Of a DNA stretch of 64,000 nt, positions 1-64,000 are shown in pieces (within the stretch, counting starts at the first letter, position 1; the number at the start of each line of letters is the position of its first letter). The notes under the pieces were generated by a model that was given only the letters and a program-made list of their open reading frames with translations, did no database searches and was not told the DNA's origin. The DNA lies in assembly GCA_965213625.1 (NCBI GenBank), contig CBDBZU010000004.1:480001-544000 (forward strand), written 5' to 3'. The stretch is from a bacterium. Lineage in GTDB: Bacteria; UBA8248. The translations under genes and the position numbers were made by a program.

Positions 1-20874: not shown

Positions 20875-21497
20875 ATGGCGGGGTTCTGAGCAAAGGACCC
20901 ATGACATACCGATCGGGCGGGACGTTGATCATCGCGTTTGCTCCGGTGATCACAGTCATGATCCGCAGGGCCGAATCCGCAATTGTACTGGCTTCAGACC
21001 ATCGGCTGAAAAGCGTGAGAGTAAGTCGATCTCTGACTAATCACTAACTAAGATGCTCGTATACCAACATGGCGTTGGCGCTCGGCAAAAATCTCACCAT
21101 GATCGGAACCCTCTTGTGTGATACGCAGGCACAAAACGCCACCGAGTATGCCAGCGTCGCTCGCGAAAGTATCCGCCGCCCGCATCGGAGACAGCATCAA
21201 CAACGACCTGAATGCGGTATAGTTCTCGGTTTCAATGAGCTTTCACTCCTACCGGATGAATTAGGTTTCTCATTTGATCTGATGCGAGAGTGATTGGTCT
21301 CTAATTTTTTTTCGGGGCACCCATCGAACAACGTTGCGGGCAGTTCTTTACTGCATTACATTGAGACCATGGAAAGTCCCCAAGGACGCATGAAGCTTGC
21401 AAGACTGACAGTCAACTTGGACCGCCCACTTAGGACCAACGCTTATTTTGCCGACGAACGAACGAAATCCACTTGAGTCTGGCGGAAGGATGGCGCG

Positions 21498-23690
21498 ATG
21501 AGCATCGAACGACGCTTCGATGTTTCCCTGATAGCCGGAATGGCGCTTAAAGAGAAACAGATACAGCAGAACTATCGCCCCATTATAGGCGTTCACAAGT
21601 GGTTCGCTCGTCGCCCGGGAACCCTGTTTCGCGGCTTGATTCTGGCGGAATTCGGAAACGCCCGCTTGGATGAACTCTTTTTTCAATCGAATGATTTTCC
21701 CGGACTCCGTATCGCCGACCCTTTCATGGGTGGCGGGACGCCGCTGATCGAGGCGAACCGGGTAGGATGTGACGTGGAAGGCTTCGACATTAACCCAATG
21801 TCGGCTTGGATAGTCCGCGAAGAGATCGAGCAACTTGATTTACCAACATACGAACGCGCCGCCAATGCTCTCATTGCCGCGCTCCGCAACGAGATCGACG
21901 GTTATTACCGAACATCCTGCCCACGATATGGTGATTGCGACGTCCCCGTAAAATCCTTTCTGTGGGTCAAGATGCTCGATTGCGAAGACTGCGGTAGGCC
22001 ATTCGATCTGTTTCCGGGCTATCTTCTCGCCGAGAACCGGCGGCATCCCAAAAACATTCTAATCTGTCCGGCGTGCGGCGACCTAAACGAAGTTGAGGAC
22101 CGCAAGAGCCCCCGAACCTGTATCGCCTGCGGAACCGCGCTCCACCAGAATGGGCCCGCTCGTCGAGGACGTTGCGATTGCCCGTATTGCGGACATACCA
22201 ACGCCTACCCGGGAAAAACACGACAACCACTCGCCCACCGCTTGTTCGCAATCGAATACTACAACCAGCAACGAAAGGCGGAGCACAAAGGCCGTTTTTT
22301 CAAGAAACCCGATGAGAAGGACCTTGCCTGCATGGCCGATGCTGCAAGACGTTGGGATCAGCTCGTGCCCCGCTTCGTACCGGACCAGCATATCCCGACG
22401 GGTGATGAAACAACTCGGTTACATCGATGGGGTTACAACCGCTACCGGGACATGTTCAATCCGCGCCAGCTCCTCGGTTTGGAATTGAGTTGTCGACTGA
22501 TTGCCGAAATAGAAGACCAACGCATTCGCTATGCACTCGCGACCAATCTCTCCGACTTACTGCGCTACCAAAATATGCTCTGTCGGTACGACACCATGGC
22601 CCTCAAGTCTCTCGACATTTTCTCTATTCACGGCTTCCCCGTCGGACTGGTGCAATGCGAGTCCAACCTGCTGGGCATCGCCAACGGTGCCGGGTCGAAT
22701 GTCGGCTCCGGTGGTTGGTCCAACATCGTCGGCAAGTACGTCAAAGCCAAACGCTATTGCGAGGCGCCCTATGAGGTCCGCCACGAGGGCTCGCGCAAGG
22801 TACGGGTTTCAATTAAGGGCGAACGAATCGGCGAGAGACTCAACGGAACCTGCCGTGAAATCGCTATCCATTGCAAGAGTGCGACCGAGACTGCACTTGA
22901 GCTCGCCAGCCTTGATGCCGTGTTCACGGATCCGCCCTACTTCGGCAACGTGCAGTATGGCGAGCTGATGGATTTCTGCTATGCCTGGTTGCGTCGCCTC
23001 GTCGGGAGCGATGCGGAAGGTTTTGACCGTCCGTCGACGCGGTCGCGAAACGAATTAACGGGTAATGTCACCCAAGAACGCGGCTTGGAGCATTTTACCG
23101 AAGGGCTGTCCGAGGTCTATTCGCGCATGGCCAATGCCCTGAAGCCCGGCGCCCCACTGGTGTTCACCTTCCATCACAACAAGCTAGACGCCTATTGCGC
23201 TGTCGGCGTAGCGATCCTGGACGCTGGCCTCGTCTGTTCTGCATCGCTGCCATGCCCCGCAGAAATGAGCGGGTCGATCCACATTCACGGCACGGCGTCG
23301 TCTATCATCGACACAGTTTTCGTGTGCCGGGATCAAGGCTGGACACCGCGGCAGTGGCTGTTTGAGTCGGTCGATGAGCTTGTTGTTATCGTCGCTGACG
23401 ATCTTGCCCAACTCTCGCAAGGCGGTCGCAAACCGACGAACGGTGACACAAGGTGTATTATTTTAGGCCATCTCACCAGAATGGCAATCTGGAACCTTAG
23501 AAAAGATTGGAATTGCGGAAAGACCGTCGAGGAAAAATTAGAACTCTTCGCTGAGGCTGTGGCGCAACTTGCCGATTATCAGTTGGTAGTTGAACGGCTT
23601 GAATCGCGCACAGCGTTGCCTGCAGAGGACGGGCCTCTTTTCGCAGACGCAGAATTGGTACAAAGGAACTGTGATGCCGTCACGTTTTAA
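21498..23690 (+). CDS. DUF1156-like amino-DNA methyltransferase with zinc ribbons
   Basis: HKWFARRP, DPFMGGGT (motif I) and FTDPPY (motif IV). Several CxxC pairs. Confidence 0.88.
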   Translation: MSIERRFDVSLIAGMALKEKQIQQNYRPIIGVHKWFARRPGTLFRGLILAEFGNARLDELFFQSNDFPGLRIADPFMGGGTPLIEANRVGCDVEGFDINPMSAWIVREEIEQLDLPTYERAANALIAALRNEIDGYYRTSCPRYGDCDVPVKSFLWVKMLDCEDCGRPFDLFPGYLLAENRRHPKNILICPACGDLNEVEDRKSPRTCIACGTALHQNGPARRGRCDCPYCGHTNAYPGKTRQPLAHRLFAIEYYNQQRKAEHKGRFFKKPDEKDLACMADAARRWDQLVPRFVPDQHIPTGDETTRLHRWGYNRYRDMFNPRQLLGLELSCRLIAEIEDQRIRYALATNLSDLLRYQNMLCRYDTMALKSLDIFSIHGFPVGLVQCESNLLGIANGAGSNVGSGGWSNIVGKYVKAKRYCEAPYEVRHEGSRKVRVSIKGERIGERLNGTCREIAIHCKSATETALELASLDAVFTDPPYFGNVQYGELMDFCYAWLRRLVGSDAEGFDRPSTRSRNELTGNVTQERGLEHFTEGLSEVYSRMANALKPGAPLVFTFHHNKLDAYCAVGVAILDAGLVCSASLPCPAEMSGSIHIHGTASSIIDTVFVCRDQGWTPRQWLFESVDELVVIVADDLAQLSQGGRKPTNGDTRCIILGHLTRMAIWNLRKDWNCGKTVEEKLELFAEAVAQLADYQLVVERLESRTALPAEDGPLFADAELVQRNCDAVTF

Positions 23691-24693
23691 TGCTGACTAC
23701 AGCGATCCGGGTATTGACTGGGAGCCGCTTGTTAATGAAGTATTCAACGAGTTGACGTCCAGTTTTCTCGAGATGCCGAAAGGCGAGGGCTTCATCGAGT
23801 ATTCGATATTCGAGAAAGGTTACCAAGCCCTTAAACGCCATACTAACGCCTTTGCAGATACGACTGCCGGGAATGTTCTCGCCGCCGTGAGGGAGATACC
23901 AATCTCCTTTGTTGTGTTTCGCTGCATTCTTGGTTTTTCGCCACCGGAATGGGCCTATGTGACGACTGATAGGACGAAGGTTGAGATTGAGCAAAATGCT
24001 GCGCGGGCTATTGATCGGAGAATTCGGGTCAAACCGCTTGAACCGTTGAATGAAGGTAGCAGCATCACGAGCCAGCGTATCCACGCCATGATCAATGCGG
24101 GCGTAGCTCTTGTGCGGGAGGGTGCAAACAGCATGCCAGCCGGCATCTTGCACCGGCTTGATAAAGCCGATACCGTCAACGGGATCAATAGCATGCAATC
24201 TCTGGCTAATCTAGGCGCGCCTTATCCAGTTCTATTGTATGAGCGGTTTCTAGGCCGACCCTACGCGACCCACCGCGATTCCGTAAGTGAACTGGTTGGC
24301 GAAGTCGTTGAAACGGCAATCAAGAACATTTTAACAGATGCCAAGGTAAGCATACGTGAGACTAAGCGCGCTGAGCGTATTCCAGGGTTCGACCAAGCCC
24401 CGGACTTCATAATTCCAGATGAATTTACCCCAGTTGCGGTCATCGAGGCGAAACTGACGGAAGATGACGGCACAGCACGAGACAAAGTTTCCCGCGTTCA
24501 ACGTCTGCGGACTTTGCGGGACGAGATAAGAGGGGATTACGACGTAATCGCTTGCATTGCTGGGCGTGGCTTCAAGGTCAGGCGTGAAGATATGAGACGA
24601 TTATTACAGGCGACGGATGGCAAAGTGTTTACTCTCGCGACTTTGCACTTACTCATAGATAACACACGGATCCGAGAGTATCGCGTTAGGTGA
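23674..24693 (+). CDS. PD-(D/E)XK restriction endonuclease-like protein
   Basis: APDFIIP...VIEAKLTEDDGTARDK. Overlaps the MTase 3' end. Confidence 0.75.
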   Translation: MPSRFNADYSDPGIDWEPLVNEVFNELTSSFLEMPKGEGFIEYSIFEKGYQALKRHTNAFADTTAGNVLAAVREIPISFVVFRCILGFSPPEWAYVTTDRTKVEIEQNAARAIDRRIRVKPLEPLNEGSSITSQRIHAMINAGVALVREGANSMPAGILHRLDKADTVNGINSMQSLANLGAPYPVLLYERFLGRPYATHRDSVSELVGEVVETAIKNILTDAKVSIRETKRAERIPGFDQAPDFIIPDEFTPVAVIEAKLTEDDGTARDKVSRVQRLRTLRDEIRGDYDVIACIAGRGFKVRREDMRRLLQATDGKVFTLATLHLLIDNTRIREYRVR

Positions 24694-24909
24694 CAAAACG
24701 AAATATTGGATTTGTACCGTATCGTGTTCTTGCACGATGATGGCGTCGCTAGGATTAGACGCGTAATGCAGAGTTATTACGTTTTCATTTGCCCAACGAA
24801 TCGGACGGAACTTGCTTAGTGATCATACAAAATAGATTGAATTCAGCCTCTAAAAGAGGGTAGTGGAATCTTTTTCCTTGCATGCGTCCACTGCACCCCA
24901 TAACCATCT

Positions 24910-26583
24910 CTAACTTGGCGTCAGGCTCCAGACTTGCACAGCAATTTGCGACAGTTCTTGTTGTCGATTCTCAATAGCTTCAGTATCCCAAAATGGTATA
25001 TTCATAATCGATCGTGTGATTTCAATCCGGGATTGTTGGTAAACAGTCTTCTTGTCCTCGAAAGGATCATTATCTGCAATGACGTTTAAATTACTATCCA
25101 TGATCGTCAGATTGCCCAATCTCTTATAGTAATTGGCGGCATCCTCATCTGATATATGTCGCCAGTTTTCACATGGAGTTTGTGGCAAAATGTGCTCCAG
25201 ATTTACATCATCATGATGTTGATTGACACGTAACTCTTGGTTGCTACTCACGAAAGATTCGATAGTCCGCAAGTAATATCGAGCTAGGTAGTTCCTTGAA
25301 ACAGTTGCACGCGAAAATGCTTCCCCGAAACGTTGGTCACTTGGCAGTGACGCGCGGTTGAAGTCCAATAGTTGTTGAGCAGAAGTGATTTCTCCTACAG
25401 TAATGTTTTTCGCTGATGTGGAGAAAAGAGCCTCTAGTGTCCCACTACCACCAGAACCGCATATAAGAAAACGAACGGTCCATGAAACTAACATGGGCAG
25501 AGATTGCTGTATTTCAGCATCGTCAAACTCTCTAAGTATAGCGAGAATAAGGGGGCGGTTTTGAACAACACGAAGCTCCCTAAATGACGATATCGCGTCT
25601 TGTACTCTTGCACCAAGATCACGCCATCTTGAATTTGAGGAGTCATACAGAGCGACGTAGTCGGCAGCCGATTGATTTAAATGGACTGCTAAATTTACTG
25701 CTTGTTGTGTTCCTGAAACACGCTCCTTTATTCTGTCGTATAATTCGCGTTCTCTTGTTGTTCCGTACGTCGACGACCACACCTGACGAATAAAGGTCTT
25801 AATTGCTTGCTCGCGATCAACGCTTTCGATCCGACTCCTCATGCTGGTCCACGCGTCTTGAACTTCAGAGAGTCTCCGGTCGGACATTCTAAACAAGTAG
25901 TTCTTCAACAAATCAGTGATGGACAACTCAATGCCGCGATCATTAAGAACTTCGAATATGGTGTAAGCATTTGCTTCGCTGTTTACGCTAACAACAATGA
26001 CTTTGACATTGCTCTCAATGTAATCAAGCCAATCATTTAATACGTCAATCGGTTCGTGAGATGGTCCGACAATGGTTTGAACAAACTGTTGGGCGATCAA
26101 TTTTGCTTCTTGTATCCTTTTATGTGCCTCGGTGGAAAATTCGAGGTTGGTATCGTCCACAATCAATGCTTGAAAGAAGGGGTTGTCGCTTTGATTAAGC
26201 ACTAGATTGGGTTGAGACTCCAAGGAACGCCGATCCAGTTGTGCTATAAATTTGGACTGAACTATCTCTGCGCGTTGCGAGTCCCCTTTGTGCCTAAAAT
26301 AATTTCTTATTTCGGCGAGAAAGATCGTTGTCGATGCTAGGCGCTGTTGGCCGTCGATAACGTGGAATCTTTGATTGTTCCCAGGAGTTAGAACGATCGT
26401 GCCTAGAAAGTACTCGGGAGCATTTGCTCGTATGGCATCGCCAATGTCTCTTAGAAGGTCCGTGACTTGATCTTTTTCCCATGCAAAGGAGCGTTGATAA
26501 GGGGGAGTTTCGATCTTTTTGTCAGATATCAAATGGCCTATGCCATCTAAGTTGGTAAAAATGCGGTCGATCTCTTCGGGCAT
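24910..26583 (-). CDS. DUF262 + DUF1524 (GmrSD-like) nuclease
   Basis: PPYQRSFAW, IDGQQRL, IFEVLNDRG, NLEHILPQ and RLGNLTIM. Confidence 0.9.
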   Translation of the reverse strand: MPEEIDRIFTNLDGIGHLISDKKIETPPYQRSFAWEKDQVTDLLRDIGDAIRANAPEYFLGTIVLTPGNNQRFHVIDGQQRLASTTIFLAEIRNYFRHKGDSQRAEIVQSKFIAQLDRRSLESQPNLVLNQSDNPFFQALIVDDTNLEFSTEAHKRIQEAKLIAQQFVQTIVGPSHEPIDVLNDWLDYIESNVKVIVVSVNSEANAYTIFEVLNDRGIELSITDLLKNYLFRMSDRRLSEVQDAWTSMRSRIESVDREQAIKTFIRQVWSSTYGTTRERELYDRIKERVSGTQQAVNLAVHLNQSAADYVALYDSSNSRWRDLGARVQDAISSFRELRVVQNRPLILAILREFDDAEIQQSLPMLVSWTVRFLICGSGGSGTLEALFSTSAKNITVGEITSAQQLLDFNRASLPSDQRFGEAFSRATVSRNYLARYYLRTIESFVSSNQELRVNQHHDDVNLEHILPQTPCENWRHISDEDAANYYKRLGNLTIMDSNLNVIADNDPFEDKKTVYQQSRIEITRSIMNIPFWDTEAIENRQQELSQIAVQVWSLTPS

Positions 26584-26739
26584 CGCAAATCCCTTTTGTC
26601 GAGTAATGAGACTTTGGATCTAACGTCGGCTTAGAAACACGAACGTCATGCCAAGAGTTTGCACGTAAGTCAAAGGGATTTGTGGATGCCATCACGGTTT
26701 AGATGCCGAGCAGGAGCCTTCTGGGGAAATGCGCTCATA

Positions 26740-29700
26740 TCACGAGGCTAGGGTAATTGAAATCGCGCGAGCACCTCGGCGGTTGAAAGCGAGCGAGCAT
26801 TTTGCTCGTGTTCTAGTAGACAACTTATCCCATTCGATAGGGTCACTGTCAGCGCGGGATGCAAAGATAATTTTTGGAAATGGGTACAATTTTAGAAATG
26901 CATAGCCCTCTTCTTTGCGTTCAACGCGACAATCATACATGATTGTGATGCCATCTCTTTCAGCAATGGCAGCTGCCTGTGTTCTGAATCGGCCCGGTGC
27001 TTTGTCATGAAGAGCTGTAAACAACTCGCCCGCTTTGTCATACTGGCCTTGAAGAAATAACTCACGAGCATACCAGAATTGGGCTTCGAAATTGTTGTCA
27101 CCTTTGGTGAAACCCCGTCTTAGATGATCAATTGCCGCGTCGTTTTCGTCAGACTTGATGAGGACACGGCCCATTTCAAGATGTGCGCGCTTACTGGCAG
27201 GATTGTCTTGCAGGCAAGCTTTCAAGACACACTTGCTACTCTCTAGGTCTTCTGACGCTTGATAAATGCGCGCCAGCCGAACGGCGAGCCAGTCCTGTCT
27301 TGGATTCAGATTGAAAGCGCGCTCAAGGGTCTTTTGAGCTCGATCAGTCTGAGCTATACATTCTCTAAAGGTTGCCTCTGTGGCCAACAATTGAGAGCTT
27401 TCTGGGAAGATTTGAAGGCCGCGTTGGATCACAGTTTCAGTTTCTTTAGCAGCTTCGACGAAGTCGTTAGGAGGTTTTGTATTGTCAGACACATTAAGTG
27501 AGTTTGACAGCTCCTTGAATTCATCAATAGCGAGGCGAGCGCGCGTATATAGGTCGTACTCGCTGGGCTGGCGAATATTTCCACCGAGTTTTTCACGAGT
27601 GAACCGTCTTAAGCTTCGCTTCCTTAGTGGGTCATCCGTATCATTGGCCATTCGGCGTGCAATTTCTGCTTGGGTATGTTGAATACTACGACTAGTTGAG
27701 TTTAGCTTAAATGCGTGTGTGGCCGCTTCTTCAGCTTGCACAAGCGATCCGCCACGATGCTGTATCTCAAAAACGGCTCTTTGATGCCAAACGAAAGAGT
27801 CGTTCGGCATTGTTTCTTGCGCACGGTCATAGAACAGTCGCCCGAGTTCGATGCTCGGAAACATGTCGGCAATGCCCCTTCCTTTAATCAAACGAGAGAA
27901 AGTCTCAAGGTCTGACGAGTAATCAATGTTCATGGCTTCGATTAGTCTCGCGAGAAGATCAAACTTGTCTTCTGGGCTGGGCAACATCTGGTTGAAGACT
28001 ATCTCGGCGACATGTTGATGGCGACTACGGTAGTAAACGTCACGTCTATGGTTGTCTTTGACGACATGCACGACATTTTCTAAGGGCTGGATCAATTCTG
28101 CTTGAAATTGCTCAAACCTAACCCCAGCGGCACGTGAAATGAGTCCAGCTCGTACGGGTGCATCGAATTGATGGAGGGCGCAAATATCAAGATATAGGTT
28201 ACGGGCAGCCGCTGGTTCAATGCGTCGGAATTCGTCAACGACAATTTCCTCGAAAGGAACTCCTAGAGTCGCTTCATGGAGAGCGACTAATAGCTGGCGT
28301 TCTGCCCTTTCGATGAATTTCCTGGTCCGATCCTCTGGGGAGAGATTTTTAAGTAGACCGAGAGCATCGTGCTGTTCTAATAGGTTGAGAAGTGTTTGAA
28401 TCTCCCGTTCGCTTAGATAACGGACAGGAAACTCTTGGTGTAAAAATCGTTCGAGATGCTCACAATAGATGTTCCACTCATTGTCTCTCTCGGCACCAAC
28501 AATGGTGAGCGGGATGGACTGAGATCGTGAGATGTTAAGTAACTTTCGCAGTTCATCTCGGACGAGTGCAACACGATCGACAAATAGAAATATACGTTTG
28601 CCCGTTAGATGATGAATTTCAGCAAGTGGTTCTATGCGCAAGCCAGCCGGAATTTCATTGAATAGGACAAGGTTATCGTAAGTAACACCTGCTTCCCAGG
28701 CGATGCGTTTGAGCGAGACACTCTTGCCATTGCCCCCTGGCCCTTTCAACATAAAAAATTCAGTTGTATCGCGTTCCTCTTCGGATAGAAGAACAGCGTC
28801 AACTAATACCGAGTCAGAAAACGAACGGTGGGCATCCAGATTTTGAAGTATGCAGCCCCAGCCATTGTCGTATCCATGGTAGAACTCACTAGGATTTTGA
28901 CTAGGAGCTGTCAGTCCTGAGTGAACATGCGTGGTATCGGTGTCGAGAAAACTTTTTAGAGACAATGATTCTGAAGGTTGCGCGATGCGGTAGTGTTTAC
29001 GGATAGATAGCTCCCCACCACCAATATTAACAGGAATCGCTCTCGCAAAATCAGGTACTGCTTGGTCAATTGTCCTTAGGAAATCCTCGAAGGTAGTTTC
29101 AACTGCAAACACATGGAGCTTTGCCCAGTATCGCTTTTCAAAGTCGCTAATCTTCGGAGATACATAATAGTAAGGTGGCCTATCGATGTCAGAATCAGTG
29201 AGGTCGAACAATAATTCTTGAATATGTGGATCGGAAATCGAATAGCCCGAAAAAATGATTGGATATTCAAATCCCAGATCACGAAACCGATTGTATAGAC
29301 GAGTTCTTTTCTTCCCGTAACTTGCGTATTGCTCATTGCCGAGGATAAGTGGGATTTCCAAATCCGCATAGGATTCGATACACCCATGTAGCTTATAGAA
29401 ACCGACGGGATTTGTTTCCTTATTAAGCCTTGAGTCAAAGTTGTCACCATCTTTTACTGTTTTGACTAGGGTTTGCTGCGATGCTGGCACGCTTGTGTAG
29501 GCTCTTTCGATAATGAGATCGAAATTTGTGGTAGCAATGGCGCGCCACTGGAATGTAGGAATCAACAAATGAAAGTCTGCGGGTTCAAATGGCATGAATA
29601 GTTCGGAAATATACCTTTGGAATTCGGTCAGTCCTGCTTCGTTGGCTGCCATAGCTGCTACGGCATTGAGTGGTTTCTCCATCAGTTCATCGTTCAAAAA

Positions 29701-29850
29701 TTTCTCGCAGAGCCGATAACGAAGGTCGTCGCCTTGCGGAATCTGGTCTCCATCGGGATGTTTGGCTTTCAGGCTTGCACCCGCACCAAGAAAAAGCACG
29801 GTACGTTGCTCTCTAACTGCGTCAATCAGGGCTGGAGGAATGTCGACCAC
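26740..29850 (-). CDS. SIR2-like + STAND P-loop NTPase + TPR + C-terminal OB/cold-shock-like protein (Avs/NLR-like defence)
   Basis: LFLGAGAS, TTNFD and KLHG. Walker A GPGGNGKS and Walker B FLFVD. Helical TPR-like repeats. C-terminal EGYAFL...IFASR. Confidence 0.8.
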   Translation of the reverse strand: MVDIPPALIDAVREQRTVLFLGAGASLKAKHPDGDQIPQGDDLRYRLCEKFLNDELMEKPLNAVAAMAANEAGLTEFQRYISELFMPFEPADFHLLIPTFQWRAIATTNFDLIIERAYTSVPASQQTLVKTVKDGDNFDSRLNKETNPVGFYKLHGCIESYADLEIPLILGNEQYASYGKKRTRLYNRFRDLGFEYPIIFSGYSISDPHIQELLFDLTDSDIDRPPYYYVSPKISDFEKRYWAKLHVFAVETTFEDFLRTIDQAVPDFARAIPVNIGGGELSIRKHYRIAQPSESLSLKSFLDTDTTHVHSGLTAPSQNPSEFYHGYDNGWGCILQNLDAHRSFSDSVLVDAVLLSEEERDTTEFFMLKGPGGNGKSVSLKRIAWEAGVTYDNLVLFNEIPAGLRIEPLAEIHHLTGKRIFLFVDRVALVRDELRKLLNISRSQSIPLTIVGAERDNEWNIYCEHLERFLHQEFPVRYLSEREIQTLLNLLEQHDALGLLKNLSPEDRTRKFIERAERQLLVALHEATLGVPFEEIVVDEFRRIEPAAARNLYLDICALHQFDAPVRAGLISRAAGVRFEQFQAELIQPLENVVHVVKDNHRRDVYYRSRHQHVAEIVFNQMLPSPEDKFDLLARLIEAMNIDYSSDLETFSRLIKGRGIADMFPSIELGRLFYDRAQETMPNDSFVWHQRAVFEIQHRGGSLVQAEEAATHAFKLNSTSRSIQHTQAEIARRMANDTDDPLRKRSLRRFTREKLGGNIRQPSEYDLYTRARLAIDEFKELSNSLNVSDNTKPPNDFVEAAKETETVIQRGLQIFPESSQLLATEATFRECIAQTDRAQKTLERAFNLNPRQDWLAVRLARIYQASEDLESSKCVLKACLQDNPASKRAHLEMGRVLIKSDENDAAIDHLRRGFTKGDNNFEAQFWYARELFLQGQYDKAGELFTALHDKAPGRFRTQAAAIAERDGITIMYDCRVERKEEGYAFLKLYPFPKIIFASRADSDPIEWDKLSTRTRAKCSLAFNRRGARAISITLAS

Positions 29851-29908
29851 TTTTTGTCCTTTTTTAAGTAAATCATTAACAGAAGTAGTTCAATTTGTGG
29901 ACCCCTCC

Positions 29909-30113
29909 CTACCTCTTCCACTTCACAAAATCCAGCCACCACGTCTCTCTCACCGCGTTCCCCAGATTAGGCCGCATAGCGGCGCTCCGTGGGGTACCGT
30001 AGGCGGCTTCCTCCCAGGCGTCCGTGGTAGGGATGGTGGGGTCTTCCATGTCTAGATCGCGATGATGCGGCGCGCGCTCGTTTTCGTGTCCTGTATTACC
30101 GTCTCCGTTGTCG
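29909..30113 (-). repeat. Inverted diverged copy of the 3' end (1742-1947) of gene 1243-1947
   Basis: The last 46 codons are 45/46 aa identical (15 nt differences in 141). A 1-bp deletion lies near 30053. Homology stops at the TAG. Confidence 0.92.
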
Positions 30114-30505
30114 TCCTTTAGCCATTCTCCACGATATTGGCACATGTTCTCTATAATGAACACAGAAAGGCTCTAGGACCGAGGGGTTGTCTTCATTCAG
30201 TGTCTCATAATTCCTTTCTTCATTCGCCACAGACGCGAATCGAGCACTTGCATGGTGTCCTATCCGGTGATTCCTGATCCGACGTTGGATAGCCGGACTC
30301 TAGAGTAGCGCTGCACGATGGCCCTACAGAAATAGGCGATACCAATTTGCCACAGTGTGATGTTGCCGGGAGGGAGGGAGTCCATCCCATCGCTTGTAAC
30401 CATTCGGTCGTATGGTGATGGTGTCCGCGTAGCTCATCACGGACATTCGAAGAGATTCCCCTGATGCTCTGGTAACATCTTTCGGCATGTGGCAAACAAG
30501 TCGGC

Positions 30506-32821
30506 ATGAGGATGCTCGCAGAAGATGTTCAGGCGGAAGATTCGTTGGTCGAGAGGCCGGATGAGCCATGGCCTCATTCCCCTGATTTGTCCACAACCGC
30601 AGAGGCGTACTGGCGTTCGCAGTACGAGCGCGAGCGTGCGCGCGCGGAGGAGGCGGAGGCTCGCTGCGAGGAGTTGCGGGGTAAGGAGGTGGCTTCGCGC
30701 GCGCGGGCGGGTTCGCTGAAGTGGTGTCTCGACAACTGCCGGAGAAAGCTTGCCGCGCGCGTCAAGAAGTTGAAGGAAGTCCGCCGCGCCGCGAAGCAGG
30801 ACGTCCAGGCGCTGGAAGCGGAAGTGGCTCGACAGGAGAAGCTTCTTCGCAAAGCCGGTGTCGAGCCGGGGGAGCGCAGCCCGCTCGAGTCGCTGCGCAA
30901 GGAGGTCGCCCGGTTGAACAAGGCTCTCTCGGGCGCGTTGCCACCGAAGGAGGCCGCGCGGCTGCGCCGGGTCGTGGAGAAGCGGGCGAAGACGATAGAG
31001 TCTCTTCGCGAGGAGCTTGAGGGGCGGGAGAAGGATGTCGTCCGTCTGAAGGATCGGCTGGCGTGGGAGAAGCTGGAGACAGCGGATCACAAGAAGACTA
31101 TTCAATATCGTGAAGAGGAGCTTATCCGGCTCTACGGGAAGTTGCGGGAATCGCGCGACGAGTTGCGTGTCTCGCTCCGGGCCGCAGGCAGAGTGAAGGA
31201 GGGGCTGAAGGAGCGGCTGTTGCGCGCGAAGGAGGCGGCGTGCTCGAGGACGCCTCGTTCGGACGAGGCGCTTCGCAAGGCCCTGGGGAGGTCGCGGCGT
31301 CAGAAGACGGCGCTCGGGTCCCTGACCAGGGAGAACGCGCGGTTGCGCCGTGCACTACGCAAGTCGGAGACCCGCCGGGCGCGGCTGGAGGCCGAGCTCG
31401 CGAAGCTTCGCGCCACCGGAGCGGTGCTGGCGAGGAGGCTGTTCGGGCGCAGGAGCGAGCGGCAGGAGAAGCCGCGCTCGGAGCGCAGGCGCGGCGGGCA
31501 GCCCGGTGCCCGGGGCCATGGCCGCACCCCGCGGCCCGCGCTCGGGGAGAGGACCGAAGTCCGCAACCCGCCGCCCGGTGCGCGCGTCTGCGCCGGTTGC
31601 GGGCGGCCCTACGCGGCGAACGGCGCGCGTGTATCGAGTATCGTCGAGATTGAAGTCTCGGCCTACAGGCGCGTCATCCACCGTCCGAGGTGGCGTCGGG
31701 GGTGTGAATGCGCATCGTCTCCGGTGGAAGTGTCGGCGCCGCCCGCCCCGCGCCTGTTCACGGGCACGGCTTACGGGACGAGCGTGTGGGCGCGCTTCCT
31801 GTTCGAGCGCTACGCCTGCTTCCGCCCGCTCAATCGCGTCGCCGCGTGGTTGTCGGACCAGGGGCTTGCCGTCTCGGCGGGGACGCTGGGCGACAGCGCG
31901 CACCGCTTCACGCCGCTCTTCGATCCGGTGGCTGCGGCGACCCTCGCCCGCCAGAACGAGTCGCAGTTGCGCCACGGGGACGAGACAACGTGGCGCATCC
32001 AGTCGCTTCGCGAGCAGGAGCGCTCGAGCCGCGCCTGGCTGTGGGCCTCGTTAAGCGCAGACGCCGTCTACTTCCACGTCGACCCCTCGCGGAGCGCCGA
32101 TGTCGCGATGAAGCTGTTCAGCGCGGCCGGCCGCCATACGGTCCTCGTCTGCAACCGCTACAGCGCCTACAAGAAGCTGGCGCGCGAACTCGGGGGTCTG
32201 GTCACTCTCGCATCATGTTGGGCACATCAAAGAAGAACCTTTATCGACTGCGCGGCCGGCGAGGCGCGCCTGACGCCGTGGTGCGAGAGGTGGATCGGGC
32301 GGATCGCCTTGCTCTACCGTCTGAACGAGGCGCGCCTGGCCCGTTACGACTCAGGTCTCGAACACCAGGACGCGGCGTTCAACGCGGCGCACGACGAATT
32401 GAAGAAGGCGCTCGAGGGCCTGTTCGCGCAAGCCCGACGCGAACTGGCCGCCCTGTCGGCGCAGGCGCGCGAGGGCAAGGCGCTTCGCTCGCTGCTGAAC
32501 CACCGCGAGGGGCTGAGCGTCTTCCTCGAGCGCCCCTGGGTGCCGACAGATAATAACGCCATTGAGAGAGTGCTCAGGGGTCCCGTGATCGGCAGACGGC
32601 TCTCGTTCGGCTCCGTGAGCGAGGCTGGCGCCCGGTTTACGGCGATGATGTACTCCGTCCTCGGAACGCTCTCCTCGAACGGCATCGACCCGCTCCGCTG
32701 GCTCGAGGCATGGCTCACCGCCTGCGCTGAGAACGGCGGCCGCTCGCCCGGGGACCTCTCCGCGTGGCTGCCCTGGTCGATGGGCGCGGAGCGCAGACGC
32801 GCCCTCATGGCGCCGGGATGA
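30506..32821 (+). CDS. IS66-family DDE transposase with a long N-terminal coiled coil
   Basis: LFGRRSE, GGQPGARGH, CAGCG, HGDETTWR, CWAHQRR and TDNNAIERVLR. The usual DxYxxY reads NRYSAY. Confidence 0.9.
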   Translation: MRMLAEDVQAEDSLVERPDEPWPHSPDLSTTAEAYWRSQYERERARAEEAEARCEELRGKEVASRARAGSLKWCLDNCRRKLAARVKKLKEVRRAAKQDVQALEAEVARQEKLLRKAGVEPGERSPLESLRKEVARLNKALSGALPPKEAARLRRVVEKRAKTIESLREELEGREKDVVRLKDRLAWEKLETADHKKTIQYREEELIRLYGKLRESRDELRVSLRAAGRVKEGLKERLLRAKEAACSRTPRSDEALRKALGRSRRQKTALGSLTRENARLRRALRKSETRRARLEAELAKLRATGAVLARRLFGRRSERQEKPRSERRRGGQPGARGHGRTPRPALGERTEVRNPPPGARVCAGCGRPYAANGARVSSIVEIEVSAYRRVIHRPRWRRGCECASSPVEVSAPPAPRLFTGTAYGTSVWARFLFERYACFRPLNRVAAWLSDQGLAVSAGTLGDSAHRFTPLFDPVAAATLARQNESQLRHGDETTWRIQSLREQERSSRAWLWASLSADAVYFHVDPSRSADVAMKLFSAAGRHTVLVCNRYSAYKKLARELGGLVTLASCWAHQRRTFIDCAAGEARLTPWCERWIGRIALLYRLNEARLARYDSGLEHQDAAFNAAHDELKKALEGLFAQARRELAALSAQAREGKALRSLLNHREGLSVFLERPWVPTDNNAIERVLRGPVIGRRLSFGSVSEAGARFTAMMYSVLGTLSSNGIDPLRWLEAWLTACAENGGRSPGDLSAWLPWSMGAERRRALMAPG

Positions 32822-32825
32822 CGCC

Positions 32826-33698
32826 GTGACCGAGTGCCGCTACTACGGACGCGACTTCACGACGGAAGAGATGGCGCTGCTGCGCGCGCTGATCGCCGGT
32901 CCTCCTGCGCTCAACCGCCATGCGCTCTCGAAGGAGTTCTGCCGCCGTATCGGCTGGTTCAAGCCCGACGGCGGACTCAAGGACATGATGGCCCGGGTGA
33001 CCATGCTCGCCATGCACAGGGACGGCCTGATCTCGCTCCCCCCGCCGAAGCACCCGCGAGCCCCGGCGCGGCCAATCGTCTTCGGACCAGATACCGAAGC
33101 ACCCCTCATCCCGGCGCCGGCGACTCTCGACGAGGTCCGCCCCATCGGGATGCGCATCGCCGTGCGCGGAACCCGCGAGGGCAGGCTCTGGAACGAGTTC
33201 GTCGCACGCTACCACTACCTCGGCTACAAGACCCTCGTCGGCGCCCAGATGCGCTACGCCGTACATGACCGCGACGGCAGGCCCCTCGCCATGCTCGGCT
33301 TCTCCACCGCCGCCTGGAAACTCGCCCCGCGCGATGCCTTCATCGGCTGGACGCCGCAGTTGCGCGAGAAGAACCTCCCCCTCGTGATCGACAACCCGAG
33401 GTTCCTCATCCTGCCATGGATCAAAATCCCCAACCTCGGCTCGCACCTCCTCGCCATCGTCCGCAGGCGCCTGCCCGGAGATTGGACCGAGCGCTATGGC
33501 ACGACCCCCGTCCTCGTCGAGACCTTCGTCGAGACGCCCCGCTACACCGGCGCCGTCTACAGGGCTTCGGGATGGATTCACGTCGGAACCACACAGGGAC
33601 GAGGACGTTATGACAGGTACAATCGTCATGACAAACCCAAAAAGGACATCTGGCTAAGGCCCCTCCGAAACAACTGGAAGCAAGTACTCAAGCGCTGA
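32826..33698 (+). CDS. DUF4338 (DruA-like) domain protein
   Basis: WNEFVARYHYLG, GAQMRY, RDAFIGW, RFLILPW, ETFVE, GAVYRASGW and G.TQGRGR. Confidence 0.85.
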   Translation: MTECRYYGRDFTTEEMALLRALIAGPPALNRHALSKEFCRRIGWFKPDGGLKDMMARVTMLAMHRDGLISLPPPKHPRAPARPIVFGPDTEAPLIPAPATLDEVRPIGMRIAVRGTREGRLWNEFVARYHYLGYKTLVGAQMRYAVHDRDGRPLAMLGFSTAAWKLAPRDAFIGWTPQLREKNLPLVIDNPRFLILPWIKIPNLGSHLLAIVRRRLPGDWTERYGTTPVLVETFVETPRYTGAVYRASGWIHVGTTQGRGRYDRYNRHDKPKKDIWLRPLRNNWKQVLKR

Positions 33699-33732
33699 AA
33701 CAACCCCCATCACCCTGCCACCGAATGCTTAC

Positions 33733-33930
33733 CGAAGATGCTCCGACATTATCGCCCCGGGAACACAGAGGTTTGAATATCTCCGCTTTCGGTTTGATTA
33801 CATTTTGCGGAAAGCAAATGCCGATCGAAATCAGGAACCGCATATATTTCTCAATGATATCAATAGGATAGCGGAATTTGATAGCTGTTGGAAATCCTCT
33901 GCAGCCTGTAAACGGACGTGGAACATTATC
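33733..33930. repeat. Diverged intergenic repeat R1
   Basis: Collinear similarity to 39978-40175 (ACACAG..TTTGAAT, TTTGATTAC, GGAAA.CC, AAACGG.CG) and to 35899-35966. Confidence 0.6.
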
Positions 33931-34142
33931 AACGAGCTCGTTATCCTGCTGGCCCACTTCAGGCTATTGAACGTTATCTACCTGCCAAGAGCTGATCGCC
34001 TCTCCCCTGCGCGCCCACTGGCGAGTATTTTCTCATCGACGACGAAACATCCCCCGAACTCCAGTAGCGTTTCGCTCGGCACCTCCCGCTCGTGCTATGA
34101 ACAGCCCCAACCGGTCGGTACCGGACCCCGAGGCTTGCGAAC

Positions 34143-34178
34143 TTGCGAAATGTCAGAAACTATTATATATTTCTGACA
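34143..34178 (+). promoter_or_regulatory. Sigma70-like promoter overlapped by an inverted-repeat operator of the AbiE operon
   Basis: TTGCGA-17-TATATT. TGTCAGAAA-N10-TTTCTGACA at 34151-34178. Confidence 0.7.
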
Positions 34179-34193
34179 ATGAGGGGATGTCTC

Positions 34194-34787
34194 ATGGAGA
34201 ATCTGAGCGAAGCGATCCTGTCTTATGCAAGAAACCGGCCCGAAGGTGTTCCGTTGAGCGCCAAGGGGTTGCTGCATCTCGGCAGCCGCGCTGCGGTAGA
34301 TCAGTCCTTGTCGCGTCTTGCCCGTCGCGGCGACCTGCTGCGCGTAGGACGGGGCCTCTACGTCCTTCCGGTGAAGAGCCGGTTCGGCAACCGGGCGCCC
34401 TCGCTCCACAAGACGGTCGAGGCGCTGGCGGCCCAGCGCGGGGAGCGAATCGCTTCCAGCGGGGCCATGGCGGCGAATGCGCTCGGCCTGACTACGCAGG
34501 TGCCGGTCAAGCCTGTCTTTCTGACCTCTGGCCGCGACCGCAAATTGAGACTCGGTCGCCAGGAGGTCGAGTTGCGGCACGCTCCGTCATGGCAGCTCGT
34601 GCTGAGTGGCCGCAAGGCGGGAGACGCCGTCCGGGCGCTCGCCTGGCTCGGGCCGGAGAGGGCCGGGGAGGCGCTCAATGTGATCGGGGGATCGCTGAGC
34701 CTCAAGGAGCGCGGGGAGCTGGCCGACGTCAGCGCACAGATGCCGGGGTGGCTGGCGGAACCTGTGAGTCGGTTGGCTCATGGCTGA
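34194..34787 (+). CDS. Type IV TA antitoxin, AbiEi-like (DUF6088)
   Basis: SRAAVDQSLSRL, RVGRGLY and AANALGLTTQVP. Overlaps the toxin start. Confidence 0.85.
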   Translation: MENLSEAILSYARNRPEGVPLSAKGLLHLGSRAAVDQSLSRLARRGDLLRVGRGLYVLPVKSRFGNRAPSLHKTVEALAAQRGERIASSGAMAANALGLTTQVPVKPVFLTSGRDRKLRLGRQEVELRHAPSWQLVLSGRKAGDAVRALAWLGPERAGEALNVIGGSLSLKERGELADVSAQMPGWLAEPVSRLAHG

Positions 34788-35796
34788 GCGTTTTCTGGAT
34801 CTCTCTAATCGTGACCGTCGGGAAGTGCTCGAAGTCGCCGCCGGCGCGTCAGGAAGGCCGGTGTATCTGCTGGAAAAGGACATCTGGGTCGTCTGGGCCA
34901 TCCAGACGCTCTTTGAAGCGCCCATAGGCGCGCCGCTCGTCTTCAAGGGCGGCACATCCCTGTCCAAGGCGTATCGCGCCATTGGGCGTTTTTCCGAGGA
35001 TGTCGACCTGACCTATGACATCCGCGCGCTCGCGCCCGACCTCGTCGGCGACAGCCCGGGAGCTCTGCCGACAAGCCGGAGCCAGGAACAGCGATGGACT
35101 AAGGAGGTCCGCAGACGTCTGGCCGCCTGGATGCATGACGAGGCCGTCCCGTTCCTGGAGAAGAGGTTATATGCGGCAGAGGCGGACGGCGAGATCAGGG
35201 TCGAGGAAGACGAACTCTTCATCCGCTATGCGCCGCTGAGCGAGGGGACGGGCTATGTTCGACCTGAGGTGAAGCTGGAATTCGGCGCACGCGCCACGGG
35301 GGAGCCGAACACGCCGATGCCTATCCGTTGCGACGCGGCCGACCATGTGCCGGATGTCGAATTCCCGGCAGCAAGACCGCGAGTCATGCGGGTCGAACGT
35401 ACTTTTTGGGAGAAGGCGACGGCCGCGCATGTCTACTGTCTGCAGGGGCGATTACGGAGCGAGCGCTTCGCGCGGCACTGGTACGATCTGACGCGGCTCG
35501 AGGGCGCCGGCCTGGCGCAACGCGCCCTCGCGGACCGGGAAACCGCCAATTCCGTGGCGGCGCACAAGGCCGTGTTCTTTGGCGAAAAAGATGCGTCGGG
35601 AAACTGGATAGACTACGAAGTGGCCGTTACGGGCGGTCTGCAACTTGTCCCGACGGGAGACTCCCTGACCGCACTGGCGGACGACTACGCACGGATGGTT
35701 GAAGACCGGCTGCTGATCGAGGAGGCCGAGTCGTTCGATGTCCTGATGGATACCTGCCAGGCAATCGCGGAGGAGGCGAACCGGCTCGACTATTAG
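34780..35796 (+). CDS. AbiEii/AbiGii nucleotidyltransferase toxin
   Basis: LEKDIWV, VFKGGTSLSK, RFSEDVD, ERTFWEK and RHWYDL. Confidence 0.92.
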   Translation: MAERFLDLSNRDRREVLEVAAGASGRPVYLLEKDIWVVWAIQTLFEAPIGAPLVFKGGTSLSKAYRAIGRFSEDVDLTYDIRALAPDLVGDSPGALPTSRSQEQRWTKEVRRRLAAWMHDEAVPFLEKRLYAAEADGEIRVEEDELFIRYAPLSEGTGYVRPEVKLEFGARATGEPNTPMPIRCDAADHVPDVEFPAARPRVMRVERTFWEKATAAHVYCLQGRLRSERFARHWYDLTRLEGAGLAQRALADRETANSVAAHKAVFFGEKDASGNWIDYEVAVTGGLQLVPTGDSLTALADDYARMVEDRLLIEEAESFDVLMDTCQAIAEEANRLDY

Positions 35797-35852
35797 ACGA
35801 CTCACACCTTCCTGGACAGCATATCCATGATTCCTGCTCATAAGTAATCCAT

Positions 35853-35966
35853 AGATGCTTCGCTTTAGCCCGACAGGAGTGCTCTAGACTGCGCAGAAAT
35901 TCTGCGGAAGGCGGGTTCCGAACAGGAATGGGAACAATGATATTTTCTAATAACATCAATTGGATA
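35853..35966. repeat. Diverged intergenic repeat R2 (partial)
   Basis: ATTCTGCGGAAGGC...TATTTTCTAATAACATCAATTGGATA aligns with R1 ATTTTGCGGAAAGC...TATTTCTCAATGATATCAATAGGATA. Confidence 0.5.
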
Positions 35967-36036
35967 AGAATATCCCATAGTCAATGAAGGCGATTTTCTT
36001 TCTCTAAACGAGCGAATTATATAAGGGGTTGGTTCA

Positions 36037-37884
36037 ATGCAGGTCAGCCGACTATCACTAAAGAACTTTCGTGGGAGCAAGTCAGCCGAGCTAGATTTCT
36101 ATGGACATACCTTACTTGTCGGAGAAAACAATGTCGGCAAGTCCACGATTTGCGAAGCACTTGAGTTTGCGCTTAGCCCGGAAAGGCAAAACCGGTTTCC
36201 TGTTGTTGACGAGTTCGATTTCTACAATGCCGCCTATCTCGATGAAAACGAAGAGCCTATCGAGATCCGAATCGAGGTGCTGTTGACGGAAGTGACGCCA
36301 ACGATCGAGAAAGCTTGTGGCAACTATTTGGAACGCTGGGACCCAGCGAGTCGGCGTATTTTAGGCCAAGGTGAGGTCGACCAAGTCGACGGTGCGGGGC
36401 ATGTTTGGTGCCTGCGGCTTCTGACCATCGCGCGCTACAATAAAGAAGAAGACGAATTCGAGACTGCAACGCACTACGCAAAAGCTTATGACCCTGAGAA
36501 AGAGGATGACAGTCGCGTTCCCCGCGTGATAAAGCGTAATTTTGGTTTTCTCTACCTACGTGCCCTTCGCACCGGATCGAGAGCGCTCAGCCTAGAGCGC
36601 GGCTCACTTCTCGACGTGATTCTCCGTATCCAGAACCTCCAGACAGGCATCTGGGAGCATGTCCGCCGCCGGCTCGAAGCATTAGACCCGCCAATTGAAG
36701 AAGGCGCCACCAAGCTCACGCCCGTGCTTCAGACCATCGAATCCCGCCTCGCCGAGTACATTGCGATCGACAAGCCTGGTGATGCGACACGGTTGTTCGT
36801 TTCGCAACTCACACGCGAGCATCTTCGAAAGACCCTGAGTTTCTTTATCTCCGTTACCAAAGACCAGAATCCCGTCCCATTCCAAAAAGTCGGTACTGGC
36901 ACGCTCAATACTTTAGTGCTGGCGCTATTGAGCTTCATCGCTGAGCTTAAAGAAGAGAACGTCATCTTCGCTATGGAGGAGCCGGAAATCGCGCTTGCTC
37001 CCCATACACAGAGGCGTATTGCGACCTATCTGTTGAACAAGACGACACAGTGCTTTGTCACTTCCCACTCACCATACGTGATCGAGACCTTCGATCCCGA
37101 ACGCATTATCATCCTGCGGCGGGAGAATGATTCGACCGTGACATACAAACGGGTAAACCTCAGCTTGGAGGTGAAAGCCAAGACGTACCGCCGCTATATC
37201 CGTCGCGGGTTCGCCGAAGCGATGTTAGGTCGCGGCGTCATTGTCACTGAAGGTATCACGGAACAACTTGCCCTCCAGGCCGTAGCTGAGAAGCTGGAGG
37301 CTGCTGACGATGTTCGCTATCCGCTCGACGTGTCTGGTGTCACAATCATTACCGCCGAAGGCGATGGCGGTATTCCTGAATTCGGCCGTTTCTTCGTCTC
37401 TCTCGATTTGCCGACCTTTGCTTTCTTCGACAAGAAGGCACGTTCCCAGAGGGAACAGGATGCTCTGGAGCAGGCCGGTTTTGAAATCCTCAACGAGACT
37501 ACTTACGCCGGCATGGAGGAACTGCTAGCCGTTGAGGTGCCTTTGCATCATCAGTGGTCCTACCTTGAACAAATTAGAGACTCCGGCATTGCACCAAAGA
37601 TTTTTATACCCGCTACGTGTCCCACAGACGACAAAGTGCGCGACTTCACTCGTCAGATGCTGAAGGACGGCAAAGGGTGGGGTCGGGCAGCCGACTTAAT
37701 CGAACGCTGTGCTGTGGCTGAGCTGCCAGCCAGTATCGTCGACTTCCTCGAGCGGATATACAAGCTGTTCCCGCGTCCCAAGGTGCCAGACCTCGTAGAT
37801 TCTGATGAAGAGGCGGCAGGAGAATCGGAAGAAGGATCCGAGCCAGCTGAGGCTGTAAAGACACAGGCTACGGAGGGTGAATGA
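36037..37884 (+). CDS. OLD-family ABC-ATPase/TOPRIM nuclease (Gabija GajA-like)
   Basis: LKNFRG, GENNVGKST, MEEPE, TSHSP and TOPRIM IVTEGITE. Confidence 0.85.
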   Translation: MQVSRLSLKNFRGSKSAELDFYGHTLLVGENNVGKSTICEALEFALSPERQNRFPVVDEFDFYNAAYLDENEEPIEIRIEVLLTEVTPTIEKACGNYLERWDPASRRILGQGEVDQVDGAGHVWCLRLLTIARYNKEEDEFETATHYAKAYDPEKEDDSRVPRVIKRNFGFLYLRALRTGSRALSLERGSLLDVILRIQNLQTGIWEHVRRRLEALDPPIEEGATKLTPVLQTIESRLAEYIAIDKPGDATRLFVSQLTREHLRKTLSFFISVTKDQNPVPFQKVGTGTLNTLVLALLSFIAELKEENVIFAMEEPEIALAPHTQRRIATYLLNKTTQCFVTSHSPYVIETFDPERIIILRRENDSTVTYKRVNLSLEVKAKTYRRYIRRGFAEAMLGRGVIVTEGITEQLALQAVAEKLEAADDVRYPLDVSGVTIITAEGDGGIPEFGRFFVSLDLPTFAFFDKKARSQREQDALEQAGFEILNETTYAGMEELLAVEVPLHHQWSYLEQIRDSGIAPKIFIPATCPTDDKVRDFTRQMLKDGKGWGRAADLIERCAVAELPASIVDFLERIYKLFPRPKVPDLVDSDEEAAGESEEGSEPAEAVKTQATEGE

Positions 37885-39614
37885 CTTTCGTCTCCTGCTC
37901 TGATCGGGACCGCATTCTAGCAGCGGACGACCATGTGCTCGTTACCGGAGGACCTGGCTGCGGGAAAACGACCGTTGCGCTCCACAAAGCGTTGCAACGG
38001 ATTGGAGCCGGGTTGCTTCCTGGGCAGAAGGTGCTGTTTCTCAGTTTCTCTCGAGCGGCAGTCACCCGCATCGTCCAAGCCTCCCGCAAGGATTTGCCAA
38101 AAGAGTACCGCAGGCAACTCGACATTCAGACCTTCCATTCCTTCTGTTGGCGGCTAGTGCAGGGACACGGTTATCTCCTCGGTGCCACGTCGCCCATACA
38201 GCTCTTGCCACCGCACGATGAGCGAGCGATACGAAACGGTGCCAAGAGTGACGATCCGGCCTGGGATGCCGAACGGGAACGCCTCTTCCTCGAAGAGGGA
38301 CGCATCGTCTTCGACCTTTTTGCGCCGAAGGCACTCGAACTTTTTCAAAGGAGCGCTGCGCATCGACAACTGGTAGCAGACCGTTATCCGTTGATCATCG
38401 TGGACGAGGCACAGGACACGGGCACGGAACAATGGGCCTGCATGGAAGCGCTCGCTGGTCTTACGCAACTCATCTGCCTCGCCGATCTCGACCAGCAGAT
38501 TTACGATTTCCGGCGCGACGTGAGCCCTGAGCGCCTGAAACAGATAATGACGGCGCTTGCGCCGTTGGAAGTTGACCTCGGAGTCCAGAATAAACGTAGT
38601 CCTCGTGCCGAGATCGTCAAGTTTGGTAATGATATCCTTTTACAATCGCCGCAAGGTTCCTCTTATACTGGTGTCAGTCAGTTATCGTTCCGTCCGAACG
38701 CTGAGCGGCGCGACCGTGCCATTCGCAATGCTGTCGGGATACTTCGGAAGAAGATCACTGATACGACGGGGACACCACCGCTGAGTATCGGCTACCTGAC
38801 GAACTGGGGTAAGGGTGTAACAATTGTCGCCCGTGCACTTCAGGGCGGCGAAGGTATCAAGGAAATCCCTCACCGCGTCGTTATGGATGAGGCCGAGGTG
38901 CTTCTCGCCACACGCGTCGTTGCCCTCTGCCTGGAACCGGTTGAGGATGTTTGGGAAAATCTAGCAACAGGTCTTGACCTTATTGCGGAGCTATATCGGG
39001 CGCGGGGCAATGCCAAGAAAGTTGACCAGTTGAGAAGGAACGCCGCCGATGCCCGAGAGAAAAGGGTGCGTGGTAACGCAAAATGCCCACGTTCTCTGAA
39101 GGACATTCTGGAGCATCTGCAGGCCTATCCGCTCAGCGGAAGTCCGGGACAAGATTGGCTGACCATTCGGCGCAAGTTTGAGGCCAGTGACGTAGCAGAG
39201 CTCAAGTTGGTCGCCCGCCAAGTCATCTATCTAATGGGCTTCAACCGAGGACTGCGAATTTCTGATGCCCTTGCCGAAGTCTGGCAACAACGCGGCAGAT
39301 ATGAGAGGGCACGTGCCCTCATCGAGGCGGCAGTTACCGAGGACCAGATCATCGGCAGCAACGGCGATTTGAACGGCATCAACGTCATGACCATGCACAA
39401 ATCCAAGGGGAAGGAATTCGACGGGGTCATCATCCTGCATCTGGGCAATAACATGTCGCCTTTGTCACCGGACTATGAGTCCGCACCGCATATGAAGAGT
39501 CGACGTTTGCTCCGGGTTGGAATAACACGGGCGAAGCAGCACGTTCTAATGCTGACGGATGTATTCAGTCCTTCGCCACTTCTGAAGGGACACAATTTAA
39601 ACTATCAACTATGA
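37881..39614 (+). CDS. UvrD-like SF1 helicase (Gabija GajB-like)
   Basis: GGPGCGKT, TFHSF, VDEAQD, TMHKSKGKEFD and VGITRAK. ATGA overlap with the OLD gene. Confidence 0.88.
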   Translation: MTFVSCSDRDRILAADDHVLVTGGPGCGKTTVALHKALQRIGAGLLPGQKVLFLSFSRAAVTRIVQASRKDLPKEYRRQLDIQTFHSFCWRLVQGHGYLLGATSPIQLLPPHDERAIRNGAKSDDPAWDAERERLFLEEGRIVFDLFAPKALELFQRSAAHRQLVADRYPLIIVDEAQDTGTEQWACMEALAGLTQLICLADLDQQIYDFRRDVSPERLKQIMTALAPLEVDLGVQNKRSPRAEIVKFGNDILLQSPQGSSYTGVSQLSFRPNAERRDRAIRNAVGILRKKITDTTGTPPLSIGYLTNWGKGVTIVARALQGGEGIKEIPHRVVMDEAEVLLATRVVALCLEPVEDVWENLATGLDLIAELYRARGNAKKVDQLRRNAADAREKRVRGNAKCPRSLKDILEHLQAYPLSGSPGQDWLTIRRKFEASDVAELKLVARQVIYLMGFNRGLRISDALAEVWQQRGRYERARALIEAAVTEDQIIGSNGDLNGINVMTMHKSKGKEFDGVIILHLGNNMSPLSPDYESAPHMKSRRLLRVGITRAKQHVLMLTDVFSPSPLLKGHNLNYQL

Positions 39615-39709
39615 TGGAGCAGGTGTGATAGAGGACTGGTTTAGTCATGGCAAATCCCAGAGTGGATAGAGAAGGTTTACGCCAATACGGACCCATGCTT
39701 TGCTTACCT

Positions 39710-39735
39710 CCATCACCCTGCCACCGAATGGTTAC
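39710..39735. repeat. Extra IS66 right-end copy
   Basis: CCATCACCCTGCCACCGAATGGTTAC, 25/26 identical to 33707-33732. Confidence 0.9.
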
Positions 39736-39741
39736 TCGTTC

Positions 39742-39977
39742 GTAAGGATTCGGTCGTGGGGTGATAGAGCGTACCACAGACTCTCCTGAGTGGGTGTTAA
39801 CGACGCGGGCCAATGTCTCCCACGTTCAGTGTGAATGCTGCTGATTCACCAAGACCACCTGAATATCCTACCACTGCCGAAGTGGTGAGGGTACTGCTCT
39901 GGTCTGACTCTTTTCGGACAATGCTTCATGTAGGCACCGGTTTCAGCACGGCCATCACCCTGCCACCGAATGCTTAC
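39742..39977 (+). mobile_element. 236-bp non-autonomous MITE with IS66 ends
   Basis: Begins GTAAGGATTCGGTCGTGGGGTGATAG (IRL type) and ends CCATCACCCTGCCACCGAATGCTTAC (identical to the IRR). Confidence 0.8.
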
Positions 39978-40200
39978 GAATGATTACCGACAGGGATACT
40001 TCGAAATACACAGGAGTTTGAATTCGCCTGCTTCCGTTTTGATTACTTTCAGTATAAGGGCAGTATTAGCGAGACCGGAAAGAATGAAACTTTCTTAATA
40101 ATTTCAACAGACTACAAGGATCTCACCGCCGCCGGAAACCCCCCACCGTCTGAAAACGGGCGATAAATATCGATAAATTCACGGGGTATATCGATAAATT
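39978..40200. repeat. Diverged intergenic repeat R3, ending in three CGATAAAT repeats
   Basis: Collinear with R1. CGATAAAT at about 40161, 40171 and 40192. Confidence 0.6.
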
Positions 40201-40208
40201 TCAGACAA

Positions 40209-40956
40209 TTAAATTCTTTGGGAAATGACGCCGCGGAAGTGCGACGCAGGGGAATTCTGCCATGGACAGCGCATCTCAAGATAACGGCAAATGCGGGAAA
40301 ATGCGAGTGAGCAGCAAGCGCTAGCCGACTGACCGGGAAGGGAGGAACTGCTTCGCCACTTCTCTGTCGTGACTTCTACGATCTCCTTCTCGCCAACGGA
40401 GACGCTGCATATCACGACGTCGACTTCGAGTTCCCTCATCGACGCGAGACTGCGCGCCAGTTCCGCCTTATCGTCCCCGTTGTCTGCGACGACGATGGTC
40501 TTCCACTCTCCTTCGTCTCGATAGATCGCGTCGCCCGTGAAGAGATACGTCTTGCCGTGAGGCGAGCGGTAGCGGTAGCACACGCTGTTATTCGTGTGGC
40601 CCGGCGTATGGGATTACCTCGATGTCGCCTGAAAGAAACTCGCGCGGGGGAGAATCGAAAAGAACGTCGGCGGAAACCGCCTCTGGCAGATAGGGCGCGA
40701 CGAGCGCGTGGCAGCACAGTTTCGAGCCGAATCGCCCGGCCGCATCTACGAGCGACTCGTCCACCTCGTGGCAATGGCTCAGGCAGTGATGCGCAACACC
40801 GCCCCGCTCGCTCATCTCCTCGAAATCCCCTGAACTTCTCGGGTTGCAGAAGAGGACGTTGCCTCCCGGGCGCTCCAGCAGGTAGGCGTGAACGGTGAGG
40901 ACGCTGAACTGCTTCTCCTCGGCTGTCTGCCACAAATCGGGGTAGAGGCGCTTCAC
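40209..40956 (-). pseudogene. MBL-fold metallo-hydrolase, frameshift near 40608, 3' end uncertain
   Basis: LSHCHE, then TPGHT in the shifted frame, then YLFTGD. Confidence 0.75.
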
Positions 40957-41084
40957 TCTTTCCGCCCTCCGCTCATGAAGCCGTGCCTATCGGTCCTCCG
41001 GCACAAGGGATGAGCATTCCCGGTGGTTACATGAGTGGAGCGGACAACGGCGCGCCGGACCGCACCCGCTCCCCCGGTGAAAGC

Positions 41085-41378
41085 CTACTCTTCCGGCTCG
41101 TCGTAGGAGATGAAGGTGATGTCCACCGCCTCGTTGCGGCCGGGGATCAAGGCCTGGTAGCCGTCCGAGTAATACCATTTCTCCACCGCCTCCTGGTCGG
41201 GGAATTTCAGGAGAACGAACATCTGCCTGTCGTGCTCGCCGGTGAGCACCTTCACGAGCTGTCCGCTCGCCGCCACCTCGCCCCCGACGGAGGCGACGAT
41301 AGCGAGGCCCTGCTCGGCATAGTTGTTGAATCCCTCTTCGTCCTTGACGGTGATGTGTCCGACCACGTATGCGCCCAT
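41085..41378 (-). CDS. DUF1330 domain protein
   Basis: AAAGGAG RBS. AYVVGHITVKD and LKFPDQEAVEKWYYSDGYQ. Confidence 0.85.
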   Translation of the reverse strand: MGAYVVGHITVKDEEGFNNYAEQGLAIVASVGGEVAASGQLVKVLTGEHDRQMFVLLKFPDQEAVEKWYYSDGYQALIPGRNEAVDITFISYDEPEE

Positions 41379-41644
41379 GTCCGCTCCTTTCACAAATGGG
41401 GCCGCCCGCCCGGCGGCAAATGAATTGAGGATTTCAAGCCGCATGCATCGCGGCGTCTCTCACCTCTCCTCGTCAACCGGCCTTCGCCGGACTTGAAACC
41501 AGGACTCCATGAATCCCTCGGGAGATTCCAAGGTTTCATAAATGGCCTTCGGGATCAATGCCGCTCAGACGACGCGGGATGAGGGCATGCGCGTTCATCC
41601 GTCTTGTTCGGAATGAATGTATGGGATCGGTCCGCAATTCCCCT

Positions 41645-41670
41645 TGCAGGGTCAGACATATATGTCTGAC
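41645..41670. repeat. REP-like perfect palindrome next to the IS1111 target site
   Basis: GCAGG followed by GTCAGACATA/TATGTCTGAC. Confidence 0.6.
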
Positions 41671-41734
41671 ATACATGCGTACATGGACGCCCCCCTGGAA
41701 TGCAAGCGGTTTTTTGGGAGGGTTCGGCGCAAAG

Positions 41735-41900
41735 CGGTTCGACTCAGTCGTACATTCGGCCTCTTCGTTGCGGCGCTTCGTAACGGCCGCGGGCCCGTAT
41801 GGAGATGCGCGGGTCGGGTCCGAATCGGCCCGGCGAGCTCGATGGTTCGCTCGTCGCATGTAACTGGTTGCCCCGACCCCGTCTCGATGACCGTTTGCCC
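41735..41900 (-). ncRNA. Putative bridge/seek RNA (extent approximate)
   Basis: Two stem-loops whose internal loops match the target flanks and the element ends. Confidence 0.7.
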
Positions 41901-41956
41901 TTACTCCTCCTGTGGCCTGCCCACATTCCTCCCGGCTCTATCCGCGCGCCCGCCGC

Positions 41957-42982
41957 TCAGGCGAGGGGCGCCGGTTCCCTGTAGTCGTCCTTGTTCCGCA
42001 TCAGCGCCCACGCGATGCGCGCCATTTTGTTGGCCAGCGCCACCGCGACGAGCATCCTCGGCTTGCGCGCCAGCATCCGGGCCAGCCACGAACCCGGCGG
42101 CGCGCCGCGCCGGAGCGCCTGGCGAATCACCGACATCGCGCCCGTGACCAACAGCCGCCTCACGTCGCGCTGGCCCATCTTCGATACCCGGCCCAGGCGG
42201 GGCTTGCCCCCCGTCGAGTGTTGCCGGGGCACCAGTCCCAGCCAGGCCGAGAAGTCCCGGCCCCGCCGGAAGTTCTCCATCGGCGGCGCGAAGGCACGGA
42301 TCGCAGACGCCGTAACCGGACCCACCCCCGGGATACGCATCAGACGCCGCGCCTCCTCGTCCGCGTGGACGCTCGCGTGAAGCCGACTCTCCAACTCCCC
42401 GATCTTCCGGCTCAGACCCGCGATTTGCTCCAGAAACACCTCGCCCAACTCCCGAACCGCCACCGGCAGACCCGATTCCGCTCCCCGAACCGCCGCCGCC
42501 AGACGCGTGAGGCCCACCGGACCCTGCCGCGCGACCACCCCGAACTCCGCCAGGTGTCCCCGCAACGCGTTGATCGTCTGCGTCTTCTGGCGCTTCAGCA
42601 AATCCCGCGCCCGGAACAGCATCCCCTCGGTCTGCTGCTCCTCGCTCTTCACCGCCACGAGATGCATCGTCGGTCGTGAGGCCGCCTCGCAAATCGCCTC
42701 CGCGTCCGCCGCGTCGTTCTTGTGGCGCTTCACGTACGGCTTCACGTAGGCCGGCGGCGCGAGCCGAACCTCGTGGCCGAGCTTCGCAATCTCACGGCCC
42801 CAGCGGTGCGCCCCCGCGCACGCCTCCATCGCCACCACGCAGCGCGGCTGTTTGGCCAGGAAGTTCAGCAGACCCGCCCGACCGAGCTTCTTGCGGAACG
42901 CTACCGAACCGTCCGCGCGCGCCCCGTGGAGTTGAAAACTGTTTTTCGCCAAGTCGATGCCGATGATGTAGACTCCTTCCAT
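41957..42982 (-). CDS. IS110-family DEDD recombinase
   Basis: IGIDLAK, VAMEAC, KNDAADA, IPGVGP, GLVPRQHSTGGK and VALANKMAR. GGAGG RBS. Confidence 0.95.
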   Translation of the reverse strand: MEGVYIIGIDLAKNSFQLHGARADGSVAFRKKLGRAGLLNFLAKQPRCVVAMEACAGAHRWGREIAKLGHEVRLAPPAYVKPYVKRHKNDAADAEAICEAASRPTMHLVAVKSEEQQTEGMLFRARDLLKRQKTQTINALRGHLAEFGVVARQGPVGLTRLAAAVRGAESGLPVAVRELGEVFLEQIAGLSRKIGELESRLHASVHADEEARRLMRIPGVGPVTASAIRAFAPPMENFRRGRDFSAWLGLVPRQHSTGGKPRLGRVSKMGQRDVRRLLVTGAMSVIRQALRRGAPPGSWLARMLARKPRMLVAVALANKMARIAWALMRNKDDYREPAPLA

Positions 42983-43223
42983 GGATGCCTCCTTCCGGGC
43001 GGTGTGTGACGTTGCCTCGCCACATTCTAAACTGCCGGAAGGGGGCGTCCACCCCATCGGCCCTGCCCTTCGCCTTCACAACGCGGGTCACATGTATGTG
43101 CGGGGCGGTCCCGAGGAGTCGGTTCCGACCGAAGAGGGAGGAACCACCACCTGCACCCCATCGCAGCGTCGAGACCAGAACATGACGCTGGAATGACGAC
43201 CGGAATGCGGAATCATTTTTTCT

Positions 43224-43283
43224 CGCAGGGACAGGCCTCCGTGCCTGTCCTGCAAGGGACAACCACGGAGGGTAGTCCCTGCG
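43224..43283. repeat. REP-like doublet
   Basis: GGACAGGC-ctccgt-GCCTGTCC and AGGGAC...GTCCCT. Confidence 0.6.
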
Positions 43284-43483
43284 CCCCTCTCATGCCCGCT
43301 CCCTCCCTCCCCCTTTCCGGGGCTGGCCGAGGGATTTCTTTTCAGCTAATATGAGGCCATACGCAGTAAAGTGGATTAAACAACCGCCCAAACTTGGTTA
43401 TCAGGCGCACCGGCGCAGAGGGTTCCATTCAGGTTCGCCCGAGTGTTCTTTTTCGTTTTTGATTCTGTGGGGGAAATCCGGTC

Positions 43484-44065
43484 ATGAAAAAACAAAACGT
43501 ATGGATAAGCCTGGCCGTCCTGGCGGTGGCGGGCGCGCTCGTCGCGGGCTGCGCGGACGACCAGACGATGGGCATGATGAAGAAAACGGTAGCGGGCATG
43601 AAAAAGAAGGAAATGGCCAAAGACAAGAAGATGGCGATGAAGGACAAGAAGATGGGCAAGAAAAAGATGATGAAGGGCGATGAGGCCGCCGTGAAGGCGC
43701 GCCGGAAGCTCATGCGCGGCATCGGCGCGGACATGAAGCGACTGAAAGCCGCGATGAAACAAGGCAGCGGCTGGGTGGTCGAAGAGCAGGTGCGCCAGGC
43801 CGCAGGCGACATGTACAAGAAGGCGAGCAAGATCAAAAAAGCGTTCAAGAAGAACACCCTGGCGGGCAAGACGACATCGACCGCCGCCATCTGGAGGGAC
43901 AAGGCGAAATTCGGCCTCATCGCGGATGGTCTGGCCGCGAACGCCGCCGTCCTGGCGCAAATCCACTACAAGGGCGGCCCTGCGGCCATCAAGAAGGCGG
44001 TGGGCCTCATCGGCAGGCAATGCGGCGCATGCCACAAGTCGTTCCGTAAGAAGAAGAAAAGATAA
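43484..44065 (+). CDS. Class II cytochrome c (c'/c556) lipoprotein with a Met/Lys-rich linker
   Basis: Lipobox LVAGC, ARRKLM, AIWRDKAKF and C-terminal CGACHKSFR. Confidence 0.85.
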   Translation: MKKQNVWISLAVLAVAGALVAGCADDQTMGMMKKTVAGMKKKEMAKDKKMAMKDKKMGKKKMMKGDEAAVKARRKLMRGIGADMKRLKAAMKQGSGWVVEEQVRQAAGDMYKKASKIKKAFKKNTLAGKTTSTAAIWRDKAKFGLIADGLAANAAVLAQIHYKGGPAAIKKAVGLIGRQCGACHKSFRKKKKR

Positions 44066-44085
44066 CAACGCATAAGAGATACAGG

Positions 44086-44120
44086 GAAACCCCGGCGGAA
44101 TAAGCCGGGGTTTTCTTTTG
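44086..44120 (+). terminator. Rho-independent terminator
   Basis: AAACCCCGGC/GCCGGGGTTT stem followed by TCTTTT. Confidence 0.8.
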
Positions 44121-44144
44121 GGTGGGAGTCGATAGTTTCTCATC

Positions 44145-44193
44145 CGTAGAGACAGGCCCCTGCGCCTGTCTGAGGTCGCGACCTGTCCCTACG
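44145..44193. repeat. GTAG-family REP-like element
   Basis: CGTAG-AGACAGGC..GCCTGTCT..CTGTCCCTACG. Confidence 0.6.
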
Positions 44194-44254
44194 ATGAAGT
44201 CCTCCCGGCATTAAGACCCGCCCTTTGGGAATCACTATTTCATCAGTCGCTCCC

Positions 44255-47200
44255 CTACACCCCGCCCGTCAGCGATTCGTTCCGCATCCGGCTCCGCACC
44301 TCGCCGAGCGGGCCGCTGTCGGCCACCAGGCCGTCGCGGTAGAGGATGACGTCGCGCGACCTGGCCGAAATCTTGGGTCCCGGCGCGATGACGCCCGTCA
44401 AATTCATCGGGTCGCTCGCATGGACGATGGTGGGCTTGCCCCGCGCGGGTATCTTGCGGACGGCGCGAAGCGCTTCCACCGATTCGGGCAGGGCGAACTG
44501 CTCGCCCATGAAGCCCGATACGAAACGCCCACCCCGAATCTCGCCCTTCGCTTCCAGGCGTCTGAACACGCGCACCAGTTCGCGCCAGCGTGGAGCGGCT
44601 GCCTCGCGGGCGGCCAGCTCGCGGAGCACGACACCATATCTTTTGAGCAACTGGCGCGCATGGGCTTCGCGGTGCACCTCCTCATCGAGCGGCGCGTCGG
44701 CGCTCCCCCACAGCGACCAGCGGCCCACGGGCATGAACCGGTTTTTCGCCTCGCGCGATATGGCCCTTCCCCCCGGCAGGGCGCGCAGTCTGCGCTCGCC
44801 CTTTTTCTTCTCTTTGGCACCCGCTATCAGCGCCCTTAATCCCGCCACTCCGTCGCCCGTCACCAGACCACGCGCGACGAGTTCCCAGAGCGCCTCTTCG
44901 GCCTCGGTCCTGAGCCTGCCCGTCGCCCCCGTGATGTCGGCGAGGAATGACGCTCCCCTACTTTTAAGGAAATCGAGTATCTCGAGCGCGGGTCTCGACA
45001 GATTCCCCCGCCAGGCGTCTTCGGTTTCGCGTGGTTTCAGGAACAGCCCCACCTCCTCTCGCATCAGGAAGGCCAGGAGCGCCCGGCGCGAAGGCTGCGC
45101 CTTCTGGGCCGCCCGGGATCGGCTCCCGTTCACAGGCTCTTCAAGCGGCTCGGGCGGAGCGCCCGGTCGCAGGCGTCCCCACGCGACGAGGCCCGAGAGG
45201 CAAAGCGCCTCAAGATCAGCCGCGTCGTAGTTCTTGATTCGCGCAGGCAGAATCTGCTCCTCCCAGGCGGGCGCGGGCAACTCCAGCCCCTGAAGCTGGC
45301 GAACCACTTCCAAGACCCCGTCGCGCCCGTACAGCATGGCGTCCTCGTGCACGTGCTGCCACCTGAGCAGATAGCGGATAAAATCCGCCGCCGTCACGGG
45401 CTCTATCTCGCGCCTGAGCTTGCCCAGCGTCATGCGGTGAATGCGGGCGAGCAACACGCGGTCGCACCATTCGGTTACCGCCTCTGGCGCAAAGCGAGCG
45501 AAACGGCCCCGCAGAACCGCTCCCTCTCCCTCCAGAGCGGCCAGGGCGATCTCGACGTCAGGCTGCGCGAGACCCACGCGCGTGGCGAGTTCACCCGCCG
45601 TCACGGGGCCTGTCGCCTCCATCCATCCCCGCACGATGGCGAGCGCCGCCTCATCCTGAGTGGGCGGTTCCACCTCATCCCCCTGGAAGGGAATTTTATC
45701 CGGCGTGAGCCTGATTCCCGGAATCGCTGCGCTCATCAGCGCCATTCTCTCCGCAGGAACCCAGCCTTCCCGCTCGACCCCGCCCGCTTCCCACTCCGCT
45801 TTCGCCACGCGGCTCGCGGCCAAGAGTTCATCCACCCAGGCGGCCCATTCACCCGCTTCTTCCACCGGCAGCACGCACAGGGAGAGCAGCGCGTCGTGCA
45901 CCTCATCCGCGTCACGCGGGACCGGCCAGACCTGCTCGCACACCTCTTCGATAACGTCTGCGTCGAGCCGGGCGCTTTCCGCGTCATCGGGCAGGGCGCG
46001 TCTCAGCGGCACCGCGCGCGAGCGGCGCTCCTCCAGTGGCGCGTCGTCGATGAAGGCGTAGGGGTTCGCGTTCAGTATCTCGTGCGACATGGGAGAAGGC
46101 GCGGGCGTCTCCACGCCAAAGGTCTTGATTTTCCCGCTCTCTACGTCGGCGATGAGCGCTCTCAGGCTCTCGATGTCCATCGCTTCGGTCAGGCAGTTTT
46201 CCACCGTCTCGTTCACGAGGGGATGGTCGGGCGGCTCGATGGGGCCGTGGTGGTTGTCCTGGCAGGCGAGCTGGGCCGGGAAGACGGCGGCGAGCAGATC
46301 CTCGGCCCGCATGCGCTGGATCGCGACGGGCACCTTCTTACCCCCGCTGCGCCTGGGGAGTGCCAGTGCGCGCGTGGCGTTCCAACGCCAGCGGTTGGCG
46401 AACATGGGCGACTGGAGCGCGGACTGGAGCATATCCTTTTTGAGCGACGCCAGGCGCGCGAAGCCGAAAATCGATTCCAGCGGAAAGCTGTGCTGCGATG
46501 AGAGTGATAACACGATGCCGTCGTCCGTGGCTGCGGCCTGGAGTTCGAAATCGAACGTGAGGCAAAACCGTTTTCTCAGCGTGTGGCCCCAAGCGCGGTT
46601 GATGCGACCCCCGAAGGGCGAGTGGATGACGAGCTGCATCCCGCCCGCCTCGTCGAAAAACCGCTCCGCTATTATCTCTTCCTGCGTGGGTACGCGCCCC
46701 AGCACCCGCACCGTCTCGCGCACGTAGTCGAGTATCTGCGATGCGCCGCCAGGACAAATCCCGCATTCGGCGCGCATCCAGCGAATCGCCTCGGCAGGCT
46801 CGGTGAGACGCTCCGCCAGCTCACTCCTGAGCGAGGAGACGGATTCCGAGAGTTCCGCCGTCCGCGAAGGCGCCTCGCCCAGCCAGAAGGGGATGTTCGG
46901 CGGGAGCCCCTCGGCGTCTTCCACGCGCACTTTGTCGCGCTCCACGCGCTTGACGCGCCAGGAGTGGTTGCCGAGCAGGAAGATGTCGCCCGCGTTCGAC
47001 TCGATGGCGAAATCCTCGTTCACCTTGCCCACGAAGGTCTCCGCCGCCCCCTCGACCACGTCGTAATCCGCCGTGTCGGGAATCGCGCCGCCCGAAGTGA
47101 TGGCGCAAAGCCGCGCCCCGCGCCTCGGCCTCAGCAGAGCGTTCACGCGGTCCCTGTGCAGGTAGGCGGTGCGCCTGCCCCGGCTGGTGGAGATGCCTTC

Positions 47201-48580
47201 GGTGAGCATCTCGAGCACGTCCTCGAAAACACTTCTTTCAAGTTCCCCGTAAGGCTGCGCCCGCCTGACGAGTGACCAGAGCGCCTCTTCCTCCACCTCT
47301 TCCTGCGCGGCGGCCTCGGCCACCATCTGCTGGGCGAGTATGTCGAGCGGCGCTTCGGGGAAGATGACCCGGTCGAGCGCGCCTGCCCGCACCGAGCGGA
47401 TGGCGGCGGCGCTTTGCAGGAGTTCGTCCCGCGTCATGGGGAAAACGATTCCTTTGGGGATAGCGCCCTTCCAGTGGCCCGAGCGCCCCACGCGCTGAAG
47501 GAGCGAGGCGAGCGTTCTCGGCGCGCCCAGGTGGCAGACGAGGTCGACGTGGCCGATGTCGATGCCGAGTTCGAGCGATGCCGTGGCGACGATGGCCGAC
47601 AGCGCGCCCGATTTGAGCCGCTCCTCGGCGTCCAGCCTGATCTTGCGCGACAAAGACCCGTGGTGCGCGGCCACGCGGCCCTCGCCCAGCCTCTCCGTGA
47701 GCCTGTGGGAGACGCGCTCCGCCAGCCGCCGCGTGTGGACGAACACGATGGTCGTGCGGTGGCTCTCGATGTGGGCGGCAATGCGGTCAAACACCTCGGC
47801 CCAGTATTCGTGCGAGGCGATGGGTCCGATATCCTGATCGGCCACCTCGACCGTGAGCGCCATCTCGCGCTTGTGGCCCACGTCCACGATAGCGCAATCG
47901 GGAGCGCCGTCCTCCCCTCGCCTTTCCGCACCGACGAGCAGGCGCGCTATCACCTCAATCGGCTTCTGCGTGGCGCTCAGGCCGATGCGCTGGAGCCGCT
48001 CCTCGCAAAGCGCGTCCAGCCGCTCGAGAGAAAGTGCCAAGTGCGCGCCGCGCTTATCGCCCGCGACCGCGTGTATCTCGTCCACGATGACGGCGCGCGC
48101 GGTCTCCAGCACCTTGCGGCTGCGCTCGGCCGTCAGGAGAATGTAGAGCGACTCCGGCGTGGTGATGAGGATGTGGGGGCGTTTTTTGAGCATGAGCCTG
48201 CGCTCGCGAGCGGGCGTATCGCCGGAGCGCACCGCCACGCGAATCTCGGGCAGTTCCACGCCCTCTTTTTTGGCGAGCGCGCGGATTTCGCTCAAAGGTT
48301 CCTGCAAATTCTTCTGGATGTCGTTGCCGAGCGCCTTGAGCGGAGAGATGTAGACGAGGCGGCAGGTGTCTTCCAGCTCACCCGCCAGCGCGTCCCGAAT
48401 GAGGCCGTCGAGCGACCACAGGAAGGCGGCCAGCGTCTTTCCCGTTCCGGTGGGGGCTGCGATGAGCGTGTCGCGCCCGGTGGCTATCTCGGGCCAGCCC
48501 GCATCCTGCGGGGCGCTCGGCTCCCCGAATTTCTCAAGAAACCAGCGCGCGATCAGCGGATGAAACGAGTGTCTGTCCAT
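44255..48580 (-). CDS. lhr: Lhr-family SF2 helicase with C-terminal winged-helix/glycosylase-like region
   Basis: APTGTGKT, SPLKAL, TTPESL, DEIH, LSAT, HHGSLS, LELGIDIG and QRVGRSGH. C-terminal RGGRFVSGF.GEQFA. Start is 48580 or 48628. Confidence 0.9.
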   Translation of the reverse strand: MDRHSFHPLIARWFLEKFGEPSAPQDAGWPEIATGRDTLIAAPTGTGKTLAAFLWSLDGLIRDALAGELEDTCRLVYISPLKALGNDIQKNLQEPLSEIRALAKKEGVELPEIRVAVRSGDTPARERRLMLKKRPHILITTPESLYILLTAERSRKVLETARAVIVDEIHAVAGDKRGAHLALSLERLDALCEERLQRIGLSATQKPIEVIARLLVGAERRGEDGAPDCAIVDVGHKREMALTVEVADQDIGPIASHEYWAEVFDRIAAHIESHRTTIVFVHTRRLAERVSHRLTERLGEGRVAAHHGSLSRKIRLDAEERLKSGALSAIVATASLELGIDIGHVDLVCHLGAPRTLASLLQRVGRSGHWKGAIPKGIVFPMTRDELLQSAAAIRSVRAGALDRVIFPEAPLDILAQQMVAEAAAQEEVEEEALWSLVRRAQPYGELERSVFEDVLEMLTEGISTSRGRRTAYLHRDRVNALLRPRRGARLCAITSGGAIPDTADYDVVEGAAETFVGKVNEDFAIESNAGDIFLLGNHSWRVKRVERDKVRVEDAEGLPPNIPFWLGEAPSRTAELSESVSSLRSELAERLTEPAEAIRWMRAECGICPGGASQILDYVRETVRVLGRVPTQEEIIAERFFDEAGGMQLVIHSPFGGRINRAWGHTLRKRFCLTFDFELQAAATDDGIVLSLSSQHSFPLESIFGFARLASLKKDMLQSALQSPMFANRWRWNATRALALPRRSGGKKVPVAIQRMRAEDLLAAVFPAQLACQDNHHGPIEPPDHPLVNETVENCLTEAMDIESLRALIADVESGKIKTFGVETPAPSPMSHEILNANPYAFIDDAPLEERRSRAVPLRRALPDDAESARLDADVIEEVCEQVWPVPRDADEVHDALLSLCVLPVEEAGEWAAWVDELLAASRVAKAEWEAGGVEREGWVPAERMALMSAAIPGIRLTPDKIPFQGDEVEPPTQDEAALAIVRGWMEATGPVTAGELATRVGLAQPDVEIALAALEGEGAVLRGRFARFAPEAVTEWCDRVLLARIHRMTLGKLRREIEPVTAADFIRYLLRWQHVHEDAMLYGRDGVLEVVRQLQGLELPAPAWEEQILPARIKNYDAADLEALCLSGLVAWGRLRPGAPPEPLEEPVNGSRSRAAQKAQPSRRALLAFLMREEVGLFLKPRETEDAWRGNLSRPALEILDFLKSRGASFLADITGATGRLRTEAEEALWELVARGLVTGDGVAGLRALIAGAKEKKKGERRLRALPGGRAISREAKNRFMPVGRWSLWGSADAPLDEEVHREAHARQLLKRYGVVLRELAAREAAAPRWRELVRVFRRLEAKGEIRGGRFVSGFMGEQFALPESVEALRAVRKIPARGKPTIVHASDPMNLTGVIAPGPKISARSRDVILYRDGLVADSGPLGEVRSRMRNESLTGGV

Positions 48581-48666
48581 AGCGGGGCATTCTACCCCAA
48601 ACGGGAATTGAGTGAACCCATGCTCCAAAGGTGTGTTATCTCTTCTATCGGTCGAGGATGGTTACT

Positions 48667-48716
48667 GTAGGGACAGGCCCCTGTGCCTGTCCTCCCACAG
48701 GGGGTTGTCCCTATAC
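48667..48716. repeat. GTAG-family REP-like element
   Basis: GTAG-GGACAGGC-ccctgt-GCCTGTCC...TGTCCCTA. Confidence 0.65.
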
Positions 48717-48726
48717 CTCACCACAC

Positions 48727-49656
48727 TCACCCACGCACATCCTCAAAAAAATCCCGCACCTCGGCCTCGGCGCGCTCGAAGGATTTCCGCCCGAGCTGGT
48801 ATATGGCCCTGAGCTTGCGCGGATCGTGCTCCATGAAGTCCGTCTCATAGGCGCGCTCTGTGAACGAGTCGTTGATGCGTAGGGTTCGGACGTCCGGGAA
48901 GAACAACTCGCGCAGCGTATCGACGGTGTTCGAACTCGTTCGCGAGAGCGTCATGTAGGTCTTGAGCGGCCGAATGCCCGCGATCATCCGCCGCGTCCAT
49001 TTGCGCGACTCGGGGTAACTCCCCGTCCCGACACTCAATATGCGGATATCCTCCCGGGCGACGCCCAGCGGCCCGGTGGCGTCCGCGATGGCGAAAAGGG
49101 TGGGGTTGTTCGCTGTGAACCCGCCGTCGAGTGCTGTGCGTTCTTCGAGTCGGGGCGTGGCGATGCGCTTTTGCTTCAGGAACGGATGCGCTGCGCAAGA
49201 CGCCAGGATCGCATCCGATATCTTGAGACCCTCGCCCGGCAAGAAACTTTCAGGGCCATTATGCGGTTGATTCAACGTCCTCTTGAACACCATGGGGCAG
49301 TCGTGTTCTTCGTGGGTGACGAGGATTCCGACGTCCAGCTTGAAATCCTCAAATGTCATATCGCCATAGATTCTTTGGGAGTGCCGCTCGAGCGCGTTCG
49401 TCTTGTTGCGCGCGAGCAGAGGCCCCAGCACGTCGGGTGCAAGCTCGAAATAGCGATCCGCAATCGTCGGGTCCACCGGGTCGCCTAGGGCCACCATCGT
49501 GGCGATGATGGAGCCCGTGCTGACGCCGTAGGCGAGATCGAATACCTCGTGCAGGGGGCGTTCCAGAGTGCGCTCAATCCCTGCCAGGACCCCCAGGGTA
49601 TAGACGCCGAGCGAACCACCGCCGTCGAGCGAGAGGATGTAGAAGGGTCTGCTCAT
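48727..49656 (-). CDS. Patatin-like phospholipase
   Basis: LSLDGGG, GVSTG, DGG..ANNP and LSVGTG. Confidence 0.9.
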   Translation of the reverse strand: MSRPFYILSLDGGGSLGVYTLGVLAGIERTLERPLHEVFDLAYGVSTGSIIATMVALGDPVDPTIADRYFELAPDVLGPLLARNKTNALERHSQRIYGDMTFEDFKLDVGILVTHEEHDCPMVFKRTLNQPHNGPESFLPGEGLKISDAILASCAAHPFLKQKRIATPRLEERTALDGGFTANNPTLFAIADATGPLGVAREDIRILSVGTGSYPESRKWTRRMIAGIRPLKTYMTLSRTSSNTVDTLRELFFPDVRTLRINDSFTERAYETDFMEHDPRKLRAIYQLGRKSFERAEAEVRDFFEDVRG

Positions 49657-49803
49657 TGCCGGGCGTTCCAAAGGATGATGCACGGATTCGGCTGAAATGT
49701 CCTCGCAAATTTTGCCGGGGTATATTGCTTATTCATGGGGCTATTCTAGCGCAAATGGGGTTAAGTTGTTCAGTGAGACGCATAGACGACTCATAAGTCT
49801 CCT

Positions 49804-49984
49804 GTAGGGACAAGGTCGCGACCTGTCCTCCCTACCTCTAAAAAACGACCGACCAGTCTGAGGGCGAGACTTCGTCTTAGAAGGAATACGGAAAAACCAG
49901 AAATCTCAGAGAAGCGGTGACGAGCCACCAGTAGGGGCGGACACATGGGTCTGTGGGACAGCCCCGAGAAGGGGCTGTCACTAC
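49804..49984. repeat. Two GTAG...CTAC REP-like elements (49804-49835 and 49931-49984)
   Basis: GTAGGGACA-AGGTCGCGACCT-GTCC..CTAC and GTAGGGGCGGAC...GACAGCCCC/GGGGCTGTC-ACTAC. Confidence 0.6.
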
Positions 49985-50009
49985 GGAATCGAAGATTGTC
50001 GGGGCTGAC

Positions 50010-51740
50010 CTAATCCATCCTTACATATTCATGCGCGCGGAAGGGAACGCCCAGCTCCTCGGTCGCCACCTTCTCGCAGGCTTCGATGTCGATGAGGCCG
50101 TTCATTTGCACGGCCGTCACCTCCACCTCGGGGATGTAGTTCTTGGACCAGCGGACGAATTCCTTGACCAGCGGGTAGGGCTCTTCGATGTCCTTGGTCT
50201 TGCAGATTTTCGCATAAGCCTCCGGGCTTTCCGCCTGCATGCTGATGGAAATCGCGTCCACCAAGCCGCCCAGTTCGGGTAGAATGTTTCGCTCGTGCGT
50301 CTTGTTCGCGAGCCCGTTCGTCACCAGGCGGATCCGCTTGGCGCCGCGGCGCTTGAGTTCGCTCGCCACCTCCTTCACCACGTCGAGGCGGAGCGTCGGC
50401 TCGCCGAATCCGCTGAACACGACTTCCTCGAAGCGCGACGGGTCGCCGGCAGCGGCGAGCACCTCGCCTGCGTCGGGTTCCGCCTGAAGCGTCAGGTTGT
50501 GCCCCTTGTAGACGCAATCGCTCAGCAGGCCGCAGAAAAAACACGAATTCTGGCAATCGTTCGTGATGTTGAGGTAGAGCGTATCGCCGACCGGGTAGGC
50601 GACACCACCCTCCGCGCGCGGCGGTCCCACGCCGAACAGGCGGCGCACGTTCTCCGTGGTGAGGCGCGTTACTGCTTCCGTCGACATCCCGTGGAGTTCG
50701 CCCAAAGTCTCCGCCACGCGCGCGACGTAGGCCGGCTCGTTCCGCTTGCCCCGGTGCGGCGGCGGGGCGAGATAGGGGCTGTCCGTCTCGAGCAGCACGC
50801 GCTCGATGGGGATGCGCTCAAAAACTTCGCGGAGTTCTTCCGAGCGCGAAAAGGTGATGGCCCCGCCCGCGCCCAGGTGAAAATCGATGTCCAGGAATTT
50901 CCGTGCCTGCTCGTCATCGCCCGTGAAGCAGTGGATGACGCCGCCCGCGCGCCACGCCCTTTCTTTTTCCAATATCTCATAGACGTCATCCGCCGAGTCC
51001 CTGCAATGGACGACGATGGGCTTTTTCACCTCGACGGCCAGCCGGATTTGCTCCCGAAACCACTTGCGCTGGGCCTTGCGCGGGGCGCCTTCGCGGTAGT
51101 AGTCCAGCCCGATCTCGCCGATGGCGACCGCTTTGGGATCTTCCGCGAGTTTTGCGATATCCCTGATGATTCGCTCGTTCACGTCCTTTACGTCGCTCGG
51201 ATGCACGCCAACCGCCGCGTAGACGCCCGCGTAGGATGCCGCGAGGTCGAGGGTCAGACGGCTCGACTCCAGGCAGGTGCCCATCGATATGATGTAGTGC
51301 ACCCCCTCCTCGATGGCGCGCTCCACCGCCCCCTGACGGTCCGGGTCGAACGCCTTGTCGATGAGATGCGCGTGGGTGTCCACCAAAACAGGCAGGCCGT
51401 CCGTTTCGGGCAGATCGGCGATGATGACCTGGGGTTTCGGCCTTTGCCTCCGCTCCCCGCGCGAGCGGTTCCTTCCCTTGCGCCCGCCTCGCCTGCGGCG
51501 AGACTCGTTTTCGCGCGAGCTGCCGCTTTCAGGGCGCTGGGCGGCTTTCTCCCCGTTTTGCTTCTGCGCGGCCGGTTCGGTTTTCGCGGATGTAGTCTGC
51601 CGATCTTTGTTTTCCGGGCGTTTCCCTCCCCTTCGACCGCGTCTCCTTCTGCGGCGATTGGGGCGTCCCTTTCTTTCCTGACCTGAGGAAGAGTCCTTAT
51701 CGCCGGATGAATCCGGCGCGGATTCGGATGATTCGTTCAC
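50010..51740 (-). CDS. tatD: TatD nuclease fused to a TatD-associated radical SAM domain, with an Arg-rich N-terminal extension
   Basis: VDTHAH, GVHP, IGEIGLDY, HCR, HCF and ETDSPYL, then LYLNIT..CQNSCFFC and GFGEP. Confidence 0.88.
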   Translation of the reverse strand: MNESSESAPDSSGDKDSSSGQERKGRPNRRRRRRGRRGGKRPENKDRQTTSAKTEPAAQKQNGEKAAQRPESGSSRENESRRRRGGRKGRNRSRGERRQRPKPQVIIADLPETDGLPVLVDTHAHLIDKAFDPDRQGAVERAIEEGVHYIISMGTCLESSRLTLDLAASYAGVYAAVGVHPSDVKDVNERIIRDIAKLAEDPKAVAIGEIGLDYYREGAPRKAQRKWFREQIRLAVEVKKPIVVHCRDSADDVYEILEKERAWRAGGVIHCFTGDDEQARKFLDIDFHLGAGGAITFSRSEELREVFERIPIERVLLETDSPYLAPPPHRGKRNEPAYVARVAETLGELHGMSTEAVTRLTTENVRRLFGVGPPRAEGGVAYPVGDTLYLNITNDCQNSCFFCGLLSDCVYKGHNLTLQAEPDAGEVLAAAGDPSRFEEVVFSGFGEPTLRLDVVKEVASELKRRGAKRIRLVTNGLANKTHERNILPELGGLVDAISISMQAESPEAYAKICKTKDIEEPYPLVKEFVRWSKNYIPEVEVTAVQMNGLIDIEACEKVATEELGVPFRAHEYVRMD

Positions 51741-51779
51741 TCCACAAACTCCAATTCTTCCGGGCGGGGCAACTTGTCG

Positions 51780-53729
51780 CTATCGGACCGGCGCGCCCGG
51801 GGTCACAGTCTCGTCCAAGCCCACGAGCACGAGCTCCTTGCCATCTTCGGCGGCGAGCACCATGCCCTGGGATTCCACGCCCATGAGCTTGGCGGGCGCG
51901 AGGTTGGCCACCAGTATCACCTTGCGGTTCACCAAATCCTCGGGCGCGTAGTGTTTCGCCAGACCCGCCACGACGGTCCGGGTTTCCTCGCCTAAGGAAA
52001 CGGTGAGCTTGAGCAGGTTTTTCGACTTGGGAATGCGCTCGGCCTCCAGCACATGCGCGGCGCGCAAATCCATTTTTTGGAATTCTTCGAAAGATATCTG
52101 TTCCTTCTCATCCTCTGCGGGCGCGGCCTCTTCACCGCTCGCGATTCGCTTGGCCACCTTCTCTTGTATGGCCTCTTTCGCCTCATCCTCGATGCGCGGG
52201 AAAAGAGGGTCGCCCAGATTGGTGACCAGTTCCTCCGGCAAACCGCGCATATCCATCAATTCCGCATAAGGCGCGCTCGTCCAGTCCTCGGCCAGCCCGA
52301 TCTGCGCCCCTATATTCAGCGCGGAAGCGGGCATGACGGGCGAAATCATGGCCGCGACGACGCGAATCGAAGCCACGGCGTGCCAGAGCACCGAACACAG
52401 GCGGGCCTCGTCGCCCTCTTTGGCGAGCGTCCAGGGGGCGTTCGTGTCGATGTATTTGTTCGCGCAGGAAATCACCTCCCAGGCGGCCCTCAGGCCGTGC
52501 TGGAAGTGGGTGGCCGACATGCCGCGCTCGTATTTCTCGGCCGCCTCGGCGACGAATTCGCAAAACGCGCTCTCCGCCTCGGTATCGCCCGCTTCGGAGT
52601 GTTCGAGACGGCCCTCCCTGTAGAGCTTCACCATGTTCAGGGTCCGGTGGAGCAGGTTGCCGAGATCGTTCGCCAAATCGCTGTTGATGCGGTCGATCAG
52701 CGCGCCATGGGAGAAATCGCCGTCCAGCCCGAAGGGTATCTCCTTGAGCAGGAAATAGCGGATGGCGTCGACGCCGTATTCCTCGATCAGCCAGTGCGGG
52801 TCGACCGCATTGCCCAGGCTCTTGGACATCTTCTGGCCCTCGATCGTCCACCACCCGTGGCTGAAGACCTGGCCCGGCAGGGGAACGCCTGCGGAGAGCA
52901 GGAAGGCGGGCCAGTAGACCGCGTGAAACCTCAGGATGTCCTTGCCGATGAAGTGCTGGTCCGTCGGCCAGGGGCTTCCCTCGCGAACCCCCTCCTCATC
53001 GAAGCCCGGCGCGGTCAGGTAGTTGCTCAGCGCGTCGAACCACACGTAGATCACATGGCTTTCATCCCCCGGTACGGGGATTCCCCACTGGAAGCTCGTG
53101 CGCGAGAGGGAGAGGTCCTTGAGACCGCCGCGCACGAAGCTCATCACTTCGTTTCTGCGGCTCTCGGGCTGAACGAACTGGGGGTATTTTTCATAGTGCT
53201 CGAGGAGCGGCTCGGCGTACTTGCTCAGGCGGAAGAAATAGCTCGGCTCCTCCACCCATTCGACCTCGGCGCCCGTGGGCCCGAGCTTTTTGCCGTCCGG
53301 AGTCTCGGTGAGCTCGCTCTCGGTGTAGAATGCCTCGTCGCGGACGGCATACCAACCGGCGTATGCGCCCAGGTAGATGTCGCCCGCCGCCTCCACGCGC
53401 CGCCAGAGCTCCTGCACGCCGCGAATGTGGCGCTCCTCCGTCGTGCGGATGTAGTCGTCATAGGAGATGTCGAGCTTCTCCCAGAGCTCGCGGAACTTCG
53501 CGCTGTTCATGTCGCAGAACGCCAGGGGGTCCATGCCAGCCTCGCGGGCCGCGCGCTCCAGCTTCTGTCCGTGCTCGTCGGTTCCCGTGAGAAACTGCGT
53601 CGGCTCACCGCGCAGCCTGTGGAAGCGCGCCTTGGCGTCGCACGCCACCGTCGTGTAGGCGTGTCCGAGGTGCGGCTTGTCGTTGACGTAATATATCGGC
53701 GTGGAGACGTAAAAAGGTTTCTTGCTCAT
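51780..53729 (-). CDS. metG: Methionine--tRNA ligase
   Basis: PIYYVN..HLGH, GTDEHG and KMSKS. C-terminal tRNA-binding OB domain. Confidence 0.97.
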   Translation of the reverse strand: MSKKPFYVSTPIYYVNDKPHLGHAYTTVACDAKARFHRLRGEPTQFLTGTDEHGQKLERAAREAGMDPLAFCDMNSAKFRELWEKLDISYDDYIRTTEERHIRGVQELWRRVEAAGDIYLGAYAGWYAVRDEAFYTESELTETPDGKKLGPTGAEVEWVEEPSYFFRLSKYAEPLLEHYEKYPQFVQPESRRNEVMSFVRGGLKDLSLSRTSFQWGIPVPGDESHVIYVWFDALSNYLTAPGFDEEGVREGSPWPTDQHFIGKDILRFHAVYWPAFLLSAGVPLPGQVFSHGWWTIEGQKMSKSLGNAVDPHWLIEEYGVDAIRYFLLKEIPFGLDGDFSHGALIDRINSDLANDLGNLLHRTLNMVKLYREGRLEHSEAGDTEAESAFCEFVAEAAEKYERGMSATHFQHGLRAAWEVISCANKYIDTNAPWTLAKEGDEARLCSVLWHAVASIRVVAAMISPVMPASALNIGAQIGLAEDWTSAPYAELMDMRGLPEELVTNLGDPLFPRIEDEAKEAIQEKVAKRIASGEEAAPAEDEKEQISFEEFQKMDLRAAHVLEAERIPKSKNLLKLTVSLGEETRTVVAGLAKHYAPEDLVNRKVILVANLAPAKLMGVESQGMVLAAEDGKELVLVGLDETVTPGAPVR

Positions 53730-54664
53730 CGCTTCGGGCCATTTCCCTTGGGTAAGACGTCGAGGGACGTATCGTTCTCGACGGCGGTTTTAAGAGAAAA
53801 CTGGCCCGTGGGCAAGCGCATCAAGTCCTCCGCGTGAACCGTCATGAAATCTCCGGTCTCGAGGGCGAGGGTCACCTCTTCCTTGAGCAGGTCCTGGCGC
53901 ACGACGGTCGCGCCGCAGTCGCAGCCGCCGACCTTCTTCTTACACGCGGGCAACTTCTTCTTCACCGACACGTAGTGAGAATGCTCGAATCGGAGGCAGC
54001 ACTTGAGCCGCCCGCAGCCGCCGGAGAGCTTGACGGGGTTCAGGCTCAGGTTCTGATCCTTCGCCATACGGACGGAAATGGGGTCGAACGACTTGAGAAA
54101 GGAGCTGCAGCAATAGGTGCGGCCGCAATCCCCGCAACCGCCCTTCATGCCCGCCTCGTCGCGCACGCCGATCTGGCGCATCTCCACGCGGACGGACAGG
54201 CGCTCGGCGAGCACCCGCACCAGCTTGCGGAAGTCCACGCGTCCGTCGGAGGAGAAGTAAAACGTCGCCTTCTTGTTCGAGTGAATGTAGCGGACCTCGA
54301 CGAGGCGCATCGGCAGCTTGAGTTCGGATATCTTCATCCGGCAAAAATCATAGGCGTTCTTCTCGTTCGCCTCGGTACGGACCACCTTTTTCTCGTCATC
54401 CTCGGTGGCTACCCGCAGCACCTCGGGGAGGGATTCGGGATAATAGCGCGAATCCATGACCCGGGGGTTTTCGGATATCTCGCCGAACTCCGTATCCCCG
54501 TCATTGCTCCTGACCATGACCTTCGTGCCGACCCGAAGGCGCAATTCCCCGTAGGTGTGGTGCACCGGCCGCGCGCCGAAGCGCGTCTTGACCCCGACAA
54601 CGCCGATTTTGCGCGTCTCGGGCGGCGCCTCGACGGCGATGCCGCCATTCGATGTATCACTCAT
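53726..54664 (-). CDS. ricT: PSP1 domain protein (RicT/YaaT)
   Basis: GRVDFR, EMRQIGVRDEA, CGR..CC, MAKDQNL and SGGCGRLKCCL. Lies between holB and metG. Confidence 0.88.
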   Translation of the reverse strand: MSDTSNGGIAVEAPPETRKIGVVGVKTRFGARPVHHTYGELRLRVGTKVMVRSNDGDTEFGEISENPRVMDSRYYPESLPEVLRVATEDDEKKVVRTEANEKNAYDFCRMKISELKLPMRLVEVRYIHSNKKATFYFSSDGRVDFRKLVRVLAERLSVRVEMRQIGVRDEAGMKGGCGDCGRTYCCSSFLKSFDPISVRMAKDQNLSLNPVKLSGGCGRLKCCLRFEHSHYVSVKKKLPACKKKVGGCDCGATVVRQDLLKEEVTLALETGDFMTVHAEDLMRLPTGQFSLKTAVENDTSLDVLPKGNGPKR

Positions 54665-54673
54665 TCTTTCACC

Positions 54674-55699
54674 TCAAACCCCGGCGGGGACCGTCTCCCG
54701 CAGGGAATATACCAGAGTCTCGAGCGTCAGGGACGGGTTGGTATTCCCGCCGTCCACGTCGCGCATGGCCTCCCCCACCCTTTCCAGTGCCTTGGTGAGG
54801 CCTGCGCTTCCCCAGCGCTCTCCCATGGCGGCCAACGCCGCCCGTATGTCCGTGTGCCACAATTCTATCGCCTCGGGCGCTTCCTGGGTGATGAGTATAT
54901 CGCGAAGCAGCCCGCGAAGCATTTCCAAAAAGAGAATTGTTTCGTTTCTGCCCGAAGCCCCGCTGCCCGCCCGCTCGGAAGCGAGCGTGATGAGGGTCAC
55001 CTCGTCCGCCCGGCCCGCCGGCGCGCTCAACTCCTCCAGGAACCGCATCGCCTCGTCCCGGCGCTCAGCGAGGTCCTCGACGTCGGCAGACATGGCGACA
55101 CCCAGCCTGCCCATGCTGAGGGAGACGAGCTTTTCCACGTCCGCGCCCTCCTCCCCGATACGCTCATCGAGGATGGCGGCAATATCCGCGCGCGCCAGGG
55201 CCTGGAACCTGAGCCTCCTGCAGCGCGAGATGATCGTCGGCAGCAGGGTGTGGAGGTTCGGCGTCACGAGCATCAAAATCGTGTCTGCGCTCGGCTCTTC
55301 CAGCGTCTTGAGCAGGGTGTTCTGGCTCACCCGCGTCAGCATGTGCGCGTCATCGATGATGAAGACCTGCCGCATCCCCTCGTTCGGACGCTGATGCGTG
55401 CGCCGGATCACTTCCTCTCGAACGGACTCCACCTTGATGGAGCGCGACCCCGCTACCGGACCGATGGAGACGACGTCGGGGTGTACGTTCGTGAGCACCT
55501 TCTCACACGCCGCGCACTTCCCGCACGGCGGCGCATCGCCTGCGCACTGCAATGCCTGGGCGAAAAGGCGCGCCGCGCTCGCCTTGCCGACCCCGTCGGG
55601 GCCATAAAACAGATAAGCGCCCGCCACCTGTCCCGAAGTCAAGTCCCTTCGCAGCAGGTCTAGGGCCGCGTCCTGGCCGCGGATGGATTCCCAGCCCAT
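54674..55699 (-). CDS. holB: DNA polymerase III delta' subunit
   Basis: AYLFYGPDGVGK, CGKCAAC, HPD, LLKTLEEP and LPTIISRC. Confidence 0.93.
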   Translation of the reverse strand: MGWESIRGQDAALDLLRRDLTSGQVAGAYLFYGPDGVGKASAARLFAQALQCAGDAPPCGKCAACEKVLTNVHPDVVSIGPVAGSRSIKVESVREEVIRRTHQRPNEGMRQVFIIDDAHMLTRVSQNTLLKTLEEPSADTILMLVTPNLHTLLPTIISRCRRLRFQALARADIAAILDERIGEEGADVEKLVSLSMGRLGVAMSADVEDLAERRDEAMRFLEELSAPAGRADEVTLITLASERAGSGASGRNETILFLEMLRGLLRDILITQEAPEAIELWHTDIRAALAAMGERWGSAGLTKALERVGEAMRDVDGGNTNPSLTLETLVYSLRETVPAGV

Positions 55700-56313
55700 T
55701 CGAATCTTTCCTTCACGATGGCTACTACTTTCTCGTGCACCGGCTCAATCGCGCCCTCGCCCAGCACGCGGAAACGACCGGGCTCTCGCTTCGCCAGCGC
55801 CTCGAAACCCGCCTGCACCTTGCGGTGAAACGCCAGGCTCTCGCCCTCGAGCCTATCGCCCGCGCTTTCTCCGCGCGCGCGACCAAGACCTTCCTCAAGC
55901 GGTACGGAGAACAACAACGTCAGGTCGGGAACGAGCCCCCCGCTCGCCATGCGGTTCAGCTCCAGCACCATCTCTTCGTCCAGACCCCGTCCGAACGCCT
56001 GGTACGCCGTGGTGGAATCGTAGAACCGATCGCAGAGAACGTTGGCGCCTGCCTCTAGCGCCGGTCGAATCGCCTCGCTCACGTGCTGCGCCCTGTCAGC
56101 CTCGTAGAGCAGGAGCTCCGTCGCGGTGTCGAGACCTTCATCACGCGGCGTGAGAAGCAACTCGCGAATTCCCTCACCGACCTTTGTGCCGCCGGGCTCA
56201 CGCGTCGCGACGACGGGGAGGCCCGCTTCTTCCATCCATGTCCGCAGGCGCGCCAACTGAGTCGACTTACCGCAACCTTCCACACCCTCGAACGTGATGA
56301 AACGACCCCGCAT
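55660..56313 (-). CDS. tmk: Thymidylate kinase
   Basis: FITFEGVEGCGKSTQ, TREPGG, DRAQH and CDRFYDST.AYQ. Confidence 0.95.
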   Translation of the reverse strand: MRGRFITFEGVEGCGKSTQLARLRTWMEEAGLPVVATREPGGTKVGEGIRELLLTPRDEGLDTATELLLYEADRAQHVSEAIRPALEAGANVLCDRFYDSTTAYQAFGRGLDEEMVLELNRMASGGLVPDLTLLFSVPLEEGLGRARGESAGDRLEGESLAFHRKVQAGFEALAKREPGRFRVLGEGAIEPVHEKVVAIVKERFEWAGNPSAARTRP

Positions 56314-56387
56314 CGGCAAATTCTCCCGCAGATTCTCGCGCAACACCTTACCACAACCCGCTCATGGAGCGGACGATGCGCGCGCGA

Positions 56388-57767
56388 TCAACTCCCGTCC
56401 AGTTTCCGGTAAATGGTGCGCGTGGCTATTCCCAGGATGCGTGCGGCGGCGCTCTTGTCGCCGCCCGTATGACGGAGAGTTTCCAGAATGACCCGCCGCT
56501 CGACTTCCGCGAGCGGGGTGCCGACTTCGAGGTTGATGAGCGGGGAGTCCGAAGCCACGGACTGTTCACCGTTCGTGGACTCGCCCCGGGCGATTTGCGC
56601 AGGCAGATCGTCCACCGAGAGAATCTCCCCCCGGCTCAGCACCACGGCGCGCTCCACCATATTTTCGAGTTCGCGCACGTTTCCTGGCCAATGGTAGTTC
56701 GACATCGCATCGAGCGCCTCGCGAGAAAACGCGAGAATGGACCGGTTGTTCTTCGCGGCGAAGCGCTGGAGGAAGTGCTCGGCGAGCAGCGGAATGTCAC
56801 TGCGCCTATCCCTCAGGGCGGGCATCTGGATGGTGATCACGTTCAGGCGGTAGTAGAGATCCTCGCGAAACCTCTTATCGGTCACGGCGGATTGCAAGTC
56901 CACGTTCGTGGAGGCCACGATTCGCGCGTCCACCTTCAAAGTCTGCGTCCCGCCGACGCGCTCGAATTCTCCCTCTTGCAGGACGCGGAGAATCTTCGGC
57001 TGCAAAACGAGGGGCATGTCCCCGATTTCATCGAGAAACAACGTGCCCTCGTGCGCGAGCCTGAAGCGCCCCTCCTTGCGGCTCACCGCGCCCGTGAACG
57101 CCCCGCGCTCGTAGCCGAACAGTTCGCTCTCGAGGAGCGTATCGGGAAGAGCAGCGCAGTTCACCTTCACCATCGCCTTGCCCGCCCGCTCGCTACCTTC
57201 GTGCAGGGCGCTCGCCACCAGTTCCTTGCCCGTTCCGCTCTCACCCAGAATCAGGACCGATGCGGAGGTGGGCGCGACCTGGCGAACCATGTCCTTCACC
57301 CGGCGAATCGAGGGGTGGTCCCCCATCATGCCCGATGTGTCTCTCAGGCTCTGGAGCTGCGCCCGCAAATCCGCGTTCTCGCGCATGAGGGCCTGTTTTT
57401 CCAGGGCCTTGTCTATCGCCTTGAGTACGACCACGCGCTCCAGGGGCTTGGTCAGAAAGTCATACGCCCCCTCTCGCATCGCCTCCACGGCCGACTCGAT
57501 GCTCCCTGCGCCGGAAATCAGGATCACTTCCGTATCCGGGCTTACGCGCTTCACCTCCTTCAGCAAACCGATGCCGTCCATCCCGGGCATTCTGAGATCG
57601 GTGATCACCAGATTTACGGGTTCGGCGCCGAACATTTCGGCGGCGGTTTCCGCATCGTGCGCCATGTCGACGTCGAATCCCTCCTTGGCGATCATCTTCT
57701 GGAGAGCTTCGCGGCTGCCGCGCTTGTCGTCCACTACCATCACGCGCGCTCCGGCGTGGTCACTCAT
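56388..57767 (-). CDS. Sigma54-dependent response regulator (NtrC family)
   Basis: Receiver DLRMP, GESGTGKE, GAFTGA, WPGNVREL and a Fis-type HTH. Confidence 0.95.
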   Translation of the reverse strand: MSDHAGARVMVVDDKRGSREALQKMIAKEGFDVDMAHDAETAAEMFGAEPVNLVITDLRMPGMDGIGLLKEVKRVSPDTEVILISGAGSIESAVEAMREGAYDFLTKPLERVVVLKAIDKALEKQALMRENADLRAQLQSLRDTSGMMGDHPSIRRVKDMVRQVAPTSASVLILGESGTGKELVASALHEGSERAGKAMVKVNCAALPDTLLESELFGYERGAFTGAVSRKEGRFRLAHEGTLFLDEIGDMPLVLQPKILRVLQEGEFERVGGTQTLKVDARIVASTNVDLQSAVTDKRFREDLYYRLNVITIQMPALRDRRSDIPLLAEHFLQRFAAKNNRSILAFSREALDAMSNYHWPGNVRELENMVERAVVLSRGEILSVDDLPAQIARGESTNGEQSVASDSPLINLEVGTPLAEVERRVILETLRHTGGDKSAAARILGIATRTIYRKLDGS

Positions 57768-59992
57768 GATTTCGCCTCCTGCGCAACCGGGAGCGGGAGT
57801 TCGACGACGAAGGTAGCGCCTGCCCCCTCCTCGCTTTCGAAATCTATGCTCCCGTTATGGTCGGTGATGATTTGGCGGCTCAACACGAGGCCGAGGCCGG
57901 TTCCGTCCGCCTTCGTCGTGAAAAACGGCGTGAACAAAGAGGCCTGCTCCTCGAGGCTGATGCCCTTGCCGCTGTCTGATATACGGATGGCGAGGTGCTG
58001 GTTTTCGAGTTCCGTCTTTACCATGAGTCGCCCGCCGTCAGGCATCGCGTCGAAGCCGTTCAGGATGAGATTCTGAATTGCGACGCGCATTTGCGTTTCG
58101 TCCAGGACCACTTCGGGGATGTCCCTTTCAAACTCTTTATCGATTTGAATTTTTCTACTCACCGCCACTTCCGAATGCAGGTCCAATAAATCCTCGAGCA
58201 ACTCGTTGCAGTCTACCGCGGTTCTTTCCAGGCTGGGCATCCGCACGAATTTGAGATAATCGGCCGTCACCTGCCTGAGGATATCCACCTCCGCCCTCAC
58301 GGATTTAAGCAGCGTCCATGCCTCGGAGGTATCCGCCTCCTTGAATTGAGACAACTCATCGCCGAGCAACTCCGCGCTCAGGTTGATGGTCGAGAGCGGA
58401 TTGCGTATGGAATGCGCCACCTGCTCGCTCATTTTGCCGACGATCGAGAGCCTCTCGCTCTGGAGAACCTCATTTTCGAGCGCCTTGCGCTCGGTCACGT
58501 CCTTCAAATACAAAATCACTTGGAGCGTCGCTCCCGAGGCGTCGAGAATCGGATAGGTATAGTATTCCATCTCCATCCGGCGCCCATCTTCCCACGAAAT
58601 CGATTTTTCGAAAAAGCCCGGCTCGCCGGTCGCGAACGTGTCGACCACAATGGATCGCTCGACAAAAGACTCCGGCACAGCGGTAAGCGGCGATTCTTCC
58701 CATTTCTGGTCCAGCAAATCGGACGTCTCGCGACCGAAAAGCCTGCCCATCGAGCGGTTGAGCATTCGGATGCGGAAATCCTTGTCCAGAATGCCGATGG
58801 CGTCCGTGATCCCGTCGAAAAGCGCCTGGAGGCGCCTGTTGCTCTCCAGCACCTGCTCGGACCAGTGGATTCTGTCCTCGGCCCTTATGCGCCTGCGCTC
58901 GCGGTCGAGTATCAAAAGAGCGGCCAGAATCAAGGCGACGAACCCGAAAGCCGTCAGCAGCAACCCTTTTCGGAACAAGCCTCCGATCAACCCGACGAAC
59001 TCGGTGGAGGGCGCCGTTAGGGTGAAAGTCCATTTCTCCTCCCCGACCGGGAAGTTGCTGAAAGCCGTCAGGTATCGCATGCGTTTTTCTTGTTTCGCAG
59101 GCCTGAGGTCGAGGTGCCAGTCGAAACCATTCACTTCTTTCTTCATGCGCTCGGCGAGTTTTTCGAGTCTCCCATCACCCAGTTCATGCGCGAGGGTGGA
59201 CAATTTCACGCCCTCCAGCCGGGGAATCCCCGGAGGGAGGATAATTCTGCCCTCCGCGTCCACGAGCCAAGCCCGCTCCCGGCCTCCCGATTGAACGGGC
59301 TCGACGAAGGCGCGCACCAGATCCGCCATGGAAATTCGCGCGTAGAGCCAGTCGCGTATCCGCTGCGCCTCGGATACTTCGGTTCCGTCCCTTTTGGACT
59401 CCACCGGCGCCGCCACGAACAGGGAGGATACCCTTTGGGCTTCTTCGCGAATCACGAGGATACAGGCGCCTTGCGACAAGGGGCAGCTCGCCAGTTTTTC
59501 GAGGTATTCCTTGGGAATCGCGTCGCCTGGCGCGTGGCCGCCCTGCAGATAGCCCAGCTCGCTCACGCGAAACCTCCCGCCCAGCCTCTCGTACAGACCC
59601 ATCATCACCGCCATACGTCCTGGATGATCGGGTTCGATGGTGCGCAGAAACCCTGCGCTGTAGCGCAAAGTCGCCGTGAGTGCCTCCAGGAACGAGGCGA
59701 TCCTGTCGCCGGCCTGCTCCACGAGAAGGAGTTGACGGCGGTTGGATCTTTCCTCTATCTCGACCTTGGTGTCTACGTAGATCCGGTAAGAGAGAAAACT
59801 CAATATCACTATCAGAACGAACGTGGCGCCTATCGTGCAGTACTGGAACTTCTGGTTCGCCCGGCGCGACTGGGCGATGCGCGAGCGCGCCGAATCCCCG
59901 GTTTCATAGACTGTCCCGGCGTTCGGCGGTGTGCGCCGTACGAGCAATCGTCTCGCAACAGACCGAAAGGCTCTCGTCCATGCGTTCGGCAT
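57764..59992 (-). CDS. Membrane PAS sensor histidine kinase (start uncertain)
   Basis: Two TM segments, PAS, H-box AHSIRNPL, N-box NLILNG, DSGKG, PFFTTK and GTGLGL. Confidence 0.9.
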   Translation of the reverse strand: MPNAWTRAFRSVARRLLVRRTPPNAGTVYETGDSARSRIAQSRRANQKFQYCTIGATFVLIVILSFLSYRIYVDTKVEIEERSNRRQLLLVEQAGDRIASFLEALTATLRYSAGFLRTIEPDHPGRMAVMMGLYERLGGRFRVSELGYLQGGHAPGDAIPKEYLEKLASCPLSQGACILVIREEAQRVSSLFVAAPVESKRDGTEVSEAQRIRDWLYARISMADLVRAFVEPVQSGGRERAWLVDAEGRIILPPGIPRLEGVKLSTLAHELGDGRLEKLAERMKKEVNGFDWHLDLRPAKQEKRMRYLTAFSNFPVGEEKWTFTLTAPSTEFVGLIGGLFRKGLLLTAFGFVALILAALLILDRERRRIRAEDRIHWSEQVLESNRRLQALFDGITDAIGILDKDFRIRMLNRSMGRLFGRETSDLLDQKWEESPLTAVPESFVERSIVVDTFATGEPGFFEKSISWEDGRRMEMEYYTYPILDASGATLQVILYLKDVTERKALENEVLQSERLSIVGKMSEQVAHSIRNPLSTINLSAELLGDELSQFKEADTSEAWTLLKSVRAEVDILRQVTADYLKFVRMPSLERTAVDCNELLEDLLDLHSEVAVSRKIQIDKEFERDIPEVVLDETQMRVAIQNLILNGFDAMPDGGRLMVKTELENQHLAIRISDSGKGISLEEQASLFTPFFTTKADGTGLGLVLSRQIITDHNGSIDFESEEGAGATFVVELPLPVAQEAKS

Positions 59993-60097
59993 CGGATTTC
60001 CTCGGAAAATTGGCGGCTTTCGCTCCACCCCGGCAGCGGACTCCATGATTTTGCGTAGCGGGGTCCGAAAACCCTTTCCCCGCCCCGGCGCGGTCCG

Positions 60098-60127
60098 CTT
60101 GACACGGGAAAAATCCCCCCATATCTT
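60098..60127 (+). promoter_or_regulatory. hrcA promoter (sigma70-type, overlapping a sigma32-like match)
   Basis: TTGACA-17-TATCTT. Also CTTGAC-13-CCCCATAT. Confidence 0.75.
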
Positions 60128-60134
60128 GCATAAA

Positions 60135-60161
60135 TTAGCACTCCGTACGCCGGAGTGCCAC
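60135..60161 (+). promoter_or_regulatory. CIRCE operator
   Basis: TTAGCACTC-N9-GAGTGCCAC upstream of hrcA. Confidence 0.9.
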
Positions 60162-60205
60162 ACCAAAATTCAGCGCAGAAGACGCCGCGCCGGGAGACTC
60201 GCGAT

Positions 60206-61258
60206 ATGGACGCCCTGGAACTTGCCCAGAGAAATCGCGAAATCCTGCGCGCCATCATCAATATTTTCGTGGATACTGGCGAACCCGTGGGGAGCCGCAC
60301 GCTCTCGAAGCATTCGGACCTCGCCCTGAGCCCCGCCACCATCCGCAACATCATGAGCGATCTGGCCGACGCGGGCTTCCTCACCAAGCCCCACATCTCC
60401 TCCGGCAGGCTCCCCACCGACTTGGGCTACCGCATCTTCGTCGACGACCTGATGGGCTCGCATACCCTCACAAGCGAGGAGCAGGAATCCATGCGCCTGG
60501 GCGCTTCGGCGCAGGCCGCTCAAATCGAACAGGTGCTTGCGCAGGCCACGCGCGTGCTCTCGGAACTCACCAACACGGCGGGGCTCGTGCTCCTGCCGGC
60601 GGGGGAGCAGCTCCACTTCAAGCACATCAACTTCGTGAAGATGTCGGAAGAAAAAACACTGGCCGTCATCGTCTCGATGAGCGGGGTGGTGCAAAACCGC
60701 GTCATCCCGACCGAGGCCCCCGTCAGCCAAGACGAGTTGAACAGGATATCCAATCTGCTGAACGATGAGTTCAGCGGCCTCGCTCTTAAAGAAGTGCGCG
60801 AGAAGATCATCCAGAAGATGGCCCTTGCGCGGGACAACCTCGACACCCTCTATCAGCAGGCCCTCAAGCTCAGCAACGATGCGCTCTCGGAGAACGAAGC
60901 CGTGCAGGAATCCCTCTTCGTGGAAGGGGCCTCGCGCGTGTTCTCACAGCCGGACTTCGCCACCAACGCCGAGAAACTCCAGACCCTCTACCGCACGTTC
61001 GAGGAGCGGGAAAAACTCGTGCGCCTGCTGGACAAGTGCCTCGGCTCCGAAGACATCACCATTCTCATCGGTTCGGAGAACGATTTCGAGGAGATGAAGG
61101 ATTGCAGCGTCGTCGCCCAGCGATACTATATGGACGACCGTCCGCTGGGCAGCATCGGCATCATCGGCCCCAAGCGAATGCGCTACGATCGCGCCGTCTC
61201 ACTCGTGGAATGGACGGCGGATTCGGTATCGAAATTCCTCTCCTCTGGAAAGCAATAG
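60206..61258 (+). CDS. hrcA: Heat-inducible transcription repressor HrcA
   Basis: [28 protein letters not shown] and IIGPKRMRY. Confidence 0.95.
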
Positions 61259-61307
61259 GCGAAACTGCGCTTTCATCCCCAGTTTCCCCGGCGGAGGTCA
61301 TGATTCC

Positions 61308-62393
61308 TTGAACATCGCCGACGCCCTCAAGATTCTGGGATTAGAGAAAAACGCCTCATCCTCCCAACTCAAAAGCGCCTACAAGAAACTGGCCTTGCAA
61401 TTCCATCCGGACAGAAACCCGGGCGACCCGGAGGCGGAAAATCGCTTCAAGCAGGTCGTCATCGCCCACGAAACCCTCCAGAACCCGAAACGCCCGGACT
61501 CCCGAGGGGCGCCTCGCGCGCGGAGTTCCACTCGTAAAAGAGGCGAGTACGAGGAAAAATGGGAAGACATCTTCTCTCATATCTTCAAGAACGCGCGCGG
61601 ACCAGCGGATGAGAAAAAAGTCGCGTCTCGGGACTTGCATGCCCACGTCGAGGTGACGCTCGAGGAATTGACGCGAGACACCGATAAAGAAATCGCCTTA
61701 TCACGCCGCGCTCGCTGCGCCTCATGCGAGGGGCGCGGAGCCGAGGCGGGCGCGCGGATGAGCGCCTGCCCGGCGTGCAAGGGCGCGGGCGAGGTGCGCT
61801 ACAAACAGGGCCTCGCCGAGTTGCGCATTCCCTGCTCCGCTTGTGACGGCAGCGGAGAGCACACGGGTCTTGCGTGTCGGGATTGCGGGGGAGAGGGCGT
61901 CACGAGCAGGCGGGAGAGCTTGAGTGTGGCGATTCCTGCAGCGACCAAAGAGGGCGCTCAGATCAAGATCAGGGGCAAGGGCGATGAGAACGCGCGCACC
62001 GGCGAGGCGGGAGACCTCATCGTCACGGTGCGCGCGAAACCCCATCCCATATTCCGAAGGGAGGGCAACGACATTCTCTTCGACCTGCCTGTGAGCATCT
62101 CCCAGGCCGCCCTCGGCCACGAAGCCCCCGTACCCAAGCTGAAGGGCGCGCGGCGGATCAAGATTCCCGCGGGAACCCAGTCGGGCCGGGTCTTTCGCCT
62201 GAGGGGAGAGGGCCTCTCACCCGCGGGGGGACGGGGGGCGGGCGATCTCCAGATCCGCGTGATCATCGAAACGCCCACCAAGCTGAGCGATCGCCAGCGC
62301 GAAATTCTCGATGAGTTGCAGCGTATCTCCTCGCCGTCCACGCACCCGCGAACCCGGACGTTTCTCGATAAAATGAAATCTCTTCTCGAATGA
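61308..62393 (+). CDS. dnaJ: DnaJ chaperone (J domain, zinc finger, C-terminal domain; no G/F-rich tract)
   Basis: HPD motif, four CxxCxGxG repeats, GDL and IPAGTQ. TTG start after GGAGG. Confidence 0.85.
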
Positions 62394-62501
62394 GGTGGCT
62401 CTGGACGCCTTGTTGCGCCCGGAATTTCCTGCTACATAACTTTTCCGAAAACAAACACCAGCCGATACTTCCACGTACAACAGACACAGGAGCATCCAAC
62501 A

Positions 62502-63587
62502 TTGTCCAATCAAGCGCACATCGATGAGTTCATCGAAAAAACACAAGCACTGAACGGCCGGCCCGTGCGCGAGCGCGAGGCATGGAACAACGAGGCTAGC
62601 GCCGACGCCATCCGCCATTTCGCATACGGCATCGACGACGATAACCCGCTTTGGCTGGACGCCGGATACGCATCCGGAACGTCGCACGGAAACATCATGG
62701 CGCCGCCCGCGTTTCTGGTGTCGGTCCTCTACCCGATCCTCCACGGAGCGCCCATGGAGGCGCCACTCTCCTCCTTGATCGGCGGTGTGGAATTCGAGTG
62801 GGAAAAACCCATCCCCCAAGGAACCAGACTGCGCGCCGAGTCCATCCAGAAGGATTCCTTCGTCAAGACGAACAAGGCGGGCCGCCAGCTCATCTTCATC
62901 ATTTCGGAGTGCACCTACTGGAACGAGGATGATGAGGTCGTCGCCAGGGGCATCGGCACGATGATCCGCACCTTGCAGGAGGGAAACGCGCTCCTCTACG
63001 AGCGACCCGTCAAGAAGTACGACGAGGCGGAATTTTCGGAAATCGAAAACGCCTATCAAGCGGAAGAAAGACAGGGCGGCGAGAAGCGCCGTTTCGCGGA
63101 CGTATCCGTCGGGGATGAACTCCCGTCCATGCTCCGCGGCCCCCTCACCATCGGTGACATGGTCGCCTGGAACGCGGGCAACGGCCCATCCTACAAGGCG
63201 GGCAGGCGCGGATATCTCGACCTCAAGAAAGCGCCCCACAACGCCGTCCTGATCCCCCAGATCGGGATCAAGGTCAAAAACTCCCAGCAGCACGAGGACT
63301 TCAACCTCGCCTCGGGGCGCGGGATGCCCGGACCGTTCGACAACGGCGTCATGCGCTTCGCCTGGGTGAGCCCGTTCATCACGAACTGGATGGGGGACGA
63401 CGCGTTCTTGAAGAACCTCTACGTCCAGGTGCGCCGCCCCATGATCTACGGCGACACCATCTGGCACAAGGGCAAGGTGGTCGAGAAGAACGACGCCGAG
63501 CGCACCGTGAAGATCGAGATCACCGGAACGAACCAGGAAGGCGAGCTGGCGACGGCGGGCTCGGCCGTGGTTCGGCTGCCGGAGTAA
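62502..63587 (+). CDS. Double hot-dog MaoC-like dehydratase
   Basis: IRHFAYGIDDDNPLW, APPAF, DVSVGDELP, NWMGD and YGDT. Confidence 0.82.
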   Translation: MSNQAHIDEFIEKTQALNGRPVREREAWNNEASADAIRHFAYGIDDDNPLWLDAGYASGTSHGNIMAPPAFLVSVLYPILHGAPMEAPLSSLIGGVEFEWEKPIPQGTRLRAESIQKDSFVKTNKAGRQLIFIISECTYWNEDDEVVARGIGTMIRTLQEGNALLYERPVKKYDEAEFSEIENAYQAEERQGGEKRRFADVSVGDELPSMLRGPLTIGDMVAWNAGNGPSYKAGRRGYLDLKKAPHNAVLIPQIGIKVKNSQQHEDFNLASGRGMPGPFDNGVMRFAWVSPFITNWMGDDAFLKNLYVQVRRPMIYGDTIWHKGKVVEKNDAERTVKIEITGTNQEGELATAGSAVVRLPE

Positions 63588-63600
63588 AACGCGAGAGCCT

Positions 63601-64000
63601 GTGACGAAAAAATGGCTCGAACTCATCATCGAGATTCGTGAGGCTCTGGCCGAAGATGCCGCCGCCCGCATGTTCGAGGCGGGCGCATCCGCTGTGGAGC
63701 AGCGAGAAGGTGCTGTGGGCGCATCGCTGCTCATCACACACATCGCGTTTGAGGACGGCGCGACCAGAAAACTCCGCGCGATAGAGGCGCTCCTCTCCAC
63801 CATGGGCGTCGAGAAGAGCGCCATCACCCTCAGGAACATCGAGGATCAGGACTGGATCGCCCAGTCGCGCGGTCACTTCAAGGGCGAAGCCTACGGCGAG
63901 AAACTCTGGGTGAGGCCCCCCTGGGACGAAGACGAGACGCCCGAGGGGCGCGTCGCTTTGACGCTCGAACCCGGCCTCGCCTTCGGCACCGGCAGACATC
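63601..64000 (+). CDS. prmA: Ribosomal protein L11 methyltransferase (3' end outside window)
   Basis: GTG start. EDQDW, VRPPW and LEPGLAFGTGRH. Confidence 0.9.
   Translation, partial: MTKKWLELIIEIREALAEDAAARMFEAGASAVEQREGAVGASLLITHIAFEDGATRKLRAIEALLSTMGVEKSAITLRNIEDQDWIAQSRGHFKGEAYGEKLWVRPPWDEDETPEGRVALTLEPGLAFGTGRH

Follow-up and report, generated by a model that had tools for sequence, protein, structure and literature searches.

Members of the IS66 family carry terminal inverted repeats of about 20–30 bp beginning with GTAA, and generate an 8-bp target site duplication. The family is a large one, the mechanism and target choice of which are poorly understood. Several elements are known to target particular repeats or sites: IS1397 and ISKpn1 insert into REP/BIME sequences, IS1111-type elements into integron attC sites, and Tn7 at attTn7. 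The Druantia system comprises DruA, DruB-D and the helicase DruE, and the Mom protein of phage Mu modifies DNA. According to PMC4615759, the group II intron RmInt2 sits in the inverted repeats of ISRm17.

The window, i.e., the whole stretch of 64,000 nucleotides analyzed here, carries a full IS66-family element, E1, which shows the following features:

30380..30395, no strand assigned: right-end remnant of another IS66-like element, abutting the left tip of E1 (sequence)
30396..33732, + strand: E1, full IS66-family element, 3337 bp, two genes (inverted and direct repeats, Pfam, NCBIfam transpos_IS66 8.6e-78)
30396..30421, + strand: left terminal inverted repeat of E1, 26 bp, tip GTAA (repeat analysis)
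30506..32821, + strand: transposase, 771 aa, with a long coiled-coil N-terminal part and an IS66 DDE domain at residues 422-710 (PF03050 1.4e-51, NF033517)
32826..33698, + strand: DUF4338/DruA-like protein, 290 aa, with a small three-helix N-terminal part and a GNAT fold (PF14236 3.6e-37)
33707..33732, + strand: right terminal inverted repeat of E1, 26 bp (26-mer search)

E1 consists of one IS66 transposase gene and one DUF4338/DruA-like gene. The transposase, which has 1595 relatives at E ≤ 1e-20, scored 262 bits against NF033517 (cut-off 180) and exceeded the PF03050 cut-off as well; this DDE transposase of the IS66 type (TnpC) and the GTAA-tipped 26-bp inverted repeats are those of the IS66 family. 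The tnpA and tnpB genes located upstream of tnpC in the canonical three-gene form are absent from E1: only 84 bases separate the left repeat from the start of tnpC, and no TnpB domain was detected by Pfam in the ORFs of the element. No 8-bp target duplication was found at E1 in the window; in its relatives, all eight bases are duplicated at 26 of the 54 loci where an end pair was found, and at 8 of the 10 loci in genome G013. Nearest to the E1 type among known systems is the single-transposase IS66 of the ISBst12-like group, with which it shares the IS66 DDE transposase, GTAA repeats of about 26 bp, the 8-bp duplication in relatives and the lack of tnpA/tnpB, whereas it differs in having a second gene (DUF4338/GNAT), strong site targeting in one lineage and frequent tandems. 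In E2, a second element of the same genome, the left tip is split by an intron, and the expected duplicated 8-mer was looked for beyond this intron and not found, E2 being without target duplication. As with RmInt2 in ISRm17, group II intron homing into IS terminal repeats is seen at the tips of the E1 family, where the intron nevertheless belongs to another model (RF02005), the IS is a different one, and the junction recurs in several phyla.

The DruA-like gene begins 4 bases past the transposase stop. Its product has the same Pfam domain, PF14236, as the DruA of Druantia but lacks DruB-E neighbors: it is flanked by the transposase and AbiE, no DUF1998-type helicase was found adjacent to it by Pfam among the 49 window ORFs, and the gene is paired with a transposase and, in relatives, fused to one. 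For the DUF4338/DruA domain, 8657 cluster representatives were found at E ≤ 0.001. Its partners, paired or fused, include transposases of at least three families, with fusions to the IS66, Tn5/IS4-type and IS630-type, which places a domain of unknown function in a transposition context. No paper linking DUF4338 with IS66 or with transposons was found in the parts of the literature available; DUF4338 is also termed a GNAT in PMC10853773. A search of PDB sequences with the DruA-like profile gave nothing below E 0.8. The predicted model (pLDDT 93.8) gave 188 Foldseek matches at E ≤ 0.001, those listed being GNAT enzymes, and 205 structure chains at Z ≥ 8, in agreement with a GNAT fold. The best structural match of the GNAT part is phage Mu Mom (PDB 8bv8, chain 8bv8_B; Z 14.3, rmsd 3.7, 167 residues aligned), at 12% identity; the next GNATs reach Z ≤ 12.5. 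GNAT enzymes bind acyl-CoA via a Q/R-x-x-G-x-G/A motif, at the place of which the alignment shows a conserved R-V-x-N-L-A-S stretch, and acyl-CoA binding and catalysis by this protein are putative only. When folded alone, the N-terminal 70 residues gave a pLDDT of 66 and a best Z of 6.2 (the DNA-binding domain of a small terminase), Myb and homeodomain chains following at about Z 5, and these scores are too weak for the fold of this part to be named. Judging from the models, a weakly HTH-like N-terminal part combined with a Mom-like GNAT would allow a role on DNA.

The region downstream of E1 contains the following features:

33733..33743, no strand assigned: 11-base spacer between the E1 tip and R1 (far register; tip to TTGATTAC = 61; sequence)
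33744..33939, + strand: R1, copy of the repeat R, with CGACA at 33744-33748 and the invariant TTGATTAC at 33794-33801 (nhmmer 5.4e-48, covariance model 73.7 bits)
34097..39614, + strand: context, an AbiEi/AbiEii pair and a Gabija-like pair (ATPase-TOPRIM, UvrD helicase) (Pfam)
35900..36017, + strand: partial R, upstream of gajA (nhmmer 2.5e-5, alignment to R1)
39710..39735, + strand: solo right end, one mismatch, 6 bases left of the MITE left tip (26-mer search)
39742..39977, + strand: MITE, 236-bp non-coding derivative, with its left end at 39742-39767 and its right end at 39952-39977 (repeat analysis)
39978..39987, no strand assigned: 10-base spacer between the MITE tip and R3 (sequence)
39988..40180, + strand: R3, copy of R, with CGACA at 39988-39992 and TTGATTAC at 40040-40047 (nhmmer 4e-48, covariance model 69.2 bits)

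The right ends of E1 and the MITE, which the earlier note had described as identical, indeed match at 26 of 26 positions; the same 26-mer occurs with one mismatch at the solo end, all three copies being on the + strand, and 0 of 100 shuffled sequences gave a match. The left end of E1 is 88% complementary to the solo end, which is the E1 right end but for one base. The MITE is short and non-coding: no ORF of at least 80 aa lies wholly inside it, an 82-aa ORF (39565..39813, − strand) entering from outside, and the interior between its 26-base ends has nothing in common with E1. The 8-mers flanking it differ, i.e., no target duplication was found there. The ACACAG anchor reported previously starts at 33763 and 40008, 30 bases past the right end in both cases, and the similarity between the two flanks proved to be real: the local alignment (43 columns) scored 42, as compared with a mean of 17.2 (sd 2.2) and a maximum of 27 in 500 shuffles, and a profile of four flanks matched 33734-33939 and 39978-40180 with E about 5e-48. 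It had been argued that identical ends with diverged flanks mark independent insertions. Taken alone, this is a weak argument, since selection for transposase binding may keep the ends identical and the interior of the MITE is unlike E1; the conclusion itself, independent insertion at an equivalent place, stands on the duplications found in relatives. Since neither E1 nor the MITE shows a duplication in the window, the proof of insertion rests on these relatives.

R, a non-coding module about 200 bp long, is dispersed: 27 copies were counted in the present genome and 22-47 in four relatives, and weaker copies exist in other phyla. It is located between gene blocks, and about 70% of its copies in this genome carry no IS end. 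The AbiE and Gabija-like blocks are preceded by R1 and by the partial R, respectively, the latter retaining its first block as well as two thirds at the 3' end and lacking a core of about 31 bases. These results suggest that R is a conserved border of accessory and defense gene blocks, present in several phyla. The idea that the family homes to a conserved island-associated site held as regards the preference for the R edge, but not as regards the site, R being no single island-specific site in view of its 22-47 copies per genome and its weaker copies in other phyla. R does not correspond to any known RNA in Rfam (no match in the window at the gathering score, and none in 33650-34150 at E ≤ 10), and no tRNA genes were found beside it in five loci. 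A structured RNA or an integron attC-like hairpin was rejected (RNAalifold, 19 copies, first 135 bases of R, 0 predicted pairs), as was a sigma-70 promoter, a simple scan showing no + strand site inside R1 or R3 and 4 sites in the region versus 3.2 expected. Mimicry of IS ends by the R core (GTAA...TTAC, two inward-facing tips) was rejected as well: with a weight matrix of 27 real tips, the R median was 4.4 bits versus a background 95th percentile of 8.7, which is not significant.

All the genomes compared are metagenome assemblies, and family copies were examined in 78 of at least 396 stretches carrying the family. G013 contains 13 near-identical IS copies at 10 loci, seven of which are at an R edge (P(≥7 of 10) = 8.8e-25, given 34 R copies and a genome of 4.6 Mb). 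Clean 8/8 duplications were found there both at R sites (L044, L046, L047, L049, and L053) and at non-R sites (L050-L052). Elsewhere, R-edge insertions with clean duplications were found at L060/L066 (far register) and L063/L078, and L074 shows 7 of 8 bases. Copies in 12 related genomes lie at the same R edge with clean duplications, which bears out the earlier suggestion that R is the target rather than part of the element. Among the 21 loci read at both ends, 18 are at the upstream edge of R, 13 via the right end and 5 via the left, an orientation preference which is not significant (p = 0.096). In an independent collection, 12 of 16 loci of the lineage directly adjoin R, and in the present genome R begins 0-13 bases beyond the tip at 7 of about 19 real ends. 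A look for empty R sites in related genomes had been proposed: an IS-free R+AbiE homologue does occur in G020, but no empty allele of a G013 insertion was found when 23 genomes of the genus were searched with the right flank of L070, which retrieved only paralogous R copies.

The insertions fall into two registers about 10 bp apart. In 24 distinct tip-to-R junctions, the distance from the tip to the core (TTGATTAC) is either 50-53 (n = 14) or 61-64 (n = 10), with none between. On a scale with the first T of TTGATTAC at 0, the 8 bases that become duplicated occupy about -51..-44, in the conserved CGACA block of R itself, or about -61..-54, in unconserved sequence just upstream; the far-register 8-mers are all different. 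With 1329 occurrences of CGACA[GC]G in the chromosome, this heptamer alone cannot explain the choice of site. Three IS66-like end families and MITEs occur in the same registers, and closely related ends are present in both. The element whose remnant abuts E1 fits this pattern: the remnant lacks its last two bases, the ends of the same element elsewhere being ...CCATCGCTTAC, and similar ends at C4:316949 and 927585 of the genome lie at distances of 62 and 61 bases from the cores of further R copies. Since the duplication recreates the site, second hits yield tandems separated by the same 8 bases or by an 8-mer shifted by one, as seen at L047, where one 8-mer occurs three times, and at L049, where the 8-mers are offset by one base.

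We conclude that E1 and its non-coding derivatives are IS66-family elements which, in this bacterial lineage, most probably prefer the upstream border of the dispersed 200-bp R. This is a real site-targeted IS66 variant, and the precision of its insertion is unusual for the family: it provides a natural case of sharp targeting, with two registers one helical turn apart beside a defined 200-bp module. As in the case of IS1397/ISKpn1, IS1111-type elements and Tn7, insertion occurs at a defined place relative to a recognized repeated or conserved sequence, and as with Tn7, the cut site can be outside that sequence; the E1 type differs from all of these in its transposase family, its 200-bp unstructured target, its two registers one turn apart and its insertion in either orientation. 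The transpososome would not read the 8 bases cut, but might be positioned like a ruler from the conserved blocks of R. That the registers are one helical turn apart suggests that the DNA is approached from a single face, alongside something that occupies R, and the presence of gene-less derivatives in the same registers suggests that the ends and proteins supplied in trans may be sufficient. R may be read by the transposase, by the DruA-like protein with its HTH-like and GNAT parts, or by a protein of the host; we would allot a little under half of the likelihood to an element-encoded reader, slightly less than a third to a host factor or DNA shape, and the rest to other solutions.

Contrary to what had been supposed, the targeting does not extend to the whole family. 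All 21 of the 21 clean insertions seen in genomes of Proteobacteria and Acidobacteria are at unrelated sites, with 21 different duplications, i.e., almost anywhere, and only 4 of 62 loci there are near an R-like copy, with longer spacing (28-39 bases before CGACA). The R-adjacent copies form one clade, which coincides with one host lineage, so that the element and host determinants are inseparable here. These close relatives inserting almost anywhere are ready-made controls, and target selection is therefore directly testable with plasmids carrying R variants. The plasmid collection gave two distant matches only (40% identity), from one organism.

Among the alternatives, the one that survives best is possible, if on balance unlikely: the R edge might be a general hotspot set by the host, via a bound protein or bent DNA, and usable by any able element, the IS proteins reading nothing specific. 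The three different end families in the same registers, the freedom of insertion of close relatives in other phyla, a hairpin repeat ending just upstream of R at three copies, and two registers one turn apart, which are compatible with a bound protein, would all fit this picture. However, every element found at the R edge has IS66-type ends, the IS110 of the window not being there, and the 4 of 62 copies adjoining R-like modules in other phyla suggest an affinity carried by the element.

A good deal less probable is a shared origin of the junctions, one or a few ancient IS-R junctions having multiplied through duplication, gene conversion or recombination among R copies rather than through independent insertion. 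L060 and L062 have the tip, the 8-mer and about 60 identical R bases in common, and some junctions may therefore have spread by recombination; L056 and L057 are identical on both sides, and the comparison with G020 suggests block exchange within R-like sequence. The bases between tip and R nevertheless differ in nearly all 24 junctions, at 8 loci the 8-mer is found again on the far side of the IS, which is proof of separate events, and copying does not fit with three unrelated end families and MITEs in the same registers. Random insertion followed by survival only in a harmless place upstream of R is very improbable: insertions should be tolerated between gene blocks, where R is located, but two registers sharp to within ±2 bases cannot result from selection, nor can the recurrent use of the same 8 bases, and intergenic DNA far exceeds the R edges in the genome. 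Least probable of all, and already contradicted, is the idea that R is a tail of the element beyond its inverted repeat, moving with it: in this genome R does come after the right end of E1, E2 and the MITE, and 13 of the 18 R-adjacent loci have it on that side too, but the 8-bp duplications in relatives bracket the inverted repeats exactly, leaving R outside, beyond either end, R abuts the left end at 5 loci, most of its copies in this genome have no IS end, and divergence between R1 and R3 is much greater than between the ends.

Beyond the preferred reading, that of an IS66-type element with a lineage-specific preference for the R border, a broader one may be proposed very tentatively, although we consider it unlikely: the IS66/DruA elements and R might form one cross-phylum system, in which an element-encoded reader (the candidate being the HTH-like, Mom-like GNAT) would set the transposase at a fixed distance from R. 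Since R heads accessory and defense blocks, repeated homing would then build IS - R - block - MITE - R arrays that could move or exchange whole blocks from genome to genome. If this were true, DDE transposases would have a further, novel way of choosing targets under the guidance of a protein, and cassette systems would gain a new type. The members of such an array in the window would be E1, AbiE, Gabija, and the MITE.

The full IS66-family element in the window, E1, and its short non-coding derivative, the MITE, carry identical 26-base right ends, as an earlier note had claimed: the sequence is exact at 33707-33732 and 39952-39977, and no match was obtained in 100 shuffles. A third copy, with one mismatch, is present at 39710-39735, and GTAA forms the tip of both E1 ends. 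The elements of the window and of the source genome (coordinates prefixed C4) are as follows:

30396-33732: E1, 3337 bp; right end 33707-33732, left end its inverted partner 30396-30421
E1 gene 1: 771 aa, IS66 DDE domain (PF03050, 1.4e-51; NCBIfam transpos_IS66, 8.6e-78)
E1 gene 2: 290 aa, starting 4 bases after gene 1, DUF4338/DruA domain (3.6e-37)
39710-39735: solo right end, 6 bases left of the MITE
39742-39977: MITE, 236 bp, non-coding; the second exact 26-base copy is its right end
C4:73523-76893: E2, second full copy
C4:21240-21362, 3427263-3427385, 4117325-4117447 and 4124702-4124824: 122-bp derivatives with IS66-type ends

E1 leaves no space for tnpA or tnpB. E2 is probably broken, since its DruA-like part (92% identical) contains an internal TAG and its transposase match is split into two pieces. 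Two of the four 122-bp derivatives lie at edges of the repeat R described below, and three have the group II intron, also described below, at one tip. E1 and the MITE are co-oriented and flank AbiE and Gabija in the fashion of a composite transposon (30396-39977); the outer 8-mers of the pair differ, so there is no sign of movement as a single unit.

Both right ends are followed by copies of R, a dispersed non-coding module of about 200 bases. The equal offset reported previously was confirmed, ACACAG beginning 30 bases past both tips, and the flanks R1 and R3, after E1 and the MITE respectively, align with a best local score of 42, versus 17.2 +/- 2.2 in 500 shuffles. The same kind of flank follows two further right-end-like sequences elsewhere in the source genome, and a profile of these four flanks detected 24 R copies in the chromosome (E<0.001). 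A covariance model that used sequence alone, trained with 19 copies, gave 27 copies in the source genome and at least 34, 40, 47 and 22 in four relatives, these being lower bounds because 150 candidates were scored per genome. R consists of a CGACA(G/C)G block, some 13 variable bases, a core ending in the invariant TTGATTAC and, downstream of it, more conserved blocks. It had no match in Rfam, no conserved secondary structure was predicted from the alignment of the copies, and no consensus sigma-70 site was found in it. A partial R preceding gajA (window 35900-36017) retains the first block plus its 3' two thirds and lacks the core of about 31 bases ending in TTGATTAC; judging from this copy, the core may be a separable unit. 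A second repeat, which contains a G+C-rich hairpin, frequently has its end a few bases upstream of R; its inverted form follows some IS right ends (C4:211525-211624, 3547877-3547976, 71256-71344 and 28773-28842; also loci L020, L036 and L053).

R is the target of the element and not its tail. The DruA-like gene occurs in 15 of 61 related genomes, among them 12 of the 22 other genomes of the genus and two of seven in a second family of the class. One relative, G013, carries 13 near-identical IS copies at 10 loci, eight of which show perfect 8-bp duplications immediately beyond the inverted repeats. At seven of the 10 loci the element borders an R copy on its upstream side (chance probability 8.8e-25, given 34 R copies in 4.6 Mb), R being past the right end at four of them and inverted past the left end at three. 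The 8-bp duplication at L046 is R's first block itself. Nine more loci in G042, G008 and G022 were all at R edges, with perfect duplications at L060 and L063. Among the 21 loci read at both ends, 18 were R-adjacent, 13 by the right end and five by the left, a bias which is not significant (p = 0.096). In an independent set of species-representative genomes, 12 of the 16 lineage loci were directly R-adjacent; one of the others had R just past an intron at the tip, and three had R 1.3-2.1 kb off. In G020, R1 together with AbiE has a homologue that is free of the IS.

Insertions fall into two registers by their spacing between IS tip and TTGATTAC: at 24 distinct junctions it was 50-53 (14 cases) or 61-64 (10 cases), and no intermediate value occurred. 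The near register, used by gene-less 122-bp derivatives of the source genome (50-52), has R's CGACA block as its duplicated 8 bases. In the far register, used by E1 (61), E2 (63) and the MITE (62), they lie just upstream, are unconserved and differ from case to case. Since these 8-mers are variable and the chromosome has 1329 occurrences of the CGACA[GC]G heptamer, what is recognised is not the cut site, and insertion seems to be positioned by its distance from R. IS66-like ends of a third family, a remnant of which adjoins E1's left tip, are found at 61-62 at two further R copies.

Tandem pairs occur at three of the 10 G013 loci. One shows the same 8-mer three times, and another shows two 8-mers one base apart, a shift requiring two separate insertion events. 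Junctions consisting of a right end, 8 bases and a left end were also found in Proteobacterial genomes without R (L127, L131, L135 and L089), so that inserting next to an end already in place is a second characteristic of the IS66/DruA family; the window's solo end and MITE have an arrangement that fits such an event.

The DruA-like protein was modelled from an alignment of 39 relatives (pLDDT 93.8). Residues ~100-290 are predicted to adopt a GNAT fold, with phage Mu Mom as its best structural match (Z 14.3, rmsd 3.7, 167 residues; next Z<=12.5); DUF4338 is likewise termed GNAT in PMC10853773. In the model, the N-terminal 70 residues make up a hairpin and three helices; folded alone, they resembled DNA-binding helix bundles only weakly (Z<=6.2). 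DUF4338/DruA is fused to IS66 (P0178, P0195, P0198), Tn5/IS4-type (P0200, P0209, P0245, P0259) and IS630-type (P0252) transposases, and is therefore a recurrent transposase partner. A plasmid match coincides with a gene whose annotation is ISAs1 family transposase. As far as was searched, a site-targeted IS66/DUF4338 system is not in print: no publication linking DUF4338 with IS66 was found, none of those on DUF4338 concerned transposons, judged by title, and no title among the publications on IS66 and target-site specificity reports a site-specific IS66 (ISfinder being outside the search).

The homing to a conserved site proposed in the earlier note holds within the lineage but not outside it, where the 21 clean duplications were all different and the flanks unrelated. 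The family comprises 2515 protein clusters (E<=1e-5); species-representative genomes yielded 396 confirmed stretches, from which 78 loci were kept, including Alpha- and Gammaproteobacteria and Bryobacterales. An end pair was found at 54 of these, with 8/8 duplications at 26, the 21 outside the lineage among them. Weaker R-like modules occur in four of five genomes outside the lineage (18, 12, 8, 5 and 0 matches), some preceded by other IS66-type ends, and an R-like copy lies 20-60 bases past the right tip, with longer spacing, at four of 62 outside loci. In a tree of the DruA-like protein, R-adjacent copies group in a single clade (support 93/85) coinciding with the host lineage, so that the effects of element and host are confounded. 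In G061 (Ca. Rariloculaceae; L175, L176), a 5-kb repeat, two copies of which are 97% identical, has five R-like copies located at its end and holds phytoene/squalene synthase, HMG-CoA synthase-like, HU/IHF-type and MerR-type genes; the MerR-type ORF overlaps at its end with the R-like copy.

The surroundings in the window are a defence island with two GmrSD genes, a SIR2-STAND-TPR gene, AbiEi/AbiEii, a Gabija-like pair and IS110. At 2153-3857, 3842-4753, 24910-26583 and 26740-29850 lie a GmrSD gene split in two, an intact GmrSD, an ankyrin-repeat protein and a 1036-aa SIR2-STAND-TPR protein. In G020 (L143 3134-3780 versus window 35401-40163), AbiE has neither Gabija nor MITEs after it, and within ~130 bases comes sequence resembling the 3' part of R3. 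By this comparison the window's Gabija block resembles an insertion with R-like sequence at its borders, from which we infer that R is a border module of accessory gene blocks. R copies form co-oriented groups in the source genome, and ten lie on one strand within 45 kb in G022, where the ORFs between eight of them point either way (40 kb of the stretch read). The genes downstream of R are varied.

In the IS66/DruA family, a group II intron (Rfam RF02005; 132 and 122 bits) is placed precisely at the outer tip of some ends: at L001 3238-3455 (-), near C4:73523, at L016 4025-4241 (+), near C4:3545955, and also at L122, L129 and L130. It takes the place of the last tip base(s), ...TTAT being followed by TGCGCC, and since Rhodospirillales and Ca. 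Rariloculaceae records show this junction again, an intron lineage homes into these tips across phyla.
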